Origin: an uncultured Eubacteriales bacterium
GTDB taxonomy: Bacteria; Bacillota; Clostridia; Christensenellales; QALW01
Reading direction: 5' to 3'
DNA: 64,000 nt
Assembly: GCA_900547955.1 (NCBI GenBank)
Contig: URIR01000005.1
Coordinates: 4,412 to 68,411 of the forward strand
Below the pieces are notes generated by a model. That model was not told the origin of the DNA. It made no database searches and was given only the letters and a program-made list of their open reading frames with translations. This document shows, one piece after another, positions 1 through 64,000 of the stretch. The first letter of the stretch is position 1; every line of letters starts with the position of its first letter. The position numbers and the translations under genes are program-made.

Positions 1-36
1 TATCTGAAAGCAGGCTACTATACGAAAATTTTCTTT

Positions 37-1370
37 GTGGAACGTGACGTGCGCTATATCGCAATCAATGACGGCGTGGACAGAGCAAAGGGCGACAATG
101 ATTTTACCCCTTTCCGCAACCTGTTCAACGATTTTTACGCCAAAGATACCAGTAAAAAGGTACGGGCAATCAAACGGGCGCAGGGCATGGCGGGAGAACA
201 TTTATCAAAGCCGCCCTATGGCTACAAGGTAAGTCCTGCGGAAAAAAACAATGGATTGTTGATGAAGAAGCCGCTGTTGTGGTAAAGAGGATTTTTGACC
301 TGTGTATTGCGGGAAATGGACCTATGAGGATAACGAAAATCCTAAAGGCAGAAAAGATACCTACCATCAGAGTCTACTATGCGAAACAGAAAGGCAAGCC
401 GCTTCCCGAAAATCCGTATAACTGGGACGAAAGCACCATTATTTCTGTCTTGGAGCGCATGGACTACTGCGGGCATACAGTAAATTTCAAAAGCTATTCC
501 AAATCCCACAAGTTGAAAAAGTGTATTTCCACCACAAAGGAGCAACAGGCGATTTTCCGCAATACCCATGAAGCAATCGTGGAAGAAGCAGTCTTTGAAC
601 GGGTACAGGAGTTAAGGGCAAACAAACGCCGCCCCACAAAAGCGGAACGGCAAGGTTTATTTTCCGGCTTGGTATTCTGCGCAGACTGCGGAAGTAAACT
701 TCACTTTGCTACCTGCAAGAGTTTTAACGGCTCACAAGACCATTACCGCTGTGCAAAGTACAAGAGCAATACGGGCAGTTGTACGGCGCACTTCATCAGA
801 GAAGAAACGCTAAAGGCAATCGTTCGGCAGAGGATATTTGACGTGACTGCACTATTCTATGAGGACGTGACCGCCTTTATGGAACTGATACGGAAACAGC
901 GGTTTGATGAAGCGGAAGAGGACATGAAGCGTAGACGACGTGAGGTCGGACAGGCAAAGAAGCGAATTGCGGAACTTTACCGTATTTTCAAGCGGATTTA
1001 TGAGGACGATATAAACGGCACTATCAGCCATTACAGATTTTTGAAATTATCCGCTGAGTATGAAGTAGAACAGAAAGAACTCTTGGAAAAAGTGCAGACA
1101 GGGCAACAGGAAGTCGATACCTACGAACAGAATAAAAGCGACTTTGACAGCTTCGCCGCCATTATCCGCAAATATGTGGGAATAACCGAATTAACGCCCA
1201 CTATCGTTAATGAATTTGTGAAGAAAATCGTTGTCCATGCGCCGGAGAAGATAGACGGCAAGCGTTTTCAGAAAGTAGATATTGTCTTTAACTTTGTGGG
1301 AGAAATCCATTTGCCGACTGACCCGCAGACGGAGCAGAAAGAAGCAGATAAACAGGAAAAGACGGCATAG
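37..1370 (+). pseudogene. Large serine recombinase (resolvase/recombinase/Zn-ribbon/DUF4368-like tail), 5' end outside window, frameshifted
   Basis: ORFs 37..285 and 279..1370 are one gene in two frames. ...YGYKVSPAEK continues as KQWIVDEEAAVVVKRIFDLCIAGNGP if the A7 run at 242-248 is read as A8. A CxxC...C zinc-ribbon block (CADCGSKLHF...YRCAKY..GSCTAH), a coiled coil and a KKIVVH...VDIVFNFVGEI tail follow. Confidence 0.85.
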
Positions 1371-1458
1371 CCCTTGAACGGGGCTATACCGCCTAATCGG
1401 AAGATAATACTTCATTGTGACCGAAAACCTTATACTTTCCCGGCTATGAAAAATATAT

Positions 1459-4098
1459 TCAATTATATCTTTTACGCTTGTAAATTAAAACTCCTAATGT
1501 ACTTATAAGGCCGATTACTGCGGCTCCTGCGGTATATACAGTCATGTTGTCGCCGCTTTGGGACGGGTTATCCAGAGGAGATTCAACCAGCCTCGAGGAC
1601 GAGTAGAAATTACCAGATGGAGTTTTTGAGCATATACTTATATAATATACGCTTGCTTCGGCGGGTACTGTAACCTCCACTTTTCCATCGCTATATGTTC
1701 CTTGAACGGACAGCCATTTTTGCTCTATTTCATTTTTATCGTTATAGCTTAGCGGTTCGGTTGCGTAATACAGCGTGACGTCTATATCTGTTGCGTCTTT
1801 GGGCGCGTCCAGAGCCAGTTTAAGCTGTCGTCCCATGCCGGCCGTTGGCTGTTCAGTAAAATACGCCAGAGGCTCTCCGTCCTTTACGATGCTGTCGGCG
1901 AAACGGTAAATTTCTGCTGGGGTCCAGCCCTCTATATGTCCGTGCAGCAGACCGTGCTTTATGCATATCTGAGCGTTTTCCAAATTATCAAAGCTGCGGC
2001 TGCTGGTATTTACGCTCGCCGAAAAATCGCTGTCGCTGTTAAGTATGAGAACGGGCATTTTAACATTGTCAAAGCGCACAGAACCTTCCCATAGCTTATA
2101 AGTGGCTTCATCATAGCGTTCGCTTCTGTCCGACAGCGATTCGTGCATGTAACCGAACAGGTAAACAGGCACGGCAAAGGCAAACCGGGCGTCATAGCCT
2201 ATGAGATTAGCTACAACTGAACCTCCTGCTGAAATTCCGGTAACGCCTATTTTATCCTTATCAATAAGAGGGTCGGCGCGCAGAATATTATTTGCCAGAA
2301 TACTTTTGGCTACTGCGTGATAAAGCCATTGACGTTCAAGAGGCAGATTGCCCGTGCCGTAGCCTTCGGTAGCGCCGCCCTGGGCGTCCTGCGTCCAGCC
2401 GCCCTTGCCATCGGGCATAAGAGCTCCATGCTGGATGGCTATAGCGGCGTATCCGCGGTCATTCCAGATTTTTATCCATTCGGCAAAGGGATATCCACCC
2501 GAGCCGTGCAGCAGCAGCACGGCAGGTACGGGGTTTTCGGCGCTGGCCCCTTCGGGATATCCTATGTATCCGAAAGCGCGGGTGGGCTGGCCGCGATAGT
2601 CGTCTACGCTGTCATAATAGAAGCATTTTATTCCATTATAGCCTGCCGGGTCATATTCTGGAGTATATGTTATTTGAGGCGTATAGTTCAGCAGTTCGCC
2701 GTATCTCTCCTTAGCCTGCTCTACTGCCTCGTCTATACTGGACGGAGTCTCAGGCAGATTGCCTTCCTCGCCCGTTATGCCGCCCTCGTTAGGCTGATTT
2801 ATAATAAGCTGCGGGTCGTTGGTAAGATAGAAGGAATCAAAGCGATAGGAATCCCCGGCAAATGCGCCTGTGCAGCGCATATCCAAGCCTATGGTGGTTA
2901 CATCAAAATCCACCTTGGACATATCCAGCTTAAATACAACATAGCCTTTAAAGCTGGCTGGCACAGCGAATGAAGAATTGGCTACGCCCGAGCTGGATTT
3001 ATCTCCTCCTACCACCTTTAGGCTTTCTCCCTCGAGAGTATAAAGGGATACGGTATCGGCTGTGAGGTAGATGCGGGAGGAGGCGCCTCGAAGAGTAACG
3101 GTTAGATTGGTTTCAATTCCGGGTATTCCGTAATAATAAAACATAAAATACTGATAGTCTGCGGCATTAGAGTTAAACCGGCTTGTTAGAGCAGTATTTT
3201 GGCCGCAGAGCAGAACCTCGCACCATTGGCCGTTGACGGGCATTACCGAAGCGATGCCGTTGCCGGAGTGGCCGCTCTTTTTAATAAAGTATTCTGCTAC
3301 GGCTGGTACGCCGAATTGAGTCAGGTCAGATGAAGAATAGCCTTCTGGCATTGTGCTGTCTGTTTCAAAACTGTCAAAGCCCTCTAAAAGCATATAATCA
3401 TCGTTGTCCATATCGGGACTGCCGGGATTAAACATATCTATTACTTCCTTTGGCGAATTAGTTAAATAGAATGAATCGAAACCGTAGGAATCATCCTTGA
3501 GCGCGCCGTTTGTTCTCACATCCAATACAATGTTTGAGACGTCGAATTTTACTGACGACATATTCAGGCTGTAGACCACATAGCCATTAAAGCTTGCCGG
3601 TATAGTGATGGAAGAATTTTCTGCCGCGCCTGAGGCGTTGCCTCCCTTGACGGTCTGGCTCTCTCCATTCAAATTGTAAAGGGAGGCCTGACCGGCGGAA
3701 AAATAATATCTTTCCGAGGAGTCTCTTAGGGAAACGGTTAATTCAAGAGGTATGTTTTCTATGCCTTTTATATAAAACATAAAATATTTGTAGCCGTCTG
3801 CATTTGCCGCGAAATTACTGGCCAGGGCGGTGCCGGCGCTATGCAGAACCTCACACCATTGACCGTTCTTGGGCATTATCGAGGCAATTCCCTTGCCCGA
3901 ATGATAGACTGACTGGGAAACAAAATTGGGCAGAGCTATTCCGTAACTGGTTAAATCTCCGCCGTAGTAACCGTTTATGCCCTTTTCAAAATCTTCGAGC
4001 AGACAATAATTTGTCCCTTGCTGCGGAGCCGACTGGGAAATGGGCAGGATACCCAGAACTAGAATAACGGCAAGCAGCAATGTTACCGCGCGTTTCAT
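1459..4098 (-). CDS. Secreted alpha/beta-hydrolase (esterase) with two N-terminal tandem ~190-aa modules and a C-terminal TM anchor
   Basis: Signal peptide MKRAVTLLLAVILVLGILPISQSA and RBS AAGGAGG upstream. GxSxG nucleophile elbow GISAGGS and HGSGG oxyanion-type motif. C-terminal hydrophobic helix followed by KRKRYN. Confidence 0.75.
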   Translation of the reverse strand: MKRAVTLLLAVILVLGILPISQSAPQQGTNYCLLEDFEKGINGYYGGDLTSYGIALPNFVSQSVYHSGKGIASIMPKNGQWCEVLHSAGTALASNFAANADGYKYFMFYIKGIENIPLELTVSLRDSSERYYFSAGQASLYNLNGESQTVKGGNASGAAENSSITIPASFNGYVVYSLNMSSVKFDVSNIVLDVRTNGALKDDSYGFDSFYLTNSPKEVIDMFNPGSPDMDNDDYMLLEGFDSFETDSTMPEGYSSSDLTQFGVPAVAEYFIKKSGHSGNGIASVMPVNGQWCEVLLCGQNTALTSRFNSNAADYQYFMFYYYGIPGIETNLTVTLRGASSRIYLTADTVSLYTLEGESLKVVGGDKSSSGVANSSFAVPASFKGYVVFKLDMSKVDFDVTTIGLDMRCTGAFAGDSYRFDSFYLTNDPQLIINQPNEGGITGEEGNLPETPSSIDEAVEQAKERYGELLNYTPQITYTPEYDPAGYNGIKCFYYDSVDDYRGQPTRAFGYIGYPEGASAENPVPAVLLLHGSGGYPFAEWIKIWNDRGYAAIAIQHGALMPDGKGGWTQDAQGGATEGYGTGNLPLERQWLYHAVAKSILANNILRADPLIDKDKIGVTGISAGGSVVANLIGYDARFAFAVPVYLFGYMHESLSDRSERYDEATYKLWEGSVRFDNVKMPVLILNSDSDFSASVNTSSRSFDNLENAQICIKHGLLHGHIEGWTPAEIYRFADSIVKDGEPLAYFTEQPTAGMGRQLKLALDAPKDATDIDVTLYYATEPLSYNDKNEIEQKWLSVQGTYSDGKVEVTVPAEASVYYISICSKTPSGNFYSSSRLVESPLDNPSQSGDNMTVYTAGAAVIGLISTLGVLIYKRKRYN
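2803..4005 (-). repeat. Intragenic tandem duplication of a ~190-aa module (aa ~32-215 and ~236-432 of the esterase)
   Basis: Collinear motifs occur in both copies: LLEDFEKG/LLEGFDSF, GIASIMPKNGQWCEVL/GIASVMPVNGQWCEVL, YKYFMFYIKGI/YQYFMFYYYGI, IPASFNGYVVYSLNMSSVKFDV/VPASFKGYVVFKLDMSKVDFDV, FDSFYLTN in both. Confidence 0.75.
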
Positions 4099-4224
4099 TT
4101 TATCATTACCTCCTTAAAATGTATATTGAAATTTGCTATTAAATATTGTATATTATTATAAGAATGGTCTCCCATCAAAAAAATGAATGGCGCGATTTAT
4201 TTCATAGATAAGTGAAGTGAAGAA

Positions 4225-5736
4225 ATGAATACCGCATATTTGGAAAATTTCATTGCGATAGCAGAGGAGAAAAATATATCCGCCGCGGCTCGCCGTATGC
4301 ATATTGCTCAGAGCGCTCTGAGTACGCAGCTTAAAAGCCTGGAGGAGGAAACAGGCTGCGTGCTTCTAAGGCGCAGTCCCCACGGCGTGAGTTTGTCGTT
4401 TGAAGGAGAGCTTTTTTATAGATACGCCCGCCGTATGCTGGCTTTGGAGCGTGAATTGAAGGATAGACTGGGGGATTGCGCGGAGGGAGAGACAGGAGTT
4501 TTGAAGCTGGGGATAAGCTCGGCATGTCTGGCTTGGGTGCTGGACGGTCCGCTGCATCGCTTCGGCCGCAGATTTCCCAAGGTAAAATATGAAATATATG
4601 AAAAATCAGGCACAGAGGTGCTTACCGCGCTGAGGGATAGGATGGTGGACGTGGGAGTTATAAAAGCGCTGGCCGTTCCTATGGAGGATATGCGGGTGCA
4701 TTATAAAAATTCCGAGCCCATGGGCGTGCTGTATGAGAGCAGGGCAAATTATTTTTCAGGGGGAGATATTTCCTTTGCCCAGCTTAACGGCGTTCCCTTG
4801 TGTCTTACGCGCAGAACTCTTGCGGCTATTACTCATGCCTGCGCGGCTAACGGCTTTGAGCCGTCCATCAGCGTGCTTTGCGAGCAGTTTGAAACTGCGG
4901 CCAATATGGCGCTGAGGGGCAGAGGAGCGGCGATTGTGCCCCTTGCTATGGCCGAGAGGTATGCGCGGGGCACTTATTATGAGGATAAACGCTCCTATTT
5001 TCATGCGGCTAAGGTCAGGGTATATAAGCTTAACGGGGAAAGAATATACCCTGATATATGCGACGCTACCAGCAATGCGGACGAATGCTCGGTAGTGCTG
5101 CCTAAAGGCTTCGATGGATATTTATTATATCCTCTTGACGTACAGGCAACTGTTCCTCTGCGCAACAGGATGGATACGCGGGCCAGCATACAGAATATGG
5201 AGAGCGTAAATCGTATTGTGTTTGATTTCAGATTCAATGATGTTGAAAAGGGACAGCAATATGCTATAGGAGGGATATATATGGCTAACGATATATCCGA
5301 GCTGCCCGAGAGCTGCTGCGTGCTGGACGATTTCAGCGACGTATACCGTCTGGCCGACGAATATCGCGTAGCCGACCTTTCCAGTTACAGACAGAGTATT
5401 TCCATGATATCCTCCGGAGCGGTTAACGAATTGAAAAACGCCCTTATATTAACTGTGCCTAACAGCGAACAGTATGTGGATGCGGTGCATTGCTGCACCG
5501 ATTGGATGCACTCGCGTTTTTTGCCTAATGTGCATAATTACAGGTATTTTGCTGTGCGTATAATTAATATGGATATAAAGGAATTGTGCGTTTCTGTTAT
5601 GCTGCTTGAGCTTCCGCGCTTGAATATTGCAAGGCTGGAAGAAAAAGTGCTTGATACCGCTGTAACTGTAGTTTCATATTCAGATTGCCCTCTTTCAGCC
5701 CCAGCAGCCGAATTTGTTAAGGAATTTGAAAGGTAA
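4225..5736 (+). CDS. LysR-family transcriptional regulator with a ~200-aa in-frame insertion in the effector domain
   Basis: N-terminal HTH (ISAAARRMHIAQSALSTQLKSLEEE). LysR-type C-terminal end (...VVSYSDCPLSAPAAEFVKEF). Total length is 503 aa against ~300 for the family. It is divergent from the esterase gene. Confidence 0.8.
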   Translation: MNTAYLENFIAIAEEKNISAAARRMHIAQSALSTQLKSLEEETGCVLLRRSPHGVSLSFEGELFYRYARRMLALERELKDRLGDCAEGETGVLKLGISSACLAWVLDGPLHRFGRRFPKVKYEIYEKSGTEVLTALRDRMVDVGVIKALAVPMEDMRVHYKNSEPMGVLYESRANYFSGGDISFAQLNGVPLCLTRRTLAAITHACAANGFEPSISVLCEQFETAANMALRGRGAAIVPLAMAERYARGTYYEDKRSYFHAAKVRVYKLNGERIYPDICDATSNADECSVVLPKGFDGYLLYPLDVQATVPLRNRMDTRASIQNMESVNRIVFDFRFNDVEKGQQYAIGGIYMANDISELPESCCVLDDFSDVYRLADEYRVADLSSYRQSISMISSGAVNELKNALILTVPNSEQYVDAVHCCTDWMHSRFLPNVHNYRYFAVRIINMDIKELCVSVMLLELPRLNIARLEEKVLDTAVTVVSYSDCPLSAPAAEFVKEFER

Positions 5737-5810
5737 TGAGTAAGCAGGCGTACATAGGCTCAAGGCAGAATACTCCTTTTTTCAGAGGCTTATGAATAAG
5801 ATTATGATTA

Positions 5811-5930
5811 GCGGCGCAAAAAAATCCCGCGGCGTTTGCGGCCCTATAGGGCCGCTGGGCCGGGCGCAGCCCGGCCGGTCAGGCTCCCGGCAGGGAGCCT
5901 GACAAACGCCGCGGGATTTTTTTGCGCCGC
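5811..5930. terminator. Bidirectional terminator-like structure: 28-bp perfect outer stem enclosing three GC-rich hairpins
   Basis: GCGGCGCAAAAAAATCCCGCGGCGTTTG (5811-5838) is the exact reverse complement of 5903-5930. Inner hairpins lie at 5839-5854, 5859-5875 and 5879-5902. T7 runs follow the stem on both strands. It sits between convergent genes. Confidence 0.6.
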
Positions 5931-5956
5931 GCAGATATACGCGGGTATTAAATTTG

Positions 5957-7426
5957 TTATTTAACAAGAGTCTTGAAGCGCTTATACGCTTCGTCCCATT
6001 TTTCTGGATTTTCCGGCTTGTAGGTCACGCTGGGGAAGGATTCGGATATTATTCTGCGCGCAGTCTTAATATCAGGAACGGCTTTAAGCGCTATAAGCTG
6101 GCACATTATATTGCCTATAGCCGTAGCTTCTACAGGACCGGCTACTACCGGCCGGTCTATAGCGCTGGCGGTATATCTGTTGAGCGCGGCGTTCTGGCAG
6201 CCTCCGCCTACGACATGCAATACAGGCAGCGAATAATCCAGAATCTTTTCCAGTCCTTCAAGAGACATACGGTATTTAAGCGCCAGACTTTCCAGTACGC
6301 AGCGTATAATTTCCTCGGGCTTTTCAGGCACATACTGATTCGTGCGTCTGCAATACTCCTTGATACGGCCGCTCATATTGTTCTGCGGCATAAATAGATT
6401 GTCGTCCGGGTCTATAAAGCATTTAAAGCCCTCGGCCGTTTCTGCCATTTCAGCCATTTGGCCGAAGGAATAGTCAAGCCCCTGCTTCAGCCATTCGCGG
6501 CGCAGCTCTTGAATAATCCAAAGTCCCATAATATTTTTTAGGAGACGGGTGGTGCCGTTGTAGCCGCCTTCGTTTGTAAAATTTAATTCTGCCGCTGCGG
6601 CGTCCATGTATGGCGAGGGCGTTTCGCTGCCCAAAAGAGACCAGGTGCCGCTCGAAATATAGGCAAAATGCTCTTCGCTTGCCGGAACGGCCATTACCGC
6701 GCTGGCGGTATCGTGCTGCGAGACCGAAATAACCGTAGGGTTGCTTTTCAGCCCCAGCTCGGCAATTATTTTTTCAGACAGCGGTCCGGCGGGCGTGCCG
6801 GCGGGGGTTAGGGGAAGCAGTAAGCCGCTGCTTATATTCAGCGCCTTGAGCACTTCTTTGTTCCAATCTCTTGTTTTAGGATTTATCATTTGAGAAGTGC
6901 TGGCAATGGTATATTCGCAGATTTTTTTGCCCGTCAGGAAATATGTAAATAAATCGGGGGTAAATAGCAGAGTGTCCGCCTGACTGAGCAGTTCAGGCTG
7001 CTGCTCTTTTAAGGCCAGGAGCTGAAAAAGAGTATTAAACTGCATAAACTGCAGTCCGGTTTGAGCGTACAGCTCCTTCTTGGGCATAAGCCTGAAGGCT
7101 TTTTCCATCATGCCGTCCGTGCGGCCGTCCCGATAATGCACAGGGTTGCCGAGCAGGCGGCCCTGCTTATCCAGCAGGCCGAAATCCACCCCCCAGGTAT
7201 CTATGCCTATGCTAGCAATATCGTCCTGCCCCTGCTTCTTGCTTTCAAGCAAACCCTGCTTAAGCTCGAAGAACAGCCTTAATATATCCCAGTATAGAGT
7301 CCCGTTTATTTCAACCGGGTCGTTGGAAAATCTGTGAAGCTCGCTGAGGGTCAGCCTGGAGCCGTCAAATTCTCCCAGTATGGCGCGCCCGCTGGACGCT
7401 CCAAAATCAAAGGCCAATACTTTCAT
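5957..7426 (-). CDS. rhaB: FGGY-family carbohydrate kinase, rhamnulokinase-like
   Basis: MKVLAFDFGASSGRAILGEF...LHRFSN..V..NG.LYWD N-terminus is typical of rhamnulokinases. Start trimmed to the ATG at 7426, which has GGAG upstream. Confidence 0.65.
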   Translation of the reverse strand: MKVLAFDFGASSGRAILGEFDGSRLTLSELHRFSNDPVEINGTLYWDILRLFFELKQGLLESKKQGQDDIASIGIDTWGVDFGLLDKQGRLLGNPVHYRDGRTDGMMEKAFRLMPKKELYAQTGLQFMQFNTLFQLLALKEQQPELLSQADTLLFTPDLFTYFLTGKKICEYTIASTSQMINPKTRDWNKEVLKALNISSGLLLPLTPAGTPAGPLSEKIIAELGLKSNPTVISVSQHDTASAVMAVPASEEHFAYISSGTWSLLGSETPSPYMDAAAAELNFTNEGGYNGTTRLLKNIMGLWIIQELRREWLKQGLDYSFGQMAEMAETAEGFKCFIDPDDNLFMPQNNMSGRIKEYCRRTNQYVPEKPEEIIRCVLESLALKYRMSLEGLEKILDYSLPVLHVVGGGCQNAALNRYTASAIDRPVVAGPVEATAIGNIMCQLIALKAVPDIKTARRIISESFPSVTYKPENPEKWDEAYKRFKTLVK

Positions 7427-7724
7427 TATATCACTCCAAATATTTTTTAGAACGCGCCCGTCTAAAAAGGGTATTTTGTCATGCGGCATAAATGAAACCC
7501 TTAAACAAAGCGCGCTGTTTTATAAATTTTGCGGCATAAGGGCATAAATTAGAATAACCAGCCCGGCCAATTAATGTATGTGCTAATGAACATATATGCA
7601 GAACATAAGCTGTTCAGGGATTTAATAAGCCGTCAAGCCATATACCGCCCTTGCTGATAAGGACTGCGCGCAAAAATGCTTTCTGCCGGTACGACGGTAT
7701 ACAGGCCGTTAAAAAATCCCTGAT

Positions 7725-8282
7725 TTACTCTTCAGACGTATCTCTGGCCAGCACATCGTATACGGCCTTGCTGATGAGGCCCGCCTTATTCTTCATATTT
7801 TCTTCCAGGCTGCGCGCTTCATCTGGACCGTTAGCGGGCAGCGCCAGCTCCAAAACGCATTTGTCATCGTCAAACGCGCGCATAAATACTATATAGCTGC
7901 CGTCCGAAATACATGAGCGGTATGTTGTAATTTCATTCTCCTGTCTGAATGCAGCGCGGTTGTTTTGGACGTAGGCGTCTATGCGGTCCCGCACCGAGCC
8001 TTTTATCATGGGCACAAAATGGGCCAGCGACTGTCTTCCGCTTATGGAGAGAATATATCGTTCGCCCGTTTGGGAAGGATATGAAAAAATAAGTTTGCGC
8101 TCAAGCAGATGCTCAAGCGCGTTGCGGTAATCAAAATAATTTATTTCGGTGGTCTCGTCCATAATTTCTATAAGCTGATTCAGAGTAGTCCCCTGGGCCA
8201 TACGCTCCAAAACGTAAAGCACGGTCAGCAGCTCTTCGGTAAAATTATGCCGTTGCGGTCCCCATTCATTTTTGTTTGCCAT
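7725..8282 (-). CDS. DUF4364-like putative winged-helix protein
   Basis: 185 aa with GGGAG RBS. The pattern LLTVLYVLERM...LNQLIEIM......NYFDYRNALEHLLERKLI resembles DUF4364 proteins of Clostridia. Assigned from recognition only. Confidence 0.45.
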   Translation of the reverse strand: MANKNEWGPQRHNFTEELLTVLYVLERMAQGTTLNQLIEIMDETTEINYFDYRNALEHLLERKLIFSYPSQTGERYILSISGRQSLAHFVPMIKGSVRDRIDAYVQNNRAAFRQENEITTYRSCISDGSYIVFMRAFDDDKCVLELALPANGPDEARSLEENMKNKAGLISKAVYDVLARDTSEE

Positions 8283-8320
8283 TTTGCGTGCCAGCTCCCG
8301 TTTGCCCTTCCAAGCCCTGC

Positions 8321-8551
8321 TTATTTAGCGATAAAATCCTTAATATCGTTTAAAAGCGCGTCGCAGTCGTCGCTGTATATTTCCATAGTAACCGGCTTGG
8401 AAAGGTCCAGGCTGAATATGCCCAGTATGCTCTTTGCGTCTACTACATAGCGGCCCGAACGCAGGTCAATATCGTAAGGATATTTATTAATAATGGATAC
8501 GAGCGATTTGATGTTTTGAGCTTCCTTCAAAAGTATGTTTACTGATTTCAT
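8321..8551 (-). CDS. HPr-like small protein (no obvious active-site His15 context)
   Basis: 76 aa. VDAKSILGIFSLDLSKPV resembles the HPr fold signature. Strong RBS GGGAG. Confidence 0.5.
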   Translation of the reverse strand: MKSVNILLKEAQNIKSLVSIINKYPYDIDLRSGRYVVDAKSILGIFSLDLSKPVTMEIYSDDCDALLNDIKDFIAK

Positions 8552-8998
8552 AATAATCTCCCTTTCTCCGCCCCTTAACGGTTAAAATAAACGGCTGTCC
8601 CGTTTGTTTTGAGCAGGATGTTTCCTTTCATATTATTATATATTATTTTTTCGTATTATTCAAGTAAAAGTATGCGCAAAAGTTATTTTTATGCGCTTTG
8701 CGGGAGAAAAGACCATGTTGAAGCCTTTTGCAGGCGCCGCGCGCAGTAGGAGAAAGGGCGGGCTTCGCGCGCGTGGCATTGAAATATTGTTAAAATAGTG
8801 CTAGCGCTTGTTATTATAGTGTATTGTTTTGAGAACGGCCGCGCCTTATAATCATATATAAACATTTGCGTTTGTTTTTTTCAGATTCTAATTAACTAAC
8901 AAACGCTTTGCGGAATACATGTCAAAATCATGCGCGGCTTTTCAGTTGGAAATTTTACCTACAAAAATAAAGCTAAAGCGGAAAGGAATAATTAAATT

Positions 8999-10912
8999 AT
9001 GAAACGATTTATAGTCAGTATGCTTGCGGCAGGTATGCTTCTTTGCTCTTGTTCTCCGCAGCAGACCGAGCCTTCGGGTACAAACGCGAATACGGCGGGG
9101 GCTTCGCTCAGCCCCGGAGCGGAGAATGGAACGGAGAACGGTTCGGTGGACCCGTATGATAATCCGGCCGGAATAAATCTTCTGGTGGCCGTGGATGAAT
9201 TTGGCCGCACGGTGCCTGTATCCGGAGCAAATAAGAAAGACAGGGCGGTAGGAATTATGTATTGGCTCTGGCACGGCTCTTATGCCAACAGAGCCGTAGA
9301 TACGACTAAAATAATAGAGGAGAAGGGCCTGGATTACGCTTTATATAATTTAAAGGATTACAATCCCACAGGAATTCCGCAGTATTGGGGCGAGCCGCTA
9401 TACGGCTATTACCGCTCGGACGACGAGTATATAATAAGAAAGCATATGATACTGCTTATGTATGCCGGCGTGGATTTTATTGCTTTTGACGCCTCCAATA
9501 CCATAACTTATCCGAACGAGGTGAGGAAAATCTGCGAGGTGATATGCGAGCTGCGCGGCGAGGGCTTTAATGTGCCCCAGATTACATATTATACTCATAC
9601 CGCTTCTATTCAGACTGTTTTGCAGGCATACGACGAAATATACTCTCATGAGGAATACCGCGAGGCGTGGTATTTAATAGATGGAAAGCCGCTTATGATA
9701 GCCCAGACCGACCCTGAAAAGGATAAGGAGCGCACTACCAGCCAGCACGCGCATCTGAGCGCATATGACCCGGAGCCCTTGCCCGAGGAAATAATGAATT
9801 TCTTTTATTTCCGCACTCCGGCCTGGTGCGGGGTGGACCCTGTTACTGAAGACGGATGGCCGTGGGTGGATTGGAGCTTTCCCAACGCTCTTTACGGTAA
9901 TCTGATGACGCTGTCTCCGGCTTCCCATAATTATTCCATGATGTCGTGGGCGGCCATGCAATATGATTATCCTGAGGAAAAGATACCAAAGGCCGCGTGG
10001 TCGGGCAATAAGGTTTCCTGGGGGCGCGGCTATTCTGTAAATGATATGCGCAACAATACTTCAAGAGCTGCCAAGGGGACGTTTTTTCAGGCTCAGTGGG
10101 ATATAGCTAAGGAAAACGAGCCCGAAATAGTATATTTGGACGGCTGGAACGAATGGTGCTGCGGATACGCCCAGAATGCGGAATATGGCAATGTGGCCGA
10201 AGCGTACGACAGCTTTAATATGGAATTTTCGCGCGATATAGAATTGATGAAGGGGGGGTATAACGATGCGTTTCTTATTCAGACCGCTATGAATGCAAAA
10301 GAATATAAGTGTGAATTGCCCAAGACCTTTATCAAGGATGCGCATAAGACCATTGATATAAACGCCGGTATCGGACAATGGGAGGAGATAAGGGCGCTTT
10401 ACCGATGCACGGGAAGCGCAAATTTTGGACGCGATTCCAAAGGCATAGAACGGAAGCTGCAATATACCGTTCCCGCCGCCGTGAACAGCATACAGGACGT
10501 CAAGGTTGCATGTGATGAAACAAATATTTATTTCATGATTCGCTCTGACGGGGATATTAAAATAGAATCGGCCAACAGCATGAATCTTTTCATAGGCACC
10601 GGCACGCCCGAAAAGAAAGGGTGGGAGGGATATGAATATGTGCTCAATCGTGAAATAAACGGCGGCAAGACGGCAATAGGACGCCTGCATGAGGATTTCT
10701 CGACGGATAACGCGGGCAGCGCCGACATTTCTATTAACGGCGAAATAATGCAGATTTGCATACCCCGCGCGCTTATAGGCATGGATAAGGGAAGCGACAA
10801 TTTGTATTTTAAGGTTGCGGACAGCGTGGAGCACCCCGAAGACATAATGGATTATTATGTGACCGGGCGGTGCATGCCCATGGGCCGTTTCAGCTATCAG
10901 TATCTGGGATAA
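8999..10912 (+). CDS. Secreted lipoprotein, putative TIM-barrel glycoside hydrolase (GH99/GH71-like) with C-terminal beta-sandwich
   Basis: Signal/lipobox MLAAGMLLCSC. Motifs YYRSDDEYIIRKHMILLMYAGVDFIAFDASN and DGWNEWCCGY. The family assignment is tentative. Confidence 0.5.
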   Translation: MKRFIVSMLAAGMLLCSCSPQQTEPSGTNANTAGASLSPGAENGTENGSVDPYDNPAGINLLVAVDEFGRTVPVSGANKKDRAVGIMYWLWHGSYANRAVDTTKIIEEKGLDYALYNLKDYNPTGIPQYWGEPLYGYYRSDDEYIIRKHMILLMYAGVDFIAFDASNTITYPNEVRKICEVICELRGEGFNVPQITYYTHTASIQTVLQAYDEIYSHEEYREAWYLIDGKPLMIAQTDPEKDKERTTSQHAHLSAYDPEPLPEEIMNFFYFRTPAWCGVDPVTEDGWPWVDWSFPNALYGNLMTLSPASHNYSMMSWAAMQYDYPEEKIPKAAWSGNKVSWGRGYSVNDMRNNTSRAAKGTFFQAQWDIAKENEPEIVYLDGWNEWCCGYAQNAEYGNVAEAYDSFNMEFSRDIELMKGGYNDAFLIQTAMNAKEYKCELPKTFIKDAHKTIDINAGIGQWEEIRALYRCTGSANFGRDSKGIERKLQYTVPAAVNSIQDVKVACDETNIYFMIRSDGDIKIESANSMNLFIGTGTPEKKGWEGYEYVLNREINGGKTAIGRLHEDFSTDNAGSADISINGEIMQICIPRALIGMDKGSDNLYFKVADSVEHPEDIMDYYVTGRCMPMGRFSYQYLG

Positions 10913-10936
10913 ATTAAATAATTGAACAGACATTAT

Positions 10937-11006
10937 ACAATCAGAGTGCAATTTGTTCCGCGCAGGACGTTTTTAAGCGGCGCGGCGGCATTCTGATTGT
11001 TTTTTT
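10937..11006 (+). terminator. Rho-independent terminator with nested inner hairpin
   Basis: ACAATCAGAGTGC ... GCATTCTGATTGT (13 bp, one G-T pair) followed by T7. Inner hairpin CCGCGC...GCGCGG. Confidence 0.55.
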
Positions 11007-11137
11007 GTATATTAAATAATATGCGCGCCTTCAGTTTAAAGCTGGGCTTGTGACGGGGAAAATGAAATATTTTGAAATAACTCTTGCAATTTTTCTCTCC
11101 TGCCGTTATTATATTAGTGAATTTGGAGGGACGGCTA

Positions 11138-11998
11138 ATGGCTGATACAACTGATTTAGCTCACCGGCTGGAAAGCAGATATCCCCGGATGAGCAAGGGA
11201 CATAAGCGCATATGCGAATATATAACCCAGAATTTTGACAAGGCGGCCTTTATGACCGCGCATAAATTGGGCGAACGCACTCAGGTGAGCGAATCCACAG
11301 TAGTGCGCTTTGCCGACAGCCTCGGCTATGACGGTTATCCGCAGCTTCAGAAGGCGATGCAGGAGGTAATACGCAATAAGCTTACCACCGTGCAGCTTAT
11401 AGAAATGTCGGGGGATATAGATAAAAGCGAAGTGCTGGCTAAGGTTATGAAGGAGGATATGGATAATATCCGAGCCACCCTTAACGAGACGGCTTTGGAT
11501 AAATTTGATTCGGTAGTGGAAAGCCTGCTGGAGGCGCGCCGCGTTTACGTTATGGGCATGCGTTCCTCCGCGCCTCTTTCGCAGTTTCTGGGCTATTACC
11601 TGGATTTCATGCTGACCAGCGTGCGCACGGTCAGCGCGGGTATCAGCGATATATTCGAGCAGCTTATGCATATAGGGGAGGGGGACGTTTTTATAGGAAT
11701 CAGCTTTCCCCGGTATTCCAACCGCACTATAGAGGGAATGGCTTTCGCCCGGTCCAGAGGCGCTAAATGCATAGCCATTACCGACGGCGCGGCTTCGCCC
11801 CTTTCCAATGAAGCGGATATAATTCTGACGGCCAAGAGCGCCATGACCTCCTTTGTGGATTCCCTGGTGGCGCCGTTTAGCTTGGTAAACGCGCTTATAG
11901 TAGCTATAGGAATAAAGAAAAAGGACGAGATTTCCGGAAGCTTCAGGGAGCTGGAGGCAATCTGGGACGCGCATAACGTTTATGCGGGCGGCAAATGA
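11138..11998 (+). CDS. RpiR/MurR-family transcriptional regulator (HTH_6 + SIS)
   Basis: Motifs KRICEYITQNFDKAAFMTAHKLGERTQVSESTVVRFADSLGYDGYPQLQ. The SIS domain carries GISFPRYS. Start trimmed to the ATG at 11138, after GGAGGG. Confidence 0.85.
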   Translation: MADTTDLAHRLESRYPRMSKGHKRICEYITQNFDKAAFMTAHKLGERTQVSESTVVRFADSLGYDGYPQLQKAMQEVIRNKLTTVQLIEMSGDIDKSEVLAKVMKEDMDNIRATLNETALDKFDSVVESLLEARRVYVMGMRSSAPLSQFLGYYLDFMLTSVRTVSAGISDIFEQLMHIGEGDVFIGISFPRYSNRTIEGMAFARSRGAKCIAITDGAASPLSNEADIILTAKSAMTSFVDSLVAPFSLVNALIVAIGIKKKDEISGSFRELEAIWDAHNVYAGGK

Positions 11999-13209
11999 TG
12001 TACGACGTTATAGTTATAGGAGGCGGGCCGGCCGGCATGCTGGCCGCCGGCACGGCGGCAGGCAGGGGCAAAAGCACTCTGCTGCTTGAGAAAAATGAAA
12101 AGCTGGGCAAAAAGCTTTATATAACGGGCAAAGGGCGCTGCAATCTTACTAATGCTTGCGACTGCGAGGAATTTTTAACGCATGTGCCCCGTAATCCGCG
12201 GTTTTTATACAGCGCGCTTTATGCGTTTCCGCCTGAGGCGCTCTGCGAAATGATAGAAGCGCTGGGCGTGCCCCTTAAGGTGGAGAGAGGCAGGCGCGTA
12301 TTTCCAGTCAGCGATAAGGCCAGCGATATTATCAGGGCGTTGACGCAGTATTTAAGCAAAGAGGGCGCTCAGGTGAGGCTTAACGCGCCCATTGCCAAAA
12401 TAGAACGGGTAAATCAGGGCTTTTTGGTATGCGCGGGGGAGGAGCAATATAACGCGGGCTCTGTTATATTGGCCACGGGCGGCTTGAGCTATCCGGCGAC
12501 GGGCAGTACCGGGGAGGGCATGCGCTTTGCCGTAAACCTCGGGCATACGCTTGTTCCGTGCCGTCCGGCGCTTACTTCCCTTCGCCTTGAGGAAAATAAG
12601 CTTTCGGCTCCGGCGGGGGTTTCGTTAAAAAATGTGGAGCTTTGCGCGCGCGTTAAGGGCAGGGAGCTTTTCAGGGAGCGCGGAGAAATGCTTTTTACCC
12701 ATACCGGCATATCCGGTCCCCTGGTTCTGACTCTCAGCAGTATTTTGGAAAAGCCTGCGCAAAGCGAGGTTTATATAGATTTGAAGCCGGCGCTGAGTAT
12801 GGAGGAGCTGGACGAGCGTATAATAGAAGAATTGAAGGGGGCTTCGGGCAGGCTGCTGCGCAATTCGCTTTCAGGATTGCTTATAAGCGCGCTTAGGGAG
12901 CCTGTTTTAGCGCGGGCGGGAATAAGCGGGGATATTTTGGCAAACCAGCTTAATAAGGAAAAGCGCCGCGCGCTGGCCGGAGCGTTAAAGCGCTTTGAGC
13001 TTAAATGCAGCGGCTGGGGAGGCTTTGACGAAGCTGTAATAACAAGAGGCGGAATAAATATAAAGGAAGTAAACCCGCAGAGCATGCAGTCCAGGTTAGT
13101 TCCCGGCCTTTATTTTGCGGGCGAAATTTTAGATGTGGACGCTTTTACGGGCGGCTATAATTTGCAGATTGCTTTCAGTACCGGCCGTTTGGCTGGTCAA
13201 AGCGTCTGA
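11995..13209 (+). CDS. HI0933/YhiN-family NAD(P)/FAD-dependent flavoprotein
   Basis: YDVIVIGGGPAGMLAA...GKKLYITGKGRCNLTN...GGYNLQIAFSTGRLAG. Confidence 0.85.
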   Translation: MMYDVIVIGGGPAGMLAAGTAAGRGKSTLLLEKNEKLGKKLYITGKGRCNLTNACDCEEFLTHVPRNPRFLYSALYAFPPEALCEMIEALGVPLKVERGRRVFPVSDKASDIIRALTQYLSKEGAQVRLNAPIAKIERVNQGFLVCAGEEQYNAGSVILATGGLSYPATGSTGEGMRFAVNLGHTLVPCRPALTSLRLEENKLSAPAGVSLKNVELCARVKGRELFRERGEMLFTHTGISGPLVLTLSSILEKPAQSEVYIDLKPALSMEELDERIIEELKGASGRLLRNSLSGLLISALREPVLARAGISGDILANQLNKEKRRALAGALKRFELKCSGWGGFDEAVITRGGINIKEVNPQSMQSRLVPGLYFAGEILDVDAFTGGYNLQIAFSTGRLAGQSV

Positions 13210-13220
13210 GGAGGCGGAAT

Positions 13221-13631
13221 ATGCTGATATCAAGCAAGGAAATAGCGAGAGCGGCTATAATAATGAGCATGACGCAGTCCAGGGAGGAGGAGCGCCTTTA
13301 CCGGGAAGAGCTTTTAAAGGCGGATATACTTTCAGCAGCTGTGGACTGCGGCGGGGATTATATAAGCTCGGTGAATAAATTCGTCGAGCGGGCCATAGTA
13401 GCGGCTAAGCGCGAGGGAGTTATAAAAGAAGGGCATATAGAGGAGGGAGGCGTCGCGGGCGCGGCGCACGAGGCGCTTTCTCAGATTATGAATAAGGCCC
13501 TGGGCCTGAGCGTAGGGGGTAAGATTGGCATAGCGCGCAAGGGAGACCATATATGCGTGGCTGCGTATTTTGCCATCGGCCTGCTGCATCTTAACGATAT
13601 AGCCGTGGGGCTGGGGCATAGGGCAATTTAA
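13221..13631 (+). CDS. HutP-family protein
   Basis: 136 aa. GAAHEAL... and the C-terminal ...VAAYFAIGLLHLNDIAVGLGHRAI parallel B. subtilis HutP (HALYHATMEAL..., ...VSLYGTIGAPIKGLEHETFGVGINHI). Confidence 0.6.
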   Translation: MLISSKEIARAAIIMSMTQSREEERLYREELLKADILSAAVDCGGDYISSVNKFVERAIVAAKREGVIKEGHIEEGGVAGAAHEALSQIMNKALGLSVGGKIGIARKGDHICVAAYFAIGLLHLNDIAVGLGHRAI

Positions 13632-13778
13632 GCTTTGGGCGTTTCATAAGCTGCGCGGGACTGTTTTTATGTCCAAGGGCGTTTTAAGCTAAGAGACGCG
13701 CATATAAAATCAATAAGGGATATTTTGTGGCCGCGCGGCGCGTCGCTTTGCCGGCGGGATAAAAACGGAGAGAAAATA

Positions 13779-14441
13779 ATGGGAATATATCAGATAGCCA
13801 TAGACGGCCCCTCGGGCGCGGGAAAGAGCACGGTTGCAAGAATGCTGGCTAAAAGGCTGAAAATAGCTTATTTGGATACGGGCGCCATGTATAGGGCGTG
13901 CGCAGTACATATGCTGGAGAAAAATATAAGCCTTGCGGACGCTCAGCGCGTTTCGGAGGAGCTGCCTAATATAGATATGGGCATTGCTTTTGAAAACGGG
14001 GAGCAGAAAATGCTGCTTTCGGGCAGAGACGTCAGCGGCCTTATACGCGAGCATCATATATCCAAGGCAGCCTCGGATATTTCCAAGCTTGTCTGTGTAA
14101 GGGAAAAAATGGTTTCTCTGCAGAGAAAGCTGGCTTTAGAGCAAAGCTGCGTGCTGGACGGCAGGGATATCTGCCTGCATGTGCTGCCTGGGGCGCGCTA
14201 TAAATTCTTTTTGACTGCCTCGGCTCAGGAGAGGGCAAGGCGAAGATGCGCTGAATTGGAGCAGAGGGGAGAAAAGGTAAATTTTGAAACAGTACTTGCC
14301 GATATTAACGATAGGGATTATAATGATACGCATAGAGCGGCTTCCCCGCTGGTTCAGGCGCCCGACGCGGTTTTAGTGGATTCAACAGGCATGACCCTGG
14401 AGCAGGTGCTGGAATATATCTTAAGCTTTATAGAGGAATAG
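13779..14441 (+). CDS. cmk: Cytidylate kinase
   Basis: IAIDGPSGAGKSTVARMLAKRLKIAYLDTGAMYRA. Start trimmed to the ATG at 13779. Confidence 0.9.
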   Translation: MGIYQIAIDGPSGAGKSTVARMLAKRLKIAYLDTGAMYRACAVHMLEKNISLADAQRVSEELPNIDMGIAFENGEQKMLLSGRDVSGLIREHHISKAASDISKLVCVREKMVSLQRKLALEQSCVLDGRDICLHVLPGARYKFFLTASAQERARRRCAELEQRGEKVNFETVLADINDRDYNDTHRAASPLVQAPDAVLVDSTGMTLEQVLEYILSFIEE

Positions 14442-14444
14442 GCG

Positions 14445-15050
14445 ATGTTTTATAAGATTATTAGAGGAATTTTCCGCTTCCTGATTTTTTTTCTGATGCC
14501 TACTAAGGTTGTGGGCGGGGAAAAATTGGATAGAGAGGGAAGATATATATTAGCCTGCAATCATCAGACGGCTATGGATATTCCGCTGCTTATAGCTAAA
14601 TGTCCGCGGGTGATAAATTTTATGGCTAAAGCGCTTTTTTTTGAGGGACGGCCTGTAATAGGCTATTTATTCCGCAAAATGCACGCTTTTCCCGTGCATC
14701 CGGCCAGCAGCGATTTAAAATCTCTTAAGCATGCTGTAGAGGTGCTGAACAGGGACGAGGTTTTAGGCATATTTCCGCAGGGACGGCGGGTTAAGCAAAG
14801 CCCTGTGATAGACCGCGGGGAAATGTTTTCAGGCATGGCCTTTATAGCGCTTAAGGCCAAGTCGGATATTATACCGGTAATGTTTACGCGGCCCCCCCTG
14901 GTATTCAGGCGCAATATTCTTAAGGTAGGCGAGCCTATAAAATATGAGGATTATAAGGAGCGCCGGCTTAAGCAGGACGTGCTGGAGGAGATTACAGACG
15001 AGCTTTGCGCGCGCATGAACGGCCTGCTGGAGGAGGATAAGGCGCAATGA
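14445..15050 (+). CDS. plsC: 1-acyl-sn-glycerol-3-phosphate acyltransferase
   Basis: HxxxxD motif NHQTAMD and a FPQGRR motif. Conserved position after cmk. Confidence 0.8.
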   Translation: MFYKIIRGIFRFLIFFLMPTKVVGGEKLDREGRYILACNHQTAMDIPLLIAKCPRVINFMAKALFFEGRPVIGYLFRKMHAFPVHPASSDLKSLKHAVEVLNRDEVLGIFPQGRRVKQSPVIDRGEMFSGMAFIALKAKSDIIPVMFTRPPLVFRRNILKVGEPIKYEDYKERRLKQDVLEEITDELCARMNGLLEEDKAQ

Positions 15051-17059
15051 GCGTAATACTGGCTGAAAGCGCCGGCTTTTGCTTTGGAGTGCGCCGGGCC
15101 GTGCAGGAGGCGGAGAAGTGCGCGCAGGAGGGTCTTTCGGTATGCACTCTCGGCCCTATAATACATAATAAATTCGTTACTCAGCGCCTGGAGGGCATGG
15201 GGGTAAGGCAGGCGCAAACGCTCATGGACGCCCGCGCCCATACGGTTATAATACGCTCCCACGGCGTTCCGCCTGAAATAGAGGCCGCGTTAAAAAAGCA
15301 GTGCGTTAAGCTGGCGGACGTTACCTGCCCGTTTGTAAAAAAAATTCAAAATATAGCCGCGCGCGCTTATGAAGAGGGAAAGCAGGTAGTAATAATAGGG
15401 GAAAAGGAGCATCCGGAGGTAATTGGCATAAACGGCTACTGCCATAATTCGGCGGTGGTTATAAACAGCTCTGAAGAGGCTGCGGAGACGGATTTTTCAG
15501 GGCGAGAGCTGTGTCTGGTGGCGCAAACTACGGCAAATAAGAAAAAGTGGCAGGAAATTGTTGAGTTTTTGCGCAAAAGCGGTTATAATATGCAGGTGCA
15601 CAACACTATATGCAGCGCAACCGGGCAAAGGCAGGCCGAAGCGGCCGAGCTGGCGGCGCGGTGCGACGTCATGATAGTGGTAGGCTGCCGCGAAAGCTCC
15701 AATACCCGTAAGCTTTATGAAATATGCAGGCAGCTTTGCAAAAGAACCTATGCGGTGGAAAGCGCTCAGGAGCTTTCCGCGCTGGAAATAGATAGCCCTT
15801 TGAGCATAGGGATAACGGCGGGCGCTTCTACGCCCGACTGGGTAATTAAGGAGGTTGTAAACAAGATGAGCGAGCGAGAGGACATGCTCAAGACGCAGGA
15901 TTCTGATTTTCTGGAGGAGATGGATAAGACGCTGGTTAAAATACGCCCCGGCCAGGTAGTTAAAGGCTATGTGGTGTATGTAAACGATAATGAAGCGGGC
16001 GTCAACGTCGGCTATAAGATGGACGGCTTTATCTCCAGGGAGGAATTGACCGCAGACGGCAATATCAGTCCCAGAGATATTTTAAAGGAAGGAGACGAAA
16101 TCGAGGTTGAGGTGCTTAAGGTGAACGACGGCAACGGCAACGTCATATTGTCCAAGAAGGCCGTGGACGAGCGCCTGGCCAAGGATAAAAAGCTGGCCGA
16201 GATAAATCAGGGCGAGCCCTTTGAGGTAACCGTCAAGGAGGCGGTTAAGGGAGGAGTTTTAGCCAATGTGGACGGCATAACGGTGTTCATTCCCGGCTCC
16301 CAGCTTCGTGAAAGAGGCTATGTAAGAGACCTTTCTCAATATGTGGGAAAGACCTTTAAGGTTAAGGCCCTTGAGGTGGACGTTAAAAAGCGCAGGGTAG
16401 TCGCCAGCCGCGCTCAGGTGCTTAAGCAGGAGCGGGAGGAAAAGGAAGAAAAATTCTGGAGCAATATCCACGAGGGAGATATCGTAAAGGGCATTGTACG
16501 CCGTATTACCGATTTCGGCGCGTTTGTGGATGTAGGAGGCGTTGACGGCCTGCTGCATATAAGCGATATAGCCTGGTACCGTTTGGATAAGGTGACAGAC
16601 GTGCTTAAGGCGGGGGATGAAATTGAGGTTGTTGTTTTAGCCGCCGACCGTGAAAAGGGCACTATCTCCCTTGGCTATAAGCAGCTGCATGCCAAGCCCT
16701 GGGAATTTGCCTTTGAAAAATATCCCGTTGGCTCTGTTGTTAAGGGTAAGGTTGTGCGCCTGGCTGCCTTTGGCGCTTTTGTCAACCTGGAGCCTGGCAT
16801 AGACGGCTTAGTACATATTTCCGAAATTACCGACCATTATATAAAGAAGGTAGAGGAGGCGCTTTCTGTCGGACAGGAAGTGGACGTTATGGTTTTGGAC
16901 GTCAATCCTGAAGCCAAAAAAATCAGTCTCAGCATTAAGGCGCTGGGCGGCCAGAATGGGGCCGGGGAAGCCGACGGGGGCCAGGAAGAGCCTGCCGAGG
17001 CGGGCCAGGAGGCGGCTGAGGCTGAGAGCGAGAATGCTTTTGGGGCTGACGCTGAATAA
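15047..17059 (+). CDS. ispH: Bifunctional 4-hydroxy-3-methylbut-2-enyl diphosphate reductase / ribosomal protein S1-domain fusion
   Basis: N-terminal LytB/IspH (AGFCFGVRRAV..., TICSAT, SSNT) is followed by four S1 repeats (G..V.G.V......GA/GVFV...G.DG..HISE). Confidence 0.9.
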   Translation: MSVILAESAGFCFGVRRAVQEAEKCAQEGLSVCTLGPIIHNKFVTQRLEGMGVRQAQTLMDARAHTVIIRSHGVPPEIEAALKKQCVKLADVTCPFVKKIQNIAARAYEEGKQVVIIGEKEHPEVIGINGYCHNSAVVINSSEEAAETDFSGRELCLVAQTTANKKKWQEIVEFLRKSGYNMQVHNTICSATGQRQAEAAELAARCDVMIVVGCRESSNTRKLYEICRQLCKRTYAVESAQELSALEIDSPLSIGITAGASTPDWVIKEVVNKMSEREDMLKTQDSDFLEEMDKTLVKIRPGQVVKGYVVYVNDNEAGVNVGYKMDGFISREELTADGNISPRDILKEGDEIEVEVLKVNDGNGNVILSKKAVDERLAKDKKLAEINQGEPFEVTVKEAVKGGVLANVDGITVFIPGSQLRERGYVRDLSQYVGKTFKVKALEVDVKKRRVVASRAQVLKQEREEKEEKFWSNIHEGDIVKGIVRRITDFGAFVDVGGVDGLLHISDIAWYRLDKVTDVLKAGDEIEVVVLAADREKGTISLGYKQLHAKPWEFAFEKYPVGSVVKGKVVRLAAFGAFVNLEPGIDGLVHISEITDHYIKKVEEALSVGQEVDVMVLDVNPEAKKISLSIKALGGQNGAGEADGGQEEPAEAGQEAAEAESENAFGADAE

Positions 17060-17292
17060 GTTTATTTTACCGTTGCGAAAGGCGGGTACGGGCGTATGCG
17101 CAGGCCAAGCGTATTTTTAGCGCCGCCCGGAACGGGCGGAAAGCGCAGAGCAGATTACTTTATTTTGACGCGGCTTATTTCTTTGCGCGCCCCCGGAAAA
17201 TTGAGCTTAATGCGGGCCGCGGAGGGCAAGCTTAAAGGTCTGTCCGGCTCAAGCCGCCAATTAAATATGCTGAATTTTGATATTTTATTTTT

Positions 17293-17325
17293 AAAAGAGC
17301 GGAATTATATTTCCGCTCTTTTTAT
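17293..17325 (+). terminator. Rho-independent terminator
   Basis: AAAAGAGCGGAA-ttatat-TTCCGCTCTTTT followed by Ts. Confidence 0.5.
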
Positions 17326-17339
17326 AATTTTACTTCTTA

Positions 17340-17613
17340 TACTCTCAGTTTACAAGGAACTACACGCCTTAAAACGGGATAATTTCTTCATTTTCTGCGT
17401 TATCCTCAATCAGCGTGCTTCCAGTACGCTTTCTTCGTCTGCCTTGAAAATGAAGAAATTCTTTTTCCTTGAGCTCTCCAGAGTCAGAAGGCATAAAATC
17501 TGCGTCATGCAAGACGCTTTGAACGACATGTACCGGGCGTACATGGAATCAAAGCAACGCAGCAGGACGCAGATTTTATGCCTTCTGACCGTCTTCCTTG
17601 TAAACTGAGGGTA
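17340..17613. mobile_element. MITE family A, copy A (270-bp body flanked by TA/TA)
   Basis: Terminal inverted repeats CTCTCAGTTTACAAGGAA ... TTCCTTGTAAACTGAGGG. Two internal long hairpins. Near-identical copies lie at 44337-44612 and 46378-46650. Confidence 0.85.
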
Positions 17614-17806
17614 ACGTTAAATCCGCAGGAGCCGGGGGTTATTGCTCGGGCTTTGTGATAATATAAAATAAAACCGTGAAACAAAAATGTGCATAATGCG
17701 CGTGCTGTCGATATAATACATTGTAAAAAATTAAAGCTGTTAGAGGAATTTGGGGTAAAAGAATGAATAATAAGTAAAATAGATAAAATTTATTTAATAA
17801 AAAATC

Positions 17807-17835
17807 TTGCAGACAAGTGTGCAATATGCTAGAAT
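17807..17835 (+). promoter_or_regulatory. Candidate sigma-A type promoter of spo0A
   Basis: TTGCAG-17 nt-TAGAAT with an extended -10 TG (TGcTAGAAT), about 40 nt upstream of the spo0A start. Confidence 0.45.
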
Positions 17836-17873
17836 ATGCCAAGACAAGCGAAAAAAGAAAAGGAGATAAAACT

Positions 17874-18656
17874 ATGGCTGTCAAGTTAGAAAAAATCAGG
17901 GTATTTATTGCCGACGACAACGCGGAAACAAGAGAAAGCCTGTCAAACGAATTGGAGACCGAAGCAATTACGGTAGCAGGCACGGCTGCAGACGGAATCA
18001 GCGCTTTAAAACAGATTGAATCCCTTAAGCCGGACGTACTGCTTCTGGATATTGTTATGCCGGGGCTGGACGGCTTGGGAGTACTTAAAAAGCTGAGCGA
18101 ATGGGAAAACCGGCCGGAGGTTATTATGCTGACCGCGCTTACTCAGGAGGAGTTCGTGCGCAGGGCGGTTGAATTGGGAGCTAAATACTATATGGCCAAG
18201 CCGTGCGAGCCTGCCGTGGTTAGAGGGAGAATAATGGATATCATCGGGCTGGAGCGCCTTGAACAGAAGGAAATCTCGGGCCTGGATATGCAGATAAGCA
18301 AGATATTCATGACCATAGGCATACCCGCTCATATTAAGGGCTATTATTTTCTGCGCGAAGCTATAAAAATGGTAACTGACAAGCCGGATATGATAAACCG
18401 CATAACCAAGGAATTGTATCCTACTATAGCTCAGAAATACCGTACCAGCGCCAGCAAGGTAGAGCGGGCTATGCGCCATGCTATTGAGGTAGCCTGGTCG
18501 CGCGGAAGACTGGACAATCTGGACGAAATTGTGGGATGCAAGGTATATGACCCGCTTAATAAGCCCACTAACGGAGAGTTTGTAGCGCTTATAGCGGATA
18601 AGCTTAAGCTGGAAAAGGATGAAAGGCTTCGCCAGAGGCTTAATCAGGCGGTTTAA
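17874..18656 (+). CDS. spo0A: Stage 0 sporulation response regulator Spo0A
   Basis: Receiver domain (DDN...LLLDIVMPGLDG) plus the diagnostic Spo0A DNA-binding region GIPAHIKGYYFLREAI...ITKELYPTIAQKYRTSASKVERAMRHAIEVAWSRG. Confidence 0.95.
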   Translation: MAVKLEKIRVFIADDNAETRESLSNELETEAITVAGTAADGISALKQIESLKPDVLLLDIVMPGLDGLGVLKKLSEWENRPEVIMLTALTQEEFVRRAVELGAKYYMAKPCEPAVVRGRIMDIIGLERLEQKEISGLDMQISKIFMTIGIPAHIKGYYFLREAIKMVTDKPDMINRITKELYPTIAQKYRTSASKVERAMRHAIEVAWSRGRLDNLDEIVGCKVYDPLNKPTNGEFVALIADKLKLEKDERLRQRLNQAV

Positions 18657-18726
18657 AAAAGAACAGTTCCTTTCTGCGGCAACGAGGGCAAGCTTCGCCA
18701 GAAGCTCAATCAGGCGGTTTAAAAAG
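18625..18726 (+). repeat. Direct ~36-bp duplication of the spo0A 3' end
   Basis: GGCTTCGCCAGAGGCTTAATCAGGCGGTTTAAAAAAG (18625-18661, includes the stop codon) against AGCTTCGCCAGAAGCTCAATCAGGCGGTTTAAAAAG (18691-18726). Confidence 0.65.
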
Positions 18727-18742
18727 AATATACTGTCAATAA

Positions 18743-18783
18743 AGGCGCGGTTTTATATCCTGGATATAAGCCGCGCTTTTTAT
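18743..18783 (+). terminator. Rho-independent terminator after spo0A
   Basis: GGCGCGGTTTTATATCC-tg-GGATATAAGCCGCGC followed by TTTTT. Confidence 0.6.
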
Positions 18784-19186
18784 TATGCCGTCATCAGGAG
18801 ACGTGAAAAGGGCTGTTTTGCCGGGAGAAGCGGCGGAAAGCTTAAGCCGGGCGGCGCGGACGCTACATGCTTTTGTATGTAAGCGGCGTTCGTCGGGAGA
18901 GGCCTTAGGCTGAACGGCGCGGTTGGGAACGGGCGTTGTGGCATATTGAAAAACGGGTATTTCCGTATGTAATCAGTTTTGGCAAGCGGCCTGTCAGGCC
19001 GGACGGCGCGGGCGAAAATTCATGCCTTTAAAGGGCCGCGCCCCTTTTATTTATTCGGATGATTTAAAAATAGAATTTCCGCTTTATTTTTTCATTTATC
19101 TTTGCTATAATAAAAAGGACGTGTGTTATACGCCAAAATACAAGCACGGTAGTATGGTTTGTGCTTCCGGGAAAACGGAGGAAAAA

Positions 19187-20485
19187 ATGAATATTTACAA
19201 TCCGCAGATTGAATGTATGGACAGAGAGCAGATGCGCGCTCTTCAGCTTGAACGGCTTAAAAAGACCGTTAAGTATACATACGACAACGTGGAGCATTAC
19301 AAAAAGAAGCTGGACGGCGCGGGAGTTAAGCCGGAGGATATACGCTCATTAGAGGATATACGCTATATTCCCTTTTCAACTAAGGTGGATATGCGGGATA
19401 ATTATCCTTTCGGCCTGCTTGCGCGGCCTCTTAAGGAAATGGTGCGCGTGCATGCCTCAAGCGGCACAACGGGCAAGCCTACGGTGGTAGCCTATACTAA
19501 AAACGATTTGGAAATGTGGGCTGAATGCATTGCCCGTCTGGCCGCCGCCGCGGGCGCTACGGACGAGGACGTGGCTCAGATAACCTTTGGATATACTCTC
19601 TTTACCGGCGCCTTCGGCCTGCATTACGGCCTGGAAAAGCTGGGCGCGACGGTTATCCCAATTTCCAGCGGCAATACCGAGCGCCAGATTATGATAATGA
19701 AGGATTTCGGCAGCACGCTGCTGGTGGGCACGCCTTCATACGCGCTTTATCTGGCCGAGACTGCTGAAAGACTGGGAGTGGGCAGGGACGAGCTTAAGCT
19801 GCGGCTGGGCATGTTCGGCGGAGAGGGCATAACCGAGGCTATGCGCAGCGAGATTGAGAGCCGCCTGGGTATTTCAGCCACTCAGAATTACGGCCTTTCA
19901 GAAATTGTAGGGCCGGGCGTTTCTGGCGAATGCGAATGCAAATGCGGCCAGCATATTAATGAAGACTGCTTTTATCCCGAAATAATCAATCCTCAGACGG
20001 GCGAGACGCTTCCTATAGGCGAGACGGGCGAATTGGTGCTGACCACCATAAATAAAGAAGGGCTGCCCATGCTGAGATACCGTACTAAGGATATTACATA
20101 TCTGATAGAAGAAAAATGCGCGTGCGGCCGCACTACTCTGCGCCATGCCAGCATACAGGGCCGCAGCGACGATATGCTTATAATTCGGGGAGTAAACGTA
20201 TTCCCCTCCCAGATAGAAGAGGTACTGCTCTCGGTTAAGGAGATAGGGCCTCATTATGAAATCATAGTGCGCCGGGACAATTATCTTGACACTATAGAAA
20301 TCCTTGTGGAGCCGTTGGACGAAACCATGCTGGAATCCTTTTCCCGGCTGGAATCCTTGCAGAACAGCATCCGCGCCAAGCTGCGAGTAATATTGCAGCT
20401 GGACGCTAAGGTGCGCCTGGTTGAGCCGCATACCCTCAAGCGCTTTGAGGGCAAGGGCAAGCATGTTACCGATATGCGTAAATAA
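19187..20485 (+). CDS. paaK: Phenylacetate-CoA ligase family (aryl-acetate-CoA ligase), copy 1
   Basis: MRDNYPFGLLARP...VHASSGTTGKPTVVAYT..D...W. Start trimmed to the ATG at 19187. Confidence 0.85.
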   Translation: MNIYNPQIECMDREQMRALQLERLKKTVKYTYDNVEHYKKKLDGAGVKPEDIRSLEDIRYIPFSTKVDMRDNYPFGLLARPLKEMVRVHASSGTTGKPTVVAYTKNDLEMWAECIARLAAAAGATDEDVAQITFGYTLFTGAFGLHYGLEKLGATVIPISSGNTERQIMIMKDFGSTLLVGTPSYALYLAETAERLGVGRDELKLRLGMFGGEGITEAMRSEIESRLGISATQNYGLSEIVGPGVSGECECKCGQHINEDCFYPEIINPQTGETLPIGETGELVLTTINKEGLPMLRYRTKDITYLIEEKCACGRTTLRHASIQGRSDDMLIIRGVNVFPSQIEEVLLSVKEIGPHYEIIVRRDNYLDTIEILVEPLDETMLESFSRLESLQNSIRAKLRVILQLDAKVRLVEPHTLKRFEGKGKHVTDMRK

Positions 20486-20530
20486 TTATCTTATTCAGGC
20501 CGTAGATATTACGGCGGAAAGGCTGTAAAT

Positions 20531-22252
20531 ATGAAAAGACTTATGATAGGAAACGAGGCGGTTGCGGCCGGAGCGCTGGACGCGGGCGTAAGGCTGATAT
20601 CCTCCTATCCCGGTACGCCCAGTACTGAAATAACCGAATTTGCCGCTAAGAGCAGGGAGCTTCATGTTGAATGGGCGCCTAATGAAAAGGTGGCGGCCGA
20701 AACTGCCATAGGCGCAGCCATAGGCGGCGCGAGGGCGCTTTGCGCTATGAAGCATGTGGGGCTGAACGTTGCGGCGGACCCCCTTTATACAGCGGCCTAT
20801 ACCGGAGTGCGCGGGGGCATGGTGGCCGTGGTGGCTGACGACCCGGGCATGCACAGCTCGCAGAACGAGCAGGACAGCCGCTGCCATGCCATAGGCGCTC
20901 ATATTCCCATGCTGGAGCCGGCTGATTCTCAGGAATGCTATGATTATACGCGCCTGGCCTTTGAAATAAGCGAGCGCTTCGACACTCCCGTTATTATCAG
21001 GCTGACTACCCGCATTGCGCACAGCCAGAGCCTGGTGGAGACGCGCGGGGCTGAAAAGCCCGAAATAATAAAATATGAAAAGCAGACGGATAAATACGTT
21101 ATGATGCCCGTGCAGGCCAAAGCGCGGCATATTGCCGTAGAAAAGCGGGATAAGGAGCTGGCGCAGAGCGAAAACCGCTTCAATCTGGACAGACAGGAGC
21201 TTTCGGGCAAATTAGGCGTAATTTGCTCGGGCGCGGTTTACGATTATGTTAAGGAAGCGCTGCCTGAGGCCAGCATATTGAAAATAGGCATGGTCAATCC
21301 TCTGTGCGATGGGGAGATAAAGGATTTTGCCGGTCGGGTGGAAAGGCTGATAGTCGCCGAGGAGCTTGAGCCGGTTATAGAAAATAAGGTTCGGGCTTTA
21401 GGTCTTGAATGTCAGGGCAAGGATATTTTTACTCTTCAGGGAGAGTATTCGGCCAACCTTATCCGGGAACGGGTTTTAGGGCAAAAGCCTGAATTTCAGA
21501 CGCCCGTTAAGCTGCCCGCGCGGCCCCCGGTGCTATGTCCGGGCTGCCCGCATCGTTCGGTATTTTATGTGCTCAGGCAGATGAAGCTGACGGTCTGCGG
21601 AGATATAGGCTGCTATACCCTGGGAGCCAACGCGCCTTTGAGTGCTATAGATACCTGCGTATGCATGGGCGCCTCTATCGGCGTGGCGCATGGCTTTGAC
21701 CGCTCCGGAGCGGTAGACCCTGCTCGCACGGTAGCGGTTATCGGGGATTCTACCTTTATTCATTCAGGCATTACCGGCCTTATAAACGTTGTATATAATA
21801 AAGGCACGTCTACCGTTATAATTCTGGATAATTCAATAACGGGCATGACGGGCCATCAGCAGAATCCCGCCACCGGCAAGGACGTCCGCGGGGATGCGGC
21901 GCCCAAATTAGATTTATATAAGCTGTGCGAGGCGGTGGGAGTAGAGGATATTAAGGTTATAGACGCGAGAGATATGAACGCCTTAAAGGAGGGCATTAAG
22001 GATTCGTTATCCCGGCGGGAGCCTTCGGTTATAATAGCGCAGTGGCCCTGCGCGCTCCTTTCAAAGGAGAAAAAGCAGCCATATATTGTGAATGAAAAAT
22101 GCATAGGCTGTAAAAAATGCATGGGCATAGGCTGCCCCGCCGTGCGGTTTAAGGACGGGCACGCGGAAATTGACCGTTCCCTATGCGTGGGCTGCGGGCA
22201 GTGCGCGCTGGTTTGCCCTGTTAAGGCTATAGTGCCGGGAGGTAATGAATAA
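20531..22252 (+). CDS. iorA: Indolepyruvate:ferredoxin oxidoreductase alpha subunit
   Basis: GNEAVAAGALDAGVRLISSYPGTPSTEI, a TPP motif region, and two C-terminal 4Fe-4S CxxCxxCxxxCP motifs. Confidence 0.9.
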   Translation: MKRLMIGNEAVAAGALDAGVRLISSYPGTPSTEITEFAAKSRELHVEWAPNEKVAAETAIGAAIGGARALCAMKHVGLNVAADPLYTAAYTGVRGGMVAVVADDPGMHSSQNEQDSRCHAIGAHIPMLEPADSQECYDYTRLAFEISERFDTPVIIRLTTRIAHSQSLVETRGAEKPEIIKYEKQTDKYVMMPVQAKARHIAVEKRDKELAQSENRFNLDRQELSGKLGVICSGAVYDYVKEALPEASILKIGMVNPLCDGEIKDFAGRVERLIVAEELEPVIENKVRALGLECQGKDIFTLQGEYSANLIRERVLGQKPEFQTPVKLPARPPVLCPGCPHRSVFYVLRQMKLTVCGDIGCYTLGANAPLSAIDTCVCMGASIGVAHGFDRSGAVDPARTVAVIGDSTFIHSGITGLINVVYNKGTSTVIILDNSITGMTGHQQNPATGKDVRGDAAPKLDLYKLCEAVGVEDIKVIDARDMNALKEGIKDSLSRREPSVIIAQWPCALLSKEKKQPYIVNEKCIGCKKCMGIGCPAVRFKDGHAEIDRSLCVGCGQCALVCPVKAIVPGGNE

Positions 22253-22824
22253 TGGATATAGTAATAATTGGCGTAGGCGGCCAGGGCACCCTGCTTGCCA
22301 GCCGCGTGCTTGGAGCTATGGCTATTTCGGACGGCTTGGACGTTAAGGTAAGCGAGGTGCACGGTATGTCCCAGCGCGGCGGCAGCGTGGTAACGTACGT
22401 ACGTTCGGGCAAAAAGGTGGAGTCTCCCATAATTGAATACGGCCAGGCGGATATAGTTCTGGCCTTTGAGCAGCTTGAGGCATATAGGGCGCTGCCTTAT
22501 CTTAAAAAGGGCGGCCGGGTAATAACCAGTACTCAAACCGTTATGCCCATGCCCGTTATAACGGGAGCGGCGGAGTATCCGGAAAACATTCTGGAGTCGT
22601 TTAAGAAAAACGGCACAGCCTTTATTGCTGTAGACGCGCTGGAATTGGCTGAAAAGGCGGGAAGCTCCAAATGCGCCAATACGGTTATGCTGGGCGCGCT
22701 TTGCCGCATCCTTAATGAACCTGAAGGCAAAATGCTGGATATAGTCAGCGGGCTGGTGCCTCCTAAAACTGTAGAAATGAATAAATTGTCATTTAAGCTG
22801 GGCTATGAGAGGGGAGAGGCTTAA
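22252..22824 (+). CDS. iorB: Indolepyruvate:ferredoxin oxidoreductase beta subunit
   Basis: IIGVGGQGTLLASRVLG...EVHGMSQRGGSV. The ATG overlaps the iorA stop codon. Confidence 0.9.
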   Translation: MDIVIIGVGGQGTLLASRVLGAMAISDGLDVKVSEVHGMSQRGGSVVTYVRSGKKVESPIIEYGQADIVLAFEQLEAYRALPYLKKGGRVITSTQTVMPMPVITGAAEYPENILESFKKNGTAFIAVDALELAEKAGSSKCANTVMLGALCRILNEPEGKMLDIVSGLVPPKTVEMNKLSFKLGYERGEA

Positions 22825-22826
22825 AT

Positions 22827-24125
22827 ATGATATGGAATAAGGAAAAAGAATGCATCAATAGGGAAGAGCTGAGCGCGCTGCAAAGCCAAAGGCTTAAGCA
22901 GGTGGTGAGCAGGGTTTATAATAACGTGCCTGTTTACCGCGAAAAAATGCAGCAGGCGGGCGTTTCGCCCGAGGATATCAGGTCGGTGGATGATTTAGTC
23001 CGCCTTCCCTTTACCAATAAATCGGATATACGGGATAACTATCCATACGGCCTGTTTGCTTCGCCCATGGAGGATATCGCGCGTATACAAGGATCCAGCG
23101 GCACGACGGGCAAGCTGACTATAGTAGGCTATACGCGGCATGATTTGGACGTTTGGGCTGAAGTAGCTGCGCGCAGCCTGACCTGTGCGGGAGTAAACAG
23201 AAAATCCATAGTTCAGGTTTCCTACGGCTACGGCCTGTTTACGGGCGGGCTGGGCGCTCATGGAGGCGCGGAGCTTATAGGCGCGACGGTTATTCCCATG
23301 TCGGCCGGCAACACCGAGCGGCAGGTAACAGTTTTGAGAGATTTAAAGGCTACCGCTTTAGCCTGTACTCCCTCCTATGCCCTGCATATAGCCGATACAA
23401 TGGATAAAATGGGAGTTAAAAAAGAGGAATTGAGCCTTAAGGCGGGCGTTTTTGGGGCCGAGCCGTGGACTGCGGCCATGCGCGGGGAAATAGAGAACCG
23501 CCTGGGCATTACCTGCTATGATATTTACGGCCTGGCCGAGATTATAGGGCCGGGCGTGGCCATTGAATGCGGCGAGCATAACGGCCTGCATATCTTTGAG
23601 GACCACTTTATAGCCGAGATAATAGACCCGAAGACTCTTCAACCTGTTCCCGACGGCGAGCCGGGCGAATTGGTGTTCACCACAATCACAAAAGAGGGTA
23701 TGCCTTTAATTCGCTACCGTACCCGCGATTTGACCCGCATTATTCCCGAGAGCTGCCCCTGCGGACGCACTCACAGGCGCATGGAGAAGATTTTGGGCCG
23801 CAGCGACGATATGATAGTTATAAGAGGAGTTAATGTATTCCCTACTCAGATAGAAACCATTCTGATAGAGATGGGGGATTTGGAGCCCCATTACCTGCTG
23901 GTTGTGGACAGGGATAATAATATGGACAACCTCGAGGTTTGGGTAGAAATGAGCAGGCATCTCTTCTCGGACGAGGTAAAGGTTATAGAACAGGCTGAGC
24001 GCAGGCTTAAGGAGCGCATACACGCTATTCTGGGCATAAGCGCAAGAGTTAAATTAGTCGAACCCGGCACTATTCCCCGGAGCGAGGGCAAAGCAAAAAG
24101 GATACAGGATAACCGGAAGAAGTAG
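22827..24125 (+). CDS. paaK: Phenylacetate-CoA ligase family, copy 2
   Basis: IRDNYPYGLFASP...IQGSSGTTGKLTIVGYT. A paralogue of 19187..20485. Confidence 0.85.
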   Translation: MIWNKEKECINREELSALQSQRLKQVVSRVYNNVPVYREKMQQAGVSPEDIRSVDDLVRLPFTNKSDIRDNYPYGLFASPMEDIARIQGSSGTTGKLTIVGYTRHDLDVWAEVAARSLTCAGVNRKSIVQVSYGYGLFTGGLGAHGGAELIGATVIPMSAGNTERQVTVLRDLKATALACTPSYALHIADTMDKMGVKKEELSLKAGVFGAEPWTAAMRGEIENRLGITCYDIYGLAEIIGPGVAIECGEHNGLHIFEDHFIAEIIDPKTLQPVPDGEPGELVFTTITKEGMPLIRYRTRDLTRIIPESCPCGRTHRRMEKILGRSDDMIVIRGVNVFPTQIETILIEMGDLEPHYLLVVDRDNNMDNLEVWVEMSRHLFSDEVKVIEQAERRLKERIHAILGISARVKLVEPGTIPRSEGKAKRIQDNRKK

Positions 24126-24170
24126 AGAATTTTAAAATTAGAGCATATAAATATACAAGGAGGCCGCGGT

Positions 24171-24602
24171 ATGTTTATCAAGCAGATTTCAGTCTTTATG
24201 GAGAATAAAAAGGGCAGGCTGGAGAGCCTGACTAAGGCGCTGGCGGGCAATAATATAGATTTAGTGGCGCTTTCCATAGCCGATACGGCCGATTACGGCA
24301 TCATGCGGGCGATAGTAAATAATACTCAAAAGGCTCTGGAGGTGCTTAAGGAATCGGGCTTTATGGCCAGCGTTACCGAGGTGCTGGCTGTGGAGGTGCC
24401 CGACGAGCCGGGCGGGCTGGCCGGAGTGCTGGAGCTTTTTAATAAGGAGGATATTTCAGTAGAGTATCTTTATTCCTTTGTGCGCGTCAAGAGTGAAAAA
24501 GCGCTTATTCTCTTCAAGGTAAGCGACAGCTTAAGAGCCATAGAGGTGCTTACTAATGCCGGGGTGGGTCTGCTCACTCAGGAGCAGGTAAATAATCTGT
24601 AA
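24171..24602 (+). CDS. ACT-domain protein
   Basis: Two ACT-like halves (ISVFMENKKGRLESLTKALAGNNIDLVALSIAD...). This is the usual partner gene of iorAB-paaK clusters. Confidence 0.7.
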   Translation: MFIKQISVFMENKKGRLESLTKALAGNNIDLVALSIADTADYGIMRAIVNNTQKALEVLKESGFMASVTEVLAVEVPDEPGGLAGVLELFNKEDISVEYLYSFVRVKSEKALILFKVSDSLRAIEVLTNAGVGLLTQEQVNNL

Positions 24603-24674
24603 TGGAGATTTAACGGCGTCAGAGCGGTTCGGGCGGGTGAGTAATCAAGCCGGGCTGCCGGGAAGAAGGATTAT

Positions 24675-25820
24675 ATGAGGCCTACAGCGGCTTATGTTGA
24701 TTTAGATAAGCTTGTACATAACTATAATGAGATAAAGCGCCATGTGGGAGATAAAACCATGATAATGGCCATGGTTAAAGCCGATGCTTATGGGCATGGG
24801 CTTTTGCCTGTTTCGCTGACGCTCGCTCAGGCGGGCGCAGATTACCTGGGCGTGGCTATGGTTGAAGAAGGAGCTCGTTTGCGCGAGGCGGGCGTAAGGC
24901 TGCCCATACTCTGCGTGGGCGCTTCCTTTAAAAGCAGCCTGGAGCAGGGGATAAAAGAGGATATAATCTTTACGCTGTATGAGGAGAGCCAGCTATATGA
25001 TATGCAGCTGGCCGCCAAAAGCGTTGGCAAAAAGGCGCGCGTGCATATAAAGCTGGAGACGGGCATGAACAGGCTGGGCGCGCATGCGGACGGAGAACTG
25101 CTTGGGCTTGCGCGCGCGTTAAAGAGATGCGATATGATTCAGGCGGAGGGGGTATTTACTCATTTTGCCGCCAGCGACAGCGCAGATAAGACATTTACAT
25201 ATGAACAAGCCAGCATATTCAGCCGCGGACGGGAAATTCTGGCCAATGAGGGCCTGGACGGGCTTATAGCTCACGCCGCGTGCAGCGGAGGGGTCTTAGA
25301 CTGTCCCGATTTATATTACGATATGGTGCGGCCGGGCATAGCGCTATATGGCTATCATCCCTCGGCCGAGGTTAAGAATAAATTGGCTTTGGAACCTGTA
25401 ATGCGCCTTGAAAGCCGTTTGAGCCAGGTTAAGGAGATTAAGGCGGGCGAGAGCGTGGGTTATGGACGCGCATTCACAGCGCACAGGGATATGCGCATAG
25501 GCGTGGTGCCTATAGGCTATGGGGACGGCTACCGCCGCGCGCTTAGCAATAAGGGCGTCGTTCTTATAAAAGGCTGCCGCGCGGGCATTCTGGGACGGGT
25601 ATGCATGGACCAGATGATGGTGGACGTAACAGATATTCCTGCCGAATCGGGCGAATTGGTAACTCTTCTTGGGCGGAACGGCGGAGAAAAGTTCGATGCG
25701 GAGGATATGGCCGCGCTTTGCGGCACCATAAGCTATGAGATAACCCTGGGCTTTACGGCGCGGGTGCCTAAAATATATTACGGCGGGGCGTATGATAAGC
25801 TTGACAAGAGAGGATTATAA
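24675..25820 (+). CDS. alr: Alanine racemase
   Basis: PLP-lysine motif MVKADAYGHG and the later ...VGYG......VPIGYGDGY motif. Confidence 0.9.
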   Translation: MRPTAAYVDLDKLVHNYNEIKRHVGDKTMIMAMVKADAYGHGLLPVSLTLAQAGADYLGVAMVEEGARLREAGVRLPILCVGASFKSSLEQGIKEDIIFTLYEESQLYDMQLAAKSVGKKARVHIKLETGMNRLGAHADGELLGLARALKRCDMIQAEGVFTHFAASDSADKTFTYEQASIFSRGREILANEGLDGLIAHAACSGGVLDCPDLYYDMVRPGIALYGYHPSAEVKNKLALEPVMRLESRLSQVKEIKAGESVGYGRAFTAHRDMRIGVVPIGYGDGYRRALSNKGVVLIKGCRAGILGRVCMDQMMVDVTDIPAESGELVTLLGRNGGEKFDAEDMAALCGTISYEITLGFTARVPKIYYGGAYDKLDKRGL

Positions 25821-26355
25821 AAAAACGCGGGCGGCGCTGCCGTTTAAAAAGCGGGAAGCCTTTTCAAAAATCGTATGTCATGCTATAATAAACAGCAGAG
25901 AATATAATGAAGCTGAAAGGGTTATGGCGTATTGGGCCATATCAAGCGAATTGTCCCTGAAGCCTCTTATAGAGCATGCCCTTAAAAGCGGACGGGAATT
26001 ATATTTGCCCGTATGCGCCTCTGACGGGAGCATGGAGGGCGCGCGCTTTAAGGAGGGGGACGAGCTTTTGGCCGGAGCGTGCCGCGTTCCCGAGCCGGCC
26101 GGAGAGTTCATTCCTCCCCAAAGGCTGGAGCTTATAATTGTTCCCATGCTGGCTTTTAACGCCGGCTGCTTCAGAACTGGCTGGGGCAGGGGGTATTATG
26201 ACCGTTATCTTGTCCGCACGGGCGCTTTTCGTTTGGGCGCGGCTTTTGAATGCCAGTACGACGGACGGATGGAGGTTAAGCCTTCTGACGCGCCCCTGGA
26301 TAAAATTATAACCGAAACTCATATCTGGACGCCGTGCGCGCATGAAAGGTACTAA
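25792..26355 (+). CDS. 5-formyltetrahydrofolate cyclo-ligase family protein
   Basis: ...LYLPV... and GWGRGYYDRYL motifs. Overlaps the alr end by 29 nt. Confidence 0.7.
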   Translation: MISLTREDYKKTRAALPFKKREAFSKIVCHAIINSREYNEAERVMAYWAISSELSLKPLIEHALKSGRELYLPVCASDGSMEGARFKEGDELLAGACRVPEPAGEFIPPQRLELIIVPMLAFNAGCFRTGWGRGYYDRYLVRTGAFRLGAAFECQYDGRMEVKPSDAPLDKIITETHIWTPCAHERY

Positions 26356-26357
26356 AA

Positions 26358-27254
26358 ATGATAAAGGATACTATTAAATTTTCGGTAAAGCTGTTTTTTG
26401 TTAATTTAGCCGTTTCGTTTTTGGGCATTATAACTCTTTCTCTGCTGCTTTCGGCGCAGGTGGGCTTTGCAATATGCGCCGTGGCTGGATTTATATTTAT
26501 TGGCTTTACTTTAGGGGTTGTTTGGGATAATTCTTCGCGCAAGGGCGCGGACGACTGCAAGGCCACGCTTAATTACTTAAAGCGGGGGGACGGCAATGCC
26601 CGTCCGTATGATTCCAAACGCTTTTTTACGGGTAAAGGCTTTATTTCGGGATTTTTTGCCATGCTGCCCTATATTGCGGTATGGGTGATTTATATGTGCG
26701 GCACCTTTCACGGCTGGGAAAAGGGAGTGCCTCTGGGAATACAGCTTCTATACTCGGTTCTGTATCTTTCGTTTATTCCGTATGCGCCGTTTTTAAGGCT
26801 TGCGACGGTAGCCGACCCCATAATATATCCTACCTTCTTTATGCCGCTGGGGGACGGAGCGGCTCAGTATTTTAAGCTTATGACGGCTAACAGCAACGTA
26901 ATGCCTTATATGTTTATTATCCCCATAGTGCTTTATATTGTTACGGCGGGCATCTGCTATATCCTGGGCAATAAGCAGCAGCAGAAATTGTATCCGGAGC
27001 ATACTATCAAGAAGTATTTTTCACATTCGGGGCAATTTAAGGACAATTCGGTTCAAGCTGATATTAATGCTGAGGACGCGCCCTGCGGCGGGCAAGCCGG
27101 CGCTAATGATGAGAAGGCTTTCTCAAACGGCGTTCATGAAACAAATGGAGAAGAGGCTTCTTTGGACGGCGGGCGCGGACAAGCCGGCGGTATGGAAAGT
27201 ATGTCCGGCAAAAACGGCGATGCTGAAATTACCCCGGACGGCGGAAAAGCATGA
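26358..27254 (+). CDS. Integral membrane protein of unknown function with low-complexity C-terminal tail
   Basis: Several hydrophobic segments and a Gly/Ala/Asp-rich tail. Its stop overlaps the rsmD start. Confidence 0.45.
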   Translation: MIKDTIKFSVKLFFVNLAVSFLGIITLSLLLSAQVGFAICAVAGFIFIGFTLGVVWDNSSRKGADDCKATLNYLKRGDGNARPYDSKRFFTGKGFISGFFAMLPYIAVWVIYMCGTFHGWEKGVPLGIQLLYSVLYLSFIPYAPFLRLATVADPIIYPTFFMPLGDGAAQYFKLMTANSNVMPYMFIIPIVLYIVTAGICYILGNKQQQKLYPEHTIKKYFSHSGQFKDNSVQADINAEDAPCGGQAGANDEKAFSNGVHETNGEEASLDGGRGQAGGMESMSGKNGDAEITPDGGKA

Positions 27255-27784
27255 ATATTTCAGGAGGACAGTGGCGCTCGCGCAGGCTTATATGCCCAGA
27301 GGGCAGGGATATCCGGCCTACGGCTCAAATGGTCAAGGAAGCGGTTTTCAATATGCTGCAGGCGAGGATATATAATTCAAGCGTGCTGGATATTTTTGCA
27401 GGTACGGGCCAAATTGGCCTGGAGGCGCTTTCCAGGGGCGCGGCGGAGGCTGTGTTTATCGATAAAAATACCGATGCGCTTTTAAAGAATATTTCCATGT
27501 TTAAAATTAGTCCGAGGATTATCAAAGGGGATTTTAAAAGCGCGCTTAGAACCTTGCAGTCGGAAGGGGCGGCCTTTGACATTATTTTTGCCGACCCTCC
27601 TTATGAAGGCGGTTATTATAAGGATATAATTGCTCAGGCGGGCCCTTTAATAAAAAAGGGCGGGGTGCTGGTGCTTGAGCATGACAGGCGGGAAGAGCTT
27701 CCGCCCTTAGACGGACAAAAAATAATAAAGCAGCGCAATTACGGGCGCCGGGCGGTAACCCTGCTTGCGTTTTTGGAGGATTGA
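27251..27784 (+). CDS. rsmD: 16S rRNA (guanine966-N2)-methyltransferase
   Basis: DIFAGTGQIGLEALSRGA ... IIFADPPY. Conserved rsmD-coaD order. Confidence 0.85.
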   Translation: MNISGGQWRSRRLICPEGRDIRPTAQMVKEAVFNMLQARIYNSSVLDIFAGTGQIGLEALSRGAAEAVFIDKNTDALLKNISMFKISPRIIKGDFKSALRTLQSEGAAFDIIFADPPYEGGYYKDIIAQAGPLIKKGGVLVLEHDRREELPPLDGQKIIKQRNYGRRAVTLLAFLED

Positions 27785-27786
27785 AT

Positions 27787-28269
27787 ATGAAGAGACTTGT
27801 ATATCCAGGCAGCTTTGACCCGGTTACTAACGGGCACTACGACCTCATAGAGCGGGCCAGCCGCATGACTGACGAATTGATAGTGGCTGTCCTGAATAAT
27901 CATAATAAGCGGCAGTTTTTCAGCGTACAGGAGAGAAAGGATATGCTCCGTCAGGTTACCGCAGGGCTGGATAACGTTATAATAGACAGCTCGGAGGAGC
28001 TTTTGGTAGACTATGTGCGTAATGTAAAAGCAGGCTTTATTCTGCGCGGGCTTAGGGCCGTATCTGATTTTGAATATGAATTGCAGTATGCTATGCTAAA
28101 TCAGCGTCTGGACAAAAATATAGAGGCGGTATATCTTATGACCAGTAGCGACAACAGCTTTTTAAGCTCGTCCATGGTTCGGGAAATAGGCAGCTTGGGC
28201 GGGGATATTTCCTCCATGGTGCCTGCCGTTATTCATGATTACGTCAAGCAGAGGCTTTTAAAAAAATAG
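27787..28269 (+). CDS. coaD: Pantetheine-phosphate adenylyltransferase
   Basis: YPGSFDPVTNGHYDLIERA ... ISSSMVREI. The ATG at 27787 is preferred over the TTG at 27781. Confidence 0.92.
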   Translation: MKRLVYPGSFDPVTNGHYDLIERASRMTDELIVAVLNNHNKRQFFSVQERKDMLRQVTAGLDNVIIDSSEELLVDYVRNVKAGFILRGLRAVSDFEYELQYAMLNQRLDKNIEAVYLMTSSDNSFLSSSMVREIGSLGGDISSMVPAVIHDYVKQRLLKK

Positions 28270-28284
28270 AGGAGGATTGGACAA

Positions 28285-28725
28285 ATGACGGTAAACGAAA
28301 TGCTGGATATGCTCTCTGAGGAATTAGAGGGGGCTAAAAAGGGGCTTTTTACATCAAAGCACCTAGTGGACGCCGATAAATGTCTGGACCTTTTAGACGA
28401 CATTAAGGATACCCTGCCTATTGAATTGGAAAGGGCGGCTAATATTATGAAGGAGCGCCGTCAGATATTGGTGGACGCTGAAAATGAAGCGCAGCAGTAT
28501 CTGGATGAGGCTCAGAAAAAGGCCTCGGAGCTGGTCAAGGAAACAGAAATTTATAGAAAGGCCGAGCAGGAGGCCGCTAATATCGTAACCAGCGCTAAAC
28601 AGAACGCTAAGGAAATACGTTTAGGCGCCAAGGCTTATGCCAAGGAATTGCTTCAGGAGCTGGAAAAATATCTGCTCAGGTATGCCGACCAGGTGAAGCA
28701 GTCCCGCGACCAGTTCGAGAAATAA
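28285..28725 (+). CDS. Coiled-coil protein of unknown function (ATP-synthase b/H-like heptads)
   Basis: 146 aa, Glu/Lys/Ala-rich heptad sequence, with RBS GAGGAGG. Confidence 0.45.
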   Translation: MTVNEMLDMLSEELEGAKKGLFTSKHLVDADKCLDLLDDIKDTLPIELERAANIMKERRQILVDAENEAQQYLDEAQKKASELVKETEIYRKAEQEAANIVTSAKQNAKEIRLGAKAYAKELLQELEKYLLRYADQVKQSRDQFEK

Positions 28726-29728
28726 GTCCTCTTCTTATAAGCGAAAGTAGAGCTGCGGCAGTAATAGCGGCGGCTAGAGGCGGAATAAGACTGCCGCAGA
28801 TTATATACAGCCTGCATAAAATATAGGCTGAGCCGGCGGCGGCGGCCCTGGCCCCGATAAAAAAGAGAGGGCTTATTTCCTTAGGCAGAAAGGCCAGCGC
28901 CTGCATGCATATGGAAAGTCCGGAAAAGCTTAAAAGGAAAGAGCATATAGGGAGCAGGCTTTCAAGGGGCAGTCCCAGCGCGCTTAGGCGGCTTATGCCG
29001 TTGGTCATTTCCATTATACCGGCAATTATTCCTCCGGCTAAGCCGTTTAAAAGCCCGAAATCATCAGCCAGCGCTATTATTACTCCGAAAAGGAGCATAT
29101 ATCCGCCTACTGAGAGTATGGCTTTAATAGAGGAGAGTATGCTTCTGCGCATAATTTCTCCTATGGAAGAGACAATTTCTTCCGTCTGGATTATGTCCTG
29201 CCGGGAGGCGGCCGGCGAAAACAAGCCGTATAGAGAGCCGGTAAAAAGGCAGGCTAGATAATGTATAATAAGCAGGGGCAGGCCTAATTCGGGCGCCCCC
29301 AATATGGCGGCGGCTACGCTGCCTGTAATAAATACCGGGCCTGAGCTGTGACAGAGCACGCTCAGCGGTTTAAGCTGAGAGAGGGAGATATATTTTTGAT
29401 TATAAAGCTCTCCGCACATGCGCGCGCCTGTGGGGTAACCGCATAACAGGCTCATGGCCAGAGCATAGCCCCCTGCTTTGGGCATGCCCATAAAGCGCAT
29501 AAGGGGCTTGAGTATTTTGCCGAAAGCGGGCGCGCAGCCTAAAAGAAGGAGTGCCTGGGAGGCTATAAAAAAGGGAAGCAGCGCGGGCAGCACAGCTTTT
29601 GCCCAAAGCAGGATAATATCCGCCGCGCCCTTAAGTACTGTTTGGGAGCGGCAGATTGAGAGTATAATAAAAGCGGCAAACAGCAGTATATATATGTATC
29701 TGGGTCGAAAAATTCTTTTTATCTTCAA
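28676..29728 (-). CDS. ylbJ: Sporulation integral membrane protein YlbJ-like (nucleoside-recognition domains)
   Basis: Polytopic membrane protein convergent on rsmD-coaD, as in B. subtilis ylbH-coaD-ylbJ. TTG start at 29728 has GGAGG 8 nt upstream. Confidence 0.7.
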   Translation of the reverse strand: MKIKRIFRPRYIYILLFAAFIILSICRSQTVLKGAADIILLWAKAVLPALLPFFIASQALLLLGCAPAFGKILKPLMRFMGMPKAGGYALAMSLLCGYPTGARMCGELYNQKYISLSQLKPLSVLCHSSGPVFITGSVAAAILGAPELGLPLLIIHYLACLFTGSLYGLFSPAASRQDIIQTEEIVSSIGEIMRRSILSSIKAILSVGGYMLLFGVIIALADDFGLLNGLAGGIIAGIMEMTNGISRLSALGLPLESLLPICSFLLSFSGLSICMQALAFLPKEISPLFFIGARAAAAGSAYILCRLYIICGSLIPPLAAAITAAALLSLIRRGLISRTGRGTASPGRHT

Positions 29729-29814
29729 GCGGTACGCCTCCTTGGCATGGCCTGCCGTTACTATAGAAAGTATATTCGGCTGTTTACTAGATTATGAGCT
29801 AAAAGGAGTTTTTA

Positions 29815-31473
29815 ATGAGCTATAAGGCGCTTTACAGAAAATGGCGGCCTGAATTTTTCCGTGACGTAGTAGGGCAGGAGGTTATAGTGCGCACGCTAAG
29901 GGCGCAGATAGCTTCGGGCCATATAGCGCACGCTTATCTTTTTACCGGACCGCGCGGCACGGGCAAGACCAGCATGGCTAAAATTTTTGCGCGCGCGATA
30001 AACTGTCCCGAGCCAGAGGAGGGCGACGCCTGCGGTAAATGCGAGGTATGCGCCGCTCTTAGGGGAGAGGCGATGGACATTGTTGAAATGGACGCCGCCA
30101 GCAATAATGGTGTGGACGAGATACGGGCGCTCAGGGAGAATATAGTTTTCCCGCCTGCGGTGGGGAAATATAAGGTGTATATAATAGACGAAGTGCATAT
30201 GCTTTCGCAGGGCGCGTTTAACGCGCTGCTGAAAACTCTTGAGGAGCCGCCTGAGCATGCGGTGTTTATTCTGGCTACTACCGAGGTGCATAAGCTTCCG
30301 GCCACTATTCTTTCCAGATGTCAGCGCTTTAATTTTAAGAGCATAAGCGTTTCGGATATAAGCGGTTATCTTGAAAAGGTGCTTAAGGCAAGCGGCGCCA
30401 GCTTTGAGCCTCAGGCGGTAGAGCTGATAGCCCGGTCGGCCGAGGGAGGAATGAGAGACGCGCTGTCAATAGCCGATATGTGCTTATCCTATTGCGGGGA
30501 TAAGGTGGGATACGAGGACGTCGTAAGCATTTTAGGCACGGCGGACAGAGAATTTATGTTTAAATGCGCCGAAGCGCTGATAGATTCGGATGTAAAAGGC
30601 GCGCTGGACTCCTGCGCTCAGCTTATCGACGGCGGCGGGGATATAGGCGTATTTATAAGAGATATTATGAGTCATCTTTCAGATGTGCTTACGGCCAAGC
30701 TTGCAGGCAGGGAGGCGTTAAAGGCTTTGCCTGAGGATATCGCCAAAAGGCTGTGTCTCCAGGGAGAGCGCTCCGACTCGGACAGACTGATGCGCGCGAT
30801 AGAATTGCTGGCTCAGGCGGAGAGCGAGCTTAAGCAGCATTCGCGGCCCAGGGTTATCCTAAGCGCAGTTATGGCCAGAATCTGTACGCCCAGGCTGGAG
30901 GAGGACGCCTCGGCGCTTAGGGACAGGCTTTCATCCCTGGAAAAGGAATTGGACCGTCTTAAGATGGAGGGCGCCGCGGCTATGGCCCAGGCGGGTCAAT
31001 CGGGGCGGCGGGGAGACCAACCGGGTATTGAGCCTTCCTCAGGAATTCCGCGGCCGGCAAAGGAGGCTAGGGCTGATTCCGCTAAAGCGGGGCCTGCAGT
31101 AAAAAAAGCCTCTTCGGCGCGAAACGAAGCAGAACCGGATTCCCAGAGCGAGCTTTGGGAGGCGCTGCTGGCAAGAATGCGCAAAAACGCCATGCCTGTT
31201 TATATGACGCTTAAAAGCGCTGAAGGAGGACGCAGGCAGGATAACGCATATATAATTATGTTTGCTCCAGAGCATGAGAGCAAGATGAAATTTATCAGCG
31301 GCAAGGCGGAGGCTATAGCTAAGGAATTGGAGGCGCTTACGGGTGAAAAATTAGCCGTGCGTACCGAACAAACGGCGTCCGAGCCTAAAAAAAACGAGCA
31401 GGATGAGCTTATCGCAAATATAATAGATATATTTGGAGAAGAAAATATACATTTTAAAGATTCGGAGGAATGA
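29815..31473 (+). CDS. dnaX: DNA polymerase III gamma/tau subunit
   Basis: GPRGTGKTSMAKIFARAINC, DEVHMLS, SRCQRF. Confidence 0.92.
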   Translation: MSYKALYRKWRPEFFRDVVGQEVIVRTLRAQIASGHIAHAYLFTGPRGTGKTSMAKIFARAINCPEPEEGDACGKCEVCAALRGEAMDIVEMDAASNNGVDEIRALRENIVFPPAVGKYKVYIIDEVHMLSQGAFNALLKTLEEPPEHAVFILATTEVHKLPATILSRCQRFNFKSISVSDISGYLEKVLKASGASFEPQAVELIARSAEGGMRDALSIADMCLSYCGDKVGYEDVVSILGTADREFMFKCAEALIDSDVKGALDSCAQLIDGGGDIGVFIRDIMSHLSDVLTAKLAGREALKALPEDIAKRLCLQGERSDSDRLMRAIELLAQAESELKQHSRPRVILSAVMARICTPRLEEDASALRDRLSSLEKELDRLKMEGAAAMAQAGQSGRRGDQPGIEPSSGIPRPAKEARADSAKAGPAVKKASSARNEAEPDSQSELWEALLARMRKNAMPVYMTLKSAEGGRRQDNAYIIMFAPEHESKMKFISGKAEAIAKELEALTGEKLAVRTEQTASEPKKNEQDELIANIIDIFGEENIHFKDSEE

Positions 31474-31476
31474 ATT

Positions 31477-31812
31477 ATGGCAAAAGGCGGTTTTGGAGGT
31501 TTTGGCGGAGGAAATATGCAGCAGCTTATGAGGCAGGCTCAGAAGATGCAGCAGGATATGGAACAGGCGCAGCAGGAGCTGGGCCAAATGCAGATTGAGG
31601 CCAGCGCGGGCGGCGGTATGGTGAGCTGTACGGTAACGGGGCTTAAGGAAATAGTCTCCATAAAGATTAATCCCGCTATTGTGGACCCGGAGGATATAGA
31701 GCTGCTGGAGGATACGATTACTGCGGCGGTTAAGGAGGCTTTAGCCAAGGCTGAGGAAGCTCACGGCGAGCGCATGGGCCGGATAACCGGCGGCATGGGA
31801 GGTATGTTTTAA
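31477..31812 (+). CDS. ybaB: Nucleoid-associated protein YbaB/EbfC
   Basis: NMQQLMRQAQKMQQDMEQAQQEL... and the conserved dnaX-ybaB-recR order. Confidence 0.9.
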   Translation: MAKGGFGGFGGGNMQQLMRQAQKMQQDMEQAQQELGQMQIEASAGGGMVSCTVTGLKEIVSIKINPAIVDPEDIELLEDTITAAVKEALAKAEEAHGERMGRITGGMGGMF

Positions 31813-31820
31813 TTTTGAGC

Positions 31821-32414
31821 ATGTATATCGAACCTTTGGCGCGAGCAGTCAACGCGCTGTCCAAGCTGCCTGGAGTGGGCGGCAAATCGGCGCTTAGACT
31901 GGCTTATCATCTTATAGATATGCCTGAAGCGGACGTAAAGGAATTATCCGAGGCAATCCTGAGTGTGAAGGAAAAGGTAAAATACTGCCAGATATGCGGA
32001 AATTTCTGCGAGGAGGACATTTGCTCCATATGTCGAGACGAGGGCAGGGATAAGAGCACCGTGTGCGTAGTGCGCGACCCGCGCGATGTTATAAGCATGG
32101 AGCGCATGCGCGATTACCGCGGAGTTTATCATGTCCTGCACGGAACCATATCTCCGATGAACGGCATAGGGCCGGAGCAATTAAAAATAAAGCAGCTTTT
32201 GGAGCGCATTTCGCAGGGGGGCATTCAAGAGGTCATTCTGGCTACTAATCCGGACGTGGAGGGAGACGCTACAGCGCTTTATCTGGCCAGGCTGCTTAAG
32301 CCTCTGGGCGTAAGGGTAACGCGCATAGCATACGGTATTCCCATCGGAGGCGAGCTGGAATATATAGACGAGGTTACTCTTTCAAGGGCGATGCAGGGGC
32401 GCCGGGATATGTAA
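31821..32414 (+). CDS. recR: Recombination protein RecR
   Basis: LSKLPGVGGKSALRLAYHL, a C4 zinc finger CQICGNF....CSIC, and a Toprim region. Confidence 0.92.
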   Translation: MYIEPLARAVNALSKLPGVGGKSALRLAYHLIDMPEADVKELSEAILSVKEKVKYCQICGNFCEEDICSICRDEGRDKSTVCVVRDPRDVISMERMRDYRGVYHVLHGTISPMNGIGPEQLKIKQLLERISQGGIQEVILATNPDVEGDATALYLARLLKPLGVRVTRIAYGIPIGGELEYIDEVTLSRAMQGRRDM

Positions 32415-32474
32415 TTTCCGGCTAGGCGTTTATACTTTTCAGCGGGTTTAATCTAATTTTAGGCGCAAATAGGG

Positions 32475-32578
32475 GGCGGCTCTTGAGCATGCCTGCTTTT
32501 TAAAGCGGGCATGCCCCCGGCGCGCCTGCTAAGGCCCGCCGGGGCGGCGCGGAAGCGCCGTCAAGAGCCGCCTTTTTT
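32475..32578 (+). terminator. recR terminator built as a 12-bp outer stem enclosing three contiguous hairpins, followed by T6
   Basis: GGCGGCTCTTGA (32475-32486) pairs with TCAAGAGCCGCC (32561-32572). Inner hairpins lie at 32487-32514, 32515-32544 and 32545-32560 (CGGCGC-GGAA-GCGCCG). TTTTTT lies at 32573-32578. Confidence 0.65.
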
Positions 32579-32657
32579 GTTCGGTCTCGGCCCGGCCAAG
32601 CTTCCGGTTCGGCCTCTGCTTCGCACTCTGTTTTGCAAGCAGGCTGTTTGGGCCGGT

Positions 32658-32754
32658 TGGTTCTGCCGGCGGCTTTTAGATATTGAAATTTTCCGCTTCC
32701 TGACTTGGTTCTGTTGGCGGCTTTTTAGATATTGAGCTTTTCCGTTCCCTGACT
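32658..32754 (+). repeat. Tandem direct repeat, 2 x ~48-49 bp
   Basis: GGTTCTGCCGGCGGCTTTTAGATATTGAAATTTTCCGCTTCCTGACT followed by GGTTCTGTTGGCGGCTTTTTAGATATTGAGCTTTTCCGTTCCCTGACT. Confidence 0.65.
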
Positions 32755-32873
32755 GCGCTTTTTTATCTGTATATTTGAAGCGAAAAAATTTACAAATATT
32801 TATTGAATTTTATATGGTTGTGTGCTATACTCTATTATCATAATCTGTTTTTATTATGGAGGTGGTTTCTTAC

Positions 32874-32945
32874 ATGGACGACGGCCCTGATTGTAATCAC
32901 GAAAAATGCCGCAACACAGTAGTTCCGTGTAGCGTTATGCATTGA
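32874..32945 (+). CDS. Candidate 23-aa Cys/His-rich small ORF (MDDGPDCNHEKCRNTVVPCSVMH)
   Basis: GGAGGTGG lies upstream (the GGAGG ends 11 nt before the ATG). The stop is followed at once by GC-rich hairpin(s) and a T6 run. It lies 110 nt upstream of the CNNM/CorC gene and is below the ORF-track length cutoff. Confidence 0.3.
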   Translation: MDDGPDCNHEKCRNTVVPCSVMH

Positions 32946-33055
32946 TTTCGGCCCCTTTCCGCGGGTAATGGGAAAGGGCCTGGAATCCCTTTATTTTTTG
33001 GGAAAATGCTTTAACGCCCTTTTAAATTGGGCATACTATTTTTGGAGGAATTATT

Positions 33056-34408
33056 GTGTTGTCGTCTGTTATTCTTTTAATTGTGCTTATTTTTATAAAC
33101 GCTGCTTTTGCCAGCGCGGAAATAGCTGTCATTTCCTTAAACGAGGTCAAGCTTAAAAAGCTTGCGCCCGAAGGGGATAAGAGGGTTAAGCGTCTTAATA
33201 AGCTTACCAAGCAGCCGGCCCGCTTCCTAGCCACTATACAGGTGGCTATAACCTTAGCCAGCCTGCTGCAAAGCGCGTTTGCCGCAGATAATTTTGCCGA
33301 GCCTATGGCAGCGGCTCTGCTGGCGGCGGGAGTCCCCATTTCTGCGGGAGTTCTGGAAACAATCTGTATTATAATTATCACTCTTATTCTTTCATATTTT
33401 TCTCTTGTTTTCGGAGAACTAGTTCCTAAGCGTATAGCCATGAAAAAAGCCGAATCCCTAGCCCTGGGCATGTCGGGCGTGCTTTACGGCGTTTCCAAGA
33501 TTTGCGCTCCTCTGGTTTGGCTGCTTACCGTATCTACTAACGGAATACTGCGGCTTATGCGTATAAATCCTGAGGAGGAGGACGAAAAGGTTACTGAAGA
33601 GGAAATCCGCGGCTTGCTTTTAGAGGGCAACGAGCAGGGTACTATTCAGGCTGAGGAAAACGAGATTATTCAAAATGTTTTTGAATTTAATGATACCGAC
33701 GTGCAGGAGCTCTGCACTCATCGCCGCGAAATAGTCGCGCTGCATATGGAGGACGACGATAGTCAGTGGGCGAAAACCATATTTGAAAACAGGCATACCT
33801 TTTATCCGGTCTGCGATAAGACTATGGACGATGTAATAGGCATATTGGATACTAGAGATTATTTCCGCATGAACGACCGAAGCCGGGATAATTTAATAGC
33901 TCATGCTATGCAGACTCCGTTGTTTGTGCCCGAAACTATGGCGGCTAATATACTTTTCCGCAGAATGAAGGAGAGCCGTACATATTTTGCGGTGGTTGTA
34001 GACGAATACGGCGGTCTGACAGGTATAATTACGCTGCATGATATTATGGAATCCCTGGTGGGCGAATTGGATGAAATGAACGCCCCTCCAAAGCCGTCTG
34101 ATATCGAGCAGCTTAAAGAGGACGAATGGAGCATACAGGGCTGCGCGCCTCTGGACGATGTGGCTGAAGCGCTCGACGTCCAGCTGCCTGTGGATATATA
34201 TGATACCTTCAGCGGTTATATCTGCGGCATGATAGACCGGGTGCCCAATGACGGGGAGCGCTTTAAATGCGAAAGCGAGGAGCTTATTATTGAAGTCAGG
34301 GAAGTGGAAAACCATACTATAGGCCAAACGGTTGTAAAACGTAAGGCTAAAGAGCCGGCTGAGGAGGAAAATATAAGGCCTAAGCGAAAAGCGCTTGAGC
34401 AGGAATGA
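33056..34408 (+). CDS. CNNM/HlyC/CorC-family transporter (DUF21 + CBS pair + CorC_HlyC)
   Basis: DUF21 N-terminus with FASAEIAVISLN, a CBS pair (...YFAVVVDEYGGLTGIITLHDIME) and a C-terminal CorC domain. GTG start has GGAGG 7 nt upstream. Confidence 0.85.
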   Translation: MLSSVILLIVLIFINAAFASAEIAVISLNEVKLKKLAPEGDKRVKRLNKLTKQPARFLATIQVAITLASLLQSAFAADNFAEPMAAALLAAGVPISAGVLETICIIIITLILSYFSLVFGELVPKRIAMKKAESLALGMSGVLYGVSKICAPLVWLLTVSTNGILRLMRINPEEEDEKVTEEEIRGLLLEGNEQGTIQAEENEIIQNVFEFNDTDVQELCTHRREIVALHMEDDDSQWAKTIFENRHTFYPVCDKTMDDVIGILDTRDYFRMNDRSRDNLIAHAMQTPLFVPETMAANILFRRMKESRTYFAVVVDEYGGLTGIITLHDIMESLVGELDEMNAPPKPSDIEQLKEDEWSIQGCAPLDDVAEALDVQLPVDIYDTFSGYICGMIDRVPNDGERFKCESEELIIEVREVENHTIGQTVVKRKAKEPAEEENIRPKRKALEQE

Positions 34409-34825
34409 AATCTGCAATATACAGCATGCCGCGAAAATTAGATAAAGCAGGCGTTTTAAAGAATTGCGGCAGGCGAAAGATTTTCAGGGGCGCGGCGCTA
34501 TTAAAGGATGAGCTTTGGTAAGACGGTATCAGAATAAAGCCGGTTTAATTTAAAAAACAGTATTATTGCAGAAACAGGGTGCGCTGCGGGTATAGGCGGC
34601 GCTTCCTGTTTTTTCTGTCTTGCCATGCGTCAGAGCATATTTTTTCGCAGGATAGATATAAAAATCATGGCTTGTCTAAGAATATCCGTGCTGTTTAAGC
34701 TGTTTTTGCTTGACGTAGCATTGCGGATGGGGTTAAAATATAAGCGGTTAGTCTGGGATAACTGAATTTTCTATGAAAGAAACAGACTAGTTTTAGACTG
34801 AAAAACAGCACAGCGCAAAAATGTG

Positions 34826-34853
34826 TTGTAAACTTTGGAAAATTAATTATAAT
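34826..34853 (+). promoter_or_regulatory. Candidate copA promoter
   Basis: TTGTAA-16 nt-TATAAT, ending 17 nt before the ATG. Confidence 0.4.
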
Positions 34854-34870
34854 AAATTCAGGTAGGTGAT

Positions 34871-37477
34871 ATGGTGAAGACAGAAAAATATAATGTTACC
34901 GGAATGACCTGTGCGGCCTGTCAGGCCAACGTAACACGCTGCGTTAAAAAGCTGGAGGGCGTAGAGGACGTAAACGTCAGTTTGCTGGCTAACAGTATGA
35001 CTGTTTTATATGACGAGAGCAGGCTGAAGCCTGAAAATATAATAAATGCCGTCCAGGCCGCGGGTTACAATGCGTCCAATATGGAAAAGGAGCTTAAGAA
35101 GGCTGAGGGCTTTAAAGGAGAATGGCTTTCAAGGAAGGAGCGCGCCGAATCAGAGCGCCAGGGAATGAAAAAACGGCTGCTGTATTCGGTTATTCTGCTT
35201 GTGCCTCTGATGTATATAGCTATGGGCGATATGCTCTCGCTGCCTGTTCCGTCCATATTAACCGGAACGCAGAACGCGCTGATTTCGGCTTTGGCTCAAT
35301 TGATTTTAACCGTACCTATAATTTTTATCAATAGACGTTTTTATCAATTTGGCTTTAAAGCGCTTTTTCACGGCGCTCCCAATATGGACTCGCTGGTGGC
35401 TATAGGCTCGGGCGCGTCCCTTATCTACGGGCTTTTTGCCATGTTCCGCATGGCTTATGGCTTTGGACGCGGGGACATGGCTGTGGTGCATGAGTATGCG
35501 CATGCGTTGTATTTTGAATCGGCTGCCATGATTTTAACGCTGGTGACGGTAGGCAAGTATCTTGAAGCCAGAAGCAAATCCAAGACCTCCCAGGCTCTGG
35601 ATAAGCTTATGGATCTTGCGCCTAAAACGGCGGTTATTATTAAAGACGGCGTGGAAATTGAGGTGCCTGCCGAGCAGGTTGCGGCGGGGGATATAGTTGT
35701 AGTACGCCCGGGCGGGGGAATACCTGTGGATGGAATTGTCGTTCAGGGGCGCGGCTATGTGGACCAGGCTGCAATAACAGGCGAGAGCATACCTGTGGAA
35801 AAAAATCCGGGAGATTCGGTTATCTCAGCTACAATAAATAAAAACGGAACATTTCAATTCAAAGCTTCAAAGGTGGGCGAGGATACGACGCTTTCTCAAA
35901 TTATCCGTCTTGTGGACGAGGCAAGCAATTCAAAGGCTCCAATAGCGCGTTTGGCCGATAAGGTGAGCGGCGTGTTTGTGCCCGTTGTTATTGCTATTGC
36001 TGCTGTAACGGCCGTTATATGGCTTATTGCGGGTGAGAATTTTGAGTTTGCGCTTTCCAACGCGATTTCAGTGCTGGTAATTTCCTGCCCGTGCGCGCTT
36101 GGCCTGGCTACCCCTGTGGCTATTATGGTAGGTACGGGTAAAGCCGCGGAAATGGGCATTTTAATAAAGTCGGCGGAAAGTCTGGAAAATTTGCATAATA
36201 TTGATACTATAGTTTTGGATAAAACGGGTACTATAACCTCAGGCAGTCCGGCAGTTACCGACATAATACCGCTGGGCGGGATTACGCGCGAAAAGCTTTT
36301 AATTACGGCTGCTTCGGCTGAAAGAGGAAGCGAGCATCCTTTAGCTCAGGCAATTGTGGAAAAGGCCGGGCAGGAGGGACTGTCTCTTTTGGCGGCTGAG
36401 AGCTTTGAGGCGGTTTCAGGCCGCGGAATAACGGCTTATATAGATGGAAAGAAAATTTTGGCCGGCAATGCCGCCTTTATGGAGGAGAACGGATTATTTG
36501 ACGGCGGGGATTCTCTTGCGGCGCTTGAAAAGGCCCGTGCTTTGGCTCAGGAGGGAAAAACTCCTCTTATATTTTCCTGCGGCGGCGAGCTCTTAGGAAT
36601 AATCGCCGTGGCGGACACTATACGCGAATCCAGCAGAACGGCTATAAAGCGGTTTGCGCAGATGGGCCTAAGAGTAGTTATGCTTACGGGGGATAATAGG
36701 ATAACTGCCGAGGCCATTAGAAAGGAACTGAATATTTCCGAGGCGATAACCGACGTGCTGCCTACTCAAAAGGAGGCGCATATCCGGGCGCTTCAGGAGC
36801 AGGGGCATAAAGTTGCTATGGTAGGAGACGGTATTAACGACGCTCCCGCTCTTACTCGAAGCGATGTGGGCATAGCTATAGGCGCGGGAACGGATATTGC
36901 TATTGAGTCGGCTGACGTGGTGCTTATGAAGGATTCGCTTGAAGACGTAGCTTCGGCTGTGCAGCTAAGCAGGGCGGTAGTGCGCAATATTCATATGAAT
37001 CTGTTTTGGGCGTTCTTTTATAATATTCTGGGTATTCCTCTGGCGGCGGGCGCGCTTTTCCCCGCCTTTGGGCTGCGGCTTAGTCCTATGATAGGCTCGG
37101 CGGCAATGAGCCTGAGCTCGGTGTGCGTTGTAGCCAATGCCCTGAGACTGCGCTTTTTTAAGGATAAAGGCCGTACTGCGGCTGTAAAGGAGAATGAAAG
37201 CGCTATTCCGGAACAGGAGCAAATAACCGCTGAACAGGCGGATAAAAAGGGAGATATGACTATGAAAAAAATAATTAAGGTAGACGGAATGATGTGCGCT
37301 CATTGCCAGGAGCATGTGCGCAAGGCGTTAGCGGCAGTTGACGGCGTGCAGTCGGTTGAGGTCAGCCTGGAGGATAAGCAGGCGGTCGTTGTTTTAAATA
37401 AGGAAGTGCCCGACTCCGCTTTAAATGAAGCGGTGACTGAGGCGGGATATACTCCTGTTGGCTGTATAAACGCTTAG
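34871..37477 (+). CDS. copA: Copper-translocating P1B-type ATPase with N-terminal and additional C-terminal HMA domains
   Basis: GMTCAAC (N-terminal HMA), CPC (SCPCALGLATP), DKTGT, GDGINDAP, and a C-terminal HMA domain with MMCAHC. Confidence 0.92.
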   Translation: MVKTEKYNVTGMTCAACQANVTRCVKKLEGVEDVNVSLLANSMTVLYDESRLKPENIINAVQAAGYNASNMEKELKKAEGFKGEWLSRKERAESERQGMKKRLLYSVILLVPLMYIAMGDMLSLPVPSILTGTQNALISALAQLILTVPIIFINRRFYQFGFKALFHGAPNMDSLVAIGSGASLIYGLFAMFRMAYGFGRGDMAVVHEYAHALYFESAAMILTLVTVGKYLEARSKSKTSQALDKLMDLAPKTAVIIKDGVEIEVPAEQVAAGDIVVVRPGGGIPVDGIVVQGRGYVDQAAITGESIPVEKNPGDSVISATINKNGTFQFKASKVGEDTTLSQIIRLVDEASNSKAPIARLADKVSGVFVPVVIAIAAVTAVIWLIAGENFEFALSNAISVLVISCPCALGLATPVAIMVGTGKAAEMGILIKSAESLENLHNIDTIVLDKTGTITSGSPAVTDIIPLGGITREKLLITAASAERGSEHPLAQAIVEKAGQEGLSLLAAESFEAVSGRGITAYIDGKKILAGNAAFMEENGLFDGGDSLAALEKARALAQEGKTPLIFSCGGELLGIIAVADTIRESSRTAIKRFAQMGLRVVMLTGDNRITAEAIRKELNISEAITDVLPTQKEAHIRALQEQGHKVAMVGDGINDAPALTRSDVGIAIGAGTDIAIESADVVLMKDSLEDVASAVQLSRAVVRNIHMNLFWAFFYNILGIPLAAGALFPAFGLRLSPMIGSAAMSLSSVCVVANALRLRFFKDKGRTAAVKENESAIPEQEQITAEQADKKGDMTMKKIIKVDGMMCAHCQEHVRKALAAVDGVQSVEVSLEDKQAVVVLNKEVPDSALNEAVTEAGYTPVGCINA

Positions 37478-37528
37478 AGAATGTAAAAGCCTGCTTTGGC
37501 CAAGACGGCATAAGCAAATATGGGCGTG

Positions 37529-37568
37529 AAAACGGCGCGGCTCCTCTTAGAAGCCGCGCCGTTTTTTT
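37529..37568 (+). terminator. Rho-independent terminator of copA
   Basis: AAAACGGCGCGGCT-cctcttaga-AGCCGCGCCGTTTT followed by TTTT. Confidence 0.75.
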
Positions 37569-37652
37569 ATGCTGTAAAAGGCGTTATGGGATTTGTAGTT
37601 TGCTCTAAATTCGCGGTTTCAATGAAAATCATGCTTTTCGGGTAAAATAATA

Positions 37653-37921
37653 TAGACAATATAATTAAAGCTCAATGCGTTTTTAAAGGAAATATCCGGC
37701 GCATCTGCTTTGCCGGGCAGTTTTCCGGTTTATACAGTATGCGTTAAGCTGCGCATATTTAACGCGGCGCAGCGGTATTTATGGCAAAAGTTCAGCAAGC
37801 CGAAAATTGTATTTTTAGCTTTGCCGGGCGGCGGAAAACGGAAATATCAGGATTATTTGCTTAATAACTGCGCGGCAAATAGCTTTGCTGACCTCGCATT
37901 GTATTCTGATTATATTATCTA
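37653..37921. mobile_element. MITE family B, divergent copy (265-bp body, TA/TA flanks)
   Basis: Ends GACAATATAATTAAAGCTCAATGCG ... CGCATTGTATTCTGATTATATTATC match the family-B termini at 42535 and 45746. The interior is diverged. Confidence 0.55.
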
Positions 37922-37926
37922 ATAAG

Positions 37927-38089
37927 TACCCTAAATTGACAAGGGCATATACGGTCAGGACGGGGCTGTTTGAGTGTCCTGCTGTGTTGCTTTTCACTCC
38001 GTGTACTGAAAGCACACCCATTGACGATGACGCAGAAAATGCCGAAACCAGGCCGCTGGAGGCGTGTATCCCCTTGTCAATTTAGGGTA
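37927..38089. mobile_element. Short MITE related to family A (159-bp body, TA/TA flanks)
   Basis: Perfect 17-bp TIRs CCCTAAATTGACAAGGG (37929-37945) and CCCTTGTCAATTTAGGG (38071-38087), similar to the family-A TIR CCCTCAGTTTACAAGG. It ends 3 nt before the recombinase RBS. Confidence 0.6.
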
Positions 38090-38105
38090 TCCGGAGGTAA
38101 ATATT

Positions 38106-38951
38106 TTGGAAGAAAGAATTCTAACAGAAAAAATTATTGAGGAGTTTTCCGAATATCTTAAAAGTGAAGAAAAGAGCAAAAATACCGTAGAAAAATATCT
38201 GCGCGACGCGCGCGCATTCGCATTATATCAAAATGGCGCGGCCGTAACTAAGGAGACGGTTATAGCTTACAAAGGCAGGCTGCTTTCCCAAAACTATGCC
38301 GCGAGGAGCGTTAATTCCATGCTGGCTTCCCTAAACAGCCTGTTTTTGTTTTTAAATTGGCTTGACTGCCGTGTTAAATTCATTAAATTTCAGCGGCAGA
38401 TATACTGTCCGGAGGAAAGGGAATTGACAAAAGCGGAATATATGCGTCTAGTGAATGCTGCCAAAGGAAAAGGCAATGAACGACTTAATCTGCTGATTCA
38501 AACCATTTGCGGAACGGGTATCCGTGTCAGCGAGCTACAATATATAACTGTGGAAGCGGCTGAATGCGGCAAGGCGGTTGTTTCATTAAAGGGAAAAACA
38601 CGCACGGTATTTATTATTAAGGAATTGCGACAGAAGCTGCTTCGTTATATAAAGTCGCAGAAAATTCGCGCAGGCGCAATATTTATTACTCGAAGCGGCA
38701 AACCTATGAGCCGCACTAATATCTGGCGGGAAATGAAAGGCCTTTGCAAGCAGGCGGGGGTAAATCCGGAGAAGGTGTTTCCGCATAATCTGCGTCATTT
38801 ATTTGCCCGTACCTTTTACGGCATTCAAAAGGATATAGCAAAGCTTGCCGATATACTGGGTCATAGCAGCATCAATACTACTCGCGTTTATATTATCGCT
38901 ACCGGCGACGAACACCGAAAGCAATTGGAAAATATGCGGCTTATAATATAA
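38106..38951 (+). CDS. Tyrosine site-specific recombinase (XerC/D-like phage-integrase family)
   Basis: SAM-like N-domain (KNTVEKYLRDARAF). Catalytic residues are GTGIRVSEL (R), HNLRHLFA (H-x-x-R-H) and LGHSSINTTRVYI (H, Y). TTG start at 38106 has GGAGG 8 nt upstream; the ORF-track ATG at 38064 lies inside the MITE TIR. Confidence 0.85.
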   Translation: MEERILTEKIIEEFSEYLKSEEKSKNTVEKYLRDARAFALYQNGAAVTKETVIAYKGRLLSQNYAARSVNSMLASLNSLFLFLNWLDCRVKFIKFQRQIYCPEERELTKAEYMRLVNAAKGKGNERLNLLIQTICGTGIRVSELQYITVEAAECGKAVVSLKGKTRTVFIIKELRQKLLRYIKSQKIRAGAIFITRSGKPMSRTNIWREMKGLCKQAGVNPEKVFPHNLRHLFARTFYGIQKDIAKLADILGHSSINTTRVYIIATGDEHRKQLENMRLII

Positions 38952-38952
38952 G

Positions 38953-38997
38953 AACCGTCCCAATAGACGGTTATAACATAATCCGCATTATGTTGTA
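38953..38997. promoter_or_regulatory. Recombination site 1 (IR-left) of candidate invertible switch
   Basis: Begins 2 nt after the recombinase stop. Flank hairpin AACCGTC-ccaata-GACGGTT, then core ATAACATAAT-CCGC-ATTATGTTGTA. 38968-38997 is a perfect 30-bp inverted copy of 39233-39262. Confidence 0.7.
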
Positions 38998-39041
38998 TAT
39001 TCTTGGCCATTTGCTCCAAACAACACAACAATACATAATAA

Positions 39042-39070
39042 AGAATATCATAAATAAGATAATATTGCAA
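39042..39070 (-). promoter_or_regulatory. Candidate promoter inside the invertible segment, currently pointing away from the surface-protein gene
   Basis: On the - strand: TTGCAA-17 nt-TATTCT with an extended -10 TG (TGaTATTCT). The region is AT-rich, so a chance match is possible. Confidence 0.3.
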
Positions 39071-39189
39071 GCCTTTTAAAGTCAAAATACAAAATTTGCA
39101 TGATTACTGCTTATTTAACACAGCACTAATAAGCCTTTTCAAAGCTGAAAATGAAAAGGTTTGATTTATCATATCCATTTTGGCTTGCC

Positions 39190-39221
39190 AGCGCTCGCGG
39201 TTTAGCTGCGAGCGCTTTTTT
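39190..39221 (+). terminator. Intrinsic terminator inside the invertible segment (functional only in the present orientation)
   Basis: AGCGCTCGC-ggtttagct-GCGAGCGCT followed by TTTTT. After inversion the U-run would precede the hairpin. Confidence 0.6.
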
Positions 39222-39232
39222 ACAACTGATTG

Positions 39233-39277
39233 TACAACATAATGCGGATTATGTTATAACCGCCTATCTGAGCGGTT
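39233..39277. promoter_or_regulatory. Recombination site 2 (IR-right)
   Basis: TACAACATAAT-GCGG-ATTATGTTATAACCG plus flank hairpin AACCGC-ctatctga-GCGGTT. The flank hairpin differs from that of site 1 by a compensatory base-pair change (T-A to C-G). Confidence 0.7.
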
Positions 39278-39328
39278 TTTATATTATCAGCTGTATATTT
39301 TTTAACTGCCTCCGATATTAGCTGCCTG

Positions 39329-39351
39329 CAACATAATGCGGATTATGTTGT
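39329..39351. promoter_or_regulatory. Recombination site 3 (third core copy, same orientation as site 2)
   Basis: CAACATAAT-GCGG-ATTATGTTG has perfect 9-bp palindromic arms around the same asymmetric GCGG centre. It lies 48 nt upstream of the LRR-protein ATG. Confidence 0.6.
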
Positions 39352-39398
39352 GCATGGGCCGGAAGGTAAAAGTCTGAGAAATTTAGGAGGAATTAAGA

Positions 39399-42317
39399 AT
39401 GGGTTTTATTAAGAAGCGCTTGCTGAGCTTTATGCTGGTCTTATGCATGATGCTTAGCCTGGCGTATCCTGCGGTATTTGCAAGCGGTCTGACTGAAGAA
39501 AATTTAATTGCGGTTCCGTTTGACGCTATGGTCATTGAAGGCGGAGTGTACTACGGTATTTCAAAGAGCTGGTTTGAAGAAAACAATCCGGAGGGGGAAA
39601 AGCTGTTTTTATCAGTCGAAATTCCAAACAGCGTAACCGCCATTTATAACGATGGATTCAGAGATAGCTGGTCAAATGAAAAACAGAAAAGAGGGTGTAT
39701 CACTAATTATAATTATGACGGTGATAAAAAATATACGGACAAATACGTAATTGTAGCCATTGATTTTTCAAATGCGGGCAATCTAACGACAATAGGCGAA
39801 CAAGCGGCCATGGGTTGTCCTGTGGAGGGCGTGCTTGATTTATCTAAGACAAAGGTTGAAACGATAGGAAAGAATGCATTTAAAGGATGCACCGGCATTA
39901 CGGGGGTGGTTCTTCCGTCAACCCTGAAAAATATAGGAAGCCAAAGCAGCGGGAGCGTCTTTTACGGCTGTTCCAGTATGCAATTTGTACACACGGCAGG
40001 TTCAGGCTCTCAATCGGCGTTTGAGCTTCCCGAGTCTTTGGAGGTAATAGGCAATCAGAGCTTCTATAAATGCACAGGACTGCCCGCAGGCACAGCCGTT
40101 ACAATCCCGGCTTCAGTTATTTATGTAGGAAGCGAGGTATTCAACTATACCCCCTCTATTACCACTATTATTGTAAAGACAGACGACGCGGGCAAGTACG
40201 ACGGTAAGGCGTTTTCTGACAGCACTAATAAATATGGGCTGGGAAACCGGCTGACTGTTTTTAATAATTCCGCTGCTAAAAACACATTCAAGCCGGGAGG
40301 TTCCAATTCATATAAGAACTCGCTGACTTATGAATTTACGCTGCATTATGGTTATGATACAGATGCTGTTACTCAGCCAAAGCTTTATGGACAGCCGGTT
40401 AATGTCTGCAAAAATGCCGAAGGGTCGTGGGCGGTAAATGAGCAATATCAGATTCCGGAGGCCGAGGCGGAAAACGCGCCCGTCGGCTATGACAGCGGCT
40501 GGACGTATAACGATAAACTTTTGACGGCGGAAACAATTTTAAAGCCGGATGGAGACCATTTATATTTGACTGCGAGCTTTGTTTTGCAGAATCCAACCAT
40601 TGAATTTATCGTGGACGGGAATGTAATTAAAACTGAAAATACATATCCCAAGCTCACTCTTTCTAACGATAAAGAGCATTTAATCGGAGTACAGGTTTCT
40701 CATCCCATCCAAAATGCTGAGGACGCGGATGTAAAAGTAAAATTTGAATATAAGTGGACTGATGTATGGAAGGGCGGCTCTGAAGGCCCGCGGATGAAAG
40801 AACCCGGCTTCGGAAGATATAATTTATGGGATAATCCCGATGTAACAAATACCATTACGATTAACGGATCCGAACATGAGAGAACATCTGCCGGCAATTA
40901 TTCGGGCGAAGATTACGGCGACGGGTATTATTTGTTGGAAGTATACGGATATTATATACCTAAGACGGGCGGACAATGGAAGCTTTTTTACAAATCGGCA
41001 AGCACGGTTATAGGTGCTGATTCCGAAAGGACGGTAAATACCGCTTATCGGTTTGATATCGTTACATCCGCTCCGGCTGAAATTCCTGCGGTTTCTATTG
41101 AGGATATTACTGTGGAATACGGTTATGACCAGGCGGGCTTTATTGCCTCGGTGGACGAACAGGAAGGATATACTTATACCTATCAATGGTACGAGGCGGA
41201 CGCTCAGGGGCAGTCGGAGAACGGACGTCCAATCCAAGGCGCAATAGATAATGAGTATTCTATTCCGACTGGGAAGGACGCGGGGAATTATTATTACTAT
41301 CTTGAAATAACCGCCGTAAAGGCGGATAACGGAGATATCGCCTCCATAGCAGTACCGGCGGGGATAACCGTTACGCCTAAAACTATTACCGTAACGCCTA
41401 AGGAGGGTCAGAAAAAGTATTTTGGCCAGCAGGATCCCGTTTTTGAATATACTCTGTCCGAAGATTGCGGTGCGGAGATAATTGGACGTCTGGAAAGAGA
41501 AGCGGGGGAAGAGATTGGCGCATATATATTTACAAAGGGAACCTTAGCCGTTAATAATCCAAATTATCAGCTGATATTTGCAGAGGGGAATTATACCTTT
41601 GAAATTCAGGAGTATATAGCTGAAGCTGTATTTTCCCCCGAGCAGCCTGATGGAGAGGATAACTGGTATTCCTCAAGCGTGGCGGTTGCTCCTCCTGAAG
41701 GTCATTCCATCAGTATTGACGGCGGAAAAACATGGAGCACAGAGCCTATTCTTTTGGACGAATATGACGGTGATTTTGAGTACCTGCTGCGTTCTGACAT
41801 GGAGGACTATACAAATGGCGCCGTAGCCGTTAACGTAAAACCGCTGAGAGTGGATACTTTAATCCCGGTTATCGAGGGCATTAAAGACGGGATGGTATAT
41901 TGCCTGGAAGCAAGGTTTCAGGTAATAGATAAAAATCTGCGAGACGTAACGGCAAACGGGCAGACTGTAATCCTTAAAGACGGTTTTTATGTTTTGCCGG
42001 CCGGTCAATATGAGATTGCCGCTTCTGACGCCGCCGGCAACAGCGTGACGATAAATGCTGTGGTCAAGCCTGAGCATACTTTTGGCGATTGGATTGTGCT
42101 AAAGGAGGCCACGGCGGCTGAACAAGGCGTAAAAGAGCATATATGCTCGGTATGCGGCTATAAGGAAACCGCTGAAATTCCTTATAATTCAGGAAACACG
42201 GATACTCCGCAGATGGGAGACAGTATTAATACAATGCTGTGGGCCGCGTTAATGCTGGTCTGCTCCGCTTCGCTGGGCATTATAGGAGTTTATAAAAATA
42301 AAAAGCGCACGAGGTAA
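39399..42317 (+). CDS. Cell-surface protein: signal peptide, BspA-type leucine-rich repeats, Ig-like/MBG domain, C-terminal TM anchor
   Basis: Signal MGFIKKRLLSFMLVLCMMLSLAYPAVFA. LRRs (IGEQAAMGC...ETIGKNAFKGCTGITGVVLPSTLKNIGS...LEVIGNQSFYKCTGL). MBG-like block ITVTPK...KKYFGQQDP.FEYTL...GRLEREAGEEIGAYIFTKGTLAV.NPNYQLIF..GNYTFEI. TM helix plus KNKKRTR tail. Confidence 0.8.
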   Translation: MGFIKKRLLSFMLVLCMMLSLAYPAVFASGLTEENLIAVPFDAMVIEGGVYYGISKSWFEENNPEGEKLFLSVEIPNSVTAIYNDGFRDSWSNEKQKRGCITNYNYDGDKKYTDKYVIVAIDFSNAGNLTTIGEQAAMGCPVEGVLDLSKTKVETIGKNAFKGCTGITGVVLPSTLKNIGSQSSGSVFYGCSSMQFVHTAGSGSQSAFELPESLEVIGNQSFYKCTGLPAGTAVTIPASVIYVGSEVFNYTPSITTIIVKTDDAGKYDGKAFSDSTNKYGLGNRLTVFNNSAAKNTFKPGGSNSYKNSLTYEFTLHYGYDTDAVTQPKLYGQPVNVCKNAEGSWAVNEQYQIPEAEAENAPVGYDSGWTYNDKLLTAETILKPDGDHLYLTASFVLQNPTIEFIVDGNVIKTENTYPKLTLSNDKEHLIGVQVSHPIQNAEDADVKVKFEYKWTDVWKGGSEGPRMKEPGFGRYNLWDNPDVTNTITINGSEHERTSAGNYSGEDYGDGYYLLEVYGYYIPKTGGQWKLFYKSASTVIGADSERTVNTAYRFDIVTSAPAEIPAVSIEDITVEYGYDQAGFIASVDEQEGYTYTYQWYEADAQGQSENGRPIQGAIDNEYSIPTGKDAGNYYYYLEITAVKADNGDIASIAVPAGITVTPKTITVTPKEGQKKYFGQQDPVFEYTLSEDCGAEIIGRLEREAGEEIGAYIFTKGTLAVNNPNYQLIFAEGNYTFEIQEYIAEAVFSPEQPDGEDNWYSSSVAVAPPEGHSISIDGGKTWSTEPILLDEYDGDFEYLLRSDMEDYTNGAVAVNVKPLRVDTLIPVIEGIKDGMVYCLEARFQVIDKNLRDVTANGQTVILKDGFYVLPAGQYEIAASDAAGNSVTINAVVKPEHTFGDWIVLKEATAAEQGVKEHICSVCGYKETAEIPYNSGNTDTPQMGDSINTMLWAALMLVCSASLGIIGVYKNKKRTR

Positions 42318-42330
42318 TTATTATAATATA

Positions 42331-42373
42331 ATCAGCGCTTAGGCGGCGGAAATTCCGCCGCCTAAGCGCTGAT
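42331..42373. terminator. Perfect 19-bp-stem hairpin after the surface-protein gene
   Basis: ATCAGCGCTTAGGCGGCGG-aaatt-CCGCCGCCTAAGCGCTGAT. No strong T-run follows, so termination efficiency is uncertain. Confidence 0.5.
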
Positions 42374-42532
42374 TAGCAAGACACGGGGGCCGGAATATAT
42401 TAATATCGGCAAAAAATAACGGGAAAAACCGTAAAAGGTTTTTCCCGTTATTAGTCTTTTAGCTGTAATTCTGTCCTATCCGCAGTACATTTTTATATGC
42501 TGTAAATAACATTTTTATCGCGTGGCGGCATC

Positions 42533-42811
42533 TAGACAATACAATCAGAGTACAATACGCCGCCGAGAGGATGAATTATTCGGTTTTACCGCGTTGTCGT
42601 CCTTGAAATACCCCGGTATTTCTGTGCCCTGCCGCCTTGCAAAACCGAAAATTTATCCTTCTCTGCGGTCGGAGATTTTTGCTTAAGAGCCCGTTGACGG
42701 CCGCACGGCACGCGATTGAGGACATGCCGGGCGTATTTTAAGGACTTCTAAGCAAAGCGGACGCAGCGGGCATTTATGCAAAAACGCATTGTACTTTAAT
42801 TGTATTGTCTA
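42533..42811. mobile_element. MITE family B, copy 1 (275-bp body, TA/TA flanks)
   Basis: TIRs GACAATACAATCAGAGTACAATACG ... CGCATTGTACTTTAATTGTATTGTC. Collinear along its length with the copy at 45746-46020. Confidence 0.8.
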
Positions 42812-42846
42812 TACAAGCTTTGCTCTTTTTTGCCGGCCCTTATAAA

Positions 42847-43293
42847 TTATTCAATAGCGATATGACGGCTGCCCGGCAGTTTTTTTGTTTCCTTTTTAGG
42901 AATTACAAGTTTTAAAATACCGTTTTCAAATTTAGCCGAAACCTCGTCCTCTCTTATATCTTCACCGATATAAAAGCTTCTGCTGCATTGGCCCATATAA
43001 CGTTCTCTCCGGATATAGCGGCCTTTCTTATCCTTTTCATCTTTATCCAGCCCCTTTTGAGCGCTGATGGTCAGATAGCCGTTTGCAACCTGAGCGCTTA
43101 TTTCATCTTTCTTAAAGCCGGGCAAATCAATATCCAGCTCATAGCTCTCGTCCGTCTCTCTTACGTCTGTTTTCATAAGATTTTTTCCGTGTTTTCCGTA
43201 AAGCGGATTGTGACGGTTTAAAGAGGGGACCATATCAAAGGCCTCGTCAAACATTTCATCAAATAAGTTTTCACCAAAAATACTCGGCAACAT
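42847..43293 (-). CDS. hsp20: Small heat-shock protein (Hsp20/alpha-crystallin)
   Basis: Alpha-crystallin core ...MKTDVRETDESYELDIDLPGFKKDEI...ENGILKLVIPK. Confidence 0.92.
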   Translation of the reverse strand: MLPSIFGENLFDEMFDEAFDMVPSLNRHNPLYGKHGKNLMKTDVRETDESYELDIDLPGFKKDEISAQVANGYLTISAQKGLDKDEKDKKGRYIRRERYMGQCSRSFYIGEDIREDEVSAKFENGILKLVIPKKETKKLPGSRHIAIE

Positions 43294-43568
43294 AAATCAT
43301 TCCTCCATTCGTTGCAGCTTGCTGTTGCTGTGGAATAATTTCGCAGCGGCAGTTAAGTTTCCGTTTTTAATATGCAGGCGATGCGGTCAGAGCATAATGC
43401 GTTTTGCTGAGAATATCTGATATATCCGCTTTGCCGCGTAGTCCTTAGACTCCCGGGCGTGTCCTTGACTGCGCGCCTATGCAGCCGTCGATGAGTCAAG
43501 CAAAAATTTTCCGCTTCCGCGGCGCATTGCATTCTGGACATATCGTCTGCTTTTTTAAGTACAATTAT

Positions 43569-43596
43569 ATTATATTCTGAAAATTAGCAATGTCAA
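43569..43596 (-). promoter_or_regulatory. Candidate sigma-A promoter of hsp20
   Basis: On the - strand: TTGACA-16 nt-TATAAT, both hexamers consensus. The -35 lies inside the CIRCE element. This implies a ~270-nt leader. Confidence 0.5.
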
Positions 43597-43610
43597 GAGG
43601 CGAGTGCTAA
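43584..43610. promoter_or_regulatory. CIRCE-like operator (HrcA site)
   Basis: TTAGCAATG-TCAAGAGGC-GAGTGCTAA against the consensus TTAGCACTC-N9-GAGTGCTAA. The right arm is perfect and the left arm matches 7/9. Confidence 0.65.
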
Positions 43611-43667
43611 TCTTAACAAAAATACAATACTTTTTTTACAATTCAAACCATATTATTACTGACTATT

Positions 43668-44664
43668 TTAGAGCAAACCTAAATCCAAAAGCCATGCGGA
43701 TATGTCGTTACGACTGCTTTGGGCGCTGAAGCGCATGCCGTTTTCCCATACTGCTGAATTAGAACAGAGGGCGTGCAGCTTTTCCACGCTGGAGCCTATT
43801 CCGCTGCTTCCAGAGGTGTAAAAGGGTATCAGACGTTTGCCGCTGAAATCACAGCTCCCTAAAAAAGTGCTTATAATTCTGGGCGCGTCTCCCCACCCAA
43901 TAGGATATCCTATTAAATTACGTCGTATTCATGTATATTTTGAATTTTTCCGGGAATTGCCGGCCGGGCTTCGGAATCGCTCTGTTCCATAGAAGCGCGG
44001 GAAGAGGAAACTGAATAATCCAGAACCTCCTGTGCGTAGGGTTGTTCGGGAATTATTCCATAAATGTCTGAGCCTAGGATATCAGCTGCGTATTCAGCTA
44101 TTGTGCGTGTGTTGCCTGTGCAGGAAAAATACGCTACTAAGATGCCCGCTTCATTTGCTGACGAAGAGGGTTCGGATTCATGGGTATTTTGGTTAGTTTG
44201 GGTATTTGCTGCGCCTGTGGAGGGGGTTAAGCCTGCGGAACTGGCTTAGGATGCCGCGCTTTCTGTTTGGAGTTTATCAGAGACTTCTGTTGGAGTTTGC
44301 GCTGCCGTTGGAGAAAGAGTATTTTGACAGGCTGTACCCTCAGTTTACAAAAAAGACCGTCAGAAGGCATAAAATTTGCGTCCTGCTGCGTTGCTTTGAT
44401 TCCAAGTACGCTTGGGTACGTTTCTCCTTCAAGCGCGCTTTACCCGGCGCAAATTTTATGCCTTCTGGCTCTGGAGAGCTCAAGGAAAAAGAATTTCTTC
44501 ATTTTCAAGGCAGACCAAGAAGGCGTTACTTATGAGCACGCTGATTGAGTATAACGCAGAAAATAAAGAAATTTTCCCGTTTTGAGGCGTGCAGTTCCTT
44601 GTAAACTGAGGGTAAAAGAGATAGTAAGCATGAAAATGCAAAAAAAGATAAAAACAGGTTTCAT
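43668..44664 (-). pseudogene. Flavodoxin-like lipoprotein gene disrupted by a MITE, a nonsense codon and a frameshift
   Basis: Signal peptide MKPVFIFFCIFMLTISF (44664 downward) is interrupted by MITE-A at 44337-44612. There is an in-frame TAA at 44246-44248. The flavodoxin core ILVAYFSCTGNTRTIAEYAADILG...YDVI then continues in another frame as IGYPIGWGDAPRIISTFL... after a 1-nt loss at ~43915-43917. Confidence 0.8.
44335..44614. mobile_element. MITE family A, copy B (276-bp body, TA/TA flanks, inverted relative to copies A and C)
   Basis: TIRs CCCTCAGTTTACAA... ...TTCCTTGTAAACTGAGGG. Removing the body plus one TA restores the lipoprotein ORF. Confidence 0.88.
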
Positions 44665-44709
44665 AGAAATGCTCCTTTCTATTTAAAAATTAGTATTTTT
44701 TACGTATGG

Positions 44710-44758
44710 GACGCGCATTCAGAATAGGATGCGGGCGGCGCCGGGATTGTATTGTCTA
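44710..44758. mobile_element. Remnant right end of a family-B MITE
   Basis: ...GATTGTATTGTC followed by TA matches the family-B right terminus. No matching left end is nearby. Confidence 0.4.
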
Positions 44759-44761
44759 AAG

Positions 44762-45649
44762 TCATAAATTGCTAAAGGTTCGGGCGCAGGAGCAGCCGCT
44801 TGTATTTTTGCCGGATTTGGACACTATTATTTCTCCCTTTGCCTGAGGAATATCCCGAATTATCTGCTTTACCTCGGGTACCGTGATGCAGCCTGAAAGA
44901 GGATTTTTAATGCTGAGCATGGGCGTCGTTATGGAGGCCTGCACATCCGAACGCTCAAAGGCAAAGTCCGCTCCTTCCATCCGGCAGTTTATCAGCTTTA
45001 AGCCCTTGCAGTAGCAAAGGGGCTGTGTGCCGGTAATGGTGCAGTTTTCAAAGGTAACGTTTTGGCAGTACCATGCCAGGTACTCGCCTTTTATAATGCT
45101 ATTGCGTATTTTGATATTTTTGGCGTGCCAAAAGGCGTCTTTGGTATCAAATACGCAGTTCTCAAACAGGGCGTCCTCAATATACTGAAAGGAATATTTG
45201 CCTTTTAAACGCACATTGTTAATGCGCAAATGGGAAGCGCGCAGCATAAAGTATTCGCCTTGAGCGGTGCAGTCGGACATGCTAATATCATTTGAAGACC
45301 AGCCGAATTCAGGGGAAATTATATCCGAATCTGTTATTTTTATTTCGCTGCATTCTCTTAAAGCCTTAATGCCGTGCAGCTGTGAGCTTTTTATTTCAAT
45401 GCCGTCAGAATACCACAGGGCTGCACGGCAAAGCTCGGTCATTTGAGAATTTTTAATTATCAGGCCGTGACCGTGCCATAAAGGATAGCGCAGATTAAAA
45501 AAACAGTTTTCTACTTGAACGCCCGAGCATTCTTTAAGCGCGCTTTCTCCGTCCGCGGGTCCGTCAAAGGCGCAGCTTTTTAATAAAATATCCTGTTCTC
45601 CATAAAGGGCGCGTTCCTGGTCAAAGCTTTGATTCTGTATTATTTTCAT
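44762..45649 (-). CDS. DUF3737-like beta-helix repeat protein
   Basis: MKIIQNQSFDQERALYG...ESALKEC..V.ENC.F..RYPLWH repeats. Start trimmed to the ATG at 45649 (GGAGGTG RBS); the ORF-track extension runs into the MITE. Confidence 0.6.
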   Translation of the reverse strand: MKIIQNQSFDQERALYGEQDILLKSCAFDGPADGESALKECSGVQVENCFFNLRYPLWHGHGLIIKNSQMTELCRAALWYSDGIEIKSSQLHGIKALRECSEIKITDSDIISPEFGWSSNDISMSDCTAQGEYFMLRASHLRINNVRLKGKYSFQYIEDALFENCVFDTKDAFWHAKNIKIRNSIIKGEYLAWYCQNVTFENCTITGTQPLCYCKGLKLINCRMEGADFAFERSDVQASITTPMLSIKNPLSGCITVPEVKQIIRDIPQAKGEIIVSKSGKNTSGCSCARTFSNL

Positions 45650-45743
45650 TAAAAAACACCTCCATAACTGTTTGGCTGAATAATGTCCGAACGGCTGTAA
45701 ACTTAGAAACTCATAACGCCGTTTTTTTATTTGATAAACCAGG

Positions 45744-46022
45744 TAGACAATACAATCAAAATACAATGCGCCGCAGAGGGGAATTTATTGGGTTTTGCTG
45801 CGTTGTCGTCCTTGAAATACGCCCGGTATTTCTGCGTCCTGCCGCCTTGCAAAACCCAATAATTTTCCTCCTCTGCGGTCGGAGATTTTTGCTTGAGAAC
45901 CCGTTGATGGCCGCACGGCGCGCGATTAGAAGGCATACCGGGCGTATTTTTAGGACCGCGCGGCAAAGCGAACGCGGCGGGTTTTTAAGCAAAAGCGCAT
46001 TGTACTTTGATTGTATTGTCTA
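45744..46022. mobile_element. MITE family B, copy 2 (275-bp body, TA/TA flanks)
   Basis: TIRs GACAATACAATCAAAATACAATGCGC ... GCGCATTGTACTTTGATTGTATTGTC. Same orientation as copy 1. Confidence 0.82.
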
Positions 46023-46211
46023 ATTAAGGCATGCAATCTGCTTTTCTTCATTATGTATTTGGTCAAGCAGCAGGCGGCGATGCCGGTCAAGCAATTTGAG
46101 CTGCGCGTTAGAGTTATGTTCCTTTTCCAAATTTAGATATCCTTTTACTGTTTCGCCGCCGCATCCGGAGTCTTTTAGATTTTGAATAAGCTGCTCGGCG
46201 CTGATTGCCAT
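46023..46211 (-). pseudogene. Small ORF truncated by MITE-B copy 2 (MAISAEQLIQNLKDSGCGGETVKG...KQIACLN-stop)
   Basis: Its TAG stop codon is built from the TA duplication plus the first base of the MITE. The frame resumes beyond the element as YLVYQIKKRRYEF. Confidence 0.5.
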
Positions 46212-46375
46212 ATTGGCCGCTTTCTGCTTGAAGGCTTCTCCATAATTAGCGCTGGCGTATAATGGCCGAGCACAGCATGCCTTGTACGTCAATGCTAATA
46301 TTAGAGTATATCAACATATGCAGGAATATCAAATACTTATATTTTATTGTGGACGATAAGTTATTATTATGGAAA

Positions 46376-46652
46376 TACCCTCAGTTTGCAAGGAACAACA
46401 CGCCTCAAAACGGGATAATTTCTTTATTTTCTGCGTTATCCTCAATCAGCGTACTCATAAGTAACGCCTTCTTCGTCTGCCTTGAAAATGAAGGAATTCT
46501 TTTTCTTTGAGGTCTCCAGAATCAGAAGGCATAAAATCTGCGCCGGGTAAAGCGCGCGAACGAGAAATGTATCGGGCGTATATGGAATCAAAGCAGCGCA
46601 GCAGGACGCAAATTTTATGCCTTCTGACCGTCTTCCTTGTAAACTGAGGGTA
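46376..46652. mobile_element. MITE family A, copy C (273-bp body, TA/TA flanks)
   Basis: CCCTCAGTTTGCAAGGAA ... TTCCTTGTAAACTGAGGG. Collinear with copy A. Confidence 0.88.
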
Positions 46653-46737
46653 GTTATCATATATATTATTTTTATTAATACATAGCTTTCATAATTGATT
46701 TTTATAGTATTTATGTTATACTAGTATTACCAGTACA

Positions 46738-46970
46738 TGGAGCGAAAGCAACGCAGCAGGACACAAATTTTATGCTTTCTGAACGTGTAGTTTCTTGTAA
46801 ACTGAGGATACCCTCTGTTTGCAAATTTTCTCATAACAGGATAATTTCTTTATTTTCTGAGCTATATCCAATCGGTACAGCTCAGTACGCTTAATCAGTT
46901 CGTTTTGCAAATGAAGAAATTTTCTGTTATCTGAGCTGCAGAGTTAAAATGCTTAAATCTGCCTCTGTCG
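46738..46970. mobile_element. Two abutting degenerate family-A MITE fragments sharing one TA
   Basis: A right-end fragment ...TTTCTTGTAAACTGAGGA (to 46808), TA at 46809-46810, then a degenerate left half starting CCCTCTGTTTGCAAATT... Confidence 0.6.
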
Positions 46971-47072
46971 TTATTTAATATGCGTCCAATATATACGGTG
47001 TTATTTCATGACGGACGCATATTTATGTATGATTGACCATATATACATTTTTATATAAATGGAGGGATTCGG

Positions 47073-47981
47073 ATGGATTTGCGAGTGCTGCATTATTTTC
47101 TGGCCGTGGCAAGAGAGCAGAGCATTACTGCTGCGGCTGAAAGCCTGCACGTTTCTCAGCCCGCGCTTTCTACTCAGCTTAAGGTTCTGGAGGAGGAGTT
47201 GGGTAAACGTCTGCTTATCCGCGGAACAAAGGGTTCCAGAAAAGTCATTTTAACTGAGGAAGGCATGATTCTGCGAAAGCGTGCCGAAGAGATACTTTCA
47301 CTTGTTCAAAGGACGGAAAAGGAGATTTCCAGTTCGGACGAGGTTATTATGGGGGATGTTTATATAGGCGCCGGAGAGACGGATACTATCCGCTTTATAG
47401 CGAGGGTTGCTAAAAAAATACAGAACCGGCACCCTGATATTCATTACCACGTTTCAAGCGGTAATTCGGAATATGTTTTGGAATCTCTGGATAGAGGGCT
47501 TATTGATTTTGGCCTGCTGTTCAGCAGCATAGATACGCAGAAATATGATTTTATCTCTCTGCCTGTTAAAGATATATGGGGAGTTTTAATGCGCCGGGAT
47601 TCGCCCTTGGCCCAAAAGGAGACTGTTTCTCCTGAGGATTTGTGGGATAAGCCGCTGATTATCTCGCATCAGCGCAACAGCAGTCAGTATTTAGCGGATT
47701 GGTTTAAAAAGGACATGGCTTCTTTACATGTGGTCGCCACCTATAATCTGGTTTTTAACGCGTCCCTGCTGGTGGACGAGGGATTGGGATATGCGCTGAG
47801 CTTTGATAAGCTTATAAACACTCGGGAAAGCGGGCTTTGCTTCAGGCCGCTCTCGCCTAAATTGGAAGCGTCCGCCTATATTGTGTGGAAGAAATATCAG
47901 ATTTTCTCCAAAGCTGCAGGCGCGTTTCTGGAATGCCTGAGGGAGGAGGCGGGCTATGCGGTTCAGGAGGAGAAAGCCTAA
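47073..47981 (+). CDS. LysR-family transcriptional regulator
   Basis: MDLRVLHYFLAVAREQSITAAAESLHVSQPALSTQLKVLEEELG. 302 aa, the canonical length. Confidence 0.88.
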   Translation: MDLRVLHYFLAVAREQSITAAAESLHVSQPALSTQLKVLEEELGKRLLIRGTKGSRKVILTEEGMILRKRAEEILSLVQRTEKEISSSDEVIMGDVYIGAGETDTIRFIARVAKKIQNRHPDIHYHVSSGNSEYVLESLDRGLIDFGLLFSSIDTQKYDFISLPVKDIWGVLMRRDSPLAQKETVSPEDLWDKPLIISHQRNSSQYLADWFKKDMASLHVVATYNLVFNASLLVDEGLGYALSFDKLINTRESGLCFRPLSPKLEASAYIVWKKYQIFSKAAGAFLECLREEAGYAVQEEKA

Positions 47982-48056
47982 TCAATAGAGGCGGACGCAA
48001 AAGACACGTTTGGAGGATATTTTCTTGCCCGGCGCGAATTTTCGGCAAGAAAAAAA

Positions 48057-48100
48057 GTTAGACCCATCATCGACATTTTGTCAAGAATGATGGGTCTAAC
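48057..48100. terminator. Hairpin between convergent genes
   Basis: GTTAGACCCATCAT-16 nt-ATGATGGGTCTAAC. Confidence 0.45.
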
Positions 48101-48144
48101 TGTATTTATAAAAAATCAATGGGTTAAATGCATGGGAAAGCGGA

Positions 48145-49143
48145 TTATTTCAGCGCTTCTTCCACAGCAACAGCGCAGGCCACAGTAGCGCCGACCATGG
48201 GGTTGTTGCCCATGCCGATAAGGCCCATCATTTCCACATGAGCCGGTACTGAGGAGGAACCGGCGAACTGAGCGTCAGAATGCATACGGCCCATGGTGTC
48301 CGTCATGCCATAGCTGGCAGGGCCGGCTGCAACGTTGTCGGGGTGCAGAGTACGTCCGGTACCGCCGCCGCTGGCGACTGAAAAATACTTCTTGCCGTTT
48401 TCTACAGCCCATTTTTTATAGGTGCCGGCAACCGGGTGCTGGAAACGGGTGGGGTTGGTGGAATTGCCAGTTATGGAAACGTCCACTCCTTCTTTTATCA
48501 TTATGGCCACTCCCTCTGAAACGTCGTCCGCGCCGTAAACCTTAACCTTGGCGCGGTCGCCGTCCGAAAATGCCTTTTCGCTTATAACCTTTAATTCTCC
48601 GGTGGAATAGTCGTAAGCTGTTTCAACAGAGGTAAAGCCGTTAATGCGGCTGATTATATATGCGGCGTCCTTGCCCAGGCCGTTAAGGATTACCCTTAGG
48701 GGGTTTTTGCGCACTTTATTAGCCGTTTTGGCTATGCCTATAGCGCCTTCGGCTGCGGCAAAGGATTCGTGCCCGGCAAGGAAGCAGAAACAGTTTGTCT
48801 CTTCTCTCAGAAGCATCGCTCCTAAATTGCCGTGGCCCAGGCCTACGCTGCGCTGGTCGGCGACAGAGCCGGGAATGCAGAAGGCCTGGAGGCCTATGCC
48901 TATGTTTTCAGCGGCTTCCGCAGCGGTTTTGCAGCCGTTTTTAAGAGCTATGGCTGAGCCGAGAGTATAGGCCCAAACAGCGTTTTCAAATGCAATAGGC
49001 TGTATGGAACGGACTATCTGCTCAGCGTCTACGCCTTTTTCCAGAGCGTATTTTTTAACCTGCTCTAAATCGGTAAAGCCGTATTTGGCGAGACATTTGT
49101 TTATTTTGTCAATTCGTCTTTCATATCCTTCAAAGGTTATCAT
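48145..49143 (-). CDS. GGGtGRT-family protein (function unknown)
   Basis: Contains the eponymous motif ...SVASGGGTGRTLHPDN... 332 aa with RBS GGAGGG. Confidence 0.8.
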   Translation of the reverse strand: MITFEGYERRIDKINKCLAKYGFTDLEQVKKYALEKGVDAEQIVRSIQPIAFENAVWAYTLGSAIALKNGCKTAAEAAENIGIGLQAFCIPGSVADQRSVGLGHGNLGAMLLREETNCFCFLAGHESFAAAEGAIGIAKTANKVRKNPLRVILNGLGKDAAYIISRINGFTSVETAYDYSTGELKVISEKAFSDGDRAKVKVYGADDVSEGVAIMIKEGVDVSITGNSTNPTRFQHPVAGTYKKWAVENGKKYFSVASGGGTGRTLHPDNVAAGPASYGMTDTMGRMHSDAQFAGSSSVPAHVEMMGLIGMGNNPMVGATVACAVAVEEALK

Positions 49144-49157
49144 ATTCCGCGTCCCTC

Positions 49158-49850
49158 CTATTGCTTTCTGGGGTCGATTACCTTAACGGCTTCGTTAAAG
49201 CGGCCGTAGGTACCGATAAATTTATTGTACGCTTCATTAGGCTCCATGCCTTTTTTGATAGCCTCCATCATTTTGCCGAGATGAACGAATTTATAGCCTA
49301 TAACCTCGTCGTTCTTATCCAGCCCCATTTCCAGGATATAGCCTTCGGCCATCTCAAGATAGCGCACGCCCTTTTTGTTGGTGGAGAACATTGTGCCCAC
49401 CTGGGAACGCAGGCCTTTGCCTAAATCCTCCAATCCGGCGCCTACGGGCAGTCCGTTCTCAGAAAAGGCGGTTTGAGTGCGGCCGTAAACTATCTGCAGG
49501 AACAATTCGCGCATAGCTACGTTTATAGCGTCGCAGACAAGGTCGGTATTGAGCGCTTCAAGAATGGTCTTGCCGCTTAATACCTCGGCTGCCATAGCGG
49601 CCGAATGAGTCATGCCCGAGCAGCCTAACGTTTCCACAAGCGCTTCCTCAATTATACCGTTTTTTACGTTAAGAGTAAGCTTGCAGGCGCCCTGCTGAGG
49701 CGCGCACCAGCCCACTCCATGGGTAAGTCCGCTTATATCGGTTATTTCCTTGGCGCATACCCACTTTCCCTCTTCAGGAATAGGAGCGGGATTATGCCTG
49801 GCGCCCTTGGCGACGCATATCATCTGCTCAACCTCGTGAGAGTATTGCAT
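49158..49850 (-). CDS. NifU/IscU-like Fe-S scaffold-domain protein, partner of the GGGtGRT protein
   Basis: Cys-bearing IscU-like core (GVGWCAPQQGACKLTL...ETLGCSGMTHSAAMAAEVL.GKT..EA). Lies 14 nt upstream of the GGGtGRT gene. Confidence 0.65.
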   Translation of the reverse strand: MQYSHEVEQMICVAKGARHNPAPIPEEGKWVCAKEITDISGLTHGVGWCAPQQGACKLTLNVKNGIIEEALVETLGCSGMTHSAAMAAEVLSGKTILEALNTDLVCDAINVAMRELFLQIVYGRTQTAFSENGLPVGAGLEDLGKGLRSQVGTMFSTNKKGVRYLEMAEGYILEMGLDKNDEVIGYKFVHLGKMMEAIKKGMEPNEAYNKFIGTYGRFNEAVKVIDPRKQ

Positions 49851-50056
49851 AGACGAGATTCCTCCTTTGTTTATTTTCTTAATGCTTTTACGCCGTTAAG
49901 TTTAACACAGGTTGGCTAAATTGTAAACCGAAACGCAACCTAAGGACGAATGTTAGATTTTCTCATAAAGTGTTATTAATTTTCATTAAATGGATTTTGA
50001 TATGCGGGAGTCTTGCAAAGTTCATTAAAAAATTATCTATATTTTACCGATTTTTC

Positions 50057-50086
50057 TTGACAACGGGGCGTTCCAGCCTTTATTAT
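50057..50086 (+). promoter_or_regulatory. Candidate promoter upstream of hppA
   Basis: TTGACA-18 nt-TATTAT. Implies a ~240-nt leader. Confidence 0.35.
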
Positions 50087-50333
50087 AATAGCATGCAGGG
50101 CGCAGGCTGTATTATGGATTTTTAGATTATCCAAAAATAAAGCAACCGCGTATTTTTGTCCGAACGTCGGCACGGCGGCCGCTATGGAAAGCGCCGCGGC
50201 GCAGTTTAACGGATTGCAGGCGCCTTATATATTCGGCGCAATATGTTAAAATGATGTTCATAATGCAATTTTTTGTTTTTATCTCCTGCATAAAAGCGTA
50301 CCTGCCCATAAAAATTTATATGAGGTGAAAGTC

Positions 50334-52451
50334 ATGGATCTAATGTTCTTTGTGACCCTGACGGCGGTTATCGCTCTGGCCTTTGCGCTTTTTACTGCCG
50401 AGAGGCTGTTAAAGAGGGACAGGGGCCCTGAAGAGGTGAGCCGGATAACAGATATCATCCGCCGCGCCGCCGATGCTTTTCTTAAAAGGCAGTACAGAGG
50501 AGTGGCTGTTTTCTTCGGAGCGGTATTTATAGTGCTCATTATTATGCATTTTGGCTTCGGACTGGGCAATCCCTATACTCCCTTTGCTTTTCTGACGGGC
50601 GGTATTTTTTCGGGACTGGCGGGCTATATCGGCATGAAAATAGCTACCGCTTCAAACGGCAGGACGGTTATGGCTTGCAAAAAAGGCCTCAATCCCGGAC
50701 TGCGCATGGCTTTTTCCAGCGGAACGGTTATGGGTATGGTGGTGGTAGGCCTGGGCCTGCTGGATACCAGTCTCTGGTATACGGTTCTGCGCTATGTATT
50801 TAATGTAAACGACGCGACCCAAATTGCAAATACAATGATATGCTTTGGCATGGGCGCGAGCAGCATGGCCCTTTTTGCAAGGGTAGGCGGCGGTATTTTT
50901 ACCAAAGCTGCCGATGTGGGCGCGGATCTCTGCGGAAAGGTGGAGGCGGGCATTCCAGAGGATGATATACGCAATCCTGCCGTTATAGCCGATAATGTGG
51001 GGGATAATGTAGGAGACGTAGCGGGTATGGGCGCCGATTTATATGAATCCTATGTTGGCTCGGTGCTTTCGGCCAGCGCTTTGGGCGCTTTCGCAGGCCT
51101 GGGGGACAAAGGCTTCTGGGCTCCGTTTATCCTGGCCGTGGCGGGCGTGCTGGCGTCTATTATAGGAACGTTTTTTGTGCGCACAGGTGAAAAGGCTGAC
51201 CAGAAGCAGCTCTTAAGCGCGCTGCGCAAGGGCGTTTATGTGGCGGGAGGCATTATATTAGTGGCCGCGTTTTTTATAATCAGATTTCTGCTGGGAGACG
51301 CGGTTGTAACGCTGCCGGGCGGAGAGGCCTATACTGTCAGCTCCTGGGGACTTTACGGCGCGGTGCTCTGCGGCTTAGTGGGCGGCGTTATAATGGGTAC
51401 GGTAACTGAATTTTACACCTCGGATTCCTATAAGCCTACAAAAAAATTAGCGCAGTCCTCCTCTACCGGGCCGGCTACGGTAATAATAGACGGCTTGGCC
51501 CTGGGTATGAAATCCACGTTTTTTCCAATAATAATAGTAGTAGCCTCAATAGCGGGCAGCTATTATCTGGCCGGCGGCGCGCACAGCAGCAATCTGGGAT
51601 TGTTCGGCGTGGGAATTGCGGCCGTGGGCATGCTTTCCACTCTGGGCATAACTCTTGCTACCGACGCTTACGGGCCTGTGGCCGATAATGCTGGGGGCAT
51701 AGCTCAGATGTCGGGCCAGCCTGAAATTGTGCGGGAGAGAACCGATGCTTTAGACAGCCTGGGCAACACCACGGCCGCTACCGGCAAGGGCTTTGCAATA
51801 GGCTCGGCCGCTTTGACTGCCATAACCCTTATCGCCGCGTTTAAGAGCACGGTAGAGGGCAGCCTCAATTTTACGTTTGATTTAAATCTCTTAAATCCTC
51901 AAGTGCTTATAGGCTTTTTTATAGGGGTAATGCTGCCTTTCCTGTTTTCGTCCATTACCATGCAGGCGGTTGGCCGAGCGGCCAGTAAAATAGTTATGGA
52001 GGTGCGCAGGCAGTTCAGGGAAATAAAGGGCATAATGGAGGGCACGGGCCAGCCTGATTATGAAGCGTGCGTGGATATATGCACTCGTTCGGCTCAAAGA
52101 GAGATGATACTTCCCGCGGTTATAACCGTGCTGGCGCCGGTGATTGTAGGCGTGCTGCTCTCCTTTAACGGCATAGCAGGCATGCTGGCCGGTTCGGCCG
52201 CTTCGGGCTTTGTTATGGCTATTATGATGAGCAACAGCGGCGGAGCCTGGGATAACGCCAAGAAATATATTGAATCGGGACAGCTTGGGGGCAAGGGCTC
52301 TGAATGCCATAAAGCGGCCGTTGTAGGGGATACGGTAGGCGACCCCTTTAAGGATACTGCCGGCCCGTCCATAAATATCCTTATAAAGCTTTTAAGCGTA
52401 GTAGCTATAGTCTTTGCGCCTATTATCAATGCCATTATGGGGCTTTTCTAA
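50334..52451 (+). CDS. hppA: Membrane-integral pyrophosphate-energised cation pump (H+/Na+-PPase)
   Basis: [42 protein letters not shown]. The ATG at 50334 (GAGGTG 6 nt upstream) is preferred over the GTG at 50325. Confidence 0.92.
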
Positions 52452-52696
52452 GTCCTTGAGCCTCTGAATTCTGAATCCTGCCGGCAGCTTCCCCGGATTT
52501 TAGGGTATATTTCCCGGCCGGGACGCTTCCGGGAAATAGCCGGCTAAAATATTGATTTTATTGCATAAAGGGCGGGGAGCGCGGTTTAGGCTGCGCTTTG
52601 CGCTTTTTTATCCCGGGAGGCTGTCTTAAGGGCAAATACGCTTTGATTTTTAACGCTGATATGCTATAATTTTAAAAAAGCTGGTGAGGACGAGAT

Positions 52697-53548
52697 ATGA
52701 ATCTGCTTCATTTAAAATATGCGCTTGAGGTGGAAAAAACCCGCTCGATAAATAAAGCGGCGGAGAATTTGTTTATTGGGCAGCCTACTTTGAGCAAAAG
52801 CATAAAAAAGCTGGAGGAGGATTTAGGCTTTATCCTTTTTATACGCACGCCTTCGGGTATTATGCCCACGGCTGACGGCGAGCGCTTTTTGGCTCGGGCG
52901 CATGATATTATGCTTCAGGCGGATGAATTGGAGGCTGAATATAAATCAATGCTGGCCCGCCCCTCCGCTTACGCGCTGACTCTTCCGCGCTGCCCTATGG
53001 CATACAGGGTGCTTAAGCGCTTCGCGGATAAATCAGGCGCGGATATAAAGGCGGATTTCGGCCAGCTTTCCCGCGCGGTACGCAATATTTTGCAGAACAG
53101 CTTTGATATGGCGGTTATACGCTATTGTCCCAAGCTTCAGCCCAACATGACCGAGAGATTGGAGCAGGAGGGCCTGGCCTGGCGTCTGCTGGGGAAAGGG
53201 CGTTTTATGCTCACCTTTAAAGGAACGGAGAAACCTGATATATTAAGCTCAGGCAGCGTACAGGTGGCCTATGAGGACGCTCCGCTGCCTCATTCTGAAA
53301 ACGGCCGGCGCGTTCTGGTTAGAGACAGCGCGGCTCTTTTAAATCTTTTAGAGCTTCCTAATTCCTATTCCTGGATAGTCCCGCTTAATGGAGAGTACGG
53401 GCTGAAACAGGTAAATGAGCCTGTTGGAGAGGAATATGCAGATATGAGCATATGTAAGAGAAGCCGTAATATTACAAAATACGACAAGCTTCTGCTTTCT
53501 TTGTACTGCAAACTGATGGGCTATGAGGAGGAGCCGCTCCGCTTATAG
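52697..53548 (+). CDS. LysR-type regulator (divergent effector domain)
   Basis: HTH LKYALEVEKTRSINKAAENLFIGQPTLSKSIKKLEEDLG. Confidence 0.7.
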   Translation: MNLLHLKYALEVEKTRSINKAAENLFIGQPTLSKSIKKLEEDLGFILFIRTPSGIMPTADGERFLARAHDIMLQADELEAEYKSMLARPSAYALTLPRCPMAYRVLKRFADKSGADIKADFGQLSRAVRNILQNSFDMAVIRYCPKLQPNMTERLEQEGLAWRLLGKGRFMLTFKGTEKPDILSSGSVQVAYEDAPLPHSENGRRVLVRDSAALLNLLELPNSYSWIVPLNGEYGLKQVNEPVGEEYADMSICKRSRNITKYDKLLLSLYCKLMGYEEEPLRL

Positions 53549-53749
53549 CGTTGCAATCATGCATGCAGCAGCTTGATATTAAAAATATATAAAAGGCCAT
53601 GACTGTACGGCGTCGGCGGCTGTTTTATAAGAAAAAAGCAAAATTAAATATTAAATTATCGATAAATGAATATCGATATGCATTTAATGAATTACCCCGA
53701 ATTTCAAATACATGATAAACTGTCATTGAAACTGAAAGGAGGGGTTTTT

Positions 53750-54379
53750 TTGATAAGCGCCGTATCCCGGCAAACTATATCCAGGCTTCCGGTCTATCTG
53801 GGGTACTTACGCTCTTTGGAGGGCTCTGTGCCCACCATTTCCGCAACGGCTATAGCTGAGGCGCTGAATTTAAATGATGTGCAGGTGCGTAAGGATTTAG
53901 CGGCTGTAAGCTCTTCGGGCAAGCCCAAAATAGGCTATGTTACCGCTGATCTTATAGAGGAGCTGGAGAGTTTTCTGGGCTACAACAGTCCAAGCGACGC
54001 CATACTGGCGGGCGCGGGCAAATTGGGCAGGGCGCTTATGTCCTATCAGGGCTTTAACGCTTACGGTCTTAATATTGTAGCCGCCTTTGACACCGATTCG
54101 GGGCTGTATGATACTCAGGAGGCCGGCAAGAGCATTCTGCCGCTGGACCAGATGAAGCCGCTTTGCGAAAAATTAAAGGTGCGCATAGGAATTATAACCG
54201 TTCCGGCCGCCTGCGCGCAGGGTGTATGCGATATGATGGTCAAAAGCGGAATACAGGCCATATGGAATTTTGCGCCTGTCAGGCTGAACGTGCCTGAAGC
54301 CATATTGGTGCAGAATGAAAATATGGCGTCGTCCCTGGCGCTGCTGCGCAGCCATCTCAGAGAGCGCGCCGGATTATAA
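53750..54379 (+). CDS. rex: Redox-sensing transcriptional repressor Rex
   Basis: ISRLPVYLGYLRSL......ISATAIAEAL..NDVQVRKDL plus a Rossmann motif (ILAGAGKLGRAL). TTG start at 53750 has GGAGG 7 nt upstream. Confidence 0.88.
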   Translation: MISAVSRQTISRLPVYLGYLRSLEGSVPTISATAIAEALNLNDVQVRKDLAAVSSSGKPKIGYVTADLIEELESFLGYNSPSDAILAGAGKLGRALMSYQGFNAYGLNIVAAFDTDSGLYDTQEAGKSILPLDQMKPLCEKLKVRIGIITVPAACAQGVCDMMVKSGIQAIWNFAPVRLNVPEAILVQNENMASSLALLRSHLRERAGL

Positions 54380-54422
54380 AATTAACAACTATTTTAAGAT
54401 TTTTTAAAAGGAGATATTACTT

Positions 54423-57038
54423 ATGAGCAGAATTAAAGAGTATGACATTGTAGACAGCGTGGAAAAGCTGGAAGCAGCCCTTGAAAAAGTGCGCGAGGCT
54501 CAGAAAAAATTTGCCTTGTACACTCAGGAGCAGGTGGACGCTATATTCCTGGCTGCCGCTTCGGCTGCCAATAAGCAGCGCATTCCTCTTGCTAAAATGG
54601 CCGTTGAGGAGACGGGCATGGGCGTGGTTGAGGATAAGGTTATAAAGAACCACTATGCCGCCGAATACATCTATAACGCCTATAAGAATACCAAAACTTG
54701 CGGCGTGATAGAAGAGGATAAGGCTTACGGCATTAAAAAGATAGCCGAGCCTATAGGCGTTATAGCCGCGGTTATACCTACGACTAATCCTACCTCCACG
54801 GCGATTTTCAAGACCCTTTTGGCGCTTAAGACCCGCAACGGCATTATAATCAGCCCTCATCCGCGCGCTAAGAAGAGCACTATAGAGGCCGCTAAGGTAG
54901 TCCTGGAGGCGGCTGTGGCTGCGGGAGCTCCCGAAGGCATCATTTCCTGGATAGACGTTCCTTCCCTTGAATTGACCAATCTTGTTATGAAAGAAGCGGA
55001 TATAATCCTTGCCACAGGCGGTCCGGGCATGGTTAAGGCCGCGTATTCCTCGGGTAAGCCGGCCGTAGGCGTGGGCGCGGGCAATACTCCCGCTATTATA
55101 GATGAATCTGCCGATTTGCTTTTGGCCGTCAATTCCATTATTCATTCCAAGACATTTGATAACGGCATGATTTGCGCATCCGAGCAGTCGGTTATAGTTT
55201 TAGAGCCTGTTTACGCTAAAGTAAAGGAAGAATTCAAAAAGCGCGGATGCTATTTCCTCAATAAGGAGGAAACCGAAAAAGTACGCAAGACTATTATAAT
55301 CAACGGCGCGCTTAACGCCAAGATAGTAGGTCAGCCCGCCGCTAAGATAGCGGCTCTGGCAGGCGTAGAGGTAGCTCCCGAAACCAAGATTTTGATAGGC
55401 GAGGTTACCAGCGTGGACTTAAGCGAAGAATTTGCCCACGAAAAGCTTTCGCCCGTGCTGGCCATGTATAAGGCCAAGAATTTTGACGACGCGCTGGATA
55501 AGGCGGATCAGCTTATAGCGGACGGCGGATATGGCCATACCTCCTCTATTTACCTGGACGTTGTTACTCAGCAGGAAAAGCTTGAAAAATTCTCCGAGCG
55601 TATGAAAACCTGCCGCATATTAGTAAATACTCCCTCCTCGCAGGGCGGTATTGGCGACCTTTACAATTTCAAGCTTGCTCCTTCTCTTACTCTGGGCTGC
55701 GGCTCCTGGGGCGGCAACTCGGTATCTGAGAACGTAGGAGTGAAGCATCTGCTTAATATTAAAACCGTAGCCGAGAGGAGAGAGAATATGCTTTGGTTCA
55801 GAACGCCCGGAAAGGTGTATTTAAAGAAAGGCTGCCTGCCTGTTGCGCTGGATGAGCTTAAGACGGTTATGGGCAAGAAGAAAGCCTTTATCGTTACCGA
55901 TACCTTCCTCTATCAGAACGGCTACACCAAGCCTATTACGGATAAGCTGGACGAAATGGGCATAACCCATACCACTTTCTATGACGTTGCTCCCGACCCG
56001 ACCTTAGCCTGCGCTAAGGAAGGCGCCAAGGCTATGGCATCCTTCCAGCCCGACTGCATAATAGCTCTGGGCGGCGGCTCGGCTATGGACGCGGGCAAGA
56101 TTATGTGGGTTATGTATGAGCATCCTGAAGCGGACTTTATGGATATGGCCATGCGCTTTGTGGATATCCGCAAGCGTGTGTATACATTCCCCAAGATGGG
56201 TGAAAAAGCGTATTTTATCGCTATTCCGACTTCGGCCGGTACGGGCAGCGAGGTTACTCCCTTTGCCGTTATAACAGATGAGAAATCAGGCGTTAAATAT
56301 CCTCTGGCCGATTACGAGCTGCTTCCCAATATGGCTATAATTGACGCAGATTTGCATATGTCGGCGCCTAAGGGACTGACGGCTGCTTCGGGTATAGACG
56401 CTGTTACCCATGCGCTGGAGGCCTATGCCGCAATGCTGGCTACCGATTATACCGACGGCCTGGCTCTCAGGGCTCTGAAGGTTATCTTTGAATATCTGCC
56501 CCGCGCTTACGACAACGGCCCGAACGACCCTGTGGCCCGCGAGAAAATGGCTAACGCCGCTACTATGGCGGGTATGGCTTTTGCAAATGCCTTCCTGGGC
56601 GTCTGCCACTCCATGGCGCATAAGCTGGGCGCCTTCCATCATCTGCCGCACGGCGTAGCCAATGCGCTTATGATAGACGAGGTGCTGCGCTTCAACGCTT
56701 CAGAAACTCCCGTAAAGATGGGCACCTTCCCGCAGTATGACCATCCCAAAACCCTTGCCCGCTATGCCGAAATAGCCGATTATCTCGGAATTAAGGGCAA
56801 GAATGATTCTGAAAAATTGGAAAATCTTATTGCGGCCTTAGACGAGCTTAAGGAAAAGGTAGGCATTAAAAAGACTATTAAGGACTACGGCATAGACGAA
56901 AAAGACTTCCTGGCCAGGTTGGACGATATGGTGGAGCAGGCCTTTGACGACCAGTGCACCGGAGCCAATCCGCGCTATCCGCTTATGAGCGAAATTAAGC
57001 AAATGTATCTTAATGCCTATTATGGCAAACGAGAATAA
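54423..57038 (+). CDS. adhE: Bifunctional acetaldehyde-CoA / alcohol dehydrogenase
   Basis: 871 aa. N-terminal ALDH domain (catalytic-Cys context NGMICASEQS) and a C-terminal Fe-ADH domain (GGGSAMDAGK, H..AHKLGA.HH.PHG). Confidence 0.95.
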   Translation: MSRIKEYDIVDSVEKLEAALEKVREAQKKFALYTQEQVDAIFLAAASAANKQRIPLAKMAVEETGMGVVEDKVIKNHYAAEYIYNAYKNTKTCGVIEEDKAYGIKKIAEPIGVIAAVIPTTNPTSTAIFKTLLALKTRNGIIISPHPRAKKSTIEAAKVVLEAAVAAGAPEGIISWIDVPSLELTNLVMKEADIILATGGPGMVKAAYSSGKPAVGVGAGNTPAIIDESADLLLAVNSIIHSKTFDNGMICASEQSVIVLEPVYAKVKEEFKKRGCYFLNKEETEKVRKTIIINGALNAKIVGQPAAKIAALAGVEVAPETKILIGEVTSVDLSEEFAHEKLSPVLAMYKAKNFDDALDKADQLIADGGYGHTSSIYLDVVTQQEKLEKFSERMKTCRILVNTPSSQGGIGDLYNFKLAPSLTLGCGSWGGNSVSENVGVKHLLNIKTVAERRENMLWFRTPGKVYLKKGCLPVALDELKTVMGKKKAFIVTDTFLYQNGYTKPITDKLDEMGITHTTFYDVAPDPTLACAKEGAKAMASFQPDCIIALGGGSAMDAGKIMWVMYEHPEADFMDMAMRFVDIRKRVYTFPKMGEKAYFIAIPTSAGTGSEVTPFAVITDEKSGVKYPLADYELLPNMAIIDADLHMSAPKGLTAASGIDAVTHALEAYAAMLATDYTDGLALRALKVIFEYLPRAYDNGPNDPVAREKMANAATMAGMAFANAFLGVCHSMAHKLGAFHHLPHGVANALMIDEVLRFNASETPVKMGTFPQYDHPKTLARYAEIADYLGIKGKNDSEKLENLIAALDELKEKVGIKKTIKDYGIDEKDFLARLDDMVEQAFDDQCTGANPRYPLMSEIKQMYLNAYYGKRE

Positions 57039-57052
57039 AGGAGGAAGACATA

Positions 57053-57802
57053 ATGAAATTTGACAACCCTATCGCAGTCCGGGCAACCAAAACAGTCTAT
57101 AGAGACGGAGATCTTGCTATTAAGCTTTTTAACGAAGGATACTCCAAATCAGATGTGCTCAACGAGGCGCTCAACCAGGCGCGCGTTGAGGAAACAGGGC
57201 TTTTGGTGCCCAAGGTGCTGGAGGTAGGCATCTTTGACGGCCGCTGGGCTATCGTAAGCGAATTTATAGAGGGCAAGACCATGGCGCAGCTTATGGCTGA
57301 GCAGCCCGACAAAAAAGATGAGCTTATGAGCCGTTTTGTGGATATTCAGCTATCCATACACGCTCGCCGCGCTCCCTTGCTTAATAAACTCAAGGATAAG
57401 ATGGAACGAAAGATAGACGGTACTTCTCTGGATGCGACTACCAGATATGAGCTGCATACGCGCCTTGAATCCATGCCTAAGCATAAAAAGGTATGCCATG
57501 GAGATTATAACCCCTCTAACGTTATAATAACCGATAACGGCGACGCCTATATTATAGACTGGTCTCATGCTACTCAGGGCAATGCTTCGGCCGATGCGGC
57601 GCGTACATATCTGCTGTTCTGGTTGGCTGGAGATGTGGAGAGCGCTCATAGGTATATGGACCTTTTCTGCCGCAAGAGCGATACCGCTAAGCAGTATGTG
57701 GAAAAATGGCTGCCCATAGTTGCCGCTTCTCAGTCGGTTAAGGGCAAGCCTGAGGAGAGAGAGCTGCTTATGCATTGGGTGGACGTTGTAGACTACGAAT
57801 AG
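57053..57802 (+). CDS. Aminoglycoside-phosphotransferase-fold (APH/choline kinase family) kinase
   Basis: Brenner motif HGDYNPSNVII, then IIDWS. Confidence 0.7.
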   Translation: MKFDNPIAVRATKTVYRDGDLAIKLFNEGYSKSDVLNEALNQARVEETGLLVPKVLEVGIFDGRWAIVSEFIEGKTMAQLMAEQPDKKDELMSRFVDIQLSIHARRAPLLNKLKDKMERKIDGTSLDATTRYELHTRLESMPKHKKVCHGDYNPSNVIITDNGDAYIIDWSHATQGNASADAARTYLLFWLAGDVESAHRYMDLFCRKSDTAKQYVEKWLPIVAASQSVKGKPEERELLMHWVDVVDYE

Positions 57803-57893
57803 AATACAGCGGGCTTAACGGGCTTCCTTGAGACAAGGATTCTTTGGCCTGCTGAAAGGTTGACAAATTTAGGATTTCTCTATAATGGACAAA

Positions 57894-57947
57894 TAATTTG
57901 GGAGTTTTGAGCCGTAATACGGCTCAAAACTCCCAAATTATTTTATT
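57894..57947. terminator. Perfect 21-bp-stem hairpin followed by a T-rich run, between convergent genes
   Basis: TAATTTGGGAGTTTTGAGCCG-taata-CGGCTCAAAACTCCCAAATTA followed by TTTTATT. Confidence 0.65.
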
Positions 57948-57965
57948 ATAAACTGCAGCTACCCG

Positions 57966-58017
57966 AGGATAACGCAGAAAATGAAGGAATTAACCCGTTT
58001 GAGGTAAACTGAGGGTA
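57966..58017. mobile_element. Solo end fragment of a family-A MITE
   Basis: ...GGATAACGCAGAAAATGAAGGAATTAACCCGTTTGAGGTAAACTGAGGG followed by TA. It matches the right end of copy B with an internal deletion. Confidence 0.55.
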
Positions 58018-58109
58018 GATGATAAAGCAATATCAATATGCAGCTCACCATTCCAGACAGTAGTGCATATGAGGTCCAATCCGCCGGCCGCTCCATTAAT
58101 GTGTTTCAA

Positions 58110-59807
58110 TTAATCCTCTATAGCGGCTTTTTGGATATTTATACGTCTTACGGCTTCTATATCCACCTTTGGCTTCCGGTCGTATGTATAAAGTCCGTTT
58201 TGCTCCTGCTCTATATCGTAAAGCTGAGTATAGCAGAAGCCTATCATTTTAGGATTGCTTAAAAGCGCTTCGGTTAGTCCCTTATATCTTTTTAAGAATT
58301 GCTCCTCGTCTTGCGCGGGCTGGCCGTAGCCCCAGGCTTTATCGTCCGAGCGTTTTATTATGGTGCCTCCGTATTCGCTGACCATTACGGGCTCGCCGGT
58401 ATATATCTGCCTGTCCGAGTATTTATCAAATAGCTCGCCCGTTTTAAACAGCCGGTCGTATCTTTCTTTAAATATTTCAGGATTCTGCTCATAATCATGC
58501 ACGTCAAAAATGTCCGTCTGAACATGGAAATTGCCGCTTGTATCAATGCAGGGACGCATGCTGTCAAACTGCTTGGTGGTTCTGTAGACAGTTCTTATCA
58601 TGTCGTCGTCCTGGCGTCGCCATGCGTAATCCCAGGTTTCGTTAAAGGGGCACCAGCCTATAATGGAGGGATGATTGTAATCCCGGTTTAATATTTCCAG
58701 CCATTCCATAAGCATATTGGGGAGCGCCCGCATATCCGAGTAATCCATACCCCAGTTGCCGTATTCTCCCCATACCATATATCCCATTTTGTCGCAGTAG
58801 TAAAGGAAGCGGGGTTCAAACGCTTTTTGGTGCAGTCTTGCGCCGTTAAAGCCTGCGGCCAGGGCAAGCTCTATATCCTTTATAAAGGAGGCATCCTCTG
58901 GAGCGGTATAAATGCCGTCGGGATAAAAACCTTGGTCCAGTATCAGCCTTTGAAATATATGACGGCCGTTAAGCATAAGCCCTTTTTGGTCTAAGGCTAT
59001 ATCTCTAAGTCCAAAATAGGTATGCACGATATCCTGGCCAAATTGCAGCTCCACGTCGTATAATCTGCCTTGGCCAAGCTCCCAAAGGTGTATTTCATTA
59101 AGCTTTATTGAAAAATTTACGCTTTGACAGCAGTTTGATATGAAAAATTCGCCCATAGGGCTGCCCTGATAATAAATTTTTGCTGAAAAATCCTCCGCTC
59201 CTGCAAGCTTAACTGACATTTCTACGCTTCCGGCCGCAGCGCAGGGTGTAATTTTGAAATCCTTTATATATTCCCGCGGTGTAAATTCCAGCCAAACGGT
59301 CTGCCAAATACCTGTTGTGCGCGTATAGTCGCAGACGCGGGAAGCGTAGGTTTCTGACTGCTTACCGCGGGGCTGGAGGGGACTGCGGACGTTATCCTCA
59401 GCGCATATGGTAATAAGGTTTTCGCCTGGTTTTAAAAGAGCGGTTATTTCAAGGCTGAAGGAGGCGTAGCCTCCCTTATGTGTTCCGGCGCTTTGAGCGT
59501 TTATCCATACCTGGGCGCTGTAGTCGCACGCGCCTATATGTAGAAATATTCGTCCCTTTAATTGCTCTGGCGATATATTTACGGCTCTTTTATACCATAC
59601 GCAGCTTATGAAATCAGTTTGACCTATTCCCGATAGAATACTTTCGGGGCAGAAGGGCAGGGTGATTTCTGAGTCTAGCGACTGCGCTTCTATAAGGCCG
59701 CGCTCGCGTCCGCTTAGGGAGTAATCAGTTTCAAACTGCCATTGACCATTTAGATTTTCCCATGTTTTTCTCTCAAATTGAGGATTGGGATGTTCGGGTC
59801 TTTTCAT
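58110..59807 (-). CDS. Glycoside hydrolase family 2 (beta-galactosidase/glucuronidase/mannosidase-type)
   Basis: GH2 sugar-binding N-domain (LNGQWQF...VWYKR......L.F....Y...VW.N....G.H.GGY..F..EIT) and a TIM barrel with NG.RLHQK and WCPFNE. Confidence 0.85.
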   Translation of the reverse strand: MKRPEHPNPQFERKTWENLNGQWQFETDYSLSGRERGLIEAQSLDSEITLPFCPESILSGIGQTDFISCVWYKRAVNISPEQLKGRIFLHIGACDYSAQVWINAQSAGTHKGGYASFSLEITALLKPGENLITICAEDNVRSPLQPRGKQSETYASRVCDYTRTTGIWQTVWLEFTPREYIKDFKITPCAAAGSVEMSVKLAGAEDFSAKIYYQGSPMGEFFISNCCQSVNFSIKLNEIHLWELGQGRLYDVELQFGQDIVHTYFGLRDIALDQKGLMLNGRHIFQRLILDQGFYPDGIYTAPEDASFIKDIELALAAGFNGARLHQKAFEPRFLYYCDKMGYMVWGEYGNWGMDYSDMRALPNMLMEWLEILNRDYNHPSIIGWCPFNETWDYAWRRQDDDMIRTVYRTTKQFDSMRPCIDTSGNFHVQTDIFDVHDYEQNPEIFKERYDRLFKTGELFDKYSDRQIYTGEPVMVSEYGGTIIKRSDDKAWGYGQPAQDEEQFLKRYKGLTEALLSNPKMIGFCYTQLYDIEQEQNGLYTYDRKPKVDIEAVRRINIQKAAIED

Positions 59808-59965
59808 TTTGCCAGTCCTCCATATAAATTGTGAATTTGTTTTATTTTAATATATAGAATAGTATGCGTCAATAGTTCCTTTAAAGTTTTTAAGCTTTGT
59901 ATCAACCTTAGGACGGCGAACATAATATTTGGTCGGGTTCCGTGCGCGCAGGCTTTTATTAAAGG

Positions 59966-60060
59966 CGCTCCCCGCGGCGCCGGGGCGGAGCAAGGCTCCG
60001 CCCCGGGCCGGCCTTAGGCCGGCCCGGCGGCCCGTTGGGCCGCCGGCGCCGCGGGGAGCG
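59966..60060. other. 95-nt GC-rich perfect four-way-junction element (16-bp outer stem + three hairpins, no unpaired junction bases)
   Basis: CGCTCCCCGCGGCGCC (59966-59981) pairs with 60045-60060. Hairpins lie at 59982-60004 (10 bp), 60005-60025 (9 bp) and 60026-60044 (8 bp). All pairs are Watson-Crick and all loops are 3 nt. It sits between divergent genes. Confidence 0.7.
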
Positions 60061-60228
60061 TATTATTGCGCTCATGCCCGACGTATATATTGCGTTAGTT
60101 TTATCTGCGCAGTTAAGGCTCGCTGCGTCTTTTAAGCTTGACGGCCCGCTTAAAGCCCGGCCGGATAAGTTCAGCGGGAGAAGCCCGGCCGATATGTTGG
60201 CAGGCGTCCGGCAAGTCCCTTTAGTTCC

Positions 60229-60257
60229 TTGACATTAATCGCTCTTCAGGCTATAAT
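60229..60257 (+). promoter_or_regulatory. Consensus sigma-A promoter of nifJ
   Basis: TTGACA-17 nt-TATAAT, both hexamers perfect, ~108 nt upstream of the ATG. Confidence 0.6.
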
Positions 60258-60350
60258 TGTAACAATGCGGATAAGTCCGCCGCATACAGCAGTTTAACTT
60301 CCGTCCCGCTGTTTTTGAGGTCGGTTGTTTGACAAAATATTATATTTTAA

Positions 60351-63869
<3,519 letters not shown>

Positions 63870-63922
63870 TTTTGTCCCAGGTTTTTAGGTATTTGTAATT
63901 TCAGCTTAATAAGAAGATAAAC

Positions 63923-63960
63923 AAATAGGCCGCGCAGTTTATACTGCGCGGCCTATTTGC
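63923..63960 (+). terminator. Rho-independent terminator of nifJ
   Basis: AAATAGGCCGCGCAG-tttata-CTGCGCGGCCTATTT followed by G-C-T-T. Confidence 0.7.
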
Positions 63961-64000
63961 TTAAATAATTATGCGGTTAGCTTTTACTTGGCTAAGGTTA

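Follow-up and report, generated by a model that had tools for sequence, protein, structure and literature searches.

What does a tyrosine recombinase gene have to do with three copies of one short sequence that lie between its stop codon and the start of a surface protein gene? The question is raised by a locus in the window, by which we mean the whole analysed stretch of 64,000 nucleotides from an uncultured Eubacteriales bacterium, and an earlier note made from the sequence alone had proposed that the three copies are the sites of a DNA switch. From comparative sequence analysis we conclude, with a probability of roughly 85%, that the locus is a switch, based on site-specific recombination, by which a surface LRR protein undergoes phase variation, and that it is run by the adjacent Xer-like recombinase. 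Promoter invertons with an adjacent tyrosine invertase are known; a promoter inverton with three sites and two segments is new. The genes on either side are:

38106-38951, + strand: Xer-like tyrosine recombinase gene, 281 aa from TTG 38106, the presumed invertase
39350-39398, + strand: leader of the LRR gene, with the RBS AGGAGG at 39385-39390
39399-42317, + strand: target gene, encoding a BspA-type LRR protein of 972 aa with an MBG domain

The open reading frame of the recombinase was called from GTG 38064, which gives 295 aa, and its true start is most likely TTG 38106, because GGAGG is found 8 nt upstream of it and because the resulting 281 aa are also the length in nearly all relatives. 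The protein belongs to Pfam Phage_integrase (8.7e-27), with an additional SAM_1 match, and it matches the NCBIfam Xer models, all below their cut-offs: XerD with 117 bits (cut-off 330), XerC with 111 (335) and XerA with 145 (220). The nearest solved structure is that of XerA (4a8e, 103 bits), to which the catalytic R, H-x-x-R, H and Y align; Fim-type invertase models score 30-40 bits only. A role in chromosome-dimer resolution as XerC/XerD was considered and rejected, since none of the equivalog scores (XerC, XerD, XerA, XerS) is reached, and a single dif-type site per replicon is ruled out by the three sites, the related genes each having an inverted pair of their own. Homologues of the recombinase adjoin the same site pair in many Clostridia, and we infer that the adjacent recombinase catalyzes the inversion.

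The LRR protein (Pfam LRR_5, 1.1e-18; MBG_2, 3.8e-8) has an N-terminal signal peptide and a C-terminal tail resembling a sorting signal, in which TPQMGD is followed by a hydrophobic stretch and KNKKRTR. In its leader (39350-39398) no promoter-like site was found. Between the two genes, within 375 bp beside the recombinase gene, an exact 20-bp core AACATAAT-SCGS-ATTATGTT with CCGC or GCGG as centre occurs three times (starts 38975, 39236 and 39330):

38975-38994, + strand: recombination site 1, AACATAATCCGCATTATGTT, CCGC centre, fixed beside the recombinase gene
39236-39255, + strand: recombination site 2, AACATAATGCGGATTATGTT, GCGG centre, inverted relative to site 1
39330-39349, + strand: recombination site 3, AACATAATGCGGATTATGTT, GCGG centre, fixed beside the LRR gene

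A further copy of the core, with up to three mismatches allowed, was not found in the 64-kb window (0.02 expected by chance). The earlier note had described three cores with palindromic arms and a centre that sets the orientation, and three exact copies are indeed present, with CCGC once and GCGG twice. A centre of 4 nt is too short for a tyrosine recombinase. For this reason the core sequence stands as described and its assignment as a tyrosine-recombinase core with a four-nucleotide asymmetric centre does not; comparison of the related modules suggests 7-bp arms flanking a 6-nt overlap, TCCGCA, as the likely layout. The 30-bp inverted pair 38968-38997 / 39233-39262, read from the sequence, is perfect as claimed, and it forms the centre of a longer inverted repeat (38904-39002 / 39228-39326, 99 nt, 79%). 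This longer repeat, on which the note had not remarked, overlaps the final 16 codons of the recombinase gene. The switch begins right behind the recombinase gene (stop codon 38949-38951, first hairpin from 38953, site 1 after a gap of 23 nt) and ends just before the LRR gene, with site 3 terminating 49 nt ahead of ATG 39399, much as the note had it.

The DNA between sites 1 and 2 has a GC content of 0.33-0.34 as compared with 0.43-0.52 in its surroundings, and contains the following elements:

38995-39235, no strand: invertible segment A, 241 nt, AT-rich, with promoter and terminators, in the predicted OFF orientation (A+) in the window
39042-39070, - strand: sigma-70-type promoter-like site, -35 TTGCAA at 39070-39065, -10 TATTCT at 39047-39042
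39190-39222, + strand: intrinsic terminator, a 12-bp stem followed by TTTTTT, found by scan and folding
39131-39162, + strand: internal hairpin AAGCCTTTTC...GAAAAGGTTT, -11.2 kcal/mol, family-conserved

The promoter-like site, TTGCAA-17-TGaTATTCT on the - strand, was found as reported (-35 at 39065-39070, -10 at 39042-39047). It has a spacer of 17 nt and a TG extension, lies 47-48 nt from the end of the segment, and faces the recombinase gene in A+ and the LRR gene once A is inverted. Despite the TG extension, TTGCAA and TATTCT match the consensus weakly. In about 25 related loci near-consensus promoters, up to TTGACA-17-TGnTATAAT, are located 46-49 nt from the segment end, and we take the promoter of segment A to be active. 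The + strand terminator, which was said to lose its U-tail upon inversion, was recovered by the scan at 39190-39216 plus its T-run (-21.8 kcal/mol, z = -4.2), the opposite strand having no U-tail; this strong terminator is predicted to be functional in the A+ orientation only. The internal hairpin, whose motif also occurs in L018, L021, L029, L035, L123, L125, L131 and others, is possibly a second + strand terminator. No Rfam family matched anywhere in the window.

Outside of segment A two further hairpins and a second segment have to be considered:

38953-38972, - strand: left-flank hairpin with T-rich tail, AACCGTCTATTGGGACGGTT CTTATATTAT, found by scan, -10.5 kcal/mol
39256-39329, no strand: segment B, 74 nt, found right of A (B+), left of A (B-) or absent
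39258-39287, + strand: B hairpin with T-run, AACCGCCTATCTGAGCGGTT TTTATATTAT, found by scan, facing the LRR gene when B is on the right

The left-flank hairpin is presumed to be a terminator, at which antisense transcripts started at the switch promoter would end before they reach the recombinase gene. Among 43 distinct left flanks of related loci, a strict scan detects a GC hairpin with a T-run at the same spot in 23, and inspection by eye adds others; in the species of the window its T-run is poor. Segment B aligns over its 74 nt without a gap with 38901-38974 and reads RRQLKNIQLII before a stop, as compared with HRKQLENMRLII before the stop at the C-terminal end of the recombinase. By alignment it derives from the final 16 recombinase codons and the putative antisense terminator, copied in inverted orientation and since decayed, and among all fetched loci no donor was better than the left flank of the locus itself. 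Although B has diverged from its source by approximately 21%, its hairpin has been kept through a compensatory base pair and its T-run is better than that of the original. The stem (39258-39277) folds with -8.9 kcal/mol, a value equalled by 13 of 200 shuffled sequences. Both flank hairpins of the earlier note, 38953-38972 (-) and 39258-39277 (+), together with the T-A to C-G change between them, are real, and their homology follows from the origin of B, which is the left flank in decayed form; rather than accessory structures of the recombinase, they resemble terminators that face outward.

From these elements the following mechanism can be proposed. With A in the orientation of the window (A+), the promoter would fire toward the recombinase gene and be stopped by the - strand hairpin 38953-38972, while the terminator 39190-39222 would keep transcripts of the recombinase gene from running on into the LRR gene. 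With A inverted (A-), the promoter would face the LRR gene and the terminator would be without its U-tail. The window is accordingly read as the OFF state and A- would be the ON state. Inversion between oppositely oriented pairs of sites should lead to four arrangements, A+B+, A-B+, B-A- and B-A+; with three sites and pairwise inversions B changes sides relative to A. Only B-A- would place the promoter directly ahead of the LRR gene; in A-B+ the hairpin and T-run of B would come to lie between the two and may weaken expression, and we infer that B affects expression of the LRR gene. Recombination between the direct repeats, which are 94 bp apart, would remove B and leave an ordinary two-site switch.

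The predicted products were found in nature. An exact look-up of the 972-aa LRR protein in the contig index gave no match, and the other assemblies were reached via recombinase alleles; a metagenome scan contributed one same-species contig (L091) plus many relatives, none of the latter with three sites. The comparison set consists of 27 complete metagenome assemblies of the same species, about 99% identical, each of them representing one consensus state per sample. Ten are A+B+, two A-B+, one B-A-, six B-A+ and eight two-site A+. The inversion of site 1 with site 2 had been predicted and is represented by L050 and L139, and that of site 1 with site 3 by L001, which is 99.4% identical to the window and has 38975-39349 inverted. 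The six B-A+ assemblies (L008, L014, L040, L044, L046 and L091) require an inversion at the middle and right sites. The search for flipped versions in other genomes, which the note had recommended, thus yielded all four three-site arrangements, and for this reason the state of the window, described in the note as locked OFF, is OFF as far as can be predicted but is not locked. Segment A has the orientation of the window in 24 of 27 assemblies and is inverted in the other three (L001, L050, L139); two assemblies with A inverted, probably of one strain lineage, carry a truncated LRR gene. Segment B is present in 19 of 27, on the right of A in 12 and on the left in 7. Inversion of A alone, inversion of A together with B, and A beside a relocated B have all been seen, as in multiple-inversion systems, and the segment bounded by inverted repeats occurs in natural populations in both orientations, as in promoter invertons.

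Eight of the nine possible end-to-end junctions were observed, all of them precise at the core, the ninth being that of the excised circle. Site 1 is a junction point in every rearranged assembly, site 2 in rearranged assemblies, and site 3 in L001 and in the B-A+ assemblies. The states are mixed among near-identical strains: L014 differs from L006 by 1 SNP in 3.4 kb, L001 from L009 and L013 by 4 SNPs, and the window from L012 and L015 by 6, so the arrangements turn over far faster than the flanks diverge. Several contigs stop inside the switch and L005 follows a mixed path through two states, as is expected for a mixed population. The deletion between sites 2 and 3, also predicted, corresponds to the two-site form, which is exactly 94 bp shorter and was found in eight assemblies from at least four strain backgrounds. 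These are mostly MEGAHIT-type assemblies, with read pairs unused; that the two-site form is a chimeric path through A+B+ and B-A+ was rejected as a general explanation by assembler reasoning, since both junctions would have to be in the majority simultaneously.

Other species of Clostridia have the core in two inverted copies, usually separated by 230-300 bp, that directly adjoin a homologous recombinase (45-83% identity). A scan of GTDB genomes for the core, among whose hits the species of the window was absent, gave 71% as the best recombinase identity. Of about 70 related loci with both sites every one has two sites only. In most of them the promoter points at the recombinase gene; L026, L034 and L093 are assembled with the promoter toward the downstream gene, as opposed to L059 and L100. 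The downstream genes start 24-130 nt after the distal site without a promoter of their own and encode typical phase-variable cargo, among it a ResIII helicase, a DNA methylase, and surface proteins with BspA LRRs or collagen repeats. The module of recombinase, inverted repeats and promoter is, judged by these loci, widespread in gut Clostridia and conserved with its recombinase.

Could the arrangements be assembly artefacts, with inverted repeats confusing de Bruijn graph assemblers over a single real arrangement? The comparison sequences are all metagenome assemblies, and the mixed contig L005 and the contigs that terminate in the switch are what one would then expect, but we consider this extremely improbable: the repeats of 20-30 bp are far shorter than the k-mers used (k119-k141, SPAdes), and every state needs junction sequences that are absent from the other states, L001 joining the promoter end of A to the LRR leader and L050 and L139 joining the terminator end of A to the left flank. 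The same states also recur across unrelated samples and different assemblers, L091 with homopolymer indel errors typical of long reads shows B-A+, and the related modules are likewise found in both orientations. There is a similarly minute chance that the inverted repeats are the ends of a MITE or of a tyrosine-recombinase transposon instead of a regulatory switch, as might be thought from terminal inverted repeats that adjoin a recombinase gene and from a true MITE with a TA duplication 1 kb upstream, which indicates that such elements are active in the genome of the window. The locus itself is without target-site duplication, has a fixed chromosomal position (CopA - recombinase - LRR) in all strains and varies by inversions in place, not by presence or absence of the whole unit, and its layout of promoter and terminator is conserved between species. 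The earlier note had named additional copies elsewhere, in a further MITE family, as evidence against a switch; there is no other copy of the core in the 64 kb, and the site pair travels with homologous recombinases. The upstream MITE is the inverted repeat at 37927-38089, just before the recombinase start; it is 158 bp long and missing from one strain lineage. As a candidate for a second inverton, one controlling the recombinase, it was dismissed, being never inverted in 22 assemblies.

Harder to dismiss, though still unlikely, is that the switch has the recombinase as its main target, or serves to make a regulatory antisense RNA, and that control of the LRR gene is not its main role. In A+ an antisense RNA would run over the 3' end of the recombinase gene, and the orientation of A would set the end of the recombinase mRNA as in fimE, so that this 3' end would differ between the orientations. 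Of the 27 assemblies, 24 have the promoter facing the recombinase gene, as do most related loci, and the left-flank terminator in the species of the window has the poor T-run mentioned above; but most of the family has a dedicated - strand terminator that separates the promoter from the recombinase gene, the downstream genes lack promoters and begin 24-130 nt beyond the distal site, and such a control would add to that of the LRR gene, not replace it. It is an even bet, on the other hand, whether the locus is an ordinary two-site promoter inverton in which B is a neutral relic without effect on expression, a duplication of the left flank having made B together with a site, B then being shuffled passively and the short form being the product of its clean-up. 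No other related locus with both sites has a third, B contains a pseudogene fragment interrupted by stops, its hairpin is weak, and it is absent from 8 of 27 assemblies in at least four strain backgrounds. Against a neutral relic it can be said that B, at about 21% divergence, keeps a hairpin by a compensatory pair and has a T-run better than the original, retains a perfect 20-bp core, persists in 19 of 27 assemblies though flanked by direct repeats of an active site, and is about equally frequent on each side of A (12 right, 7 left).

Only tentatively, and with some doubt, do we propose that B is a working movable terminator cassette, and that promoter and terminator cassettes are permuted among three sites by one recombinase. 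If so, the locus would be a register of four states, two OFF, one dimmed ON and one full ON, from which excision of B is the irreversible exit; it would be a non-coding shufflon that grades the expression of a surface protein instead of plainly toggling it, and the shielding of the recombinase gene from antisense transcription would change as well. Should the B hairpin terminate transcription, the locus would stand as the natural equivalent of synthetic state machines in which recombinases rearrange promoters and terminators, and it would show how phase variation can become graded.

Invertible promoters are a main route of surface variation in gut bacteria, and those of Clostridia are, to our knowledge, known almost solely from read-mapping surveys. 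From the locus the build of a very large Clostridial family can be read: conserved arms around a module-specific 6-nt centre, an invertase of the Xer type, a promoter whose position is fixed, one-way terminators, and an antisense terminator behind the recombinase gene. The third site turns the toggle into a system of four arrangements, each of them documented in human-gut samples. Such switches break metagenome contigs and can yield mixed-path assemblies, and a tool looking for simple inverted-repeat pairs would mis-score a three-site locus.

The closest analogue is the promoter inverton with a cis-encoded invertase, as in fimS and the gut invertons. Like E. coli fimS (FimB/FimE) and the gut invertons found by PhaseFinder, the locus has a segment of approximately 250-300 bp between short inverted repeats, an internal promoter, here a predicted one, that would drive a neighbouring gene for a surface structure in one orientation, an adjacent tyrosine recombinase gene that is itself not switched, and both orientations in natural populations. 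As with fimE, the recombinase gene reads into the switch, and the end of its mRNA therefore depends on the orientation. Unlike in fimS, the recombinase is a full-length Xer-like protein, the segment also has a strong one-way terminator, and a second segment and a third site are added to the usual one segment between two sites.

The cwpV promoter is located upstream of the invertible DNA, and RecV, a recombinase shared by several switches, has its gene elsewhere. For these reasons the earlier note's likeness to gut invertons holds and that to cwpV/RecV fits less well; here the segment itself contains the promoter-like site, and a dedicated recombinase is encoded next to it. What the locus has in common with cwpV/RecV of C. 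difficile is the Gram-positive gut anaerobe as host, a large cell-wall protein as target, and an intrinsic terminator functional in one orientation only (PMC2784873).

The hCom2 study of a defined community describes an inverton group 139 with invertase group 35, invertons of ~254 bp in Clostridia, among them Intestinimonas butyriciproducens and Clostridium sp. D5, nearly all of which are near a tyrosine recombinase/integrase gene and shift orientation in culture (PMC11892184). Size, host range and neighbourhood, the features compared, agree with those of the family described here; the accessible hCom2 text gives coordinates and sizes and contains no mention of three inverted or nested repeats, and the core sequence was not found in the accessible supplements (PMC11892184). 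A literature search with the core sequence found no paper, and one on nested or three-repeat invertons no description of a non-coding three-site switch.

With Rci of R64, vpma/vsp/vsa of Mycoplasma and hsdS of pneumococci the locus shares sites that number more than two, occur in both orientations and are acted on, here presumably, by a single tyrosine recombinase; as in the shufflons and multiple-inversion systems, segments invert singly or together and their order changes, and as in Mycoplasma vpma/vsp/vsa, inversion moves a single promoter and the (here presumed) invertase is of the Xer type. A shufflon with alternative coding ends or genes was considered and rejected, A and B being non-coding, B a stop-interrupted fragment, and the target a single one. 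The shufflon systems swap coding segments or choose among genes, whereas here one target gene is served by two segments that are both non-coding.

The locus between the recombinase gene and the gene for the LRR protein is, with a probability of about 0.9, an active recombinational switch. Such a switch with three sites had been claimed in an earlier note made from the sequence alone, and the interpretation is supported with corrections; all arrangements that it predicted are found in assemblies of the same species. The features in the window are:

38975-38994, site 1 core, AACATAAT-CCGC-ATTATGTT, exact 20-bp match
39236-39255, site 2 core, AACATAAT-GCGG-ATTATGTT, exact 20-bp match
39330-39349, site 3 core, AACATAAT-GCGG-ATTATGTT, exact 20-bp match
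site 1 to site 2, segment A, 241 nt
site 2 to site 3, segment B, 74 nt
38953-38972, - strand, left flank hairpin
39042-39047, - strand, -10 TATTCT with TG extension
39065-39070, - strand, -35 TTGCAA
39190-39216, + strand, strong terminator with T-run, -21.8 kcal/mol
39258-39277, + strand, right flank hairpin, within B

A fourth core copy was not found in the 64-kb window with up to three mismatches allowed (chance expectation 0.02). The 30-bp inverted-repeat pair described earlier is perfect and is enclosed in a 99-nt inverted repeat (38904-39002 versus 39228-39326, 79% matching) that extends into the 3'-terminal codons of the recombinase gene. The terminator, which has no U-tail on the opposite strand, the two flank hairpins, each with a T-rich tail directed away from the central segment, and the promoter-like element (TTGCAA-17-TGaTATTCT) are likewise present as reported; a scan of the LRR gene leader in the window gave no promoter-like site.

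Exact-protein look-ups with the recombinase and near-identical alleles, together with a metagenome pattern scan, yielded 26 further complete copies of the locus from other human-gut samples, with flanks about 99% identical.

Arrangements in the 27 assemblies (window counted) and predicted output of the LRR gene. Segments are written left to right, + as in the window; L-numbers are comparison loci.
A+B+, window state: 10 (window, L007, L009, L013, L041, L042, L043, L049, L137, L138); predicted OFF
A-B+, site 1 x site 2 product: 2 (L050, L139); predicted to have the promoter toward the gene with the B hairpin in the way
B-A-, site 1 x site 3 product: 1 (L001); predicted ON, the promoter about 110 nt ahead of the LRR start codon with only a core between
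B-A+, one more inversion from A-B+ or B-A-: 6 (L008, L014, L040, L044, L046, L091); predicted OFF
A+ only, two-site, exactly 94 bp shorter: 8 (L003, L004, L006, L010, L011, L012, L015, L045)

Both inversions foreseen in the earlier note, 1x2 and 1x3, thus have their products among these assemblies. Eight of the nine possible joins of the six segment ends were seen, all precise at the core, the ninth being the excised circle. The arrangement does not track strain phylogeny: over 3.4 kb of flanking sequence, assemblies in different arrangements are separated by as few as 1-6 substitutions. Three more contigs (L002, L047, L048) end within the switch, and in L005 the path runs through B-, A+ and then B+ again, two states being mixed, which is the expected assembler outcome for a mixed population. 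One B-A+ assembly (L091) carries homopolymer indels of the long-read type.

That the arrangements are misassemblies is not credible, because the repeats are far shorter than assembly k-mers and because every state has junctions that are absent from the other states. The short two-site form, which corresponds to the foreseen 2x3 deletion and occurs in at least four strain backgrounds, requires more care, since its two junctions are those of A+B+ and B-A+, respectively; in principle it could have been stitched from a mixture of these two states by an assembler ignoring read pairs. Both junctions would, however, have to be in the majority in one sample, which is impossible for such a mixture, and the loss of B is therefore held to be probably real, not proven.

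As the likeliest mechanism, we propose that the recombinase inverts DNA between any oppositely oriented pair of cores, so that the four three-site states would form a cycle. From A+B+, recombination 1x2 would lead to A-B+, 1x3 from there to B-A+, middle x right to B-A-, and 1x3 to A+B+ again. The spacing of the two cores in direct repeat is always 94 bp, which is short for looping; excision of B may for this reason be so slow that B persists. Of the 27 assemblies, 24 have A in the OFF orientation, and B is on the right side of A in 12 and on the left side in 7. Since B would have to pass through an A- state in order to cross A, its presence on both sides, with A- yet so rare, implies either frequent visits to A- with return or selection against A- cells. 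A- is quite probably the expressing orientation.

The product of the LRR gene is a 972-aa BspA-type protein with an MBG domain and a signal peptide, whose C-terminal tail (TPQMGD, a hydrophobic stretch and KNKKRTR; gene region 41200-42317) resembles a cell-wall sorting signal, being laid out like the signals that sortases recognise but with an unusual motif. A perfect palindrome with a 20-bp stem (42331-42373) begins 14 nt past the stop codon and is followed by a second hairpin with a 16-bp stem (42415-42452); the two are probably the terminators of the gene. In both A-B+ assemblies, L050 and L139 (locus 3794-5827), the allele is shortened to 677 aa and the C-terminal anchor is lost. They come from separate data sources and probably represent one strain lineage; the truncation would agree with the full-length protein being costly to express, although two samples prove nothing.

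Segment A appears to be a cassette of promoter and terminator that is conserved in the family. About 25 related loci have as their best sigma-70 match a near-consensus element (TTGACA or TTTACA, 17 nt, TGnTATAAT) whose end is 46-49 nt from one end of the segment, and the weaker element of the window lies at exactly the same position. The promoter points toward the recombinase gene in most assemblies and toward the downstream gene in L026 and L034. Flipped versions, for which the earlier note proposed to compare related genomes, do occur: a related module that has an SPFH/Band-7 gene downstream is assembled in L093 in the orientation opposite to that in L059, L100, L105 and others, which come from different samples. 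The promoter of this module depends on an extended -10 (TGATAAAAT), its -35 being poor. A - strand GC-rich hairpin with a T-run is present in most relatives between the stop codon of the recombinase gene and site 1; a strict scan detected it in 23 of 43 distinct related flanks, and inspection by eye shows it in further ones. This fits a terminator that, in the OFF orientation, would protect the recombinase gene against transcription from the promoter. In its far half A contains + strand hairpins and terminators, which in OFF would block transcripts reading through from the recombinase gene and in ON would be disabled.

Segment B is a decayed copy of the left flank: on the - strand it aligns without gaps to 38901-38974, about one in five positions differing. 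It holds a stop-interrupted copy of the recombinase C-terminus (..RRQLKNIQLII-stop versus ..HRKQLENMRLII-stop), followed by the hairpin. The compensatory T-A to C-G change already noticed earlier preserves the stem of this hairpin, and the T-run is better than that of the original (TTTTTATATTAT versus CTTATATTAT). B thus represents a second copy of the antisense terminator, with a good site on each side. With B on the right of A, the hairpin and its T-run are directed at the LRR gene; with B on the left, they would reinforce the shield before the recombinase gene. The hairpin, a putative terminator, is modest (-8.9 kcal/mol by folding), and a modulation of expression by B is possible but less likely than not. 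The left boundary of the homology lies just past the catalytic-tyrosine codons (..TATATTATC..), which also resemble the right arm of the core, and the codons of the catalytic HNLRH motif (38784-38798, CATAATCTGCGTCAT) are 80% like the core (CATAATCCGCATTAT) over 15 nt; this may be chance or a hint that B arose via recombination at a pseudo-site.

The recombinase is of the tyrosine type and Xer-like, with XerA as its nearest solved relative, and its catalytic residues align. Its start is most likely TTG 38106, preceded by a GGAGG box, which would give 281 aa, the length of nearly all relatives. The locus lies in an ordinary chromosomal setting (dnaX, recR, a CNNM transporter, CopA), and no Rfam family, tRNAs and riboswitches included, reached the gathering score anywhere in the 64 kb. 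In L008 (locus 1-2500) an AraC/GyrI-like gene and genes for a sigma-70 region-4 protein and an HTH_16 protein replace the CopA end upstream of the recombinase gene, which suggests a mobile element inserted between the two. An insertion 12 nt ahead of the recombinase RBS is a MITE-like element of 158 bp (37929-38087; arms 37929-37945 and 38071-38087), which has inverted repeats of 17 bp at its ends (CCCTAAATTGACAAGGG) and a TA duplication of the target. The element is missing from L003-L005, which have a clean empty site, and, judged by gene spacing, probably also from L137-L138; it was inverted in none of 22 assemblies. Each arm contains TTGACA, and transcription of the recombinase gene might be affected.

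A scan for the core in one genome per prokaryotic species and in a metagenome collection gave 96 stretches, about 70 of them with an inverted core pair (spacing 158-420 bp, mostly about 260), nearly always directly beside a recombinase homologue of 45-77% identity; the hosts are Oscillospiraceae, Butyricicoccus, Dysosmobacter, Faecalibacterium, Ruminococcus and Lachnospiraceae assemblies. The closest protein relatives of the recombinase, about 80% identical and numbering thousands in the database, have the same layout with another core centre. None of the related loci examined by either route has a third site. The downstream genes start 24-130 nt past the distal site. Among their products in relatives are BspA LRR proteins, surface proteins with collagen repeats, a DNA methylase, a ResIII helicase, an SPFH protein and a PD-(D/E)XK nuclease, the usual cargo of phase variation. 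The core arms ACATAA/TTATGT are kept and six central bases vary (TCCGCA in the window, TCCATT in L123, ACGGTA in L125, ACGGCA in L131), which suggests an overlap of 6 nt rather than the 4-nt centre assumed at first. Tyrosine recombinases require identical overlap regions for strand exchange, and the variable centre would therefore prevent cross-recombination between modules of one genome.

With fimS and the gut invertons the switch shares the promoter on the invertible segment and the adjacent tyrosine invertase. The likeness to cwpV drawn in the earlier note holds for the orientation-dependent terminator but not for two other defining features: in cwpV the promoter is outside the switch and the recombinase is encoded elsewhere, whereas here the promoter is internal and the recombinase adjacent. 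Multiple sites are known from shufflons and from Xer-driven systems of Mycoplasma; unlike there, nothing coding is shuffled here. In a defined gut community a Clostridial group of invertons of about 254 bp, tightly linked to a tyrosine recombinase cluster, changed orientation in culture (PMC11892184). By size, host and recombinase linkage rather than by motif, this group is probably the family to which the module of the window belongs. In the literature searched, neither the core sequence nor a non-coding switch with three sites was described. The family is known in outline; the layout of the window locus, with three sites and two segments and with every state documented, is, as far as can be told, new.
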